From: Promethearchaeota archaeon
GTDB taxonomy: Archaea; Asgardarchaeota; Lokiarchaeia; Sigyniarchaeales; Promethearchaeaceae
Direction of reading: 5' to 3'
Assembly: GCA_016933055.1 (NCBI GenBank)
Contig: JAFGBS010000027.1
Coordinates: forward strand, 1 to 32,000
Length of the DNA stretch: 32,000 nucleotides
The position numbers were made by a program, and so were the translations under genes. The notes beneath the pieces were generated by a model. It made no database searches, was not told the DNA's origin, and saw only the letters and a program-made list of their open reading frames with translations. Shown piece after piece: positions 1 through 32,000 of this stretch. Position 1 is the stretch's first letter; each line of letters opens with the position of its first letter.

Positions 1-223
1 TATCTTGTAGAATTATTTCTTCATCGATTAGTCGTTCCATTTCTTTCTTAGCGTTAGCATATACTTCATCTCCCTCACCATCCGGCAAAATCACATGAAT
101 TGCAGATTTTGGGTTTTTTTTTAACTCAAGTTCTTCTTCTTTTTCGATGATATCATATGGTTTGATTGCAAAGGATTCCACATCTTTTGGTCTAAAAGCA
201 CGGATCGGTCTTATTTTTACCAT
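1..223 (-). CDS. DUF1015-family protein, N-terminal part (runs off the left window edge; not in ORF track)
   Basis: Manual translation from ATG at 223: MVKIRPIRAFRPKDVESFAIKPYDIIEKEEELELKKNPKSAIHVILPDGEGDEVYANAKKEMERLIDEEIILQD, open to position 1. The IxPxRAxRP...PYD(V/I)...NPxS..H..LP pattern matches the DUF1015 N-terminus. Confidence 0.75.
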   Translation of the reverse strand, partial: MVKIRPIRAFRPKDVESFAIKPYDIIEKEEELELKKNPKSAIHVILPDGEGDEVYANAKKEMERLIDEEIILQD

Positions 224-328
224 ACTAGTCTTATGGTTATTAAAAAATAAAAGAGTTATTTCTCGATGGACTCTTCATCGTCCAATGGTAAATCAGATAA
301 ACAAATCAATTGTGACTAAAGAATAATA

Positions 329-667
329 TTGAAATGGGAGACTTTCATTGTATTTAAAAGAGGTAAAATGAGATTCTCTATCGATGATTCTTTTTTACGA
401 AAGGATTTTATGAAAGATTTTTTTCTTTTAGTGGTTTTTCTCGTGACCTTTGTTTTAACCTTCTTCGTTACATATGATATTTTCTATGAAAGTTATAATT
501 TCTATTTAGAGGGTTATAACGTGGCACGCTGTGCCGGAATAGCTTTGATAGCATCAGTTTTAATTACAGTACCATTAAATTTAATTGTAAACAAACTCCA
601 AGAACGATGGAAAGAACAAAAAATCCGAAAAATACTAGAAAAGGGCGAAGAAATAGTCGATGAGTAA
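329..667 (+). CDS. Hypothetical small membrane protein (2 predicted TM segments)
   Basis: Two hydrophobic stretches (FFLLVVFLVTFVLTFFVTY; AGIALIASVLITVPLNLIV) and a charged C-tail. The true start may be ATG 368 or 410. Confidence 0.6.
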   Translation: MKWETFIVFKRGKMRFSIDDSFLRKDFMKDFFLLVVFLVTFVLTFFVTYDIFYESYNFYLEGYNVARCAGIALIASVLITVPLNLIVNKLQERWKEQKIRKILEKGEEIVDE

Positions 668-711
668 GAAAAAATTTTTATTATTCGATGTATTTAAATG
701 ATTACTCGAAA

Positions 712-819
712 AGCCCCGTAGTGTAGTGGTCAATGGTGGTTAATAGGGTGTTCTCTACACCGTACCAAGCATTTGGGACTCTGAATCCTGAGACAGCGGT
801 TCGAATCCGCTCGGGGCTA
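712..819 (+). tRNA. tRNA-Gln(CUG) with ~35-nt non-canonical intron in the D-loop; CCA not encoded
   Basis: Acceptor stem AGCCCCG(712-718)/CGGGGCT(812-818), discriminator A819. D-stem GTGT(721-724)/GCAT(769-772). Anticodon arm TGGGA-CT-CTG(781-783)-AA-TCCTG. T-arm AGCGG-TTCGAAT-CCGCT. An extra 35 nt lie between D-loop GGTCAA and GCAT. Confidence 0.92.
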
Positions 820-1009
820 TTTTATTTCTTAAATTCAATCTTTTGGTAGTGTTATCAGTAGGGGCGCAATATTCTAGTTTTAAGATAGAAATCTCAAACT
901 GCCTAAATTTTTCAAAGAGTAGTTTGCTATCGGTAATGGCTACGATTTTCTTAGCAGTACCAGCAATTAATGATGATCTCTTTTTTTTAGTGCTTTTCAT
1001 GTAGAAAAA

Positions 1010-2149
1010 TCATGACTTATTCTCGTTGTTCCAGTCCAGTAACCGTCTTTGTCCTGCAATTTTACGTATGTGCGTTATATCTTGACTCACTTCTAGAGTT
1101 CCTACATACTTTCCCCTCTCATCCCGAATGGCAAAATACCTAATATGGACAAATATTCCATTTATATCCATCCAGAATTCAGCAACCTCTTTCTCTCCAG
1201 ACTTAAATGCTTCTAAGATACGGTTCACAATATGCTGACTTTTCGGTGGGTGGCAATTCTGTACTTTCCTCCCGATTACTGCAGGACTGCGGGGGAAAAT
1301 TCGGTCTTTTATGTCTGAATAATACATAACTTCATCCTTCTCATTTACGAAAGAGATGTCGACAGGTAAATGCATGAAAATACGATTGATTTGATTCACT
1401 GTCAGTTTACCCACATTTAGATTCAGTTTCTCCTTATCCAAATCTGTAGTTCTTATTTCTATGCTATGAATACCTCTAATAGTCATTGGTTTCCACTCAT
1501 TTCCGGGTTTAATACCAAATGCAAATCCAATCTCCTCTTCTCCTTGTTTTACTCTAGCCCAGTCATCATCAGAAAGTTTCTCTAATGCGACGGGAAATAA
1601 TATTTTTTCTTCCTTATCGATCATTTCCTCTATTGCATTCAATAACTCATCCATCATTTTCGTGTCTCTTTCTTTGATCATCTTACGGATATCATCGTGT
1701 TTAGCCCACATTATACTGCATGGTCCTGAAAATCCTTTGGATTCTAAAATTGGGAATAATTGGTTTTCAAGGCGAGTGTAGTGAATCTCTATTTGTGCTA
1801 ATTTCATTAATTTCAGCGGTCTAAATTTTTCCCTTGATTCTTGAATTAATTTTCGCGCTAGTTTGTTCTCTTTCTGGTATGTATAGAACGGATGCCCCGA
1901 AGTTTCTTCAGTACGGTTAGCAGGAAGTGCCTCCTTGAAAACACTAAGATGTACATCGCATAATTTGGTAATCTGTTCTGGGGTAAGATCGCCTTTTTCA
2001 ATGAGCTCTTGCTCTATTTGGGCAATTTGATCCGCGCTGATGTTCTCAAATGATTCTTTAAATTCCCTTTTTACATCCTCTATATCTTTTCCATCATGTA
2101 AATCTATGATAATTTTTTTTAGTTTTTTGATTCGATCTAGTTGGTTCAT
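1010..2149 (-). CDS. DUF438 / hemerythrin-like / PAS_10 domain protein
   Basis: N-terminal 'LKKIIIDLHDGKDIEDVKREF...I.QIEQELI..G..EQI.KLCDVH' (DUF438); HP....EN...HYxRxENxLFP...MW..HDDIR...MIxKEExILFP (hemerythrin-like); C-terminal 'LPVDISFV...V.YYS...RIFPRSPAVIGRKVQNCHPPKS' (PAS_10). Start moved from the ORF-track 2236 to ATG 2149 (MNQLDRIKKL), where the family domain begins. Confidence 0.85.
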   Translation of the reverse strand: MNQLDRIKKLKKIIIDLHDGKDIEDVKREFKESFENISADQIAQIEQELIEKGDLTPEQITKLCDVHLSVFKEALPANRTEETSGHPFYTYQKENKLARKLIQESREKFRPLKLMKLAQIEIHYTRLENQLFPILESKGFSGPCSIMWAKHDDIRKMIKERDTKMMDELLNAIEEMIDKEEKILFPVALEKLSDDDWARVKQGEEEIGFAFGIKPGNEWKPMTIRGIHSIEIRTTDLDKEKLNLNVGKLTVNQINRIFMHLPVDISFVNEKDEVMYYSDIKDRIFPRSPAVIGRKVQNCHPPKSQHIVNRILEAFKSGEKEVAEFWMDINGIFVHIRYFAIRDERGKYVGTLEVSQDITHIRKIAGQRRLLDWNNENKS

Positions 2150-2268
2150 GGTAAGATCTTCAGTAGTGTTACCTTTTTTAAACCATGAGCGAACATATTC
2201 GTCCTTGCTAAACCCCACCAATAATACATGAACCAATAGTTTTTCTATTAAATCCCTAACAAAATAGT

Positions 2269-2784
2269 ATGCGGTTAAAATATCGACCTATGATGGCAGA
2301 AGAATTTACCCTACTCATTGAAAAAAAAGCGTTAGAGGGCTATATCACAGATATCGAAGTATATAAGAATGAATTCATTAAACAATCCCGCGGAAAAACC
2401 CCCCGTGAATTCGCCGAAGAGCAGTTCAAACAAATTTTGCCCTTGGGAGTAAGCACCCCTAATAATTATTTTTGGTTTGCGATAAATGAAAAAACCAACG
2501 AGGAAATTGGTTATATCTGGTTCACAATTATGCCCGAAAAGAAGCTAAGTTTATTATCTTATATTTTAGTTTATAAGCAATTCCAAGGGCAAGGTTTTGG
2601 AACCGAAATGTTGACCTATTGGGAACACTATGTAAAAAGATCTTACCCGGAACTTGATGGGGTCTATCTTCATGTTTTCAAACACAATCCTCGAGCAAAA
2701 CAATTATATGAACGAATTGGTTTTTCACTCCTTCATGAATCATTTGAAGGATGGAATATGATTAAGAAATTTCAAAGGGATTAA
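2269..2784 (+). CDS. GNAT-family N-acetyltransferase
   Basis: Motif A 'ILVYKQFQGQGFGT' (Q/RxxGxG) and motif B 'LHVFKHNPRAKQLYERIGF'. Confidence 0.9.
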   Translation: MRLKYRPMMAEEFTLLIEKKALEGYITDIEVYKNEFIKQSRGKTPREFAEEQFKQILPLGVSTPNNYFWFAINEKTNEEIGYIWFTIMPEKKLSLLSYILVYKQFQGQGFGTEMLTYWEHYVKRSYPELDGVYLHVFKHNPRAKQLYERIGFSLLHESFEGWNMIKKFQRD

Positions 2785-2798
2785 TTTCATCAAAATAC

Positions 2799-3434
2799 TT
2801 AGTAATTTCCCAGCAATTTAGCATAGATGCGCTGCATCATTGAGGATAAAGTAGATTTTGCCATACTAAGAGTTTCAGCAAGAGCAGTCAAGTTAATTTT
2901 CCGGGGGCTGTCAAAATAACCGAATTTTTTTGCTGCATTAAAAATTTCTTGTTGCCGAGGTGTTAAGATAAAGTCTGCATTCTCTGTAAATTCTCCGATC
3001 TCCTTTAAATAAGTTTCAATATTTCGATTTTCTAAAAAAGTAAGGAACGCATTAATATTTTCTCTTGCACCAGTAATTGTGAACTCAGCAATACCATTCT
3101 GTACTTTTACAGGGAGATTCACTAAAATACAACTCTTAACAATAGATTGGAGAAGGTACGGATCTAAAGTCTGGGTTTCTAAATCAATCTCATGTTCGCT
3201 TTCCCTCAGAATATGTAATTCCAATAAGGAATTGTGGGATTTTATAGTATCTAAAACATTACTAGGATTATATCCACTTATAGTAATTAATGAGTTTCCT
3301 ATAAATGAATTTTCATGGAACTGAATGGGTACAAAAGCTCGTATGAAAAACAAATAACTGGGATGATGTCTACTCGTCGACCCCAACCATAACTTATCGG
3401 GCATAGTGATGTGAACAATCGCTTTCGATCCCAT
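2799..3434 (-). CDS. Bat/HTH_10-type (bacterio-opsin activator-like) transcriptional regulator
   Basis: C-terminal 'LTPRQQEIFNAAKKFGYFDSPRKINLTALAETLSMAKSTLSSMMQR' matches the LTxRQ...A...GYFDxPR.....LA..L....ST HTH_10 signature; the N-terminal ~150 aa is a putative sensing domain. Confidence 0.88.
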   Translation of the reverse strand: MGSKAIVHITMPDKLWLGSTSRHHPSYLFFIRAFVPIQFHENSFIGNSLITISGYNPSNVLDTIKSHNSLLELHILRESEHEIDLETQTLDPYLLQSIVKSCILVNLPVKVQNGIAEFTITGARENINAFLTFLENRNIETYLKEIGEFTENADFILTPRQQEIFNAAKKFGYFDSPRKINLTALAETLSMAKSTLSSMMQRIYAKLLGNY

Positions 3435-3444
3435 ACATCTAGAA

Positions 3445-3466
3445 ATATAAACTACCAGATATAAAA
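3445..3466 (+). promoter_or_regulatory. Tandem ATATAAA TATA-like boxes in the 44-bp divergent intergenic region
   Basis: ATATAAA at 3445-3451 (ending 28 nt before ATG 3479, the spacing of a leaderless archaeal promoter) and ATATAAAA at 3459-3466. AT-rich background lowers confidence. Confidence 0.35.
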
Positions 3467-3478
3467 TACTAGATTCTT

Positions 3479-3736
3479 ATGGTTTTTCGAGAGACTATAC
3501 TCAGTGCCGTGCCAGTGGAAAAAATTATCGCATATTTCCAAAAAAATTGCGACTTAATAAGTCCTAATACTAAATTTATATTCAAATCCCAAATAAATAT
3601 AGAGATTCTTGCTTCTCGCTCAAGTGAGCTTGTTCCTAGGATAAAACATACACCTATTGTTTTTTCTGGACCAAAAGAACTGGTAAAGAACTTGATTGCT
3701 GAATTTCGAGCACACTTTTTGACAGTTGGGGGATAG
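3479..3736 (+). CDS. Small protein ending in Gly-Gly; resembles MoaD-related C-terminal domain (DUF1952-like)
   Basis: 85 aa. The C-terminus 'FSGPKELVKNLIAEFRAHFLTVGG*' recalls the 'FxGxxExxxxLxxxFxxKxLRAGG' ending of that family (recalled, not searched). It sits between the regulator and the AKR gene. Confidence 0.6.
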   Translation: MVFRETILSAVPVEKIIAYFQKNCDLISPNTKFIFKSQINIEILASRSSELVPRIKHTPIVFSGPKELVKNLIAEFRAHFLTVGG

Positions 3737-3775
3737 TGGATTACAAAATATTGGAGAAATAGATAAAAAAGATCA

Positions 3776-4597
3776 ATGTACTTACCAAGTATGAAAAGTA
3801 TTGAGTTACCACGAATCGGCATGGGAACATGGCAGCTCAGAGGATCAACTTGTACCAAGATCTTGATAGAAGGATTAAAATTAGGATATAGATTCATAGA
3901 TACTGCGCAAGCGTATCATAATGAACAATATGTGGGAGATGCCATAGAAGCGTCTGAAATCCCAAGAGATGAAATTGTTTTAGCAACAAAATTATGGATT
4001 TCCAAATTATCTCCTAGAAGAGTGCACAGTTCTTTTGAGAAAAGTCTTAAAAAGCTCAAAACCAATTATGTGGATATTTTATATATTCATTGGCCTGCTG
4101 GAAAGTATGATCCCGATAAAACTCTACCCGCAATGAATGAATTAGTAGAAAATGGAAAAGTTAAACATATTGGGGTATCCAACTTCACAATACCATTGTT
4201 GAAAGAAGCAATAGAAAAAAGTGAAAATCCAATATTAGCAAATCAAGTAGAAATGCACCCTGGATTAGGAATACATAAACTTCATCAGTTTAATCAATCT
4301 CAAAATATTTATACAATTGCTTATTCCCCCCTGGGGCGGGGAAACATCTGGAAAAATCCAATACTAAAGGAAATTGCGCAAAACCATGGAATTACCGTCC
4401 CTCAAGTTTGCATTGCATATGTTCTGCATCGTGATGCTATTCCGATCCCAAAAGCTTCAAGTAAACAGCACTTAAAAGAAAATCTCGATGCGTTATCCAT
4501 GACACTAGATGATAATGAAATAAAACACATTGACACTCTCCCAAAAAGACGATTCTTATCTCCTCCGTTCGCTCCTCATTGGGATAAAAATGATTAA
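3776..4597 (+). CDS. Aldo/keto reductase (2,5-diketo-D-gluconate reductase B-like)
   Basis: GMGTWQL, GYRFIDTAQAYHNE (catalytic D, Y), ATK (K), LYIHWP (H), HIGVSNF, NQVEMHP, AYSPLG, IPKASS. The start may be ATG 3776 or 3791. Confidence 0.95.
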   Translation: MYLPSMKSIELPRIGMGTWQLRGSTCTKILIEGLKLGYRFIDTAQAYHNEQYVGDAIEASEIPRDEIVLATKLWISKLSPRRVHSSFEKSLKKLKTNYVDILYIHWPAGKYDPDKTLPAMNELVENGKVKHIGVSNFTIPLLKEAIEKSENPILANQVEMHPGLGIHKLHQFNQSQNIYTIAYSPLGRGNIWKNPILKEIAQNHGITVPQVCIAYVLHRDAIPIPKASSKQHLKENLDALSMTLDDNEIKHIDTLPKRRFLSPPFAPHWDKND

Positions 4598-4936
4598 CAG
4601 AGAAGTAAAACTACATGGTTTCAGTTAAGATTATATATTCAACCAAGGATGTAAAGGAATTACCAGCTAAATCTATATATTTCTGCAGAATCCATAATTC
4701 TTCTATTTTACAATGCAAAAGGCAAATACAGAGAAATTAACAAAATCCCCCCAAACTACCTATGTATTTTCCAGTACCTGGATTGAGTCAATTAGTATGG
4801 GCACCACCTATTAGTTTTCGTCTACATAAAAACCATTTGGTTCAAACCTTCACATCGAATGGTTTTAAAGGTAAGTTATTCTTTCCACTTATTAATTGAA
4901 AGATTAACAAACTGTCTATACAAAAGTGCATATAAT

Positions 4937-5716
4937 ATGAATCAAGAAATAGATTTAAGATTTGAACCAATTGATCTCTTTTATTCGAAACTAGAGCACG
5001 CTAAAGACCTCATCCGTGATTCTATTAAGCAATTCCCAAAGATTGCCGTTGCATGTAGTTTTGGCAAGGATTCAATGGTCGTCGTTGATATAGCACGAAA
5101 AGTAGATTTCCATATTCCAATTTTTGCTATTATGACTATTCACAAACCCAAGGAAACATTTGAGTATCTCATAAAAATGAATGAACTTATGCATCTTAAT
5201 GTGAAAGTATATATTGTTGCGGATCAGATTCCCAGAATTCTCAAGGATGCTAATATTGAAACTGTGCTTTTGCCTGCTGATGAATATAATAGGGAATCTG
5301 CTATATGTCGTAAGGAGATCTATGTTGAAAAACCTGATTTATGTTGCGATCTTCTTAAGGTCCACCCTACCCGTGTAGCAGTTAAGGATTTGGATGCATG
5401 GTGTTGTGGGTTAAGAAACACTGAAGGAAGAACAAGATTGGATTACGAAGAGATTGAAAATAAGGGTGGTTTATATAAAATCAACCCGATTTTAACCTTC
5501 ACAGAGGAAGAAGTATTTCAGTACCTTCATAATAATGGTATTCCCCTACATCCTTGGTATGAATTTGAATTTGAAGATGGACGACGTTATAGGAGTCTCG
5601 GTTGTGCTACTTGCACTAAACCGATATACCCAGAACAGCTGGAACGTGAAGGACGCTGGATAAATACCTCTAAATGTGGAGGAGAGTGCGGAATTCATAC
5701 AAAATACTTGAAATAA
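4937..5716 (+). CDS. cysH: Thioredoxin-dependent APS/PAPS reductase (CysH family, [4Fe-4S] CC...CxxC type)
   Basis: PP-loop SFGKDS, CCDLLKVHP, GLRNTEGRTR, YRSLGCATCT, REGRW, C-terminal ECGIH. Start moved from 4859 to ATG 4937 (MNQEIDL). Confidence 0.88.
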   Translation: MNQEIDLRFEPIDLFYSKLEHAKDLIRDSIKQFPKIAVACSFGKDSMVVVDIARKVDFHIPIFAIMTIHKPKETFEYLIKMNELMHLNVKVYIVADQIPRILKDANIETVLLPADEYNRESAICRKEIYVEKPDLCCDLLKVHPTRVAVKDLDAWCCGLRNTEGRTRLDYEEIENKGGLYKINPILTFTEEEVFQYLHNNGIPLHPWYEFEFEDGRRYRSLGCATCTKPIYPEQLEREGRWINTSKCGGECGIHTKYLK

Positions 5717-5765
5717 GGCACCTAAAAGCAAGATATTAATTTTAAATTCTCTTTTTCTTGTTCAT

Positions 5766-6725
5766 ATGTCAAATCTATATTTTACCGAAGCTTTAGTTTC
5801 CCAAATCCAAAATAAGAAATCCTATGTCTGTATTGGATTGGATCCCACCTTTGAAGGAGAAAAATGCATTCCTTCTTTTCTCCTCGAAGAAAACAAACAA
5901 GATTTTACAAAAACAATTATAGAGTTTAACAAAACCATAATCGATGCGACTCATCATATAACACCGATATATAAACTCCAAAGTGCTTTTTACGAGAAAT
6001 ATTTCGCATTTGATGCTATCAAACTTACTATAAATCATATACATGCCCAGGGATGTTTGGCGATTTTAGATGCGAAACGAAATGATATAGGGAATACGGC
6101 ACAAGCTTACGCGTATTCAGTATTTGAAAATTACAAGGCAGATGCTACAACGGTAAATGCATATTTTGGTATCGATGGAGTTAAACCTTTCATGGATTAC
6201 GAGGATAAAGGCATATTTATTCTAGTAAAAACATCTAATCCAAGTTCTGAACAATTTCAAGATTTGTTTGCAACCAAAATCGAGGGGTATTCTGAACAAA
6301 TTATGTATACAGTCGAAAAGGAAACGATCTTAAAGAGGAATTACGTTCACATGGCAGACTTAGTTAATGATTGGGCATTAAACGGTTGTATGTACAAGGG
6401 ATATTCGAGAATTGGAGCTGTTGTAGGCGCAACTTACCCCTTTGAGTTACACTTACTTCGAAGGGTGTTACCAAAATCTTTCATCTTAATCCCTGGATAT
6501 GGTACTCAAGGCGGAACAGCAGAAGCAGTAGTTAAGGGTATTAATCCCGATGGATATGGAGCTATCATAAACTCCTCTCGAAGTATTGACTATGCTTACT
6601 CTGGTGAAATTGGAGGAAAATTCTTTACACCCGAAGAATTTGCGGAGGCTGCGTTAGAATCTGCAGAATTAATGAGGATGGAAATTAATACTGCCATAGA
6701 AAAAGAAAATTTACTTCCCTGGTAA
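5766..6725 (+). CDS. pyrF: Orotidine-5'-phosphate decarboxylase (long subfamily-2 type)
   Basis: CIGLDP, catalytic DAKRNDIGNT (DxKxxDIxxT), LVKTSNP, GAVVGAT, LIPGYGTQGG, NSSRSI. Confidence 0.95.
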   Translation: MSNLYFTEALVSQIQNKKSYVCIGLDPTFEGEKCIPSFLLEENKQDFTKTIIEFNKTIIDATHHITPIYKLQSAFYEKYFAFDAIKLTINHIHAQGCLAILDAKRNDIGNTAQAYAYSVFENYKADATTVNAYFGIDGVKPFMDYEDKGIFILVKTSNPSSEQFQDLFATKIEGYSEQIMYTVEKETILKRNYVHMADLVNDWALNGCMYKGYSRIGAVVGATYPFELHLLRRVLPKSFILIPGYGTQGGTAEAVVKGINPDGYGAIINSSRSIDYAYSGEIGGKFFTPEEFAEAALESAELMRMEINTAIEKENLLPW

Positions 6726-7904
6726 ATTAGTACTAAGGAAATCATCATAAGAGATGAATTCCACTGATTTTCCGTTTTTTTCCTTGGTATATTCAACATC
6801 TAGATGCAAACTGTCTACTATAATTTTGAATCTCTTTATTTGGTGCCAATTTTTATCTCCTGAAAAATAATTAACAACATTATTTTCTTGCAGCTTGGTA
6901 TGATATATTGCTTCCAGATCCAATTGGGAACAACTATCAGGGATTTTTATAAAATCTATAACGGTTTTAGTTTCAAGTTGTTGTTCTTCTTCCTTTTGAA
7001 TGCATATAATCGATTTTTGAGTAGAAAATCCAAAATCAAAGGTAGTATGATTAGAATATAAGTTCTGTATAATGGAATGATAATCTCTCCGTCTATAGTA
7101 TTCAGTTATTTTGTTTTTGAGAATTGGCAAAAACTCCGCATTAATTTCATATCCTATACTTCTTCTGCTATAATTTCGTGCTACTTTTAGAGTCGTTCCC
7201 GATCCAGCAAATGGATCCAAAATAGTTTCATTTAGATAAGAAAACATACGGATCAGTCGATAGGGAAGTTCTTCTGGAAACATGGCAATATGTTCCTTTT
7301 GTTGAACACCCGGGAAGATCCAATGACCTACATACCACCTTTTCCATTCATCCATGCAAATTTTTGACAGTTCTTTTGTTTGTCGATTTATTTTTTTCAG
7401 TTTTCCCTCGATCTTCTTGAATATCAAAATATGTTCATAATCATAAGTAACCATTCCGTTTCCGGGATAAAATAACGAACCCATTAATGAGCATCCCCCT
7501 GTGGTATTTGTCGTACTTACTTTTTTCCAAATAATATCTCCCATAAAATCGAATCCTATTTCAGAACAATCTTGTATTATCTTACTGGTTATTGGGAGAA
7601 CTCGGTAGCGTTTATAATCACGTGCACGCAGATATTGATCTCCAATATTAATGCAACAACGTCGATGAGGGCATAATACTCGATAGCATTCCTTCCAAAC
7701 TTGCTTTAAGCGAGAGAAATACTTCGCAAAACCCTCTCCAAATCCAATTTGGCTATCTGAATTGTAATCCTTTATTTGTCCGTACGGGGGGGAAGTGATA
7801 ATGAGATCGACAGATTGATCCTCTAACTCTTCCATATATTCAGAACTAGAGTTAAATATAACTGGTTCATGACTTAGAAAGAATTTTGAGGATGAAGCTT
7901 TCAA
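6711..7904 (-). CDS. Beta-class N4-cytosine/N6-adenine DNA methyltransferase with ~128-aa C-terminal extension; no adjacent endonuclease gene
   Basis: Catalytic motif IV 'ITSPPY' precedes 'HIAMFPEELPYRLI' and SAM-binding motif I 'LDPFAGSGTT...GYEIN' (beta order). TTG start. The 3' end overlaps the convergent pyrF by 15 bp. Confidence 0.9.
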   Translation of the reverse strand: MKASSSKFFLSHEPVIFNSSSEYMEELEDQSVDLIITSPPYGQIKDYNSDSQIGFGEGFAKYFSRLKQVWKECYRVLCPHRRCCINIGDQYLRARDYKRYRVLPITSKIIQDCSEIGFDFMGDIIWKKVSTTNTTGGCSLMGSLFYPGNGMVTYDYEHILIFKKIEGKLKKINRQTKELSKICMDEWKRWYVGHWIFPGVQQKEHIAMFPEELPYRLIRMFSYLNETILDPFAGSGTTLKVARNYSRRSIGYEINAEFLPILKNKITEYYRRRDYHSIIQNLYSNHTTFDFGFSTQKSIICIQKEEEQQLETKTVIDFIKIPDSCSQLDLEAIYHTKLQENNVVNYFSGDKNWHQIKRFKIIVDSLHLDVEYTKEKNGKSVEFISYDDFLSTNLPGK

Positions 7905-7923
7905 AAAAGTTCACAATTTACGT

Positions 7924-8187
7924 TTATTTGTATTCATGGATGATGATTGTAATCCGTCCACCACCATGTTCGATTATTTTATATTGATCCTCTTCGATAT
8001 CGAATTTTACAAAGCGGATCCGATCCTCATCGTAATCTTGAGTAACTTTGTAATTTCCAATTAATTCGAATCGATTTTCATCAAATTCAGTTCCGCATAT
8101 ATGACACCTATATTTCTGAAGATGTGGTTCATAGATTGCACTCTTAGTACCACATTTATGACAGAGACCTTTTTTTACATGATCCAA
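7924..8187 (-). CDS. Small zinc-ribbon protein, function unknown
   Basis: CHKCG...CHICG (two CxxC knuckles) with an acidic C-terminal half; 19 bp upstream of the methyltransferase on the same strand. Confidence 0.65.
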   Translation of the reverse strand: MDHVKKGLCHKCGTKSAIYEPHLQKYRCHICGTEFDENRFELIGNYKVTQDYDEDRIRFVKFDIEEDQYKIIEHGGGRITIIIHEYK

Positions 8188-8222
8188 AAGTATTCACCGT
8201 TTTATTATTACATGGAATGAGA

Positions 8223-9449
8223 TTAAACTTTTTTCTCTTGTATCAAATAATCGGTGACACGTGAATAGAGAGGAATTGCAACAGCTGCAAATATTGCGGC
8301 AATAATAAATACTACCCACAATCCCAATTGATCGGCAAATAATCCTGCTATAATTACCCCTGGAATTTGACCGGCAGAACTGGTTAAATTCACAATACCT
8401 AAAAATCTTCCTCGAGAATCTTCATCAACCAAATCTTGACTCCATGTTTCACTGGTACTATTATGGCCTTCTAAAAAGAAATTCATGATGAACATTCCTA
8501 CGTATAGTATCCATATACTAAATTGAGCAAAAGCTAATAAAAGAAAACCCATAACAGCGCACGGTAGTGTCATTAACACAACTCGTTTTCTGCCAATTTT
8601 GTCTGAAATCCTTGGAAATATTACAGAACCAAGTAAAGTACCACTACCCATCATTATTGAATAAACTAAAACTTCAGTCTCATTCAATGCTTGTTCTTGA
8701 ATATAGATAATCATGAAGGGATAATAGGCATAACGTGCCATGATCGGTAGTAGATATGCTAAAAAAAAACGGTAAAATTCTTTATGTTCTTTAAAATGTT
8801 TCCAACTAAATATTCTTTCAATATCTTTTACCCAACTTCGTTTTGGAGGTAAATTTGTAATTGGTTCCTCCAATGTAAAAAAAACTACAATTCCCCCTAA
8901 GATTAGGGATATACCTGTAATAAGAATGACTCTGAAATGTGTCGAATCGGTAAAATTCCCAAGTACGTCTCTTTTTCCCCAAATCACAAATGCATAGGTA
9001 AGAACCCCTCCCAAACCGCCTATTAGTAAAATTATGCTATTATATCTCCCCCGTTCGTGTATACTTGTTAAATCGGGGACTAATGCTTTCCGGGTGGAAT
9101 AAAACATGTTCGAGGTGATTCCAATTAATACTCCATCCAATATCAAACACAAAATATAATTTTTGGATAAACCGAAAAGGATAACCAAAATCCCCGTAAT
9201 GAGTAATCCTAATATCAATATTGATTTTCTTCGGCCTAAACAGTCCCGAGAGTTATCAGATATTGCGCCCCAAATAATAAAGGAAATTGCTCCAACTAAT
9301 CCCGAGGTTGCTATCATTATTGATACAAATATTTTATCTTTTCCCAAAATTTGAGATACATAGGAATTAAACCAACTTCCCTCAGTAAAACTATATGCAG
9401 TGACTACAAAAGCAGTAATAATTAATGACCAGCAATTTCTTTTTCTCAC
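8223..9449 (-). CDS. MFS transporter (possible sugar/oligosaccharide substrate)
   Basis: About 12 hydrophobic segments; MFS motif-A-like 'WGAISDNSRDCLGRRK' and 'PRISDKIGRKR'; GTG start. Confidence 0.9.
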   Translation of the reverse strand: MRKRNCWSLIITAFVVTAYSFTEGSWFNSYVSQILGKDKIFVSIMIATSGLVGAISFIIWGAISDNSRDCLGRRKSILILGLLITGILVILFGLSKNYILCLILDGVLIGITSNMFYSTRKALVPDLTSIHERGRYNSIILLIGGLGGVLTYAFVIWGKRDVLGNFTDSTHFRVILITGISLILGGIVVFFTLEEPITNLPPKRSWVKDIERIFSWKHFKEHKEFYRFFLAYLLPIMARYAYYPFMIIYIQEQALNETEVLVYSIMMGSGTLLGSVIFPRISDKIGRKRVVLMTLPCAVMGFLLLAFAQFSIWILYVGMFIMNFFLEGHNSTSETWSQDLVDEDSRGRFLGIVNLTSSAGQIPGVIIAGLFADQLGLWVVFIIAAIFAAVAIPLYSRVTDYLIQEKKV

Positions 9450-9668
9450 AGTCTAAACTGAACCTTTCCCTTTAAAGGATTATTGGTTTTTAGAATGACA
9501 CTAAGGAGGACATATTTTTATATGATTTCTCAGGATTACTGCTTCATTTAAGGGCTTCTTCCCACTCCATTGAGCTGTTCCCACCAATTTTGAATCGAAG
9601 TTCAAAGATTTTTAAAACATATTAACGTTAGTAAAAGCAAGAATATAATCTAAATGCGCTGAACTTCC

Positions 9669-11654
9669 GTGGAACAACTAAGACAAAAATCTAAGAAAAA
9701 TTCCATTTTTTTAGCTGGAATTGTGGCAACCATCGCAACCCTGGGTATTTTAATCCCTGGCATCGTCTTATGGGTAAATCACCCCATGATTTCCACTAGT
9801 TATTATCATTATAACCTTCAATATCGAGCAGGGCAAGAACAAACGTATCCAGAAATCGTTGAAAATTCCTTGCAACATATTATATACATGTATGGAAACC
9901 ATTCAACTTGGAATTATACTATAGAATGCCAATTTATGTTAATTGAATATGTACATGATAATTATCCAACTCTGTTCGACGAAATCCAAGCCCAGAACTC
10001 TAGAGGACAGCTTGAATTAATCGTTGTCCAATTTTCAAGTGCATTTCACGTTCCTTACCCCGTGAAGAATTTTAGAGAAAGCGTCAATTATACTAGTATT
10101 CGGATGGAGGAATATGGATTGCGACAATCCATATTGATTTTGTTACAAGAAGGTCAGTGGCTTCCCGCATTCGGACAAGCGGTACCTAATCACGTAGCAG
10201 CGATTCTTAGTATCGAACAATGCGGTTATTTCAATTATTATCCCAAACAACCAGTTCTCGAATGGAATTTTGGGGGAGTGAAGAAACACGCATTTATGAT
10301 TCCATGGTTTCCTCGATTTGAGGCGGGAGTTTACCATCATCAAATTTACACGCAAGATGGGGAGAAAATCAATACGGGTGGATATGGAAGCTTTGATGTT
10401 GCTGTAGATTTTGACTTCAATCCTTTAAAACAGGCAAATTTAGAAAAACGCCATATAGAATTAGAGGAGAATGGGAATTTATTTATGACTTTAGAGGATT
10501 TTTATAATTATTGTGTCGAAAATGAATACGTCGAATCAATGGAAAAGTATATTCCAGAAACTGAATGGGTAGCAGCCCAATATCAGACATTTTGGACATG
10601 GATGGGGCAAGGCAGTGGGTGGACTGATGATGGACACCTCTTAGCTCGCATATACAATGCAATGACCATAACCCAGGCCACAGAGTTGTTACTGAATAAG
10701 TCTTATACTCATGCGGTGATTAATGATACTAATTTCGCAGAATGGGGTCAATATCGGATTGGAGGGCAAGACGGTAAACTTTTACAAGCGAAAAAACTTG
10801 TTTGGGAAGCTCAAGTAACCGATACTACGGGTATTTCGCCACGATATTTCGAATTCTGGTATGGCATGAATAAAACTAGTGATGCCTTGCATATCTGTTC
10901 TGAGATCATTGAAAATATTCGATTCAAACCCACTTTTAATACCGTATTTGGGAATAATCTGCAAATCAATCCCTATACTTTATCTATAGAGAATCAAACC
11001 AGCAGTTTTCTCAACGTTACGGATCTAGGAGTATTGAGTATTTGTGAAATAGAGGGATTGTTTGACCTCGCCATCTTATCAACTCAATCGGATGAATATG
11101 CGTTGTATCCGGCAGCTCTTGAGGTGTCACGTATGAATTTAAAAGCTAATGATTGGTCACAAGAATATTTTCAACTAAATTTCAAGTTTCGAGGGAAATA
11201 TAACGTCGAATACAATAACACGGGTGATAACTATATTTCTGAGGAGGAACTGAATTCTATGAATACTATGGGAGTTATCTCAAAAAATGATATATCCATA
11301 CATTTCTTCGGGAATTGGTCCACTGTTTCTTATTCTCCCGCATTATTAGAAAATGAGAGTATCAATCTCGTGCGAGATCATTATTATTCATTTCCTTATG
11401 AATCCAAAGCAGAGTGGTGGATTCTCCTCTCTGCCTGCAATGGAATGGTATACAACCCTCAAGGAGGATTCGGGATCGTAAAAAATAATACGGTTCGGCA
11501 TCTTGCAGCAAATTGGCGTTCTACCCATATAGAATTTGCAGAAACCGAAATTAAGTATAATTCAACGCATCAATATTTTATTGTACCTGGAACGGTGCAG
11601 GAAGTACTTCGGTTCGCTAATCAAATAAATTCCTATAGGTGGATAACCTTATGA
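9669..11654 (+). CDS. Membrane-anchored, probably extracellular GH57-like glycoside hydrolase with uncharacterised C-terminal region
   Basis: N-terminal basic stretch plus TM helix. Segments matching GH57 conserved regions in order: HYNLQY (CSR1), GQLELI (CSR2), LQEGQW (CSR3, nucleophile E), QDGEKI (CSR4, acid/base D), AQVTDTTG (CSR5). Confidence 0.65.
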   Translation: MEQLRQKSKKNSIFLAGIVATIATLGILIPGIVLWVNHPMISTSYYHYNLQYRAGQEQTYPEIVENSLQHIIYMYGNHSTWNYTIECQFMLIEYVHDNYPTLFDEIQAQNSRGQLELIVVQFSSAFHVPYPVKNFRESVNYTSIRMEEYGLRQSILILLQEGQWLPAFGQAVPNHVAAILSIEQCGYFNYYPKQPVLEWNFGGVKKHAFMIPWFPRFEAGVYHHQIYTQDGEKINTGGYGSFDVAVDFDFNPLKQANLEKRHIELEENGNLFMTLEDFYNYCVENEYVESMEKYIPETEWVAAQYQTFWTWMGQGSGWTDDGHLLARIYNAMTITQATELLLNKSYTHAVINDTNFAEWGQYRIGGQDGKLLQAKKLVWEAQVTDTTGISPRYFEFWYGMNKTSDALHICSEIIENIRFKPTFNTVFGNNLQINPYTLSIENQTSSFLNVTDLGVLSICEIEGLFDLAILSTQSDEYALYPAALEVSRMNLKANDWSQEYFQLNFKFRGKYNVEYNNTGDNYISEEELNSMNTMGVISKNDISIHFFGNWSTVSYSPALLENESINLVRDHYYSFPYESKAEWWILLSACNGMVYNPQGGFGIVKNNTVRHLAANWRSTHIEFAETEIKYNSTHQYFIVPGTVQEVLRFANQINSYRWITL

Positions 11655-12538
11655 CTGACATACCTCATCAAACTATTATTCCTCAACATACAGAAAACGG
11701 AGTTTCCCTAGCCATAAGACATTTAGTGGTTCCCGCTTGTTTTGAGTTGCTATTTGGAGTTGTATTGTACTTCTTCGCTTATCTGATTTTAAATAAGTTA
11801 CAAATTGATGCCCTTCCTCCGTTTACTATTAGTAATGTCCCCATAATTCAAGGAATTGCTATTGGATTCATGGTAGTATCATCATTTCACTTTATTTATT
11901 TGAGTTTGTTGAATCGGTTCTACAAAAATAAAAGCTTTCTCTTCATTGGATATATTCTTGGATGTATTGCTGTACCTTTTATCCCAACAGGTGCATTTTT
12001 TGGTATTTTATTCATAACTGATCTGAATACGATTAGAGTAGCAAAGGATCCAAAAGCAGTGGAGATTCTAGCATATAATAAAAATGAAGTAGGAATTGAG
12101 ATAAAGACCAATGCTTTAGTGATGCTGCATCTTCCAGTAGTATTATATTATTTGTACCTTTATTTACTAACAATTCAGTCTGATATTCTTTACCCTAACT
12201 TTCGTATGGGTGTGATTTTAAGTTTGAAAATTTTCATGTATGCATATTTTGTGATTTACACCCTGCAATTTGTAGCTGGTATTATTTTTCGATTCTACGG
12301 AGAAAAACTATGGGAACAAATCGTTCTAATTGTATTCAGTATATTTAATTTGCTTGCAGTAGGAATTGTGATCCAAACATATGTATGGTTAAATTGGGCG
12401 ACTTTGGAATTTTCGGGAATAATGCTAGTAGTTGGAAATCTGTTTTGGGTCATCGGCATTGTTATAAATCCCATTGGAATCTTTTTTAGTAGACATTTTA
12501 TTAAATTATTACGTCAAATGGGATCCAACTTAAATTAA
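11651..12538 (+). CDS. Hypothetical polytopic membrane protein (~7 TM)
   Basis: Multiple hydrophobic segments. ATG 11651 overlaps the GH57 stop (ATGA, 11651-11654), which suggests translational coupling and makes it a better start than 11639. Confidence 0.75.
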   Translation: MTDIPHQTIIPQHTENGVSLAIRHLVVPACFELLFGVVLYFFAYLILNKLQIDALPPFTISNVPIIQGIAIGFMVVSSFHFIYLSLLNRFYKNKSFLFIGYILGCIAVPFIPTGAFFGILFITDLNTIRVAKDPKAVEILAYNKNEVGIEIKTNALVMLHLPVVLYYLYLYLLTIQSDILYPNFRMGVILSLKIFMYAYFVIYTLQFVAGIIFRFYGEKLWEQIVLIVFSIFNLLAVGIVIQTYVWLNWATLEFSGIMLVVGNLFWVIGIVINPIGIFFSRHFIKLLRQMGSNLN

Positions 12539-12831
12539 TTCGATAATCATACATGATTCTCTCAGAATGAAATCAAAATATAACTATAGCTTAATTTTTT
12601 GGACACTGTGCGATTGGGGCGCTTAAATTCGATTTGTCGATCGATAACCCCGAATTTATCGTTGGATTTCTTAGGATATCATGGTATATCCAAGTTGATC
12701 ATCTGTGTGATCCATAAATTCCTCATATTATTCATTCTGAAAAATTTTAAAACTAAGGAATCAAAAACAAAAACAACTTGTAATTGAGAATACCTACAAA
12801 TTTCGATTGAAAAAAATAATGTGATTTATCA

Positions 12832-14868
12832 ATGGCATCAGAAACTGAAAAAGAAAAACAAAAGAAATATTACCCACTACCAGAATTAGCCAAAAACGCT
12901 CGAATTAAATCTATGGACGAATATCACAAACTTTGGGAGGAATCCGTAAAGGATCTAAACGCATTTTGGGGTAAAGAAGCCAAGATGGTAGATTGGGATA
13001 AACCATATTCAAAAGTATGGACAGGAAAAACAAAGGACGACTTTGTTGGAAAATGGTACGTAGACGGTAAATTAAACGTAACTAATAACGGATTAGATCG
13101 TTGGATTAAGAAAGGTTACGGAGATCAAATAGCACTCATCGCTGTCTCCGAAGAAGAGACTTTAGATGAGAAAGCAATTAAAAAATATACATATAAAACT
13201 CTTCTTGCGGAAGTGAATAAGGCTGCTAATGCATTGAAATCCTTAGGAATCAAGAAAGGAGATCGTGTATGTATTTGGATGCCCATGGTAGACATGCTGG
13301 CAATTACAATGTTAGCTTGCGCAAGAATTGGTGCTATACATTCCATCGTATTTGGTGGTTTCAGTGCCGAATCCGTGAAAGATCGGATTGATGATAGTGA
13401 ATGCGTTGCTTTAATCGTAGCGGATGAAGTTCGACGTTCTGGTAAAGCTCGACCTATGAAGGATAACCTCAAAGGAATTATCGAAACCTGTCCAAGCATC
13501 GAATATGTTTGTGTTGTAAAAATTACCGGTGGAGATATTTACAAATATGATAAAGATGTAGACTTCACTGCTTTAATGGAACAACAGTCCACGGAATGCC
13601 CGTATGAACTTATGGATGCTGAAGACCCACTTTTCATCTTATATACTAGCGGTACAACCGGCAAACCGAAAGGAGCGGTACATACTATTGCAGGATTCTT
13701 AGTCTATGGGATGTCTACCAACTTGTATGTTTGGGATTATACATGTTTGTATGATCTAAAAGGAGTGAAACCAGAAGAGCGAGATGTGTGGTATTGTACT
13801 GCAGATATCGGTTGGATCACTGGACACACTCAAATCATCTATGCACCGCTTGCACTTGGTGCAATCACTGTTATGTATGAAGGCGTTCCCACCTGGCCAC
13901 ATAATGGTCGGTTCTGGGAGATTTGCGAGAAACTTGGCGTTACACACTTCTACACGGCTCCTACAGCAATTCGTGCATTAATGTCTAAAGGGGACGAGCA
14001 TGTGACGAAGTGGGATTTAAATAAGATTAAGATGCTTGGAACCGTAGGAGAACCGACTAACTTTCCCGAATGGAAATGGTATTGGACCATAGTGGGAAAA
14101 GGGACAACTGGTGAAAAACCTGTTGGTCGTCCAATTGTAGATTCCTATTGGCAAACTGAAACTGGTAGTTACATGATGGTAAACCTTGGTGCAATTACAC
14201 CTATGAAACCTGGGAGTTGTACATTTCCGTTCTTCGGCATTAATCCAAAATTCTTGGATGATGACGGCAAGGAAGTCACAAAACCTAATACACAAGCCTT
14301 TTTTGCGTATGATCTACCATGGCCCGGTCTTATGAGAACCGTATGGGGGCAACATGATCGTTTCCTTCAACAATATTTCTCGAAATTTCCTGGATTTTAT
14401 TTTACAGGCGATTATGCGCAGTTTGATGATGAAGGTTACACATTTATTATTGGAAGAAGTGATGATGTAATCAAGGTGAGCGGTCACCGATTAGGATCTG
14501 CGGAAGTGGAAGCTGCAATTAACTCCCATGATAAAGTCGCCGAAAGTGCGGTTTGTCCCTATCCTCATCCAATCAAAGGTTCTACAATTTTTGCATATGT
14601 TACATTGATGAACAATGTAGTCGCAACTGAAGACTTAAAGAAAGAAATTCAGCAACACGTCCGAAATGTTGCGGGTCCTGCAGTGTATCCGGAAATTATT
14701 TTATTCACAAATGCATTACCAAAAACCCGTTCGGGAAAAATAATGCGTCGGATTCTAAAAGCAATTGCGACTCAAGACGACATTGGAAACACCATGACTT
14801 TGGCAAATCCTGAAGTAGTAGAACATCTGATTGAAGATCGCAAGCAACTCGGTGAAATAAAGTTTTAA
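12832..14868 (+). CDS. acs: AMP-forming acetyl-CoA synthetase
   Basis: YTSGTTGKPKG P-loop, TADIGWITGH, FYTAPTAIR, GTVGEP, WQTETG, YFTGD, GRSDDVIKVSGHRLG, PKTRSGKIMRR (conserved acetylatable Lys). Confidence 0.95.
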   Translation: MASETEKEKQKKYYPLPELAKNARIKSMDEYHKLWEESVKDLNAFWGKEAKMVDWDKPYSKVWTGKTKDDFVGKWYVDGKLNVTNNGLDRWIKKGYGDQIALIAVSEEETLDEKAIKKYTYKTLLAEVNKAANALKSLGIKKGDRVCIWMPMVDMLAITMLACARIGAIHSIVFGGFSAESVKDRIDDSECVALIVADEVRRSGKARPMKDNLKGIIETCPSIEYVCVVKITGGDIYKYDKDVDFTALMEQQSTECPYELMDAEDPLFILYTSGTTGKPKGAVHTIAGFLVYGMSTNLYVWDYTCLYDLKGVKPEERDVWYCTADIGWITGHTQIIYAPLALGAITVMYEGVPTWPHNGRFWEICEKLGVTHFYTAPTAIRALMSKGDEHVTKWDLNKIKMLGTVGEPTNFPEWKWYWTIVGKGTTGEKPVGRPIVDSYWQTETGSYMMVNLGAITPMKPGSCTFPFFGINPKFLDDDGKEVTKPNTQAFFAYDLPWPGLMRTVWGQHDRFLQQYFSKFPGFYFTGDYAQFDDEGYTFIIGRSDDVIKVSGHRLGSAEVEAAINSHDKVAESAVCPYPHPIKGSTIFAYVTLMNNVVATEDLKKEIQQHVRNVAGPAVYPEIILFTNALPKTRSGKIMRRILKAIATQDDIGNTMTLANPEVVEHLIEDRKQLGEIKF

Positions 14869-14882
14869 ATTCATAAAAACTC

Positions 14883-14891
14883 TTTTTTTTT
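14883..14891 (+). terminator. Oligo-T (T9) archaeal terminator candidate after acs
   Basis: T9 run starting 15 nt after the acs stop. Confidence 0.5.
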
Positions 14892-15222
14892 ATTTACTTA
14901 TCTTATATCTATAATACTTCAAAATAGATGGTATGTGGTTCGCCTAATAGGTTATCTTCTTATTGTTAGATCAGAGATTTGTAATATGTATCATCCAAGA
15001 TTGCAAAGGTTCTCATTATGAATGAGATTAAAGAAGAGTTTATTGATTAATAGAAATAATGCTCCGATTCTGATTATTCTTGATTCTTTTCAAATCGAAT
15101 TCGGTAAAATACTGACAACTACTCAGAGTGCAGTAGAATTAGATTCATATAAGGAAAAATTCCCTTCGAAGTCTGTTAAATTAAATATGAGAATTCATTG
15201 ATTTTAAGTTCTATAAACAATT

Positions 15223-15603
15223 TTGATTATTAATAAATCCAGCATTCGGGAGACCTTTATGAGTATTATGAATGTTGCGGATGGTTTTGAACAAATTTTC
15301 GAATATTATCGTTTAGATCCCAATATACAAAAAATGATTGAAGATCATTCTCTTTTAATTGCAATCAAATTCACGGACACTAAAAGCTTGTATATGGTTT
15401 CTATCGACCACGAGCGGATCTTACTTGAAACTAATTCTTTATCTAAAAAACCTGATATACGCGTCAGAATAAAATCAGAGCAAGTTTTTTTGGATCTTAT
15501 GAATGGTAAAATCCCAATTAGAGAACCTTTTGTAAAAGGGAAAATCATCATTGTTAAAGGATTTGGAAAAATTGTAAAATTATATCGCAAATATGTAGAG
15601 TAA
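15223..15603 (+). CDS. SCP2 sterol/lipid-binding domain protein
   Basis: 'IKFTD...YMVSIDHERI......PDIRVRIKSEQVFLDLMNGKI.IREPFVKGKIIIVKG' fits the SCP2 pattern (F..L..G.l....AF..GKl.i.G). The start may be a downstream ATG. Confidence 0.75.
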   Translation: MIINKSSIRETFMSIMNVADGFEQIFEYYRLDPNIQKMIEDHSLLIAIKFTDTKSLYMVSIDHERILLETNSLSKKPDIRVRIKSEQVFLDLMNGKIPIREPFVKGKIIIVKGFGKIVKLYRKYVE

Positions 15604-15622
15604 ATATACATTAAAGCATATT

Positions 15623-16285
15623 TTATTGTTGTTCTGGGAGTATTATTACGCATGAAATAATTGTGAGAATAATTGAAATTGTGCCAACCCATTCCCACGC
15701 AGCGAAATCCTTAAATGGAACATTATTACGAACAGGAAAAAGAAAAAGAAGCACCCAGAACAAAGCTAGTTGCCCTATGCTTAAATATAGTAGGAAAATG
15801 AATCTTGAATGTGGTTTTGTGGAATGAACATATACAATATGAAGAATCAGTAAAATAATAAATCCCAGGCTTAAAGAGCTATAAGAAATCCCAGCGAATA
15901 TATCATGAATCGGCTGCATTTGATCGTGAAAAATTCCGATTGATCCAAATGTTATGGTTCCAACCAACCAAAATCCCAGAATAATCTTCCTTAATATTGG
16001 ATCTATGGGTTTTATTCTATAATATATGTTTAAAAAGACAGGAAATAATCCCAGACTCGTAAATATAAATCCAATGTCAAAAAAGACACAACCTATACGA
16101 TTTTTCGTCGGGTCTCCTAACTCTGATATCCAAATCTCATTAAAACTGAAAGGAAAGGGAAATAAAATGATCGAAATTCCCAAAAGAACAGAGAAAATGA
16201 GTAATAAAGTAAGTAAATAGAGGATGTATGTATTCTTTTGTGCTTTACCTTTCAAAATTAGCAAAAACACGGTCCACCTCTTCAA
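15623..16285 (-). CDS. DUF998-family membrane protein
   Basis: 'FSFNEIWISELGD' (DUF998 'xSxxxxxISxLG'), H in 'PIHDIFA', terminal 'WEW'; about 5-6 TM. Confidence 0.7.
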   Translation of the reverse strand: MKRWTVFLLILKGKAQKNTYILYLLTLLLIFSVLLGISIILFPFPFSFNEIWISELGDPTKNRIGCVFFDIGFIFTSLGLFPVFLNIYYRIKPIDPILRKIILGFWLVGTITFGSIGIFHDQMQPIHDIFAGISYSSLSLGFIILLILHIVYVHSTKPHSRFIFLLYLSIGQLALFWVLLFLFPVRNNVPFKDFAAWEWVGTISIILTIISCVIILPEQQ

Positions 16286-16373
16286 ATCTGATCACTTTAA
16301 ACAAGAACACCGTATAAAAAAGATTGTTGGTTTGACACTTTCTAAAATATTCATCCTGTTGGAAATTTATCTT

Positions 16374-16985
16374 TTACACTCGCAATTTATACTCAAATTT
16401 ATAGGGAGATGGTGTAGTTTGTGCACGATTTTTAAAAATCCACATCTCTTTCGCAATCGTTTGCATTAGATCCTCGATCATTATCCCGTCTTTGGTGGAA
16501 ATAAGAAAATGAATTTTCATTCCCAGTTCTTCTTTCAAACTAGTAATATTTTGTTCTACCATCGGATACATATTTTCGGTGACCAAATCAAACTTAGATC
16601 CAACCAGATAAATCGGGGTTCCAGGATCTGTATTGGATCGCCACATTTTCAGCCATCCAGGTAAATTCATAGCAGAAGTAAATCTGGTTACATCATACAA
16701 TAGGATACCCCCATCAGCTCCGTGAATATATGCAGGAAGCATGAATCTAAATCTGTCTTCTCCCCCTAAATCCCATACAGTAAGATCTATAGAAATACTC
16801 TCTTCTAAGTTTAATTGGATATCAAGATGAATCAAACTGAAATCGATTCCAATGGTCATTTTTGTGATAGGATTAAAGTTTCCAGTTGCCAGCCGTTCCA
16901 CTAGAGTGGTTTTTCCTACCCCTCCATCTCCTAAAATACAAAATTTTAACGCATATTTCTTATTTTTTTGCTGTGGCTGATTCAA
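16374..16985 (-). CDS. Rab/Ras-like small GTPase (eukaryotic signature protein) with variant G3/G4/G5
   Basis: G1 GDGGVGKT, G2 TIGIDF, G3 WDLGGE, Rab-like 'RFRFMLPAYIHGA', G4 GSKFD, G5 STK; no C-terminal Cys. Confidence 0.9.
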   Translation of the reverse strand: MNQPQQKNKKYALKFCILGDGGVGKTTLVERLATGNFNPITKMTIGIDFSLIHLDIQLNLEESISIDLTVWDLGGEDRFRFMLPAYIHGADGGILLYDVTRFTSAMNLPGWLKMWRSNTDPGTPIYLVGSKFDLVTENMYPMVEQNITSLKEELGMKIHFLISTKDGIMIEDLMQTIAKEMWIFKNRAQTTPSPYKFEYKLRV

Positions 16986-17174
16986 AATAACTCATTCCCG
17001 ACTGAACTACTGTAATTCAAATAATAATTAGCACAATGGCAAATCTATCGTTTATATATTCCTATGTGAATTGAAAAGTTTTTTGTTTGATCTCTTTTCT
17101 AATAAAATAAAACGAATTTATATGTCTACTACTTAAAAAAAATTTTTGGAAAAATTACAACAGAACCTAAGAAA

Positions 17175-17687
17175 ATGAAAATAACGAAACAAGGAAATTC
17201 AGACTTATTTCCTAATCCGGTTGCACTAGTTTCTTCGAAATATAAAGATGAAGAATCTATAATCACGCTTGCGTGGGTAGGTACAGTATGTTCTAATCCA
17301 CCTATGATCTCGATCTCAATTCGTCCTTCTCGATTTTCCTATGGATTAATCAAAAGATCCATGGAGTTCGTCCTAAATATTCCAACTAGTAAAATGATTC
17401 GAGAAATCGAATTATGTGGAACGAAATCGGGAAAAAATACCGATAAATGGAAACTTTGTGAATTTACAAGACAACCCAGCATAGATATCAAAATACCAGC
17501 GATATTAGAATGTCCCGTTAATCTTGAATGTAAAGTACATCAGATATATTCCTTGGGAACCCATGACATGTTTATAGCTGAAGTTTTGAAAATTCACCGA
17601 AATCCAGAGTGGAATAATAAATATGAAGAAATGGTAGTTTTTGCTCGTGGGTTTTACGGGAAAGTGCAACCCGTGGATTCAAAGTAA
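17175..17687 (+). CDS. Flavin reductase-like FMN-binding split-barrel protein
   Basis: FPNPVALVS, ITLAWV, ISIRPSRFS, EFVLNIP, CGTKSGKNTDK, PAILECPVNLECK, LGTHDMFIAEV. Confidence 0.9.
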   Translation: MKITKQGNSDLFPNPVALVSSKYKDEESIITLAWVGTVCSNPPMISISIRPSRFSYGLIKRSMEFVLNIPTSKMIREIELCGTKSGKNTDKWKLCEFTRQPSIDIKIPAILECPVNLECKVHQIYSLGTHDMFIAEVLKIHRNPEWNNKYEEMVVFARGFYGKVQPVDSK

Positions 17688-17725
17688 GGAAAAATTTAAG
17701 CAAGATACATTCTATTCACATACAT

Positions 17726-18781
17726 ATGAAAAAACGAACTTGTGCCGTAATAGGATGCTCAGGGATGGCGGGACAGCAATTCGTAGAAGCCCTTCAAAAT
17801 CATCCATGGTTCGAACTCACGGGTTTATTTGGCTCCTCGCGTACTGGTAAATCTTATAAAGCAATTATGCGTTATACTGATATTAATTTCACAACAATTA
17901 TCGAGGATATGCAAATAGAAAAGATGGATGCGTTCCAAGCTGAGGAATACGATATAGTATTTTCCGCAGTGCCTTCCGAGGTAGCTGCAGAAATAGAGGC
18001 TTCTATTGCTCAAAAAATACCAGTTGTTTCTACAGCTTCTCATTTCCGATATTTTGACGACGTTCCAATATTTCTCCCGATTGTAAATGCAAAACATTCC
18101 GATTTATTCAAGATTCAACAAGAAAACAGGAATTGGGACGGATTTGTCTGTCCTGGACCGAATTGTACAACTGTGGGCCTTTCAATTAGCTTATATCCTA
18201 TTTTTCAGAAATTTGGTCTAACCTCTGTTCATTTAACATCTATGCAAGCTGTTAGTGGAGCTGGGTACGATGGGGTCACCTCTTACGAAATTTTGGGGAA
18301 CATAATACCTCATATTCCCCAGGAAGAAGAGAAAGTCCGAAAAGAGCTGAAAAAAATACTCGCAACTTATGAAAACGGAAAATTAACGATTCCAGACATA
18401 CCAATCGAAGCTAAATGCAATCGGGTACCCGTTTTAAATGGCCATACACAATGTGTATTTTTTCAAACCAAAACAGAAGCATCTTTAGAAGAAATTCAAA
18501 AACAACTAAAGGAATTTGTTAGTGAAACTCGAGAATACAAGTTGCCTAATTGTCCCGAGAATCCAATCAAATTATATACGAAAGAGGACAAATTCCGTCC
18601 ACAACCCCGATTGGATTTAAAACAACCTAATAGTGGTATGATTACTTTTGTAGGCGGTTTAGAATCAACTGTTTTTCCAAATGGGTTCAAAATGACGGTT
18701 TTATCCCATAATACGGAAATCGGTGCAGGCCGTGGAGGCGTTTTAAGTGCAGAATATCTTACTAAAAAAGGGCTAATATAA
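17726..18781 (+). CDS. asd: Aspartate-semialdehyde dehydrogenase (archaeal-type)
   Basis: GCSGMAGQ Rossmann motif, LQNHPWF, catalytic PNCTT, SMQAVSGAG, EEEK, CNRVPVLNGH, FRPQPRLD, HNTEIGAG. Confidence 0.95.
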   Translation: MKKRTCAVIGCSGMAGQQFVEALQNHPWFELTGLFGSSRTGKSYKAIMRYTDINFTTIIEDMQIEKMDAFQAEEYDIVFSAVPSEVAAEIEASIAQKIPVVSTASHFRYFDDVPIFLPIVNAKHSDLFKIQQENRNWDGFVCPGPNCTTVGLSISLYPIFQKFGLTSVHLTSMQAVSGAGYDGVTSYEILGNIIPHIPQEEEKVRKELKKILATYENGKLTIPDIPIEAKCNRVPVLNGHTQCVFFQTKTEASLEEIQKQLKEFVSETREYKLPNCPENPIKLYTKEDKFRPQPRLDLKQPNSGMITFVGGLESTVFPNGFKMTVLSHNTEIGAGRGGVLSAEYLTKKGLI

Positions 18782-18786
18782 ATATC

Positions 18787-19701
18787 GTGAAAAAAATGGT
18801 AAACAGACTAAAACTATTAAAAAACACATTTACAGCTCTGATCTCTCCCATGGATCGAGATGGAGATTTAGATAAAAAGCAATATAGAACCTTTATTCGG
18901 TCTCAAATTGAAGCAGGATGTGGTTTAGTCCCCTGTGGAACCACGGGTGAATCTGCCACTATGTCGCATCAAGAGCATGAATCCGTGGTCCGGTGGTGTG
19001 TGGATGAAGCTAACCAATCCTCAAAAAAACCCTTTGTTCTTGCAGGTGCAGGTTCTAATTCTACTCGAGAAGCTACCAGCTTGTCAGTACATGTAGAATC
19101 TTTGGGTGTGGACGGTATTTTGAGTGTAACTCCCTATTATAATAAACCCACTCAGCAAGGTTTGTTCGAACACTATTCTGCTATTGCACGTTCAGTAGAT
19201 GTTCCTATTGTCATTTATAATGTACCTGGTAGAACAGGTTGCAATATATTGCCTGAAACTGTAGCAAAACTGGCTATAAAATTTGATAATATTAAGGGAT
19301 ATAAAGCAGCCAGTGGCAATTTAGACCAAATCATCCAAGTAATTGAACAAACCCCGGATGATTTCATTGTGATGAGTGGAGATGATGGAAAAACCTATGA
19401 TATCATGAAAATGGGAGGAAAAGGGGTAATTAGTGTGGCTTCAAATATTATTCCCAAACAAATGATTGAATTTACTAAGTTGATCGAAGATAATAAATGG
19501 GAACTTGCTTTGAGAATGAATGATAAACTTCAACCTTTGTTTAGCACTCTTTTTATAGAGTCCAATCCGGGACCAGTAAAATATGCAGCAGAATTACTAG
19601 GTATAATGGATAGAACCCTTCGATTACCTTTAGTACCGCCCACCGAGCAATCTCAAACCGCAATACGAAAAGTATTGATGGATCTCGAGCTGATAAAATG
19701 A
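18787..19701 (+). CDS. dapA: 4-hydroxy-tetrahydrodipicolinate synthase
   Basis: GTTGES, TPYYNKP, IYNVPGRTG, Schiff-base Lys in GYKAASG, SGDD, GVISVASN, FIESNPGPVK. Confidence 0.95.
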   Translation: MKKMVNRLKLLKNTFTALISPMDRDGDLDKKQYRTFIRSQIEAGCGLVPCGTTGESATMSHQEHESVVRWCVDEANQSSKKPFVLAGAGSNSTREATSLSVHVESLGVDGILSVTPYYNKPTQQGLFEHYSAIARSVDVPIVIYNVPGRTGCNILPETVAKLAIKFDNIKGYKAASGNLDQIIQVIEQTPDDFIVMSGDDGKTYDIMKMGGKGVISVASNIIPKQMIEFTKLIEDNKWELALRMNDKLQPLFSTLFIESNPGPVKYAAELLGIMDRTLRLPLVPPTEQSQTAIRKVLMDLELIK

Positions 19702-20552
19702 ACATGAGTATAATTAAAATCGGATTAATAGGTGCAGGAGGAAAAATGGGGAAAATAATTATTTCCCTAATCGAACAAAATCCTGAGTTAAATTTAACTG
19801 CTGCTTTTGAACATCCGAATTCTAGAGATTTGGGAATGCCGGTAAACTTACGTTCAAATTCTCCTTCTGAGTTAAATTACATTCCAATTACTCTGATCGA
19901 AGAAATTCTTTCTAGTACGAGTATAGATGTATGTATTGATTTTTCTCATCCAGATTGCACCAAAAAATGGGCTCCTTTTATTTTACAACACAAAATCCCT
20001 ATTGTAATCGCTACCACTGGATTATCTGATCAATTTCATGAAGAGATGCAAAAAGTAGCGAAAGAACACCGTACATCTGCATTAATTTCAACTAATATGG
20101 CATTTGGAATGAATTTATTCATTAAAACTGCTAAACAGCTCGCATCATATATACCAAATTGGGATATAGAAATAATTGAGAAACACCATCATCATAAATT
20201 GGATTCACCAAGTGGAACTGCCTTAACTTTAGCAAACGAAATAAAGCAAATCATAGCTAAGGAATCGGATTCAGAAGAAATTTTTACCTTTGGAAGAGGT
20301 AAAGGTAAATTTCCTCGAAAGATTGGTAGTAGAGAAATCGGAATTCATGCCATACGAGCAGGAGATATAGTGGGGGAACATACAATTATTTTTGCAGGTT
20401 CGGGAGAACGGTTGGAGTTTACTCACCGAGCACATTCGAGAGTATGTTTTGGTGAAGGTGCACTAAACGCAGCAAAATTCCTGTTAGAACACAAACTTCA
20501 AGGAAAACTCTATCAAATTTCAGATGTTGTTGAGTACGCTGGGAGGAAGTAA
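19698..20552 (+). CDS. dapB: 4-hydroxy-tetrahydrodipicolinate reductase
   Basis: GAGGKMG, IDFSHP, ATTG, EKHHHHKLDSPSGTA, HAIRAGDIVGEH, HRAHSR; ATGA overlap with dapA. Confidence 0.95.
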   Translation: MNMSIIKIGLIGAGGKMGKIIISLIEQNPELNLTAAFEHPNSRDLGMPVNLRSNSPSELNYIPITLIEEILSSTSIDVCIDFSHPDCTKKWAPFILQHKIPIVIATTGLSDQFHEEMQKVAKEHRTSALISTNMAFGMNLFIKTAKQLASYIPNWDIEIIEKHHHHKLDSPSGTALTLANEIKQIIAKESDSEEIFTFGRGKGKFPRKIGSREIGIHAIRAGDIVGEHTIIFAGSGERLEFTHRAHSRVCFGEGALNAAKFLLEHKLQGKLYQISDVVEYAGRK

Positions 20553-20558
20553 ATAAGA

Positions 20559-22730
20559 ATGGAATATTTAAAGTGGTTGAAAAATAAGGATTTAGAATAC
20601 AGGGATGGGGAATTATTCTTCGGAGAACACTGTGTATCCTCGCTGGGGGAAAAATTCGGTACTCCCACTTTTATCATAAACGAATCCACTATTCGAAAAC
20701 GCTATGATGAACTTCACTCAATATTAAAAACGATAAATTCAAACATGCAGATCAATTTTGCCGTCAAGGCTAATAATAACTTGCATGTTTTACGGTTACT
20801 TGATTCCTTGGGGGGACATTTTGATGTAGTATCTTCAGGGGAAGCCTTCTTGTGTAAAGCTGCAGGTATTCAGCCTGGTAAGATTTTACAAACCAGCAAT
20901 AATTGGACGGATGAAGAACTCGAATATGCTGTAAAAAACCATATCTCTATTAATTTAGATGCTCCTTCCCAAATTCACCGTTTAAATAACATTGTCAATA
21001 AATACGATGCAGAGAAACCAATTGTTTCATTTCGAGTTAATCCGATTTTTGGAGCGGGGCACCATTCACACACCATTACTGCGGGAGAACACGTAAAATT
21101 TGGTATATTAGAAGATAAAATAGTAGAAGTGTACAAACAGGCCTTAAATGCGGGATTCAAACGCTTAGGAATTCATATTCACATAGGTTCTGGGATCTTA
21201 AATGCTGCAGAATTCGAGAAAGCAATTCAAAAATATTACAATATCATCCAGAAAATCATTTCCGAACTCGATATTATTTTTGAGTTTATCGATTTTGGAG
21301 GAGGGTTAGGAATTCCCTATAAACCCGATCAAGATCCTATAAATGTTCAAGGATACGCAAATCTAATAAAAAAATACCATGAGGAATTTACAAGAAAATT
21401 GAATTTAGGAAATCCGAAATTTATATTCGAACCCGGAAGATTTTTGACAGCTGAATCTTGTATTATTGTATCAAAAATTAATACAATCAAAAAACGCAGT
21501 AATAAGATATTCATCGGATGTGATACGGGATTCAATACTTTAATTCGACCAGCATTTTACGGTTCTTATCACCATATTATTCCTACCCAAGATATTGAAA
21601 GCTATATGGATAAGAATGTGGATATTGTGGGTCAAATTTGTGAATCTGGTGATGTTCTCGGCAGGGATCGGCATTTTCCTCAAGTGAAAGAAGGGGACTA
21701 CATTTGTATTATGGATACAGGTGCATATGGATATTCCATGTCATCAAATTACAATGCGCGACCAAGAGCGATGGAATTATGGATTCACAATAATCAACCT
21801 CCTAAAATCGTGAGAACGAGAGAAAATTTTACCAGTCTTCTAGAAAATCAAGTAATTTCTTTGCCTTCTGAAGTATTTACACAATCAATTCCCTTTATTA
21901 AAATGCATGGCACAGGAAATGATTACATCTACTTGGATTTTTTCAAATATACATACCCCGAGATCAATTATTTCGATTTGGCAAGAAAAATTAGTCATCG
22001 GAGATTTGGTGTAGGTGGAGATGGATTAGTGCTAATAATACCCAAATCAACAAATGTTGTTCGCATGAGAATGTTCAATACAGATGGTTCTGAATCTGAA
22101 ATGTGTGGAAATGCAATTCGATGCATAGGTGGATACTGTTACGGACAAGGATATGTAAATACATCTGAGTTTTTTGTAGAAACAGAGGGGGGGATAAAAA
22201 AGATTATTGTATTAGGACCCAACAAAATTCGAGTGAATATGGGTTCTCCAATATTAGAAGGATTGAAAATTCCTACCTCTGTTGATAGAACTCCAGTAAT
22301 TGATCATGAAATTTCTGTAAATGGATTCTCGGGTAAGTTTACTGCTGTATCCATGGGGAATCCTCATGCAGTGTATTTTTTAAACGATATTTCATCATTA
22401 AATTTGGAAAAAATAGGTTCTCTTCTTGAGCATCATCCCTTTTTCCCAGAACGCGTAAATTCAGAATTTGTTGAAATCCTCAATCGAAATGAAGTGAATT
22501 TCAGAGTTTGGGAAAGAGGATCAGGTGAAACTTGGGCGTGCGGAACAGGTGCTTCAGCAGCTTTAGTAGCGGGAGTGCTGAAGGGAGTTTTGGACAATAA
22601 AGTATTATTTCACTTAAAAGGAGGAGATCTTACGCTCGAAACTAATGAAGATTTAACTGAGGTCTGGAAAACGGGACCTTGGGAATTTATTGGTGAAGGA
22701 ATGTACAGATATTCTCAGAATTTATCTTAA
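20559..22730 (+). CDS. lysA-dapF: Bifunctional diaminopimelate decarboxylase / diaminopimelate epimerase (LysA-DapF fusion)
   Basis: Residues 1-~435: FAVKAN (PLP Lys), HIGS, DFGGG, EPGR, ICESGD, GAYGYSMSSNYN. Residues ~444-723: FIKMHGTGND, EMCGNAIRC, SMGNPH, RVNSEF, WERGSGETWACGTG. One reading frame with no stop. Confidence 0.95.
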   Translation: MEYLKWLKNKDLEYRDGELFFGEHCVSSLGEKFGTPTFIINESTIRKRYDELHSILKTINSNMQINFAVKANNNLHVLRLLDSLGGHFDVVSSGEAFLCKAAGIQPGKILQTSNNWTDEELEYAVKNHISINLDAPSQIHRLNNIVNKYDAEKPIVSFRVNPIFGAGHHSHTITAGEHVKFGILEDKIVEVYKQALNAGFKRLGIHIHIGSGILNAAEFEKAIQKYYNIIQKIISELDIIFEFIDFGGGLGIPYKPDQDPINVQGYANLIKKYHEEFTRKLNLGNPKFIFEPGRFLTAESCIIVSKINTIKKRSNKIFIGCDTGFNTLIRPAFYGSYHHIIPTQDIESYMDKNVDIVGQICESGDVLGRDRHFPQVKEGDYICIMDTGAYGYSMSSNYNARPRAMELWIHNNQPPKIVRTRENFTSLLENQVISLPSEVFTQSIPFIKMHGTGNDYIYLDFFKYTYPEINYFDLARKISHRRFGVGGDGLVLIIPKSTNVVRMRMFNTDGSESEMCGNAIRCIGGYCYGQGYVNTSEFFVETEGGIKKIIVLGPNKIRVNMGSPILEGLKIPTSVDRTPVIDHEISVNGFSGKFTAVSMGNPHAVYFLNDISSLNLEKIGSLLEHHPFFPERVNSEFVEILNRNEVNFRVWERGSGETWACGTGASAALVAGVLKGVLDNKVLFHLKGGDLTLETNEDLTEVWKTGPWEFIGEGMYRYSQNLS

Positions 22731-22762
22731 AATTAAAAGGAAATTGAAAACAGCCTAAAAAA

Positions 22763-24208
22763 ATGACAGACGAATTACAAATAATGAAAATTGGAGGATC
22801 CTGCTTATCCTCTGCTCAATCGTTTAACCAAATTGTAAACATTATAAATGAAACCCCATCTTCCATGGTCTTAGTTTTTTCTGCGTTTAATGGAATTACA
22901 GATCAACTGATTGAGACTATAGATTTAGCTTGCGAGGGAGAATCCCGAGCACTCAGTGCAAAATTAAAACGAATAGAGACGTTCCACGAGGAACTAATTG
23001 ATGGACTGTTCGAGGATTACCCCAAAGCCTTCAATGAAATGCGTTTGACACTTCAAGAAGTGATCGGTAAATTGATTTACTTACTTGAAGAATTAAAAGA
23101 ATTTGGTTGGAGTCCCTATTTCAAGGACTCGATCATGTCTTTTGGGGAAAAATTAAGTACTGCAATCATTTCAAAATTTCTCACTCTTAATCAGATCGAC
23201 CATGTGGTGTATCATGGAGAAGATCTAATCATTACTAATGACAAATTCGGGGATGCGATTGCGAATTTACCCTACACACAAAAACGTGTAGAGAGAGATT
23301 TACTCCCGAAACTTGCTAACAATCATTATAAAAAAGTTATATGCGTTGAAGGTTTCATAGGAAGAAGTATATCTGGCTTGACAACCACTTTAGGACGTGG
23401 TGGAACGGATTACACAGCAGCCGTGTTAGCTAGGACTCTTGCAGTAACGGGCAAATTCAAATCCATTTCCTTGATATTGTGGAAAGATGTAGCAGGCATC
23501 TATTCTGCGGATCCGAAATATGTGGAACACGCGAAATATTTAGATACTATCAGTTATGCTATGGCTAAGGAATTGAGTTTTTTTGGTGCGAAAATCTTGC
23601 ATCCCAAATGTATTTCCATAATTGAATCTTTCAATATTCCGGTTTACATTAAGAAATTCCCAGCTGATGAAGATAGGGAATCATCAAAGCAAGAGGATAT
23701 TGGCACTTTAATTACGGCAGAAGAATGCGAGAAAAATATATATTCAATCAGTATCATCCAAGAAGCTTATATTATATCAGTTACATCTGAGACTTTTGTC
23801 AACGCTCCTGGGATTTTAGGAGAAATTTTTTCGAAATTAGGGGAAGAGGAAATTAGCGTTAATGTTGTCACCCAATCCAGCTCTGAAATTAATACATCCT
23901 TCGTGATCTCAAAATCAGACGGTCCAGAAGCTATGAAAATTTTGAAATCTAATCCTAAATTCGAGGAATGGTTCAAGATCAAGATGGAATTAGTTGGTAT
24001 CATAGCTATTATCGGGAAGGATATCGCTACCAGTAAGAATCAAACAAAGATCTATCATGCATTAAGTAAAGTGGGAATTAATCCAATAGCTGTAGCCCAA
24101 GCTAGCGATGCTTTAAACATATCCATTATTATATCCAAAAATGCCATTAAAACGGCAGCAAATGCCATTAATGAGGCATTTTTCAAATCTAAAAAAGGAG
24201 AACAATAA
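22763..24208 (+). CDS. lysC: Aspartate kinase with C-terminal ACT domains
   Basis: MKIGGS, VFSA, SFGEKLS, TTLGRGGTDYTA, DVAGIYSADP, ELSFFGAKILHP; two ACT repeats. Confidence 0.93.
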   Translation: MTDELQIMKIGGSCLSSAQSFNQIVNIINETPSSMVLVFSAFNGITDQLIETIDLACEGESRALSAKLKRIETFHEELIDGLFEDYPKAFNEMRLTLQEVIGKLIYLLEELKEFGWSPYFKDSIMSFGEKLSTAIISKFLTLNQIDHVVYHGEDLIITNDKFGDAIANLPYTQKRVERDLLPKLANNHYKKVICVEGFIGRSISGLTTTLGRGGTDYTAAVLARTLAVTGKFKSISLILWKDVAGIYSADPKYVEHAKYLDTISYAMAKELSFFGAKILHPKCISIIESFNIPVYIKKFPADEDRESSKQEDIGTLITAEECEKNIYSISIIQEAYIISVTSETFVNAPGILGEIFSKLGEEEISVNVVTQSSSEINTSFVISKSDGPEAMKILKSNPKFEEWFKIKMELVGIIAIIGKDIATSKNQTKIYHALSKVGINPIAVAQASDALNISIIISKNAIKTAANAINEAFFKSKKGEQ

Positions 24209-25453
24209 ATGGTCCATATAAACGAAAACTTTCTCAAATTAAAATCTCGTTACTTATTTTCTAGGATCGGAGAAAAAACTAGCGAGTATCAGAACACACA
24301 CCCAGATAAAAAAGTTATTCGGTTCGGTATAGGGGACACGACCCAACCATTACCATCTACAATACTTCACGCATTCCATCGTGGAGTAGATGAGATGGGA
24401 GATGCTGCAACATATAGAGGATATGGACCTGAACAAGGCTACCTATTTTTACGAGAATTAATTGCTAAATTCGACTTTCAAGAGCGAGGAGCAGACATTA
24501 AACCTGATGAGATATTCATCAGTGATGGATCAAAATGTGACACGGGCAATATATTGGATATTTTTGGTGAAAATATTGTAGGGATTACGGATCCCGCATA
24601 TCCCGTATACGTTGATACCAACATTATGGCTGGAAATAGCGGACCTATACAATCTAATGGTCAATATGAAGGATTAGTGTATCTTTCCGCAAATGAAGCT
24701 AATAAATTTTGTCCAGAACCCCCTAATCATCAAGTTGATATAATTTACTTATGTTCTCCTAATAATCCTACAGGAGTTGCAATGAATAGGCAACAATTGA
24801 CACAATGGGTAAATTACGCTCTTGATCATCATTCTGTGATTTTGTTTGATGCAGCCTACGAAAAATACATCCGAGATGACAATTTTCCTCATTCTATTTT
24901 CGAAATTCCCCATGCGAAAAAAGTCGCGATTGAGTTCCGAAGTTTTTCTAAAACTGCGGGATTTACAGGAGCTCGTTGTGCTTTTACCGTAGTTCCAAAA
25001 GACTTGATGGGAGAAGATAGTGTAGGAACTTCAGTTTCACTGCATGATTTGTGGAATCGAAGGCATTCTACGAAATTCAATGGAGTATCGTATCCGGTTC
25101 AATGCGCAGCAGCTGCGGCATACACTGAACAAGGGAACAAAGAGATCACTGAGCTACTTAATTATTACCGTTATAACGCTGAATTGATAAAAAAAACTTT
25201 ACAGAAAATAGGATTCCATTATTGGGGTGGCGAAAATTCTCCCTATATTTGGGTAAAGACTCCTCAGAACCTCAGTTCATGGGAATTTTTTGATTTCATG
25301 CTGAACAATCTCCAAATTGTGATAACACCAGGTTCTGGATTTGGAATTGCAGGGGAAGAATATTTCCGAATTACGTGTTTTGGCAATCATGAGGATACAC
25401 AAATTGCAACTGAACGCATGTTAAGATGGGATTGGAATGAACTTATCCCATAA
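24209..25453 (+). CDS. dapL: LL-diaminopimelate aminotransferase
   Basis: INENFLKL..YLF, GIGDTTQP, GYGPEQG, SDGSKCD, DPAYPVY, CSPNNPTG, DAAYE, SFSKTAGFTGARC (PLP Lys), NSPYIW, TPGSGFG. The start abuts the lysC stop (TAAATG) with an upstream GGAG. Confidence 0.95.
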   Translation: MVHINENFLKLKSRYLFSRIGEKTSEYQNTHPDKKVIRFGIGDTTQPLPSTILHAFHRGVDEMGDAATYRGYGPEQGYLFLRELIAKFDFQERGADIKPDEIFISDGSKCDTGNILDIFGENIVGITDPAYPVYVDTNIMAGNSGPIQSNGQYEGLVYLSANEANKFCPEPPNHQVDIIYLCSPNNPTGVAMNRQQLTQWVNYALDHHSVILFDAAYEKYIRDDNFPHSIFEIPHAKKVAIEFRSFSKTAGFTGARCAFTVVPKDLMGEDSVGTSVSLHDLWNRRHSTKFNGVSYPVQCAAAAAYTEQGNKEITELLNYYRYNAELIKKTLQKIGFHYWGGENSPYIWVKTPQNLSSWEFFDFMLNNLQIVITPGSGFGIAGEEYFRITCFGNHEDTQIATERMLRWDWNELIP

Positions 25454-25494
25454 TCGCTGATGTGTTCAATATTAAATCTTACCCCTTAGTAAAG

Positions 25495-25503
25495 AAAAAA
25501 AAA
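25495..25503 (-). terminator. Oligo-T (T9 on minus strand) terminator candidate after thyX
   Basis: A9 run on the + strand ~30 nt beyond the thyX stop, in the convergent dapL/thyX gap. Confidence 0.4.
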
Positions 25504-25533
25504 TCTTGTATCAGGTGGATTGATAGGAAATTT

Positions 25534-26244
25534 TTATTTTAGTTCATATTTTTCCTTAAAAGCATCCAAACAGATCGGTACGGTTTCTTCTAAAATATCT
25601 AAAATCGCTTTTGCATACTGCCGGATCTCCCATTGGGCTTCGGGTGTTATTCTCAATTTCACAAAATGCAGTAAATTTCGCAGATTTACGGTTGCATAAA
25701 ACTCTGTGTACATGTTTTGGGGAAGCACCATCCGTGCATGTTCTCTGGCGATCCCCATTTCTAAAAGTACATCATATGCATTTAAAGCTAATTCACTCTG
25801 CTTTATGACCGTATTTCGTGCAATGTCGTTATTTATTTCCTCCGAAAAGACTGAACCTTGCTTATTTGTAAGATCCTGTTTTCGAAATCTATCGGGTATA
25901 TAAAATTGAATATTTTTACTTGTATACCTCCGACTAATCTCATTATATGACCATGTGCGGTGCCGAAACCATTGAGACCTCACGAATAGAGGACATACAA
26001 CATGAAATTTGAAAACAATATGTTCAAAAGGACTCATATGATCATGTAACATCAGATAACGAATCAATCGTGTATCTTCTTCATCATTTTTTCTTCCTTG
26101 ACCGAATGACACACGTGCTGACTGAACTACACTCCAGTCATCCCCGATATATTCGATTAACCGTATAAAACTTTTTCCGTCCTCGAGAACATCGATCGGT
26201 TTGCTATAGAATTTGTTAAGGTCATCCATTACTTTTTGTAACAT
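25534..26244 (-). CDS. thyX: FAD-dependent thymidylate synthase
   Basis: SARVSF, HMSPFEH, ThyX motif RHRTWSYNEISRRY (RHRx7SxR), REHARMVLP, NLRNLLHF..LR, AQWEIR. Confidence 0.96.
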   Translation of the reverse strand: MLQKVMDDLNKFYSKPIDVLEDGKSFIRLIEYIGDDWSVVQSARVSFGQGRKNDEEDTRLIRYLMLHDHMSPFEHIVFKFHVVCPLFVRSQWFRHRTWSYNEISRRYTSKNIQFYIPDRFRKQDLTNKQGSVFSEEINNDIARNTVIKQSELALNAYDVLLEMGIAREHARMVLPQNMYTEFYATVNLRNLLHFVKLRITPEAQWEIRQYAKAILDILEETVPICLDAFKEKYELK

Positions 26245-26493
26245 GCATCCTTTGTTTTCATTCTTTTGGTTATTTTTTAATGAATTTTTTTTCTATGGTT
26301 TACCCCTCAAACTACGCTAATAACTTACTCCATGGTTCTATCGAACAATTTCGTAGGTTTTCGCGTAGGTGTTCCTTATACGCCTAAGGAGTTCTGTTTT
26401 TGACGTTCAACCGAGTTTTACGATAGTATTACGTTAAAACGTTTACTTACCTATCCAAAGATAGGTGATGGGTTAGAATAGGTGTGCAGATAA

Positions 26494-26972
26494 ATCAAAA
26501 GTATTGATGCAAGTGTTAACTGGAGTTCACCAATGCATGTAAATGAAGTTTCATTGGGAAATCAAAGGATTTCTGAGTTATATATTGGTCAAAATAATGT
26601 AATTCATGTTGTATGGCTTGATGCACGTGTGGGAGGAAAATATGATTACTACTATAGCTATTCCACCGAGGGTGGATTAATATTTTCAGAAAATGAACGA
26701 ATCCCCGATAAAGGATTCGATGATACTTTTACACGACCCGGAGATTATTTCTATAGGAGATAAGGGATATATGTGTAGTTTAGACAGATAACAGAAATGG
26801 AGAGAAACATGACATACATTTCGCGCGCCAAGGACTGTGTATCTTCCCTATATGGGCAACTGCTATAATCTCCTCAATTGGTGTTATTACAATCGCGTCA
26901 GTGGTTTTTATGTTGGTGCGTATACGAAAAATTTATTTTTATTTTATCTTCTATAAATCATTCAATTTTTAG
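26494..26972 (+). pseudogene. Decayed gene for an Asp-box/BNR (sialidase-like beta-propeller) protein with C-terminal membrane anchor
   Basis: Frame 1: *IKSIDASVNWSSPMHVNE...IHVVWLDARVGGKYDYYYSYSTEGGLIFSENERI...PGDYF. After frameshift(s), frame 3: VV*TDNRNGEKHDIHFAR (TAG at 26781-26783 where the repeat expects Trp), then a hydrophobic anchor IWATAIISSIGVITIASVVFMLV-RIRK, stop 26970-26972. Confidence 0.7.
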
Positions 26973-26994
26973 TAATGATAATATTCTATTTCTT

Positions 26995-27510
26995 ATGAAG
27001 AAAGTTCCGTTTGGAAGAATAGATGTGATGCTACGAGAATATGATCTTAAGCGAGATCCAGAAAAATTAGTTGCTCATCTTTTCAATACAATGGACTCGT
27101 GGGAGGAGAATATCCAATCAGTTTTCGAAGGAGATAAATGGTTCCAAGAACCGAACCAATTTCGAAGAAGATTAGTTGCTGAAATTGAAGGAGAGTTATT
27201 TGCTACGGTTACTGTTGAACGAGGATTAAGTCCATATGGATCCCATCGATTTCGTTTGTATTCCGTAGTTACAGCTCCTCAGTACCAAGGAAGTGGGTTA
27301 AGTCAGATACTCCTCGAGTATGTACGTGAATGGATTAAAACCCAAGGAGGTACTCTTATCTTAGTAGAAACTTGGGAAAGCAACATTCCAGCAAGAAAAT
27401 TTTACGAAAAATTAGGTTTTAAAGAATACGGAAGATTGCCAAAGGGATTATATAAAAGAAATAAAAATGGATATGAGAGTGAAATTTTATTATATCTGGA
27501 AATTGAGTGA
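26995..27510 (+). CDS. GNAT-family N-acetyltransferase
   Basis: 'VVTAPQYQGSGLS' motif A and 'VETWESNIPARKFYEKLGF' motif B. Start moved from 26878 to ATG 26995 because the upstream extension overlaps the pseudogene. Confidence 0.9.
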   Translation: MKKVPFGRIDVMLREYDLKRDPEKLVAHLFNTMDSWEENIQSVFEGDKWFQEPNQFRRRLVAEIEGELFATVTVERGLSPYGSHRFRLYSVVTAPQYQGSGLSQILLEYVREWIKTQGGTLILVETWESNIPARKFYEKLGFKEYGRLPKGLYKRNKNGYESEILLYLEIE

Positions 27511-27512
27511 TT

Positions 27513-28442
27513 TCACATATTTTTAATCTGCATAGTAGTAGATAAATCATATTCGTGATCATTTGCCCAAATTAAAAGGGACTTTCGTATGTCTGTTTCA
27601 GCTTTATAACCCTTATCTACTCTAGCTTTGAAGAACAACGTATATTCAACTGCATAATCTAAGAAATTGGTTATTTTAACGCTTGGATTCAGGTTTAGCT
27701 CCTCTTCGGGACTTTCAAAGGTTATTTTCGAGATGCTATCTAATATTTTCGAACTACTTCCAGAAGTTTGATCATATTGTTTCGATGGTTTTTCTATATC
27801 TGGATTTTCAAGTACTAATTTAGTAACTTCTTCAATTATCTTATTGGGATCGATTTTATAATCCAATCCAAAGACAATTGAACGCGTTGTAATATGAGTT
27901 TTTTGACCAAGATTGACAACGCCAGAATTTAGAAATTCTTGATTTGGAACAGAAATCTCCGTGTTATCTAGAAATCGTAATTTAGTGAACACAAATCGAA
28001 TCATCACAACATTTGCGAGTTTATCTTTGTATCTAATCCTATCTCCAACCTTGAAAGGTTTGCTTATCATTATGATTAAGCCTGCAATGGCATTTCCAAT
28101 GGTATTCATGGAGGCGAAACCGATGATAGTTGCGCCAGAAAATGCAAATATTCCCGTAACTACCCCCGATGCTTCGGAAAAAAAGAATGTAAATAAAAGA
28201 ATGATATAAATCACTAAAAATACAAAGCGGATAATCTTCTGGATGCTTATTCTTGCGGTCTTATCCAATTTGCCCCGTTGTTCCGCTTTTTTCAATTGTG
28301 GAATGATCACAAACCGCTTAGCAAAAAAATATAGTAATAGCAGGAAGAGTGATACACTGATTTTAATCAGATTATTATAGGAACCATCATCCACCAACCA
28401 TTCCCATATTTTCGATAAAAATGTGGGTACTTGTAGTAACAT
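27513..28442 (-). CDS. mscS: Small-conductance mechanosensitive channel (MscS family)
   Basis: Three N-terminal TM segments, 'IGFASMNTIGNAIAGLIIMISKPFKVGDRI', 'T.LRFLDNTEISVPN'. Confidence 0.88.
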   Translation of the reverse strand: MLLQVPTFLSKIWEWLVDDGSYNNLIKISVSLFLLLLYFFAKRFVIIPQLKKAEQRGKLDKTARISIQKIIRFVFLVIYIILLFTFFFSEASGVVTGIFAFSGATIIGFASMNTIGNAIAGLIIMISKPFKVGDRIRYKDKLANVVMIRFVFTKLRFLDNTEISVPNQEFLNSGVVNLGQKTHITTRSIVFGLDYKIDPNKIIEEVTKLVLENPDIEKPSKQYDQTSGSSSKILDSISKITFESPEEELNLNPSVKITNFLDYAVEYTLFFKARVDKGYKAETDIRKSLLIWANDHEYDLSTTMQIKNM

Positions 28443-28662
28443 ACATAAGTGTAATTTTGGTCCTTATTAAATCCTTATTTGAAAGAATTATAAGCTAATA
28501 TGAAAGACTTATTCCCCATACTACCCATTTATTTTAGATTTTTGCTTAAAGCTTCAGAAAAGAAAATTATAAGAATTAATATTTAAACCTCACATTACTT
28601 ATTGTGTACTTCAAATGAAATTATGGTTGGATTTACTTGCTTGGGCGATCTACGTCTATTAT

Positions 28663-29066
28663 TTATTCCGATAACTTTTCTGGATTGATAGATAGTAAAT
28701 TCGTTAATGCTGATATTTTTGGATTTCTTGCCTTAATATGATTGACATAATCGATTATTTCTGAAAAATCCCCTCGTTTTTGATCGATTTAATTATGATT
28801 TTTTTAATTAAACCATAGGACTTATTCGGAAAATCAGGATAATTCCCAAGTAGTTCATTTACATCGAGTTTCTCCTCATCAAAAAGATTATATGCTTTTT
28901 CTCGGGGCGTCCTGGAACATCTACTTCATCTCGCTTGAATTTAACAATGTTTCTTTCTCGATTTAAATAAATATCAATTCCGAAATACTGGCTTACATAA
29001 TCTTTTGGGAAATTATCTATCTCAATAATAGAAGTACTAAGTCCCCAAACAAGCGGAAATTGACAT
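28663..29066 (-). pseudogene. Frameshifted gene relic (~134 codons, unknown family), not in ORF track
   Basis: Minus-strand protein-like segments in successive frames: MSI / PLVWGLSTSIIEIDNFPKDYVSQYFGIDIYLNRERNIVKFKRDEVDVPGRPEK / AYNLFDEEKLDVNELLGNYPDFPNKSYGLIKKIIIKSIKNEG / DFSEIIDYVNHIKARNPKISALTNLLSINPEKLSE*. The joins can be placed in short homopolymer runs. Confidence 0.5.
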
Positions 29067-29138
29067 TTAGATATAAATAGTTATTTAAGATTGATTTTGG
29101 TTTTAGATTATATAATATGAATTTCAAGGTGAAAAACT

Positions 29139-29708
29139 TTGACACGAACTGATGAAGAATTAACCATGGGTGTTACTGGAGATAAGGGAGAGGTCGTTTT
29201 TAAGGTACTGGTGATAGGAGATGGCTCTGTTGGTAAAACAACTTTATTGAGAAAATATGTACACCATCAATTTGAAACTGAATACATCCCAACGGTTGGT
29301 GTGAATATACTTAAAGAACAAATTGAAATCAATAATAAGACTGTTAACCTAATGTTTTGGGACATCGCAGGGCAGCCTCAATTTCATTTATTGCACAAAG
29401 TGTATTATAATGGAGCAAACGGGGTGATTTTAATGTTTGATCTGACGAATAGTCCGTCATTTTCAAATGTAAATAATTGGTATAACGAACTAGTTAAATA
29501 TAAGTTGGAGAATACTCCTATCGTTTTAGTGGGTAATAAATCCGATTTAAAACATGAGCGGAAGATAATCGAACCTATGGCACATAGTAAAATGGAACAA
29601 CTTGGAATCTCTGCATATTATGAAACATCTGCACTCGACGGTAGCAATGTGAAAGCAGTTTTCAATAAAATCATACAGTTAATGATGGAACGTAAAAAAC
29701 ATTTTTAA
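29139..29708 (+). CDS. Rab-like small GTPase (eukaryotic signature protein) with canonical G1-G5
   Basis: FKVLVIGDGSVGKT, YIPTVGV, WDIAGQ, YYNGANG, GNKSDL, ETSAL; no C-terminal Cys. Start TTG 29139 or ATG 29166. Confidence 0.93.
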   Translation: MTRTDEELTMGVTGDKGEVVFKVLVIGDGSVGKTTLLRKYVHHQFETEYIPTVGVNILKEQIEINNKTVNLMFWDIAGQPQFHLLHKVYYNGANGVILMFDLTNSPSFSNVNNWYNELVKYKLENTPIVLVGNKSDLKHERKIIEPMAHSKMEQLGISAYYETSALDGSNVKAVFNKIIQLMMERKKHF

Positions 29709-29718
29709 AAAAAATAAA

Positions 29719-32000
29719 TCAGATTTCGATTTCAGAAAACTGCAATTCCAGCAGTTTCTTGTATTGACCGTCTAGTGCCATTAATTCATCATGTGTTCCT
29801 TGCTCTACAATGCCTTTTTCTTCTTGTCCGATTACAACAATGTCATCCGCGTTCTTAATTGTGGAAAGCCTGTGTGCGATAATTATTGTCGTTCTTCCTT
29901 GACGGGCTTTATCTAAAGCATCCTGTATCAGAGTCTCTGTATATGGATCTACTGAACTTGTTGCTTCATCAAGAATTAAAACTCGGGGGTCTGTTATCAA
30001 AGCCCGTGCAAAAGCAATGAGCTGTCGCTGTCCGGTAGAGATATTAACTCCCCCTTCTTTGATTGAGGTTTGATATTTATCGGGAAGTTTTTCTACGAAA
30101 TTATGTAACCCAAGGAATTTCGAAATTTCTACCATCCTTAGTCGATCATCTTCAACTGGATTTTCAATTGCATAAAGCAAATTATTTTCGATGGTGTCAC
30201 TGAATACGAAAATGTCTTGGGGAACCATGGAAATATATTCACGGAGGGTTTCCTTTTTTATTTTACGAATATCAATTCCATCCAGAGTAATCTTGCCGTC
30301 ATCTACATCATAAAATCGCGCAATTAATTTGATGATGGTTGTCTTGCCTGCACCCGTATGACCCACTATTGCAATAGTTTTTCCTGCGGGTATTGAGAGA
30401 TTTAAATTCTTTAGAACGTATCCTTTTGATTGTTCATGTTGAATTAATCGAATTTGTTCTTTGATGATTTGTTGCACATGAATAGGCAGTTCTGCAATTT
30501 TTGCAGGGGGAACGTTCATTTGAGCAAGAAACCGTGCAATTTGCGAGGAATCCACTTTTTGACTTCCTTGTCCACGTCCGCTTATCATATTACCTCCTTC
30601 ACCAGATTGTTGTCTTCCCCCCATCGAAGATACATTCATTTGTTGCTTTATGGCTTTTTCTAGCATATTAGTCATATTTTGGAACATCTGTTCCTTTTGA
30701 GGAGTCCACTCTTGAGGGAGGAGGTCTTCATCATTGCCTGGTATCTCGACTCCACCAAAATCATTTTTGCACTCGGGGTGATTTTCAGCATACTGTGTTC
30801 CGGGAACTGCATAACCGTAAGAACCCAAAATAGTATCAATCTTTTCGGGTATTGTCTTGAGATCTGTACCCATCAACTGCATGAATAAAGTTCGTCTAAT
30901 CTGGGATGGAATTGTTGGCAATTGCTCCAATAAGTAGGAAGAGTATGGTTCTGGGAATTGTTTTACACGTTCTAATGCCATTTGGATCATGGGATTTTTA
31001 GCTGGCAAGAGTTCTGAATCTTTTTCTGAATCATCTCTTTTTTCATAGTTCTCTTCTGATCCATTCAAGCTGTATGCAAAGGATACATTTTGGAATTGGA
31101 TTGTTCCGTTTACTTGATTTAAAGATAAGGGATTTTTCGGTTCCTTGATTTCTACTCTTGTTTCAAGCAACGATAATATCCTATCTGCACTTGCAAATGC
31201 TGATTCGATGATGTTTTGAATCTGCAATAACATCATGAATGGTCGGAAAAATTGAGACAACATGGAAATAAACGCAGTTAACGTACCAACGGATGCGGCT
31301 ATCCCTAAAAGACTAATGTCTTTTACATAGAGAATACCTCCGGAAACCAGTATTCCAATTGTAAGTATTGTTGTAATGAATTGGATTGCAGGGATGAAGG
31401 TACCCATTAATCTTCGAATTTGGTACATCGCCTCGTAGTTCTGCTTATTTGCTTCGTTAAATTCATTTATTGCTTTCTCTTCTTGACCAAAAGCTTTTAC
31501 AGTTTTTCCTCCCTCAATATTTTGTTGAATCGAGGATGTTACTCCGCTAATGGTTTTTCTAGCTTTCTTGAAAGCTCTTATTGCAAATTTCCTAAATAAC
31601 CACATTAGAAATATGAAAACTGGGATAATTGTAAGACTGAAGAGCGTCAAGATTGGATTTAACAGAAACATTATGACTAGTGTGAGAATAATACTGATAA
31701 TACTCGTGATGATTTCTACGAATTGACCACCCACAAGCATATTTAGTTGATCAATATCATTAGTTAAGATAGAAATTATGTCACCAGAGGGTCTACTATC
31801 AAAAAATGATAAACTCATACCTTGCAGCTGGGAAAATTGGTCATTTCGTATGGACAAAACTACTTTTTGAGATAGTACCCCCATACCCATTAAACTGAGA
31901 TAATTAGAAACTCCTACAATGATTACCATTATTCCATATAATAGTGAGCGTGATTGTAGGAATTGCAATCGATCTGGTACTGCTGTATTCAATATACGAT
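29719..32000 (-). CDS. ABC exporter half-transporter (TMD+NBD) with ~214-aa insertion in the NBD; N-terminus runs off the right window edge
   Basis: TMD with FFDSRPSGDIIS..TND and KTVKAF; NBD with QFQNVSFAY...VLKNLNL, Walker A GHTGAGKT, Q-loop VPQD, signature ISTGQ, Walker B LILDEATS, H-switch IAHRL. The frame is open to position 32000, so TTG 31992 is probably not the start. Confidence 0.92.
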   Translation of the reverse strand, partial: RILNTAVPDRLQFLQSRSLLYGIMVIIVGVSNYLSLMGMGVLSQKVVLSIRNDQFSQLQGMSLSFFDSRPSGDIISILTNDIDQLNMLVGGQFVEIITSIISIILTLVIMFLLNPILTLFSLTIIPVFIFLMWLFRKFAIRAFKKARKTISGVTSSIQQNIEGGKTVKAFGQEEKAINEFNEANKQNYEAMYQIRRLMGTFIPAIQFITTILTIGILVSGGILYVKDISLLGIAASVGTLTAFISMLSQFFRPFMMLLQIQNIIESAFASADRILSLLETRVEIKEPKNPLSLNQVNGTIQFQNVSFAYSLNGSEENYEKRDDSEKDSELLPAKNPMIQMALERVKQFPEPYSSYLLEQLPTIPSQIRRTLFMQLMGTDLKTIPEKIDTILGSYGYAVPGTQYAENHPECKNDFGGVEIPGNDEDLLPQEWTPQKEQMFQNMTNMLEKAIKQQMNVSSMGGRQQSGEGGNMISGRGQGSQKVDSSQIARFLAQMNVPPAKIAELPIHVQQIIKEQIRLIQHEQSKGYVLKNLNLSIPAGKTIAIVGHTGAGKTTIIKLIARFYDVDDGKITLDGIDIRKIKKETLREYISMVPQDIFVFSDTIENNLLYAIENPVEDDRLRMVEISKFLGLHNFVEKLPDKYQTSIKEGGVNISTGQRQLIAFARALITDPRVLILDEATSSVDPYTETLIQDALDKARQGRTTIIIAHRLSTIKNADDIVVIGQEEKGIVEQGTHDELMALDGQYKKLLELQFSEIEI

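Follow-up and report, generated by a model that had tools for sequence, protein, structure and literature searches.

The last two enzymes of lysine biosynthesis, diaminopimelate decarboxylase (LysA) and diaminopimelate epimerase (DapF), are encoded by a single gene, lysA::dapF, in the 32,000-nucleotide stretch of a Promethearchaeota archaeon genome analyzed here (the window; contig JAFGBS010000027.1 of assembly GCA_016933055.1). Combining domain, structure and operon data with comparisons to related genomes, we consider it highly likely that this gene encodes an intact bifunctional LysA-DapF enzyme that arose recently, at the level of a genus, by the joining of overlapping neighbor genes. The fused gene is the fourth of six packed genes (gaps of -4 to 32 nt) in the operon asd-dapA-dapB-lysA::dapF-lysC-dapL, the features of which are as follows:

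17726..18781, + strand: asd, aspartate-semialdehyde dehydrogenase (archaeal type), first gene in the operon (TIGR00978 asd_EA, 336.5 bits)
18787..19701, + strand: dapA (TIGR00674, 321 bits)
19698..20552, + strand: dapB, with a 4-nt overlap with dapA and 6 nt before lysA::dapF (TIGR00036, 239 bits)
20559..22730, + strand: lysA::dapF fused gene, encoding P0001; single open reading frame, both equivalog models above cut-off, AlphaFold2 mean pLDDT 96.3
20559..21863, + strand: LysA domain, residues 1-435 (TIGR01048, 413.6 bits over residues 14-431)
20766-20768, + strand: PLP lysine K70 of LysA, motif FAVK70AN
21639-21641, + strand: C361 of LysA, motif C361-E-S-G-D365
21864..21887, + strand: junction, residues ~436-443 (SLPSEVFTQS region), with no stop and no start codon
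21888..22727, + strand: DapF domain, residues 444-723 (TIGR00652, 264.5 bits over residues 445-716)
22104-22106, + strand: catalytic C516 of DapF, motif EMC516GN
22539-22541, + strand: catalytic C661 of DapF, motif AC661GTG
22763..24208, + strand: lysC, aspartate kinase with ACT domains (Pfam AA_kinase and ACT_9; TIGR00657, 270.8 bits)
24209..25453, + strand: dapL, LL-diaminopimelate aminotransferase (TIGR03542 DAPAT_plant, 573.8 bits, cut-off 364.7)

The fused gene consists of one frame of 723 aa that extends from an ATG at 20559 to a stop codon at 22728-22730 with zero internal stops. The preliminary description of this DNA had read the frame as an in-frame fusion of an N-terminal LysA and a C-terminal DapF, and the open reading frame together with the Pfam and NCBIfam matches confirm this architecture. 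The beginning of DapF at residue 444 (nt 21888) as well as the residue numbers and motifs listed there are also correct, and both catalytic sets are intact as claimed, with FAVK70AN, C361-E-S-G-D365, EMC516GN and AC661GTG all present. In contrast to a stand-alone DapF, the DapF domain here lacks its own start codon and ribosome-binding site and is attached to LysA through its N-terminus; similarly, the C-terminal tail of the LysA domain, unlike that of a stand-alone LysA, leads directly into the DapF domain. An internal restart at M450 (KMHG) was considered and rejected: no Shine-Dalgarno-like sequence is found upstream of this codon, and a restart at this position would delete the first DapF strand.

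In the N-terminal half, the LysA equivalog model TIGR01048 (NCBIfam) scores 413.6 bits against a cut-off of 297.9, and the match at residues 14-431 corresponds to model positions 4-416 of 417. In the C-terminal half, the DapF equivalog model TIGR00652 (NCBIfam) scores 264.5 bits against a cut-off of 114.65 over residues 445-716. Pfam divides P0001 into Orn_Arg_deC_N (residues 44-298), Orn_DAP_Arg_deC (residues 274-388) and then two DAP_epimerase (PF01678) repeats, the second of which comprises residues 596-709, and the model for a bifunctional DapF/glutamate racemase (NF038284) stays below threshold with 98.6 bits against a cut-off of 350. We defined conserved columns as those identical in at least 93% of the stand-alone proteins from the exhaustive search described below (94 LysA, 45 DapF). 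The LysA half has the consensus residue at 34 of 34 such columns, and the conserved residues that are kept include K70, GGG247-249, EPGR291-294, C361/E362/D365 and Y390; the DapF half has it at 56 of 56, including E652/R653 and the two catalytic cysteines, C516 and C661, which are located one in each repeat.

An AlphaFold2 model of P0001 built from a 117-row alignment consists of two well-folded domains (mean pLDDT 96.3), and pLDDT falls to 74 only in the block of residues 431-440. The pTM of 0.76, set against a pLDDT of 96, suggests that the mutual position of the LysA and DapF domains is undefined by the model. In Foldseek searches, the N-terminal part matches the solved LysA structure 2p3e (E 3e-45, TM 0.93 by target), and model and match together predict a fold-type III PLP barrel with a beta-sandwich for this part. 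The C-terminal part matches the solved DapF structures 2otn and 8qzy (TM 0.88-0.90 by target).

Stand-alone LysA proteins (TIGR01048; 2p3e from Aquifex aeolicus, 1twi/1tuf from Methanocaldococcus jannaschii) have the same fold as the N-terminal part (TM 0.92-0.93 by target) and agree with the fused protein at the PLP lysine and throughout the conserved columns. The sequences nearest to this part are stand-alone Asgard LysA proteins of 437-447 aa with 50-54% identity; the names they carry are Promethearchaeota, Lokiarchaeota, Thorarchaeota and Hermodarchaeota. Likewise, stand-alone DapF proteins (TIGR00652; 2otn from Bacillus anthracis, 1gqz/2gke from Haemophilus influenzae, 8qzy from Pseudomonas aeruginosa) have the same two-repeat DAP_epimerase fold and share the 56 conserved columns in full, together with the two catalytic cysteines, and the separate DapF proteins of family relatives are 56-57% identical to the DapF part. 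The LysC-LysA fusion (NF006515, PRK08961) is also a lysine-pathway enzyme joined to LysA, and its LysA part aligns with P0001; NF006515 scores 263.9 bits (cut-off 802), with the match limited to the LysA half (model positions 501-859). It differs from the protein described here in the fusion partner and in domain order, and lysC is a separate gene in this operon (22763-24208).

Judged by these model assignments, the operon is the entire aspartate-to-lysine route in its LL-diaminopimelate aminotransferase variant. DapL produces LL-DAP, DapF interconverts LL-DAP and meso-DAP by means of two cysteines, and LysA removes the carboxyl group at the D-centre of meso-DAP in an irreversible step. Based on this, we suggest that DapL, encoded two genes downstream of the fusion, supplies LL-DAP, that the DapF domain epimerizes LL-DAP to meso-DAP, and that the PLP-dependent N-terminal LysA domain decarboxylates meso-DAP to L-lysine; in other words, P0001 very probably functions as a bifunctional LysA-DapF enzyme. 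We infer both enzyme activities from the integrity of the two domains and from their genomic context. Apart from the fused gene, the host genome (3.76 Mb, 91% complete, in 36 contigs) has no DAP_epimerase match and no LysA that reaches the cut-off. A 401-aa paralog encoded on another contig (C6) was considered as a second LysA and rejected: with 112-115 bits against the cut-off of 297.9 it lies far below the LysA threshold and is thus a different fold-type III decarboxylase. MurE was not found in this 91% complete archaeal genome, which leaves lysine as the one evident destination of meso-DAP. Outside the lysine operon, the window also encodes Ras-family GTPases, which together with the names of the nearest LysA sequences fit an Asgard host, and Rfam finds a tRNA match in it where ARAGORN finds none.

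It could be argued that one of the two domains has been altered or lost its function. DapF would then be, for example, an appendage with only a structural or regulatory role, or the decarboxylase would have a different substrate. Both the fold-type III decarboxylases and the DapF-like racemases include members that have evolved to use other substrates, and the weaker PDB matches of P0001 include BtrK, a D-Orn/D-Lys decarboxylase and O-ureido-serine racemase. However, both domains score well above their equivalog cut-offs, all highly conserved columns are kept, and the two domains are the sole candidates for their reactions in a DapL operon that is complete in all other respects. Moreover, conservation among the fused relatives is similar in the LysA half (68-72%) and in the DapF half (70-77%). 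We therefore consider a change or loss of function in either domain very unlikely. A second explanation is technical: the window is part of a metagenome-assembled genome, and two genes of the organism could look like one if sequencing or assembly had introduced a false frameshift or dropped a stop codon. The comparison with close relatives argues against this. P0003 (TFG21284.1), from a NCBI metagenome-assembled genome of the same GTDB genus (G131), is a 740-aa open frame with the same fusion, and its identity to P0001 is 68% over the LysA domain and 70% over the DapF domain; the corresponding values for P0002 (ENA ERZ27247852) are 72% and 77%. In both assemblies the fused gene is found in the same operon order. 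The presence of the fused frame in two more independent assemblies implies that it is neither a chance open frame nor a local sequencing error: the three assemblies are 27-32% divergent, and in each of them a single frame stays open through the junction, the linker is equally long, and no remnant stop or start codon is present. In addition, the junction differs from that of an unfused relative by a multi-base gap rather than by a single-base slip. Taken together, the chance that the fusion is an artifact is negligible.

The origin of this protein is illuminated by Candidatus Lokiarchaeum ossiferum (G137), which belongs to the same GTDB family and the genome of which is a single contig of 6,035,313 bp; it encodes P0030 (in NCBI the LysA of Ca. 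Lokiarchaeum ossiferum) with 100% identity. Its operon, asd-dapA-dapB-lysA-dapF-lysC-dapL, has the same order with lysA and dapF as separate genes. The two genes share 8 nt, with the dapF ATG within the last lysA codons (ATGACTAG), a GGAGGTG is located a few bases 5' of this ATG, and the dapF frame is +1 relative to that of lysA. Read from the DNA, this overlap together with the GGAGGTG is the picture of translational coupling. A three-way DNA alignment suggests that the two fused genomes lack ~22 nt at the ribosome-binding site, start and stop, a size that comes from one uncertain alignment across a poorly conserved junction between proteins of ~50-57% identity; given that 22 = 3x7+1, a loss of this size would bring the lysA and dapF frames into register. 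Thus, we suggest that the ancestral operon had lysA and dapF side by side, with an overlap of a few bases and with their translation coupled. A small deletion would then have removed the stop codon of lysA along with the start codon and ribosome-binding site of dapF and thereby placed the two frames in register. Because a fusion of this type would arise from adjacent genes in register, the domain order would reflect gene order and not reaction order. From the LysA N399 column to the DapF F446 column all three fused kin have 46 residues, compared to 37 + 4 for the median stand-alone tail and head, so that the link amounts to ~5 residues beyond a normal LysA tail and DapF head; the junction sequence varies among the three while its length is constant.

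The direction of the change, from split to fused, is well supported by gene order and phylogeny. In maximum likelihood trees, the three fused Asgard sequences form one clade (SH-aLRT 98-100); in the LysA tree this clade is nested with seven stand-alone Asgard LysA proteins (SH-aLRT 100), and in the DapF tree it is sister to one stand-alone Asgard DapF (SH-aLRT 100). Further members of the family (G143, G141 and G132) have a separate DapF of 286-311 aa. Across the phylum, DapF was detected in 135 of 400 genomes, and only the host genome (G000) and G131 have it within a frame longer than 700 aa. With the split genes present in the same operon of Ca. Lokiarchaeum ossiferum, the Asgard fusion is best explained as a genus-level event.

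As an exhaustive search with phmmer shows, the architecture also exists outside this genus; the search covered 1.84 billion proteins, each representing a 50% cluster. Among the best 150 matches are 12 collinear LysA-DapF proteins of 676-757 aa, which together with P0001 and P0002 gives at least 14, and a single protein in which DapF precedes LysA (P0140). Pfam confirms the fused architecture in all of them, including 13 other LysA-DapF representatives. The named members come from Ca. Bilamarchaeum sp. (MGV8084825.1, a cluster of 7 sequences) and Ca. Aerophobetes (RLE13822.1, a cluster of 15 sequences); nine further fused representatives are unnamed clusters. The non-Asgard LysA-DapF proteins have the same collinear architecture and are 25-42% identical to P0001. 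In both domain trees, they occupy several separate positions beside stand-alone proteins, and common descent of the Asgard fusion with the other fused proteins was recovered in neither tree. This placement, apart from each other and next to stand-alone proteins, suggests that the fused proteins are parallel inventions rather than orthologs. The label "fused" changes 6 times on the DapF tree and 11 times on the LysA tree, of which at least 3 and at least 6 changes, respectively, are forced by well-supported branches; these counts come from trees that left out the nearest stand-alone relatives of the 11 non-Asgard fusions and in which several fused rows are on long branches. The trees indicate at least 3-6 independent origins of LysA-DapF, an approximate number in view of several long branches.

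The same census bears on the novelty of the protein. The preliminary description named no characterized LysA-DapF, which agrees with our searches: a full-text literature search found no paper describing such a fusion, and a Foldseek search of the PDB found no single chain covering both parts. The literature matches dealt with LysC-LysA (lysAC), with horizontally transferred dapF or lysA, or with unrelated uses of the word fusion. The architecture itself is already visible in databases in at least 14 representative clusters, one of which has a UniRef entry from Ca. Aerophobetes (A0A662DI34) titled "Multifunctional fusion protein". LysA-DapF is in this sense rare and uncharacterized, but not new. 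A cell with no need of free meso-DAP for peptidoglycan had been proposed as a plausible setting for the fusion; the occurrence of the fusion in bacteria (Aerophobetes) implies that a peptidoglycan-free cell is not a precondition.

What, then, might the fusion do for the cell? The most likely consequence is a fixed 1:1 co-production and co-localization of the last two steps of the pathway, which would be cost-free in a cell with lysine as the only evident use of meso-DAP. Alternatively, as the preliminary description suggested, the fusion may have been selected for substrate channeling or kinetic coupling: meso-DAP would be passed directly to a LysA site within one particle and the reversible epimerase would be pulled towards lysine, and this would keep free meso-DAP low. 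LysA is a dimer with shared active sites. Each particle would, by analogy, carry two DapF domains, and a particle built on this dimer could hand meso-DAP from the tethered DapF to the decarboxylase and in that way act as a net irreversible LL-DAP-to-lysine catalyst. The idea draws on the repeated, independent fusion of LysA and DapF (at least 3 forced changes in the DapF tree to 6 in the LysA tree), on the very short link between the domains, and on the apparent lack of another meso-DAP consumer given that MurE was not found. However, lysA and dapF are commonly neighbors, which would be expected to give rise to such recurrence just as well, and Aerophobetes bacteria, which presumably need free meso-DAP, have the fusion as well. 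Moreover, only one genus of the phylum is fused while close relatives keep two genes, and the structural model (pTM 0.76) has no defined inter-domain arrangement. We therefore regard selection for channeling as unlikely, a lowered level of free meso-DAP as an equally doubtful outcome, and a particle of the kind outlined here as improbable. If true, irreversible catalysis from LL-DAP to lysine would explain why the fusion was invented repeatedly in unrelated archaea and bacteria. In the model that we favor, two coupled neighbor genes were joined with a selective effect that we infer to lie between neutrality and benefit; no special channeling mechanism is needed for this.

Based on its genomic distribution and phylogeny, the Asgard LysA-DapF is an independent, recent, genus-level case of a rare and uncharacterized architecture and an ordinary fusion of neighbor genes. 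Public records label the fused protein only as "diaminopimelate decarboxylase"; with this label, pathway tools that read names would wrongly score such genomes as being without DapF. Beyond this annotation caution and the pair of split and fused genes, the finding adds no new chemistry and no new kind of system. What it provides is the clean and datable birth of a bifunctional enzyme, with overlapping, coupled genes on one side and a single gene in the sister lineage on the other in an otherwise identical operon. Ca. Lokiarchaeum ossiferum and the fused genus thus form a natural split/fused pair that would be a good system for addressing whether there is a kinetic gain in joining LysA and DapF.

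Outside the lysine operon, the window carries the following features:

712-819, plus strand, tRNA of 108 nt (Rfam, 51.3 bits, full model)
1010-2236, minus strand, 408-aa protein with DUF438, hemerythrin and PAS domains (domain content)
9669-11654, plus strand, ORF of 661 aa that overlaps the next ORF
11639-12538, plus strand, ORF of 299 aa that overlaps the preceding ORF
16374-16985, minus strand, Ras/Roc/Arf-family small GTPase (Pfam Ras, 96 bits)
29139-29708, plus strand, Ras/Roc/Arf-family small GTPase (Pfam Ras, 172 bits)

Ras/Roc/Arf-family GTPases are a eukaryote-like signature typical of Asgard archaea; one such GTPase also lies at the end of the syntenic contig that encodes P0002, a fused LysA-DapF relative (L025 12862-13121). 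The DUF438/hemerythrin/PAS protein is likely a sensor of oxygen/iron or of redox state, and the two overlapping ORFs matched nothing in Pfam at E <= 0.001. ARAGORN, against the Rfam match, found no tRNA anywhere in the window; the extra length of the match suggests an archaeal tRNA with an intron.

Several proteins combine LysA or DapF domains in other ways. In the exhaustive phmmer search of 1.84 billion representative proteins, P0140 (649 aa, on a JGI contig of 2.1 kb) carries the two enzymes in the opposite order, DapF-LysA, whereas P0198 (687 aa) has approximately 400 N-terminal residues without a Pfam match followed by DapF, and in P0227 (770 aa) LysA is fused to a MurB-like FAD domain. 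The last record is filed under the mussel Potamilus streckersoni and may represent bacterial DNA within that assembly. At G197:C217:1485-1751, in another Asgard genome, a 570-aa open frame matches DapF residues 2-90 only; either part of a DapF has perhaps become attached to an unrelated sequence, or the frame may be an effect of the contig end.

Besides the fused protein, the window's own genome encodes another fold-type III PLP decarboxylase, 401 aa long (G000:C6:96573-97667; L004 1363-2568, plus strand), which scores far under all NCBIfam cut-offs, the top model being lysA (115 bits versus 297.9). In G141, a member of the window's family with a separate DapF, the order is dapA-dapB-dapF-lysC-dapL (C240; L019 5138-12058), with lysA absent between dapB and dapF and a divergent LysA, 34% identical to that of the window, downstream of dapL. 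This locus is another rearrangement of the same lysine operon. In the phylum scan, which used one protein query only, a DapF match was absent in 8 of the 13 genomes of this family, including the single-contig genomes G134 (4.4 Mb) and G142 (4.3 Mb). On this single query, the lysine operon seems to be patchily distributed across the family, raising the question of whether some members are auxotrophs.

Follow-up and report, generated by a model that had tools for sequence, protein, structure and literature searches.

An orphan domain, conserved in one Asgard order, inserted into the beta1-beta2 hairpin of an ABC exporter nucleotide-binding domain

Introduction

What might a segment of more than two hundred residues be doing in the beta1-beta2 hairpin of the nucleotide-binding domain (NBD) of an ABC exporter, directly after the A-loop tyrosine that in such hairpins stacks on adenine? 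The question is raised by a gene at the end of a 32,000-nucleotide stretch of Asgard archaeal DNA of the Lokiarchaeal lineage (here called the window: positions 1 to 32,000 of contig JAFGBS010000027.1, assembly GCA_016933055.1, from Promethearchaeota archaeon), in which a reading of the sequence alone had proposed an undescribed domain of about 214 residues, at 30427-31068, placed where CFTR carries its regulatory insertion. Much of the setting is of a known kind, namely the type of exporter, the logic of the heterodimer and the site of insertion, which is that of CFTR; what is new is the orphan domain that is inserted there.

The gene and the position of the insert

The insert-bearing gene, on the minus strand, continues past the end of the window, within which it occupies 29719-32000; in full it extends over contig positions 29719-32268 and encodes a protein of 849 residues (P0002), the first 90 codons of which lie outside the window (beyond 32000, to 32268). 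Pfam recognises in this single polypeptide an ABC_membrane domain (PF00664, E 4e-43) followed by an ABC_tran domain (PF00005, E 3e-31), as in an exporter half-transporter having a transmembrane domain (TMD) and an NBD, and a phmmer search against solved structures gives as its closest bacterial relatives the TmrAB chain 5mkk_A (E 1e-103) and TM_0288 (E 2e-100).

The beta1 strand with its A-loop aromatic residue (IQFQNVSFAY; 31072-31101, minus strand) ends at Y399 of the full protein, or Y307 in the earlier numbering of 757 residues, and can be aligned with ABCB4 as far as the latter's residue 407; beta2 (YVLKNLNL) begins at residue 617 (about 525 in the earlier numbering). Between them lie residues 400-616, an in-frame insert of 217 amino acids (30421-31071, minus strand). 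In the same phmmer alignment residue 400 of P0002 corresponds to ABCB4 407 and residue 618 to ABCB4 414, giving 217 residues as against 6. The insert first proposed is real, and needs only to be widened by 6 bases at its low end and 3 at its high end. A crude motif scan of the same genome's other ABC NBDs found 22-37 residues between A-loop and Walker A, compared with 236 in P0002, the remaining outliers being UvrA and one false match of the regular expression. The GC content of the insert (0.37-0.43) is near that of its flanks.

Beyond the insert the NBD continues, always on the minus strand, with Walker A (GHTGAGKT, residues 636-643; 30340-30363), a variant ABC signature (ISTGQ, residues 743-747; 30028-30042) that reads ISIGQ or LSVGQ in relatives, Walker B with its catalytic Glu (LILDEAT, residues 764-770; 29959-29979) and the H-loop (IIAHRLST, residues 796-803; 29860-29883). 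All the motifs quoted in the sequence-only reading were found, that is to say the acidic start and Gly/Ser/Gln stretch of the insert together with ISTGQ, LILDE and AHRLST.

The exporter and its operon

A partner half-transporter had been expected upstream, and it is indeed there: P0003, of 595 residues, is encoded directly upstream in a gene that overlaps that of P0002 by 4 nt, and it has no insert. Its Walker B (ILIFDDS, with D-D) and H-loop (ITQR, with Gln), together with a canonical LSGGQ, indicate a degenerate ATP site, as against D-E (LILDEA), His (AHRL) and the variant ISTGQ in P0002, and the same pair of genes occurs in 12 other genomes. From these motifs the two proteins are predicted to form a heterodimeric exporter in which one ATP site is degenerate and P0002, the TM288/TmrA-like half, is the one competent for catalysis, in keeping with the claim of intact catalytic motifs and a half of TM287/288 type. 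The pair resembles TM287/288, TmrAB and LmrCD in having the TMD before the NBD, two adjacent genes and one degenerate ATP site, but differs from all three in the hairpin, which in these extends for about 6 residues after the A-loop and in the insert-bearing clade for 157-330.

Upstream of the exporter pair in relatives lie PadR-like genes (PF03551, E 1.7e-18 and 6e-06), an arrangement that parallels LmrR-LmrCD, where a PadR-type regulator accompanies a heterodimeric exporter (PMC4534193). In the window's own genome a 163-residue protein encoded upstream matches PF03551 only at E 0.0017, below the Pfam cut-off, and a second ABC pair intervenes. The operon, made up of the degenerate half, the insert-bearing half and a putative PadR-like regulator, would be of the type associated with efflux of drugs or toxic compounds. 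The downstream genes of the exporter differ across the 12 other genomes, and the PadR-like regulator, which is the operon repressor that one would expect, is the sole partner candidate conserved in synteny.

Conservation and selection

Sequences homologous to the insert were found in 59 database proteins, at an identity of about 35% within the insert and about 50% over the whole protein. The check on conservation across Asgard genomes that the sequence-only reading had called for gave a clear outcome: a profile search located the insert, in frame and at the same site, in 93 of 400 genomes, all belonging to the window's own order, and did not find it in the 247 genomes of other families. When the insert was compared by phmmer with 1.84 billion representative proteins, 8 clusters only were returned, all aligning to the insert, and any Pfam domains that they contain mark them as ABC exporters or pieces of such proteins; in that search, then, the insert was seen only within the exporter clade.

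The ratio dN/dS is 0.14-0.29 in the insert, compared with 0.03-0.12 in the TMD and NBD; by part it is 0.07-0.49 in the N-terminal of two modules (the N-module), 0.3-1.7 in the linker and 0.07-0.17 in the last helices of the C-terminal one (the C-module). Constraint acting only on folding would give the same picture as functional constraint on the insert. Invariant positions comprise the PEPYS motif, L461, I477, T491, P498, F504, L581, A582, V598, E604 and Q613. These codon-level figures indicate that the insert is under purifying selection.

Such observations bear directly on whether the segment might be missing from the mature protein, being either a chimera of assembly or an intein or intron that is later excised. 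Its unusual length is all that speaks for removal or artefact, and this reading deserves almost no credence. An artefact would hardly be expected to lie in frame and to recur, as homologous sequence at one site, in 93 genomes that were assembled independently, and in addition a contig from another study matches exactly across the C-side junction (the N-side junction being spanned by no contig compared), so that the chimera to which the original proposal was exposed is contradicted. Among the sequencing runs compared, contigs of the source run matched in fragments only, and two metatranscriptomes from the source study gave no match. Removal is opposed by the purifying selection just described. 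As for an intein, the insert is predicted to be all-helical, lacking the HINT beta fold, and it ends HEQSKG followed by Y, with no His-Asn followed by Cys, Ser or Thr at the C-junction, just as the sequence-only reading had noted. Taken together, the sequence comparisons point to a real, translated, order-specific accessory domain.

Predicted anatomy of the insert

AlphaFold2 predicts two confident helical modules within the insert, with disordered linkers between; the model of the insert by itself is all-helical except for two single bridge residues. An acidic, polar leader (residues 400-424; 30997-31071, minus strand) is predicted to be disordered (pLDDT <50) and is length-variable and poorly alignable among homologues. 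There follows the N-module (residues 425-503; 30760-30996, minus strand), a helical bundle of about 80 residues with pLDDT 90-96 in the insert-only model, which contains an invariant P-E-P-Y-S (here in a PEPYSS motif), has NHPE-x-x-x-x-F at its end and is Met-rich in relatives. A second disordered and length-variable stretch (pLDDT <50), the inter-module linker (residues 504-521; 30706-30759, minus strand), leads to the C-module (residues 522-616, some 95 residues; 30421-30705, minus strand). This last consists in order of a long helix, a Gly-rich disordered loop and three helices (pLDDT of the helices 75-94), with the closing HEQSKG coming directly before beta2. The loop itself (residues 548-572; 30553-30627, minus strand) is rich in Gly, Ser and Gln here and in Gly and Met in most relatives (pLDDT <50); its family median composition is 40% Gly and 23% Met, as against 32% and 8% in the window's copy. 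The family median for Met over the whole insert is 9.5%, while the NBD core stands at 0.9%. In the window's copy the insert is 5.1% Met, and many positions that are Met in the family are there occupied by Leu, Ile or Gln.

Across the clade the 157-330 residues after the A-loop make up one to three folded modules, in the architectures C-only, N+C and 2N+C. In P0004-P0006 the N-module is a tandem duplicate, while proteins of about 740-795 residues in other genomes have the C-module without it. In one clade, whose members include a single-contig genome of 4.4 Mb from the same family and whose Gly/Ser loop is without Met, the N-module has disappeared or decayed; it must therefore be dispensable for basic pump function. 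The C-module, by contrast, is kept in every clade member found.

Full-length modelling was less informative, the AlphaFold2 model of P0002 being of moderate quality only (mean pLDDT 65, pTM 0.46), and a complex prediction in which the insert was scored as a chain against the NBD core of P0002 and the NBD of the partner returned 0.00, which speaks neither way.

The search for relatives

The earlier claim that the domain is undescribed has withstood searches of several kinds. Pfam gave no consistent family either for the insert or for 44 aligned inserts, a sequence profile search of the PDB reached a best E of 0.097 with no relative, and Foldseek of the insert model against the PDB returned nothing at E <= 0.001. 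In the ESM Atlas a shape search with the insert gave TM <= 0.37; with each module alone there were no matches by features, and by structure generic helical ones only, namely DUF3106 (TM 0.51) and a UBA-containing protein (TM 0.58). A wide fold search with VIA-align, in which the N-module was barely sampled, was headed by the C-terminal domain of KaiA at Z 7.5, with importin and TOG repeats next. The KaiA match, a four-helix domain superposing on the C-module with an rmsd of 2.6 over 80 residues, was set aside as a relationship, since its Z lies under the tool's own meaningful level for helical bundles, the identity is 11% and there is no functional link; the helical repeats of importin and TOG were likewise rejected as fold relatives, their scores being within helical-bundle noise. 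A search of the literature found no description of such a beta1-beta2 hairpin insertion, nor was there one in the PDB sequence set. The insert is accordingly a conserved domain of no known family, and these searches offer no relative, by fold or by sequence, from which an activity might be guessed.

Comparison with CFTR and with other NBD accessory domains

In CFTR it is NBD1, the NBD of the degenerate site and the carrier of degenerate-site motifs, that has the regulatory insertion. PMC2217481 places that insertion at residues 404-435 of NBD1, describes it as about 30 mobile residues and reports its regulatory role as suggested. By the alignment breakpoints the present insert occupies the same beta1-beta2 hairpin, and to this extent the parallel that had been drawn stands. 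In other respects it does not: the insert is of 217 residues with two modules at pLDDT 75-96, rather than about 30 mobile ones, it lies in the NBD with the consensus-site Walker motifs, and it has no sequence homology to the CFTR segment (the search of 1.84 billion representatives having found it in the exporter clade only). Given this lack of homology the shared site is to be regarded as convergent. Regulation of the PKA type, as in CFTR, cannot be assumed for the insert, and the CFTR analogy for a regulatory role is a weak one.

Extra domains also occur on the NBDs of importers, where the TOBE domains of MalK and ModC, the C2 domain of MetN and the CBS domains of OpuA couple a cytosolic signal to NBD closure, a functional logic like the one suggested below for the insert. 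Those, however, are C-terminal additions of known fold, as opposed to an internal insertion of no known fold in an exporter.

Proposed function and its alternatives

Since the hairpin bears the A-loop tyrosine, and the consensus site takes its Walker A, Walker B and H-loop from P0002, general ABC NBD architecture leads us to infer that the insert lies at the outer mouth of the sole catalytic site. A regulatory or interaction role is our best guess, by analogy, as to what it might do there. The universal C-module may pack beside the beta-subdomain, where it would tune nucleotide access or NBD closure at the consensus site, and the optional N-module may bind a cytosolic ligand or protein, which would couple a cellular cue to pump activity. 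As a whole this proposal, of an order-specific domain in the consensus-site NBD whose C-module tunes the site and whose N-module binds a cue, is put forward tentatively, as something that we would stop a little short of calling probable. A stricter version would make the insert a ligand- or partner-sensing gate in an asymmetric exporter, built into its only catalytic ATP site, the N-module sensing a cytosolic molecule and the C-module opening or blocking the adenine pocket or NBD closure. Put so specifically it is unlikely; were it true, ATP would be spent only with cargo or a cellular signal present, and exporters would then be controlled in a way undescribed in prokaryotes, and independent of CFTR although using the same hairpin.

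Substrate-docking N-terminal domains occur in HlyB or PCAT exporters, and SRP54 M domains have Met-lined grooves; by analogy in logic with these, the N-module with its Met-rich helices might, together with the Gly/Met loop, bind a hydrophobic or unfolded cytosolic cargo (a peptide, a lipid-linked molecule or a hydrophobic drug) and pass it to the inward-facing cavity. The family medians for Met and Gly given above would suit such a role, as would tandem duplication of the N-module, which one would expect of an independent binding unit. We nevertheless consider cargo docking improbable: Met-richness is not conserved, as witness the window's copy and the clade whose loop has no Met, many members lack the N-module, and there is no fold match to any substrate-binding domain. 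For a similar reason, Met being kept neither in the window's copy nor in the C-only clade, a Cu(I)-binding Met motif or an SRP54-M-like Met groove was rejected as the defining property of the insert. It might instead be a structural elaboration, that is, a fixed lineage-specific expansion aiding folding, stability or assembly of the NBD with no regulatory input. That it evolves at 2-4 times the rate of the remaining protein, has long disordered linkers of variable length, gains and loses whole modules and contains no functional motif that could be recognised would all fit this picture; on the other hand, both modules have dN/dS values well under 1, residues are invariant, the predicted folds are confident and the C-module is retained in every clade member found, and we consider it likewise improbable.

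Very unlikely, finally, is an adaptor function, in which the insert would recruit a lineage-specific cytosolic partner (a small GTPase, a kinase, or a cytoskeletal or membrane-remodelling factor) or localise the pump. Helical modules on flexible tethers, as predicted here, would be apt for this, and a Ras-family GTPase gene on the opposite strand ends just 10 nt from the stop codon of P0002; the GTPase is not, however, a conserved neighbour in the 12 other genomes, and as a specific partner it was rejected on these grounds.

Significance

For well-studied ABC exporters neither the literature searched nor the PDB sequence set was found to contain a large folded domain in the beta1-beta2 hairpin, and the presence of one next to the adenine pocket, in an asymmetric pump with a single active site, amounts to a natural experiment on how such a site is controlled. 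As there is no eukaryotic homologue of the insert, the finding has no bearing on eukaryogenesis. The two orphan modules could be registered as new families, and they mark one Asgard order. Should the strain of the same family whose single-contig genome measures 4.4 Mb be in culture, the C-only form that it encodes would be open to experimental test.

The insertion and its position

The insert-bearing open reading frame lies on the minus strand and continues past the end of the window; the complete gene on the window's contig (G000:C36) has 849 codons, and its product is referred to here as P0002. In the fragment of this protein encoded within the window, Pfam places an exporter-type membrane domain at residues 14-254, and the ABC ATPase domain starts only at residue 529. 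In the full-length numbering used from here on, strand beta1 with the A-loop tyrosine runs to Y399, and conservation resumes only with YVLKN (beta2), from residue 617. The phmmer alignment to solved structures is broken at the insertion, with query residue 400 corresponding to ABCB4 407 and query residue 618 to ABCB4 414, so that P0002 has 217 residues where ABCB4 has 6. A large insertion between the A-loop and beta2 of an exporter NBD, as proposed in the sequence-only reading, is thus confirmed; the location given there was right, the span (residues 400-616, window 30421-31071, minus strand) is a few bases wider, and all the motifs quoted are found in P0002. A crude motif scan of the window's own genome gave an A-loop to Walker A distance of 236 residues for P0002, as against 22-37 for the other ABC ATPases caught; the remaining long values came from UvrA and a false pattern match.

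Conservation and reality of the insert

A word-indexed search for the insert region matched 59 proteins of about 840-960 aa, all with the insert at the same place and, where a source is named, all from Lokiarchaeota, Promethearchaeota or Hermodarchaeota MAGs. Identity is roughly 35% in the insert as compared with roughly 50% over the whole protein, and invariant insert residues include P-E-P-Y-S, L461, I477, T491, P498, F504, L581, A582, V598, E604 and Q613. Nei-Gojobori estimates of dN/dS from six gene pairs are 0.14-0.29 for the whole insert (N-module, 0.07-0.49; last C-module helices, 0.07-0.17; inter-module linker, 0.3-1.7) and 0.03-0.12 for the TMD and NBD. Of the two junctions for which a check had been suggested, the one on the C side is matched without a difference by a 180-nt contig that another study (of a hot-spring metagenome) produced. 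Intein junction residues are absent and the insert is predicted to be all-helical, bearing out the earlier view that it lacks intein hallmarks. On all these grounds an assembly chimera, an intein or an intron can be rejected, and the chance that the segment is an artefact is negligible.

Predicted structure and composition

An AlphaFold2 model built on a 44-sequence alignment of the insert predicts that the insert opens with a disordered leader (residues 400-424), followed by an N-module (about 425-503) of four to five short helices (pLDDT 90-96), a disordered linker, and a C-module (522-616). In the C-module a 26-residue helix is separated by a Gly-rich disordered loop, some 25 residues long, from three further helices that end in HEQSKG immediately before beta2; its helices have pLDDT 75-94. 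A model of full-length P0002 has the same elements, although its overall quality is no more than moderate (mean pLDDT 65; no inter-domain confidence given).

Methionine makes up 9.5% of the insert (family median) as against 0.9% of the NBD core, and the Gly-rich loop in relatives is 23% Met and 40% Gly. In the window's copy Met accounts for only 5.1%, many of the family Met positions being taken by Leu, Ile or Gln, and in the clade having only the C-module the loop is Gly/Ser. What is conserved is loop flexibility and helix hydrophobicity rather than methionine itself, which weakens readings based on methionine chemistry.

Searches for a known domain

Pfam matched nothing in the insert, and no weak family recurred consistently across 44 members; the best E value in a PDB profile search was 0.097, Foldseek of the model against the PDB found nothing at E ≤ 0.001, and ESM Atlas searches gave generic helical matches only. 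In a VIA-align search of 48,161 chains the best Z score was 7.5, for the C-module against the KaiA C-terminal domain, a value that the tool itself puts at noise level for helical bundles; sampling of the N-module in this search was sparse. Exhaustive phmmer searching of 1.84 billion representative proteins returned eight clusters, six of them carrying ABC exporter domains and the other two being short, fragment-like pieces aligning to the insert, so that neither a free-standing donor domain nor a eukaryotic relative is on record. The insert therefore belongs to no known domain family, nor does it fit any known insertion or regulatory-domain family, as had been supposed when it was called undescribed.

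Distribution and architectures

Among 400 Asgard genomes the insert was found in 81 using a single sequence and in 93 using a profile that included divergent forms. In the profile search all positive genomes lay within the window's own order (7/13 in the window's family f1, 1/1 in f2, 80/135 in f3 and 4/4 in f4), with none among 247 genomes of other families; the conservation sought across Asgard genomes is thus real and confined to one order. Three architectures occur, some genomes holding two of them: C-module only (open frames of about 740-795 aa, among them the orthologue from one 4.4-Mb single-contig genome in the family of the window), N- plus C-module (about 840-875 aa, including P0002), and forms with a tandem duplication of the N-module (about 920-970 aa). 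The duplication (proteins of 944-969 aa) is seen in the P0002 homologues P0004, P0005 and P0006 and at G177:C167:5333-6358 and G195:C5:12143-13165, PEPYSS being kept in both copies.

In a tree of non-insert columns (window 29719-32000 against related loci L016-L022, with two outgroups only) the window's copy joins the N- plus C-module clade of family f3 (support 0.976) and lies outside the short-insert clade made up by other f1 genomes (0.989). The window's genome would thus carry either a paralogue other than that of the rest of its family or a copy obtained from elsewhere in the order, which points to sorting of paralogues or to transfer within the order. No copy is seen in a genome of the same genus that is 76% complete.

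The exporter pair

The gene upstream, overlapping that of P0002 by 4 nt, encodes P0003, the expected partner half-transporter (595 aa), which has no insert. Its Walker B (ILIFDDS) and H-loop (ITQR) are degenerate and its signature, LSGGQ, is canonical; in P0002 the corresponding motifs are LILDEA and AHRL, and the signature is the variant ISTGQ. The pair is thus built like those heterodimeric exporters in which one ATP site is degenerate and the other consensus, and it is P0002 that supplies the consensus (hydrolytic) site with its Walker A, Walker B, H-loop and A-loop. Among bacterial proteins of solved structure, TM_0288 and a TmrAB chain are the best relatives of P0002, and by every feature that could be tested it qualifies for the TM287/288-type family to which it had been assigned.

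Comparison with CFTR and possible function

The regulatory insertion of CFTR (residues 404-435) lies between strands 1 and 2 of the NBD1 beta-subdomain (PMC2217481), the same site as in P0002, as had been claimed. No homology between the two was found, which upholds the proposal of convergent use of a permissive site, and the P0002 insert is seven times longer and, by AlphaFold2 prediction, folded. CFTR NBD1 is the NBD of the degenerate site, whereas the P0002 insert is in the consensus-site NBD.

The hairpin with the tyrosine that stacks on adenine in the pair's single consensus ATP site bears a conserved, selected domain, modelled as two helical modules on flexible tethers. General NBD architecture would place this domain at the site's outer mouth, close to the signature region of the partner once the NBDs close. 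The best reading, to which we would give a little less than an even chance, is that the universal C-module acts in cis to tune nucleotide access or NBD closure, while the optional N-module would bind a cytosolic ligand or protein. The domain might instead dock cargo, which we consider unlikely; it is equally unlikely to be a structural elaboration without signalling. That it is an adaptor for some lineage-specific partner is less likely still. The original interpretation is thus supported in part: the domain is conserved and had not been described, and the site it occupies has been used convergently, while regulation remains its putative function.

Gene neighbourhood

Further upstream of P0003, in the same operon, is a second, insert-free heterodimeric exporter pair (629 + 739 aa; minus strand, L002:5058-9163 in the locus stretch reaching past the window's end, about G000:C36 34057-38162). 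Its 739-aa subunit has the degenerate site (IFDDS, TQR, VSGGQ) and, on direct reading, about 175 additional residues that follow its first hydrophobic helix and precede the Pfam match to the exporter TMD; the catalytic subunit is the one of 629 aa (LDE, AHR), whose signature reads ISQGQ. The first gene of this five-gene operon (L002:9166-9693, minus strand, also beyond the window) encodes a small winged-helix protein with only weak likeness to PadR (E 0.0017, under Pfam's cut-off), its equivalent in one relative being clearly PadR-like (E 1.7e-18). The order small gene, degenerate half, insert-bearing half is found in 12 other genomes. In Lactococcus the heterodimeric exporter LmrCD is under the control of LmrR, a PadR-type regulator (PMC4534193), and by analogy the operon has the look of one for efflux of drugs or toxic compounds.

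On the other side, a Ras/Rab-like small GTPase gene (window 29139-29708, plus strand; Pfam Ras, E 1e-50) is convergent with the exporter gene, their stop codons being 10 nt apart; it is not conserved as a neighbour in 12 related loci. Beyond it lie unrelated genes (window 25534-28442) for an MscS-type channel (27513-28442, minus), a GNAT acetyltransferase (26878-27510, plus) and ThyX (25534-26244, minus; PF02511, E 2e-57).
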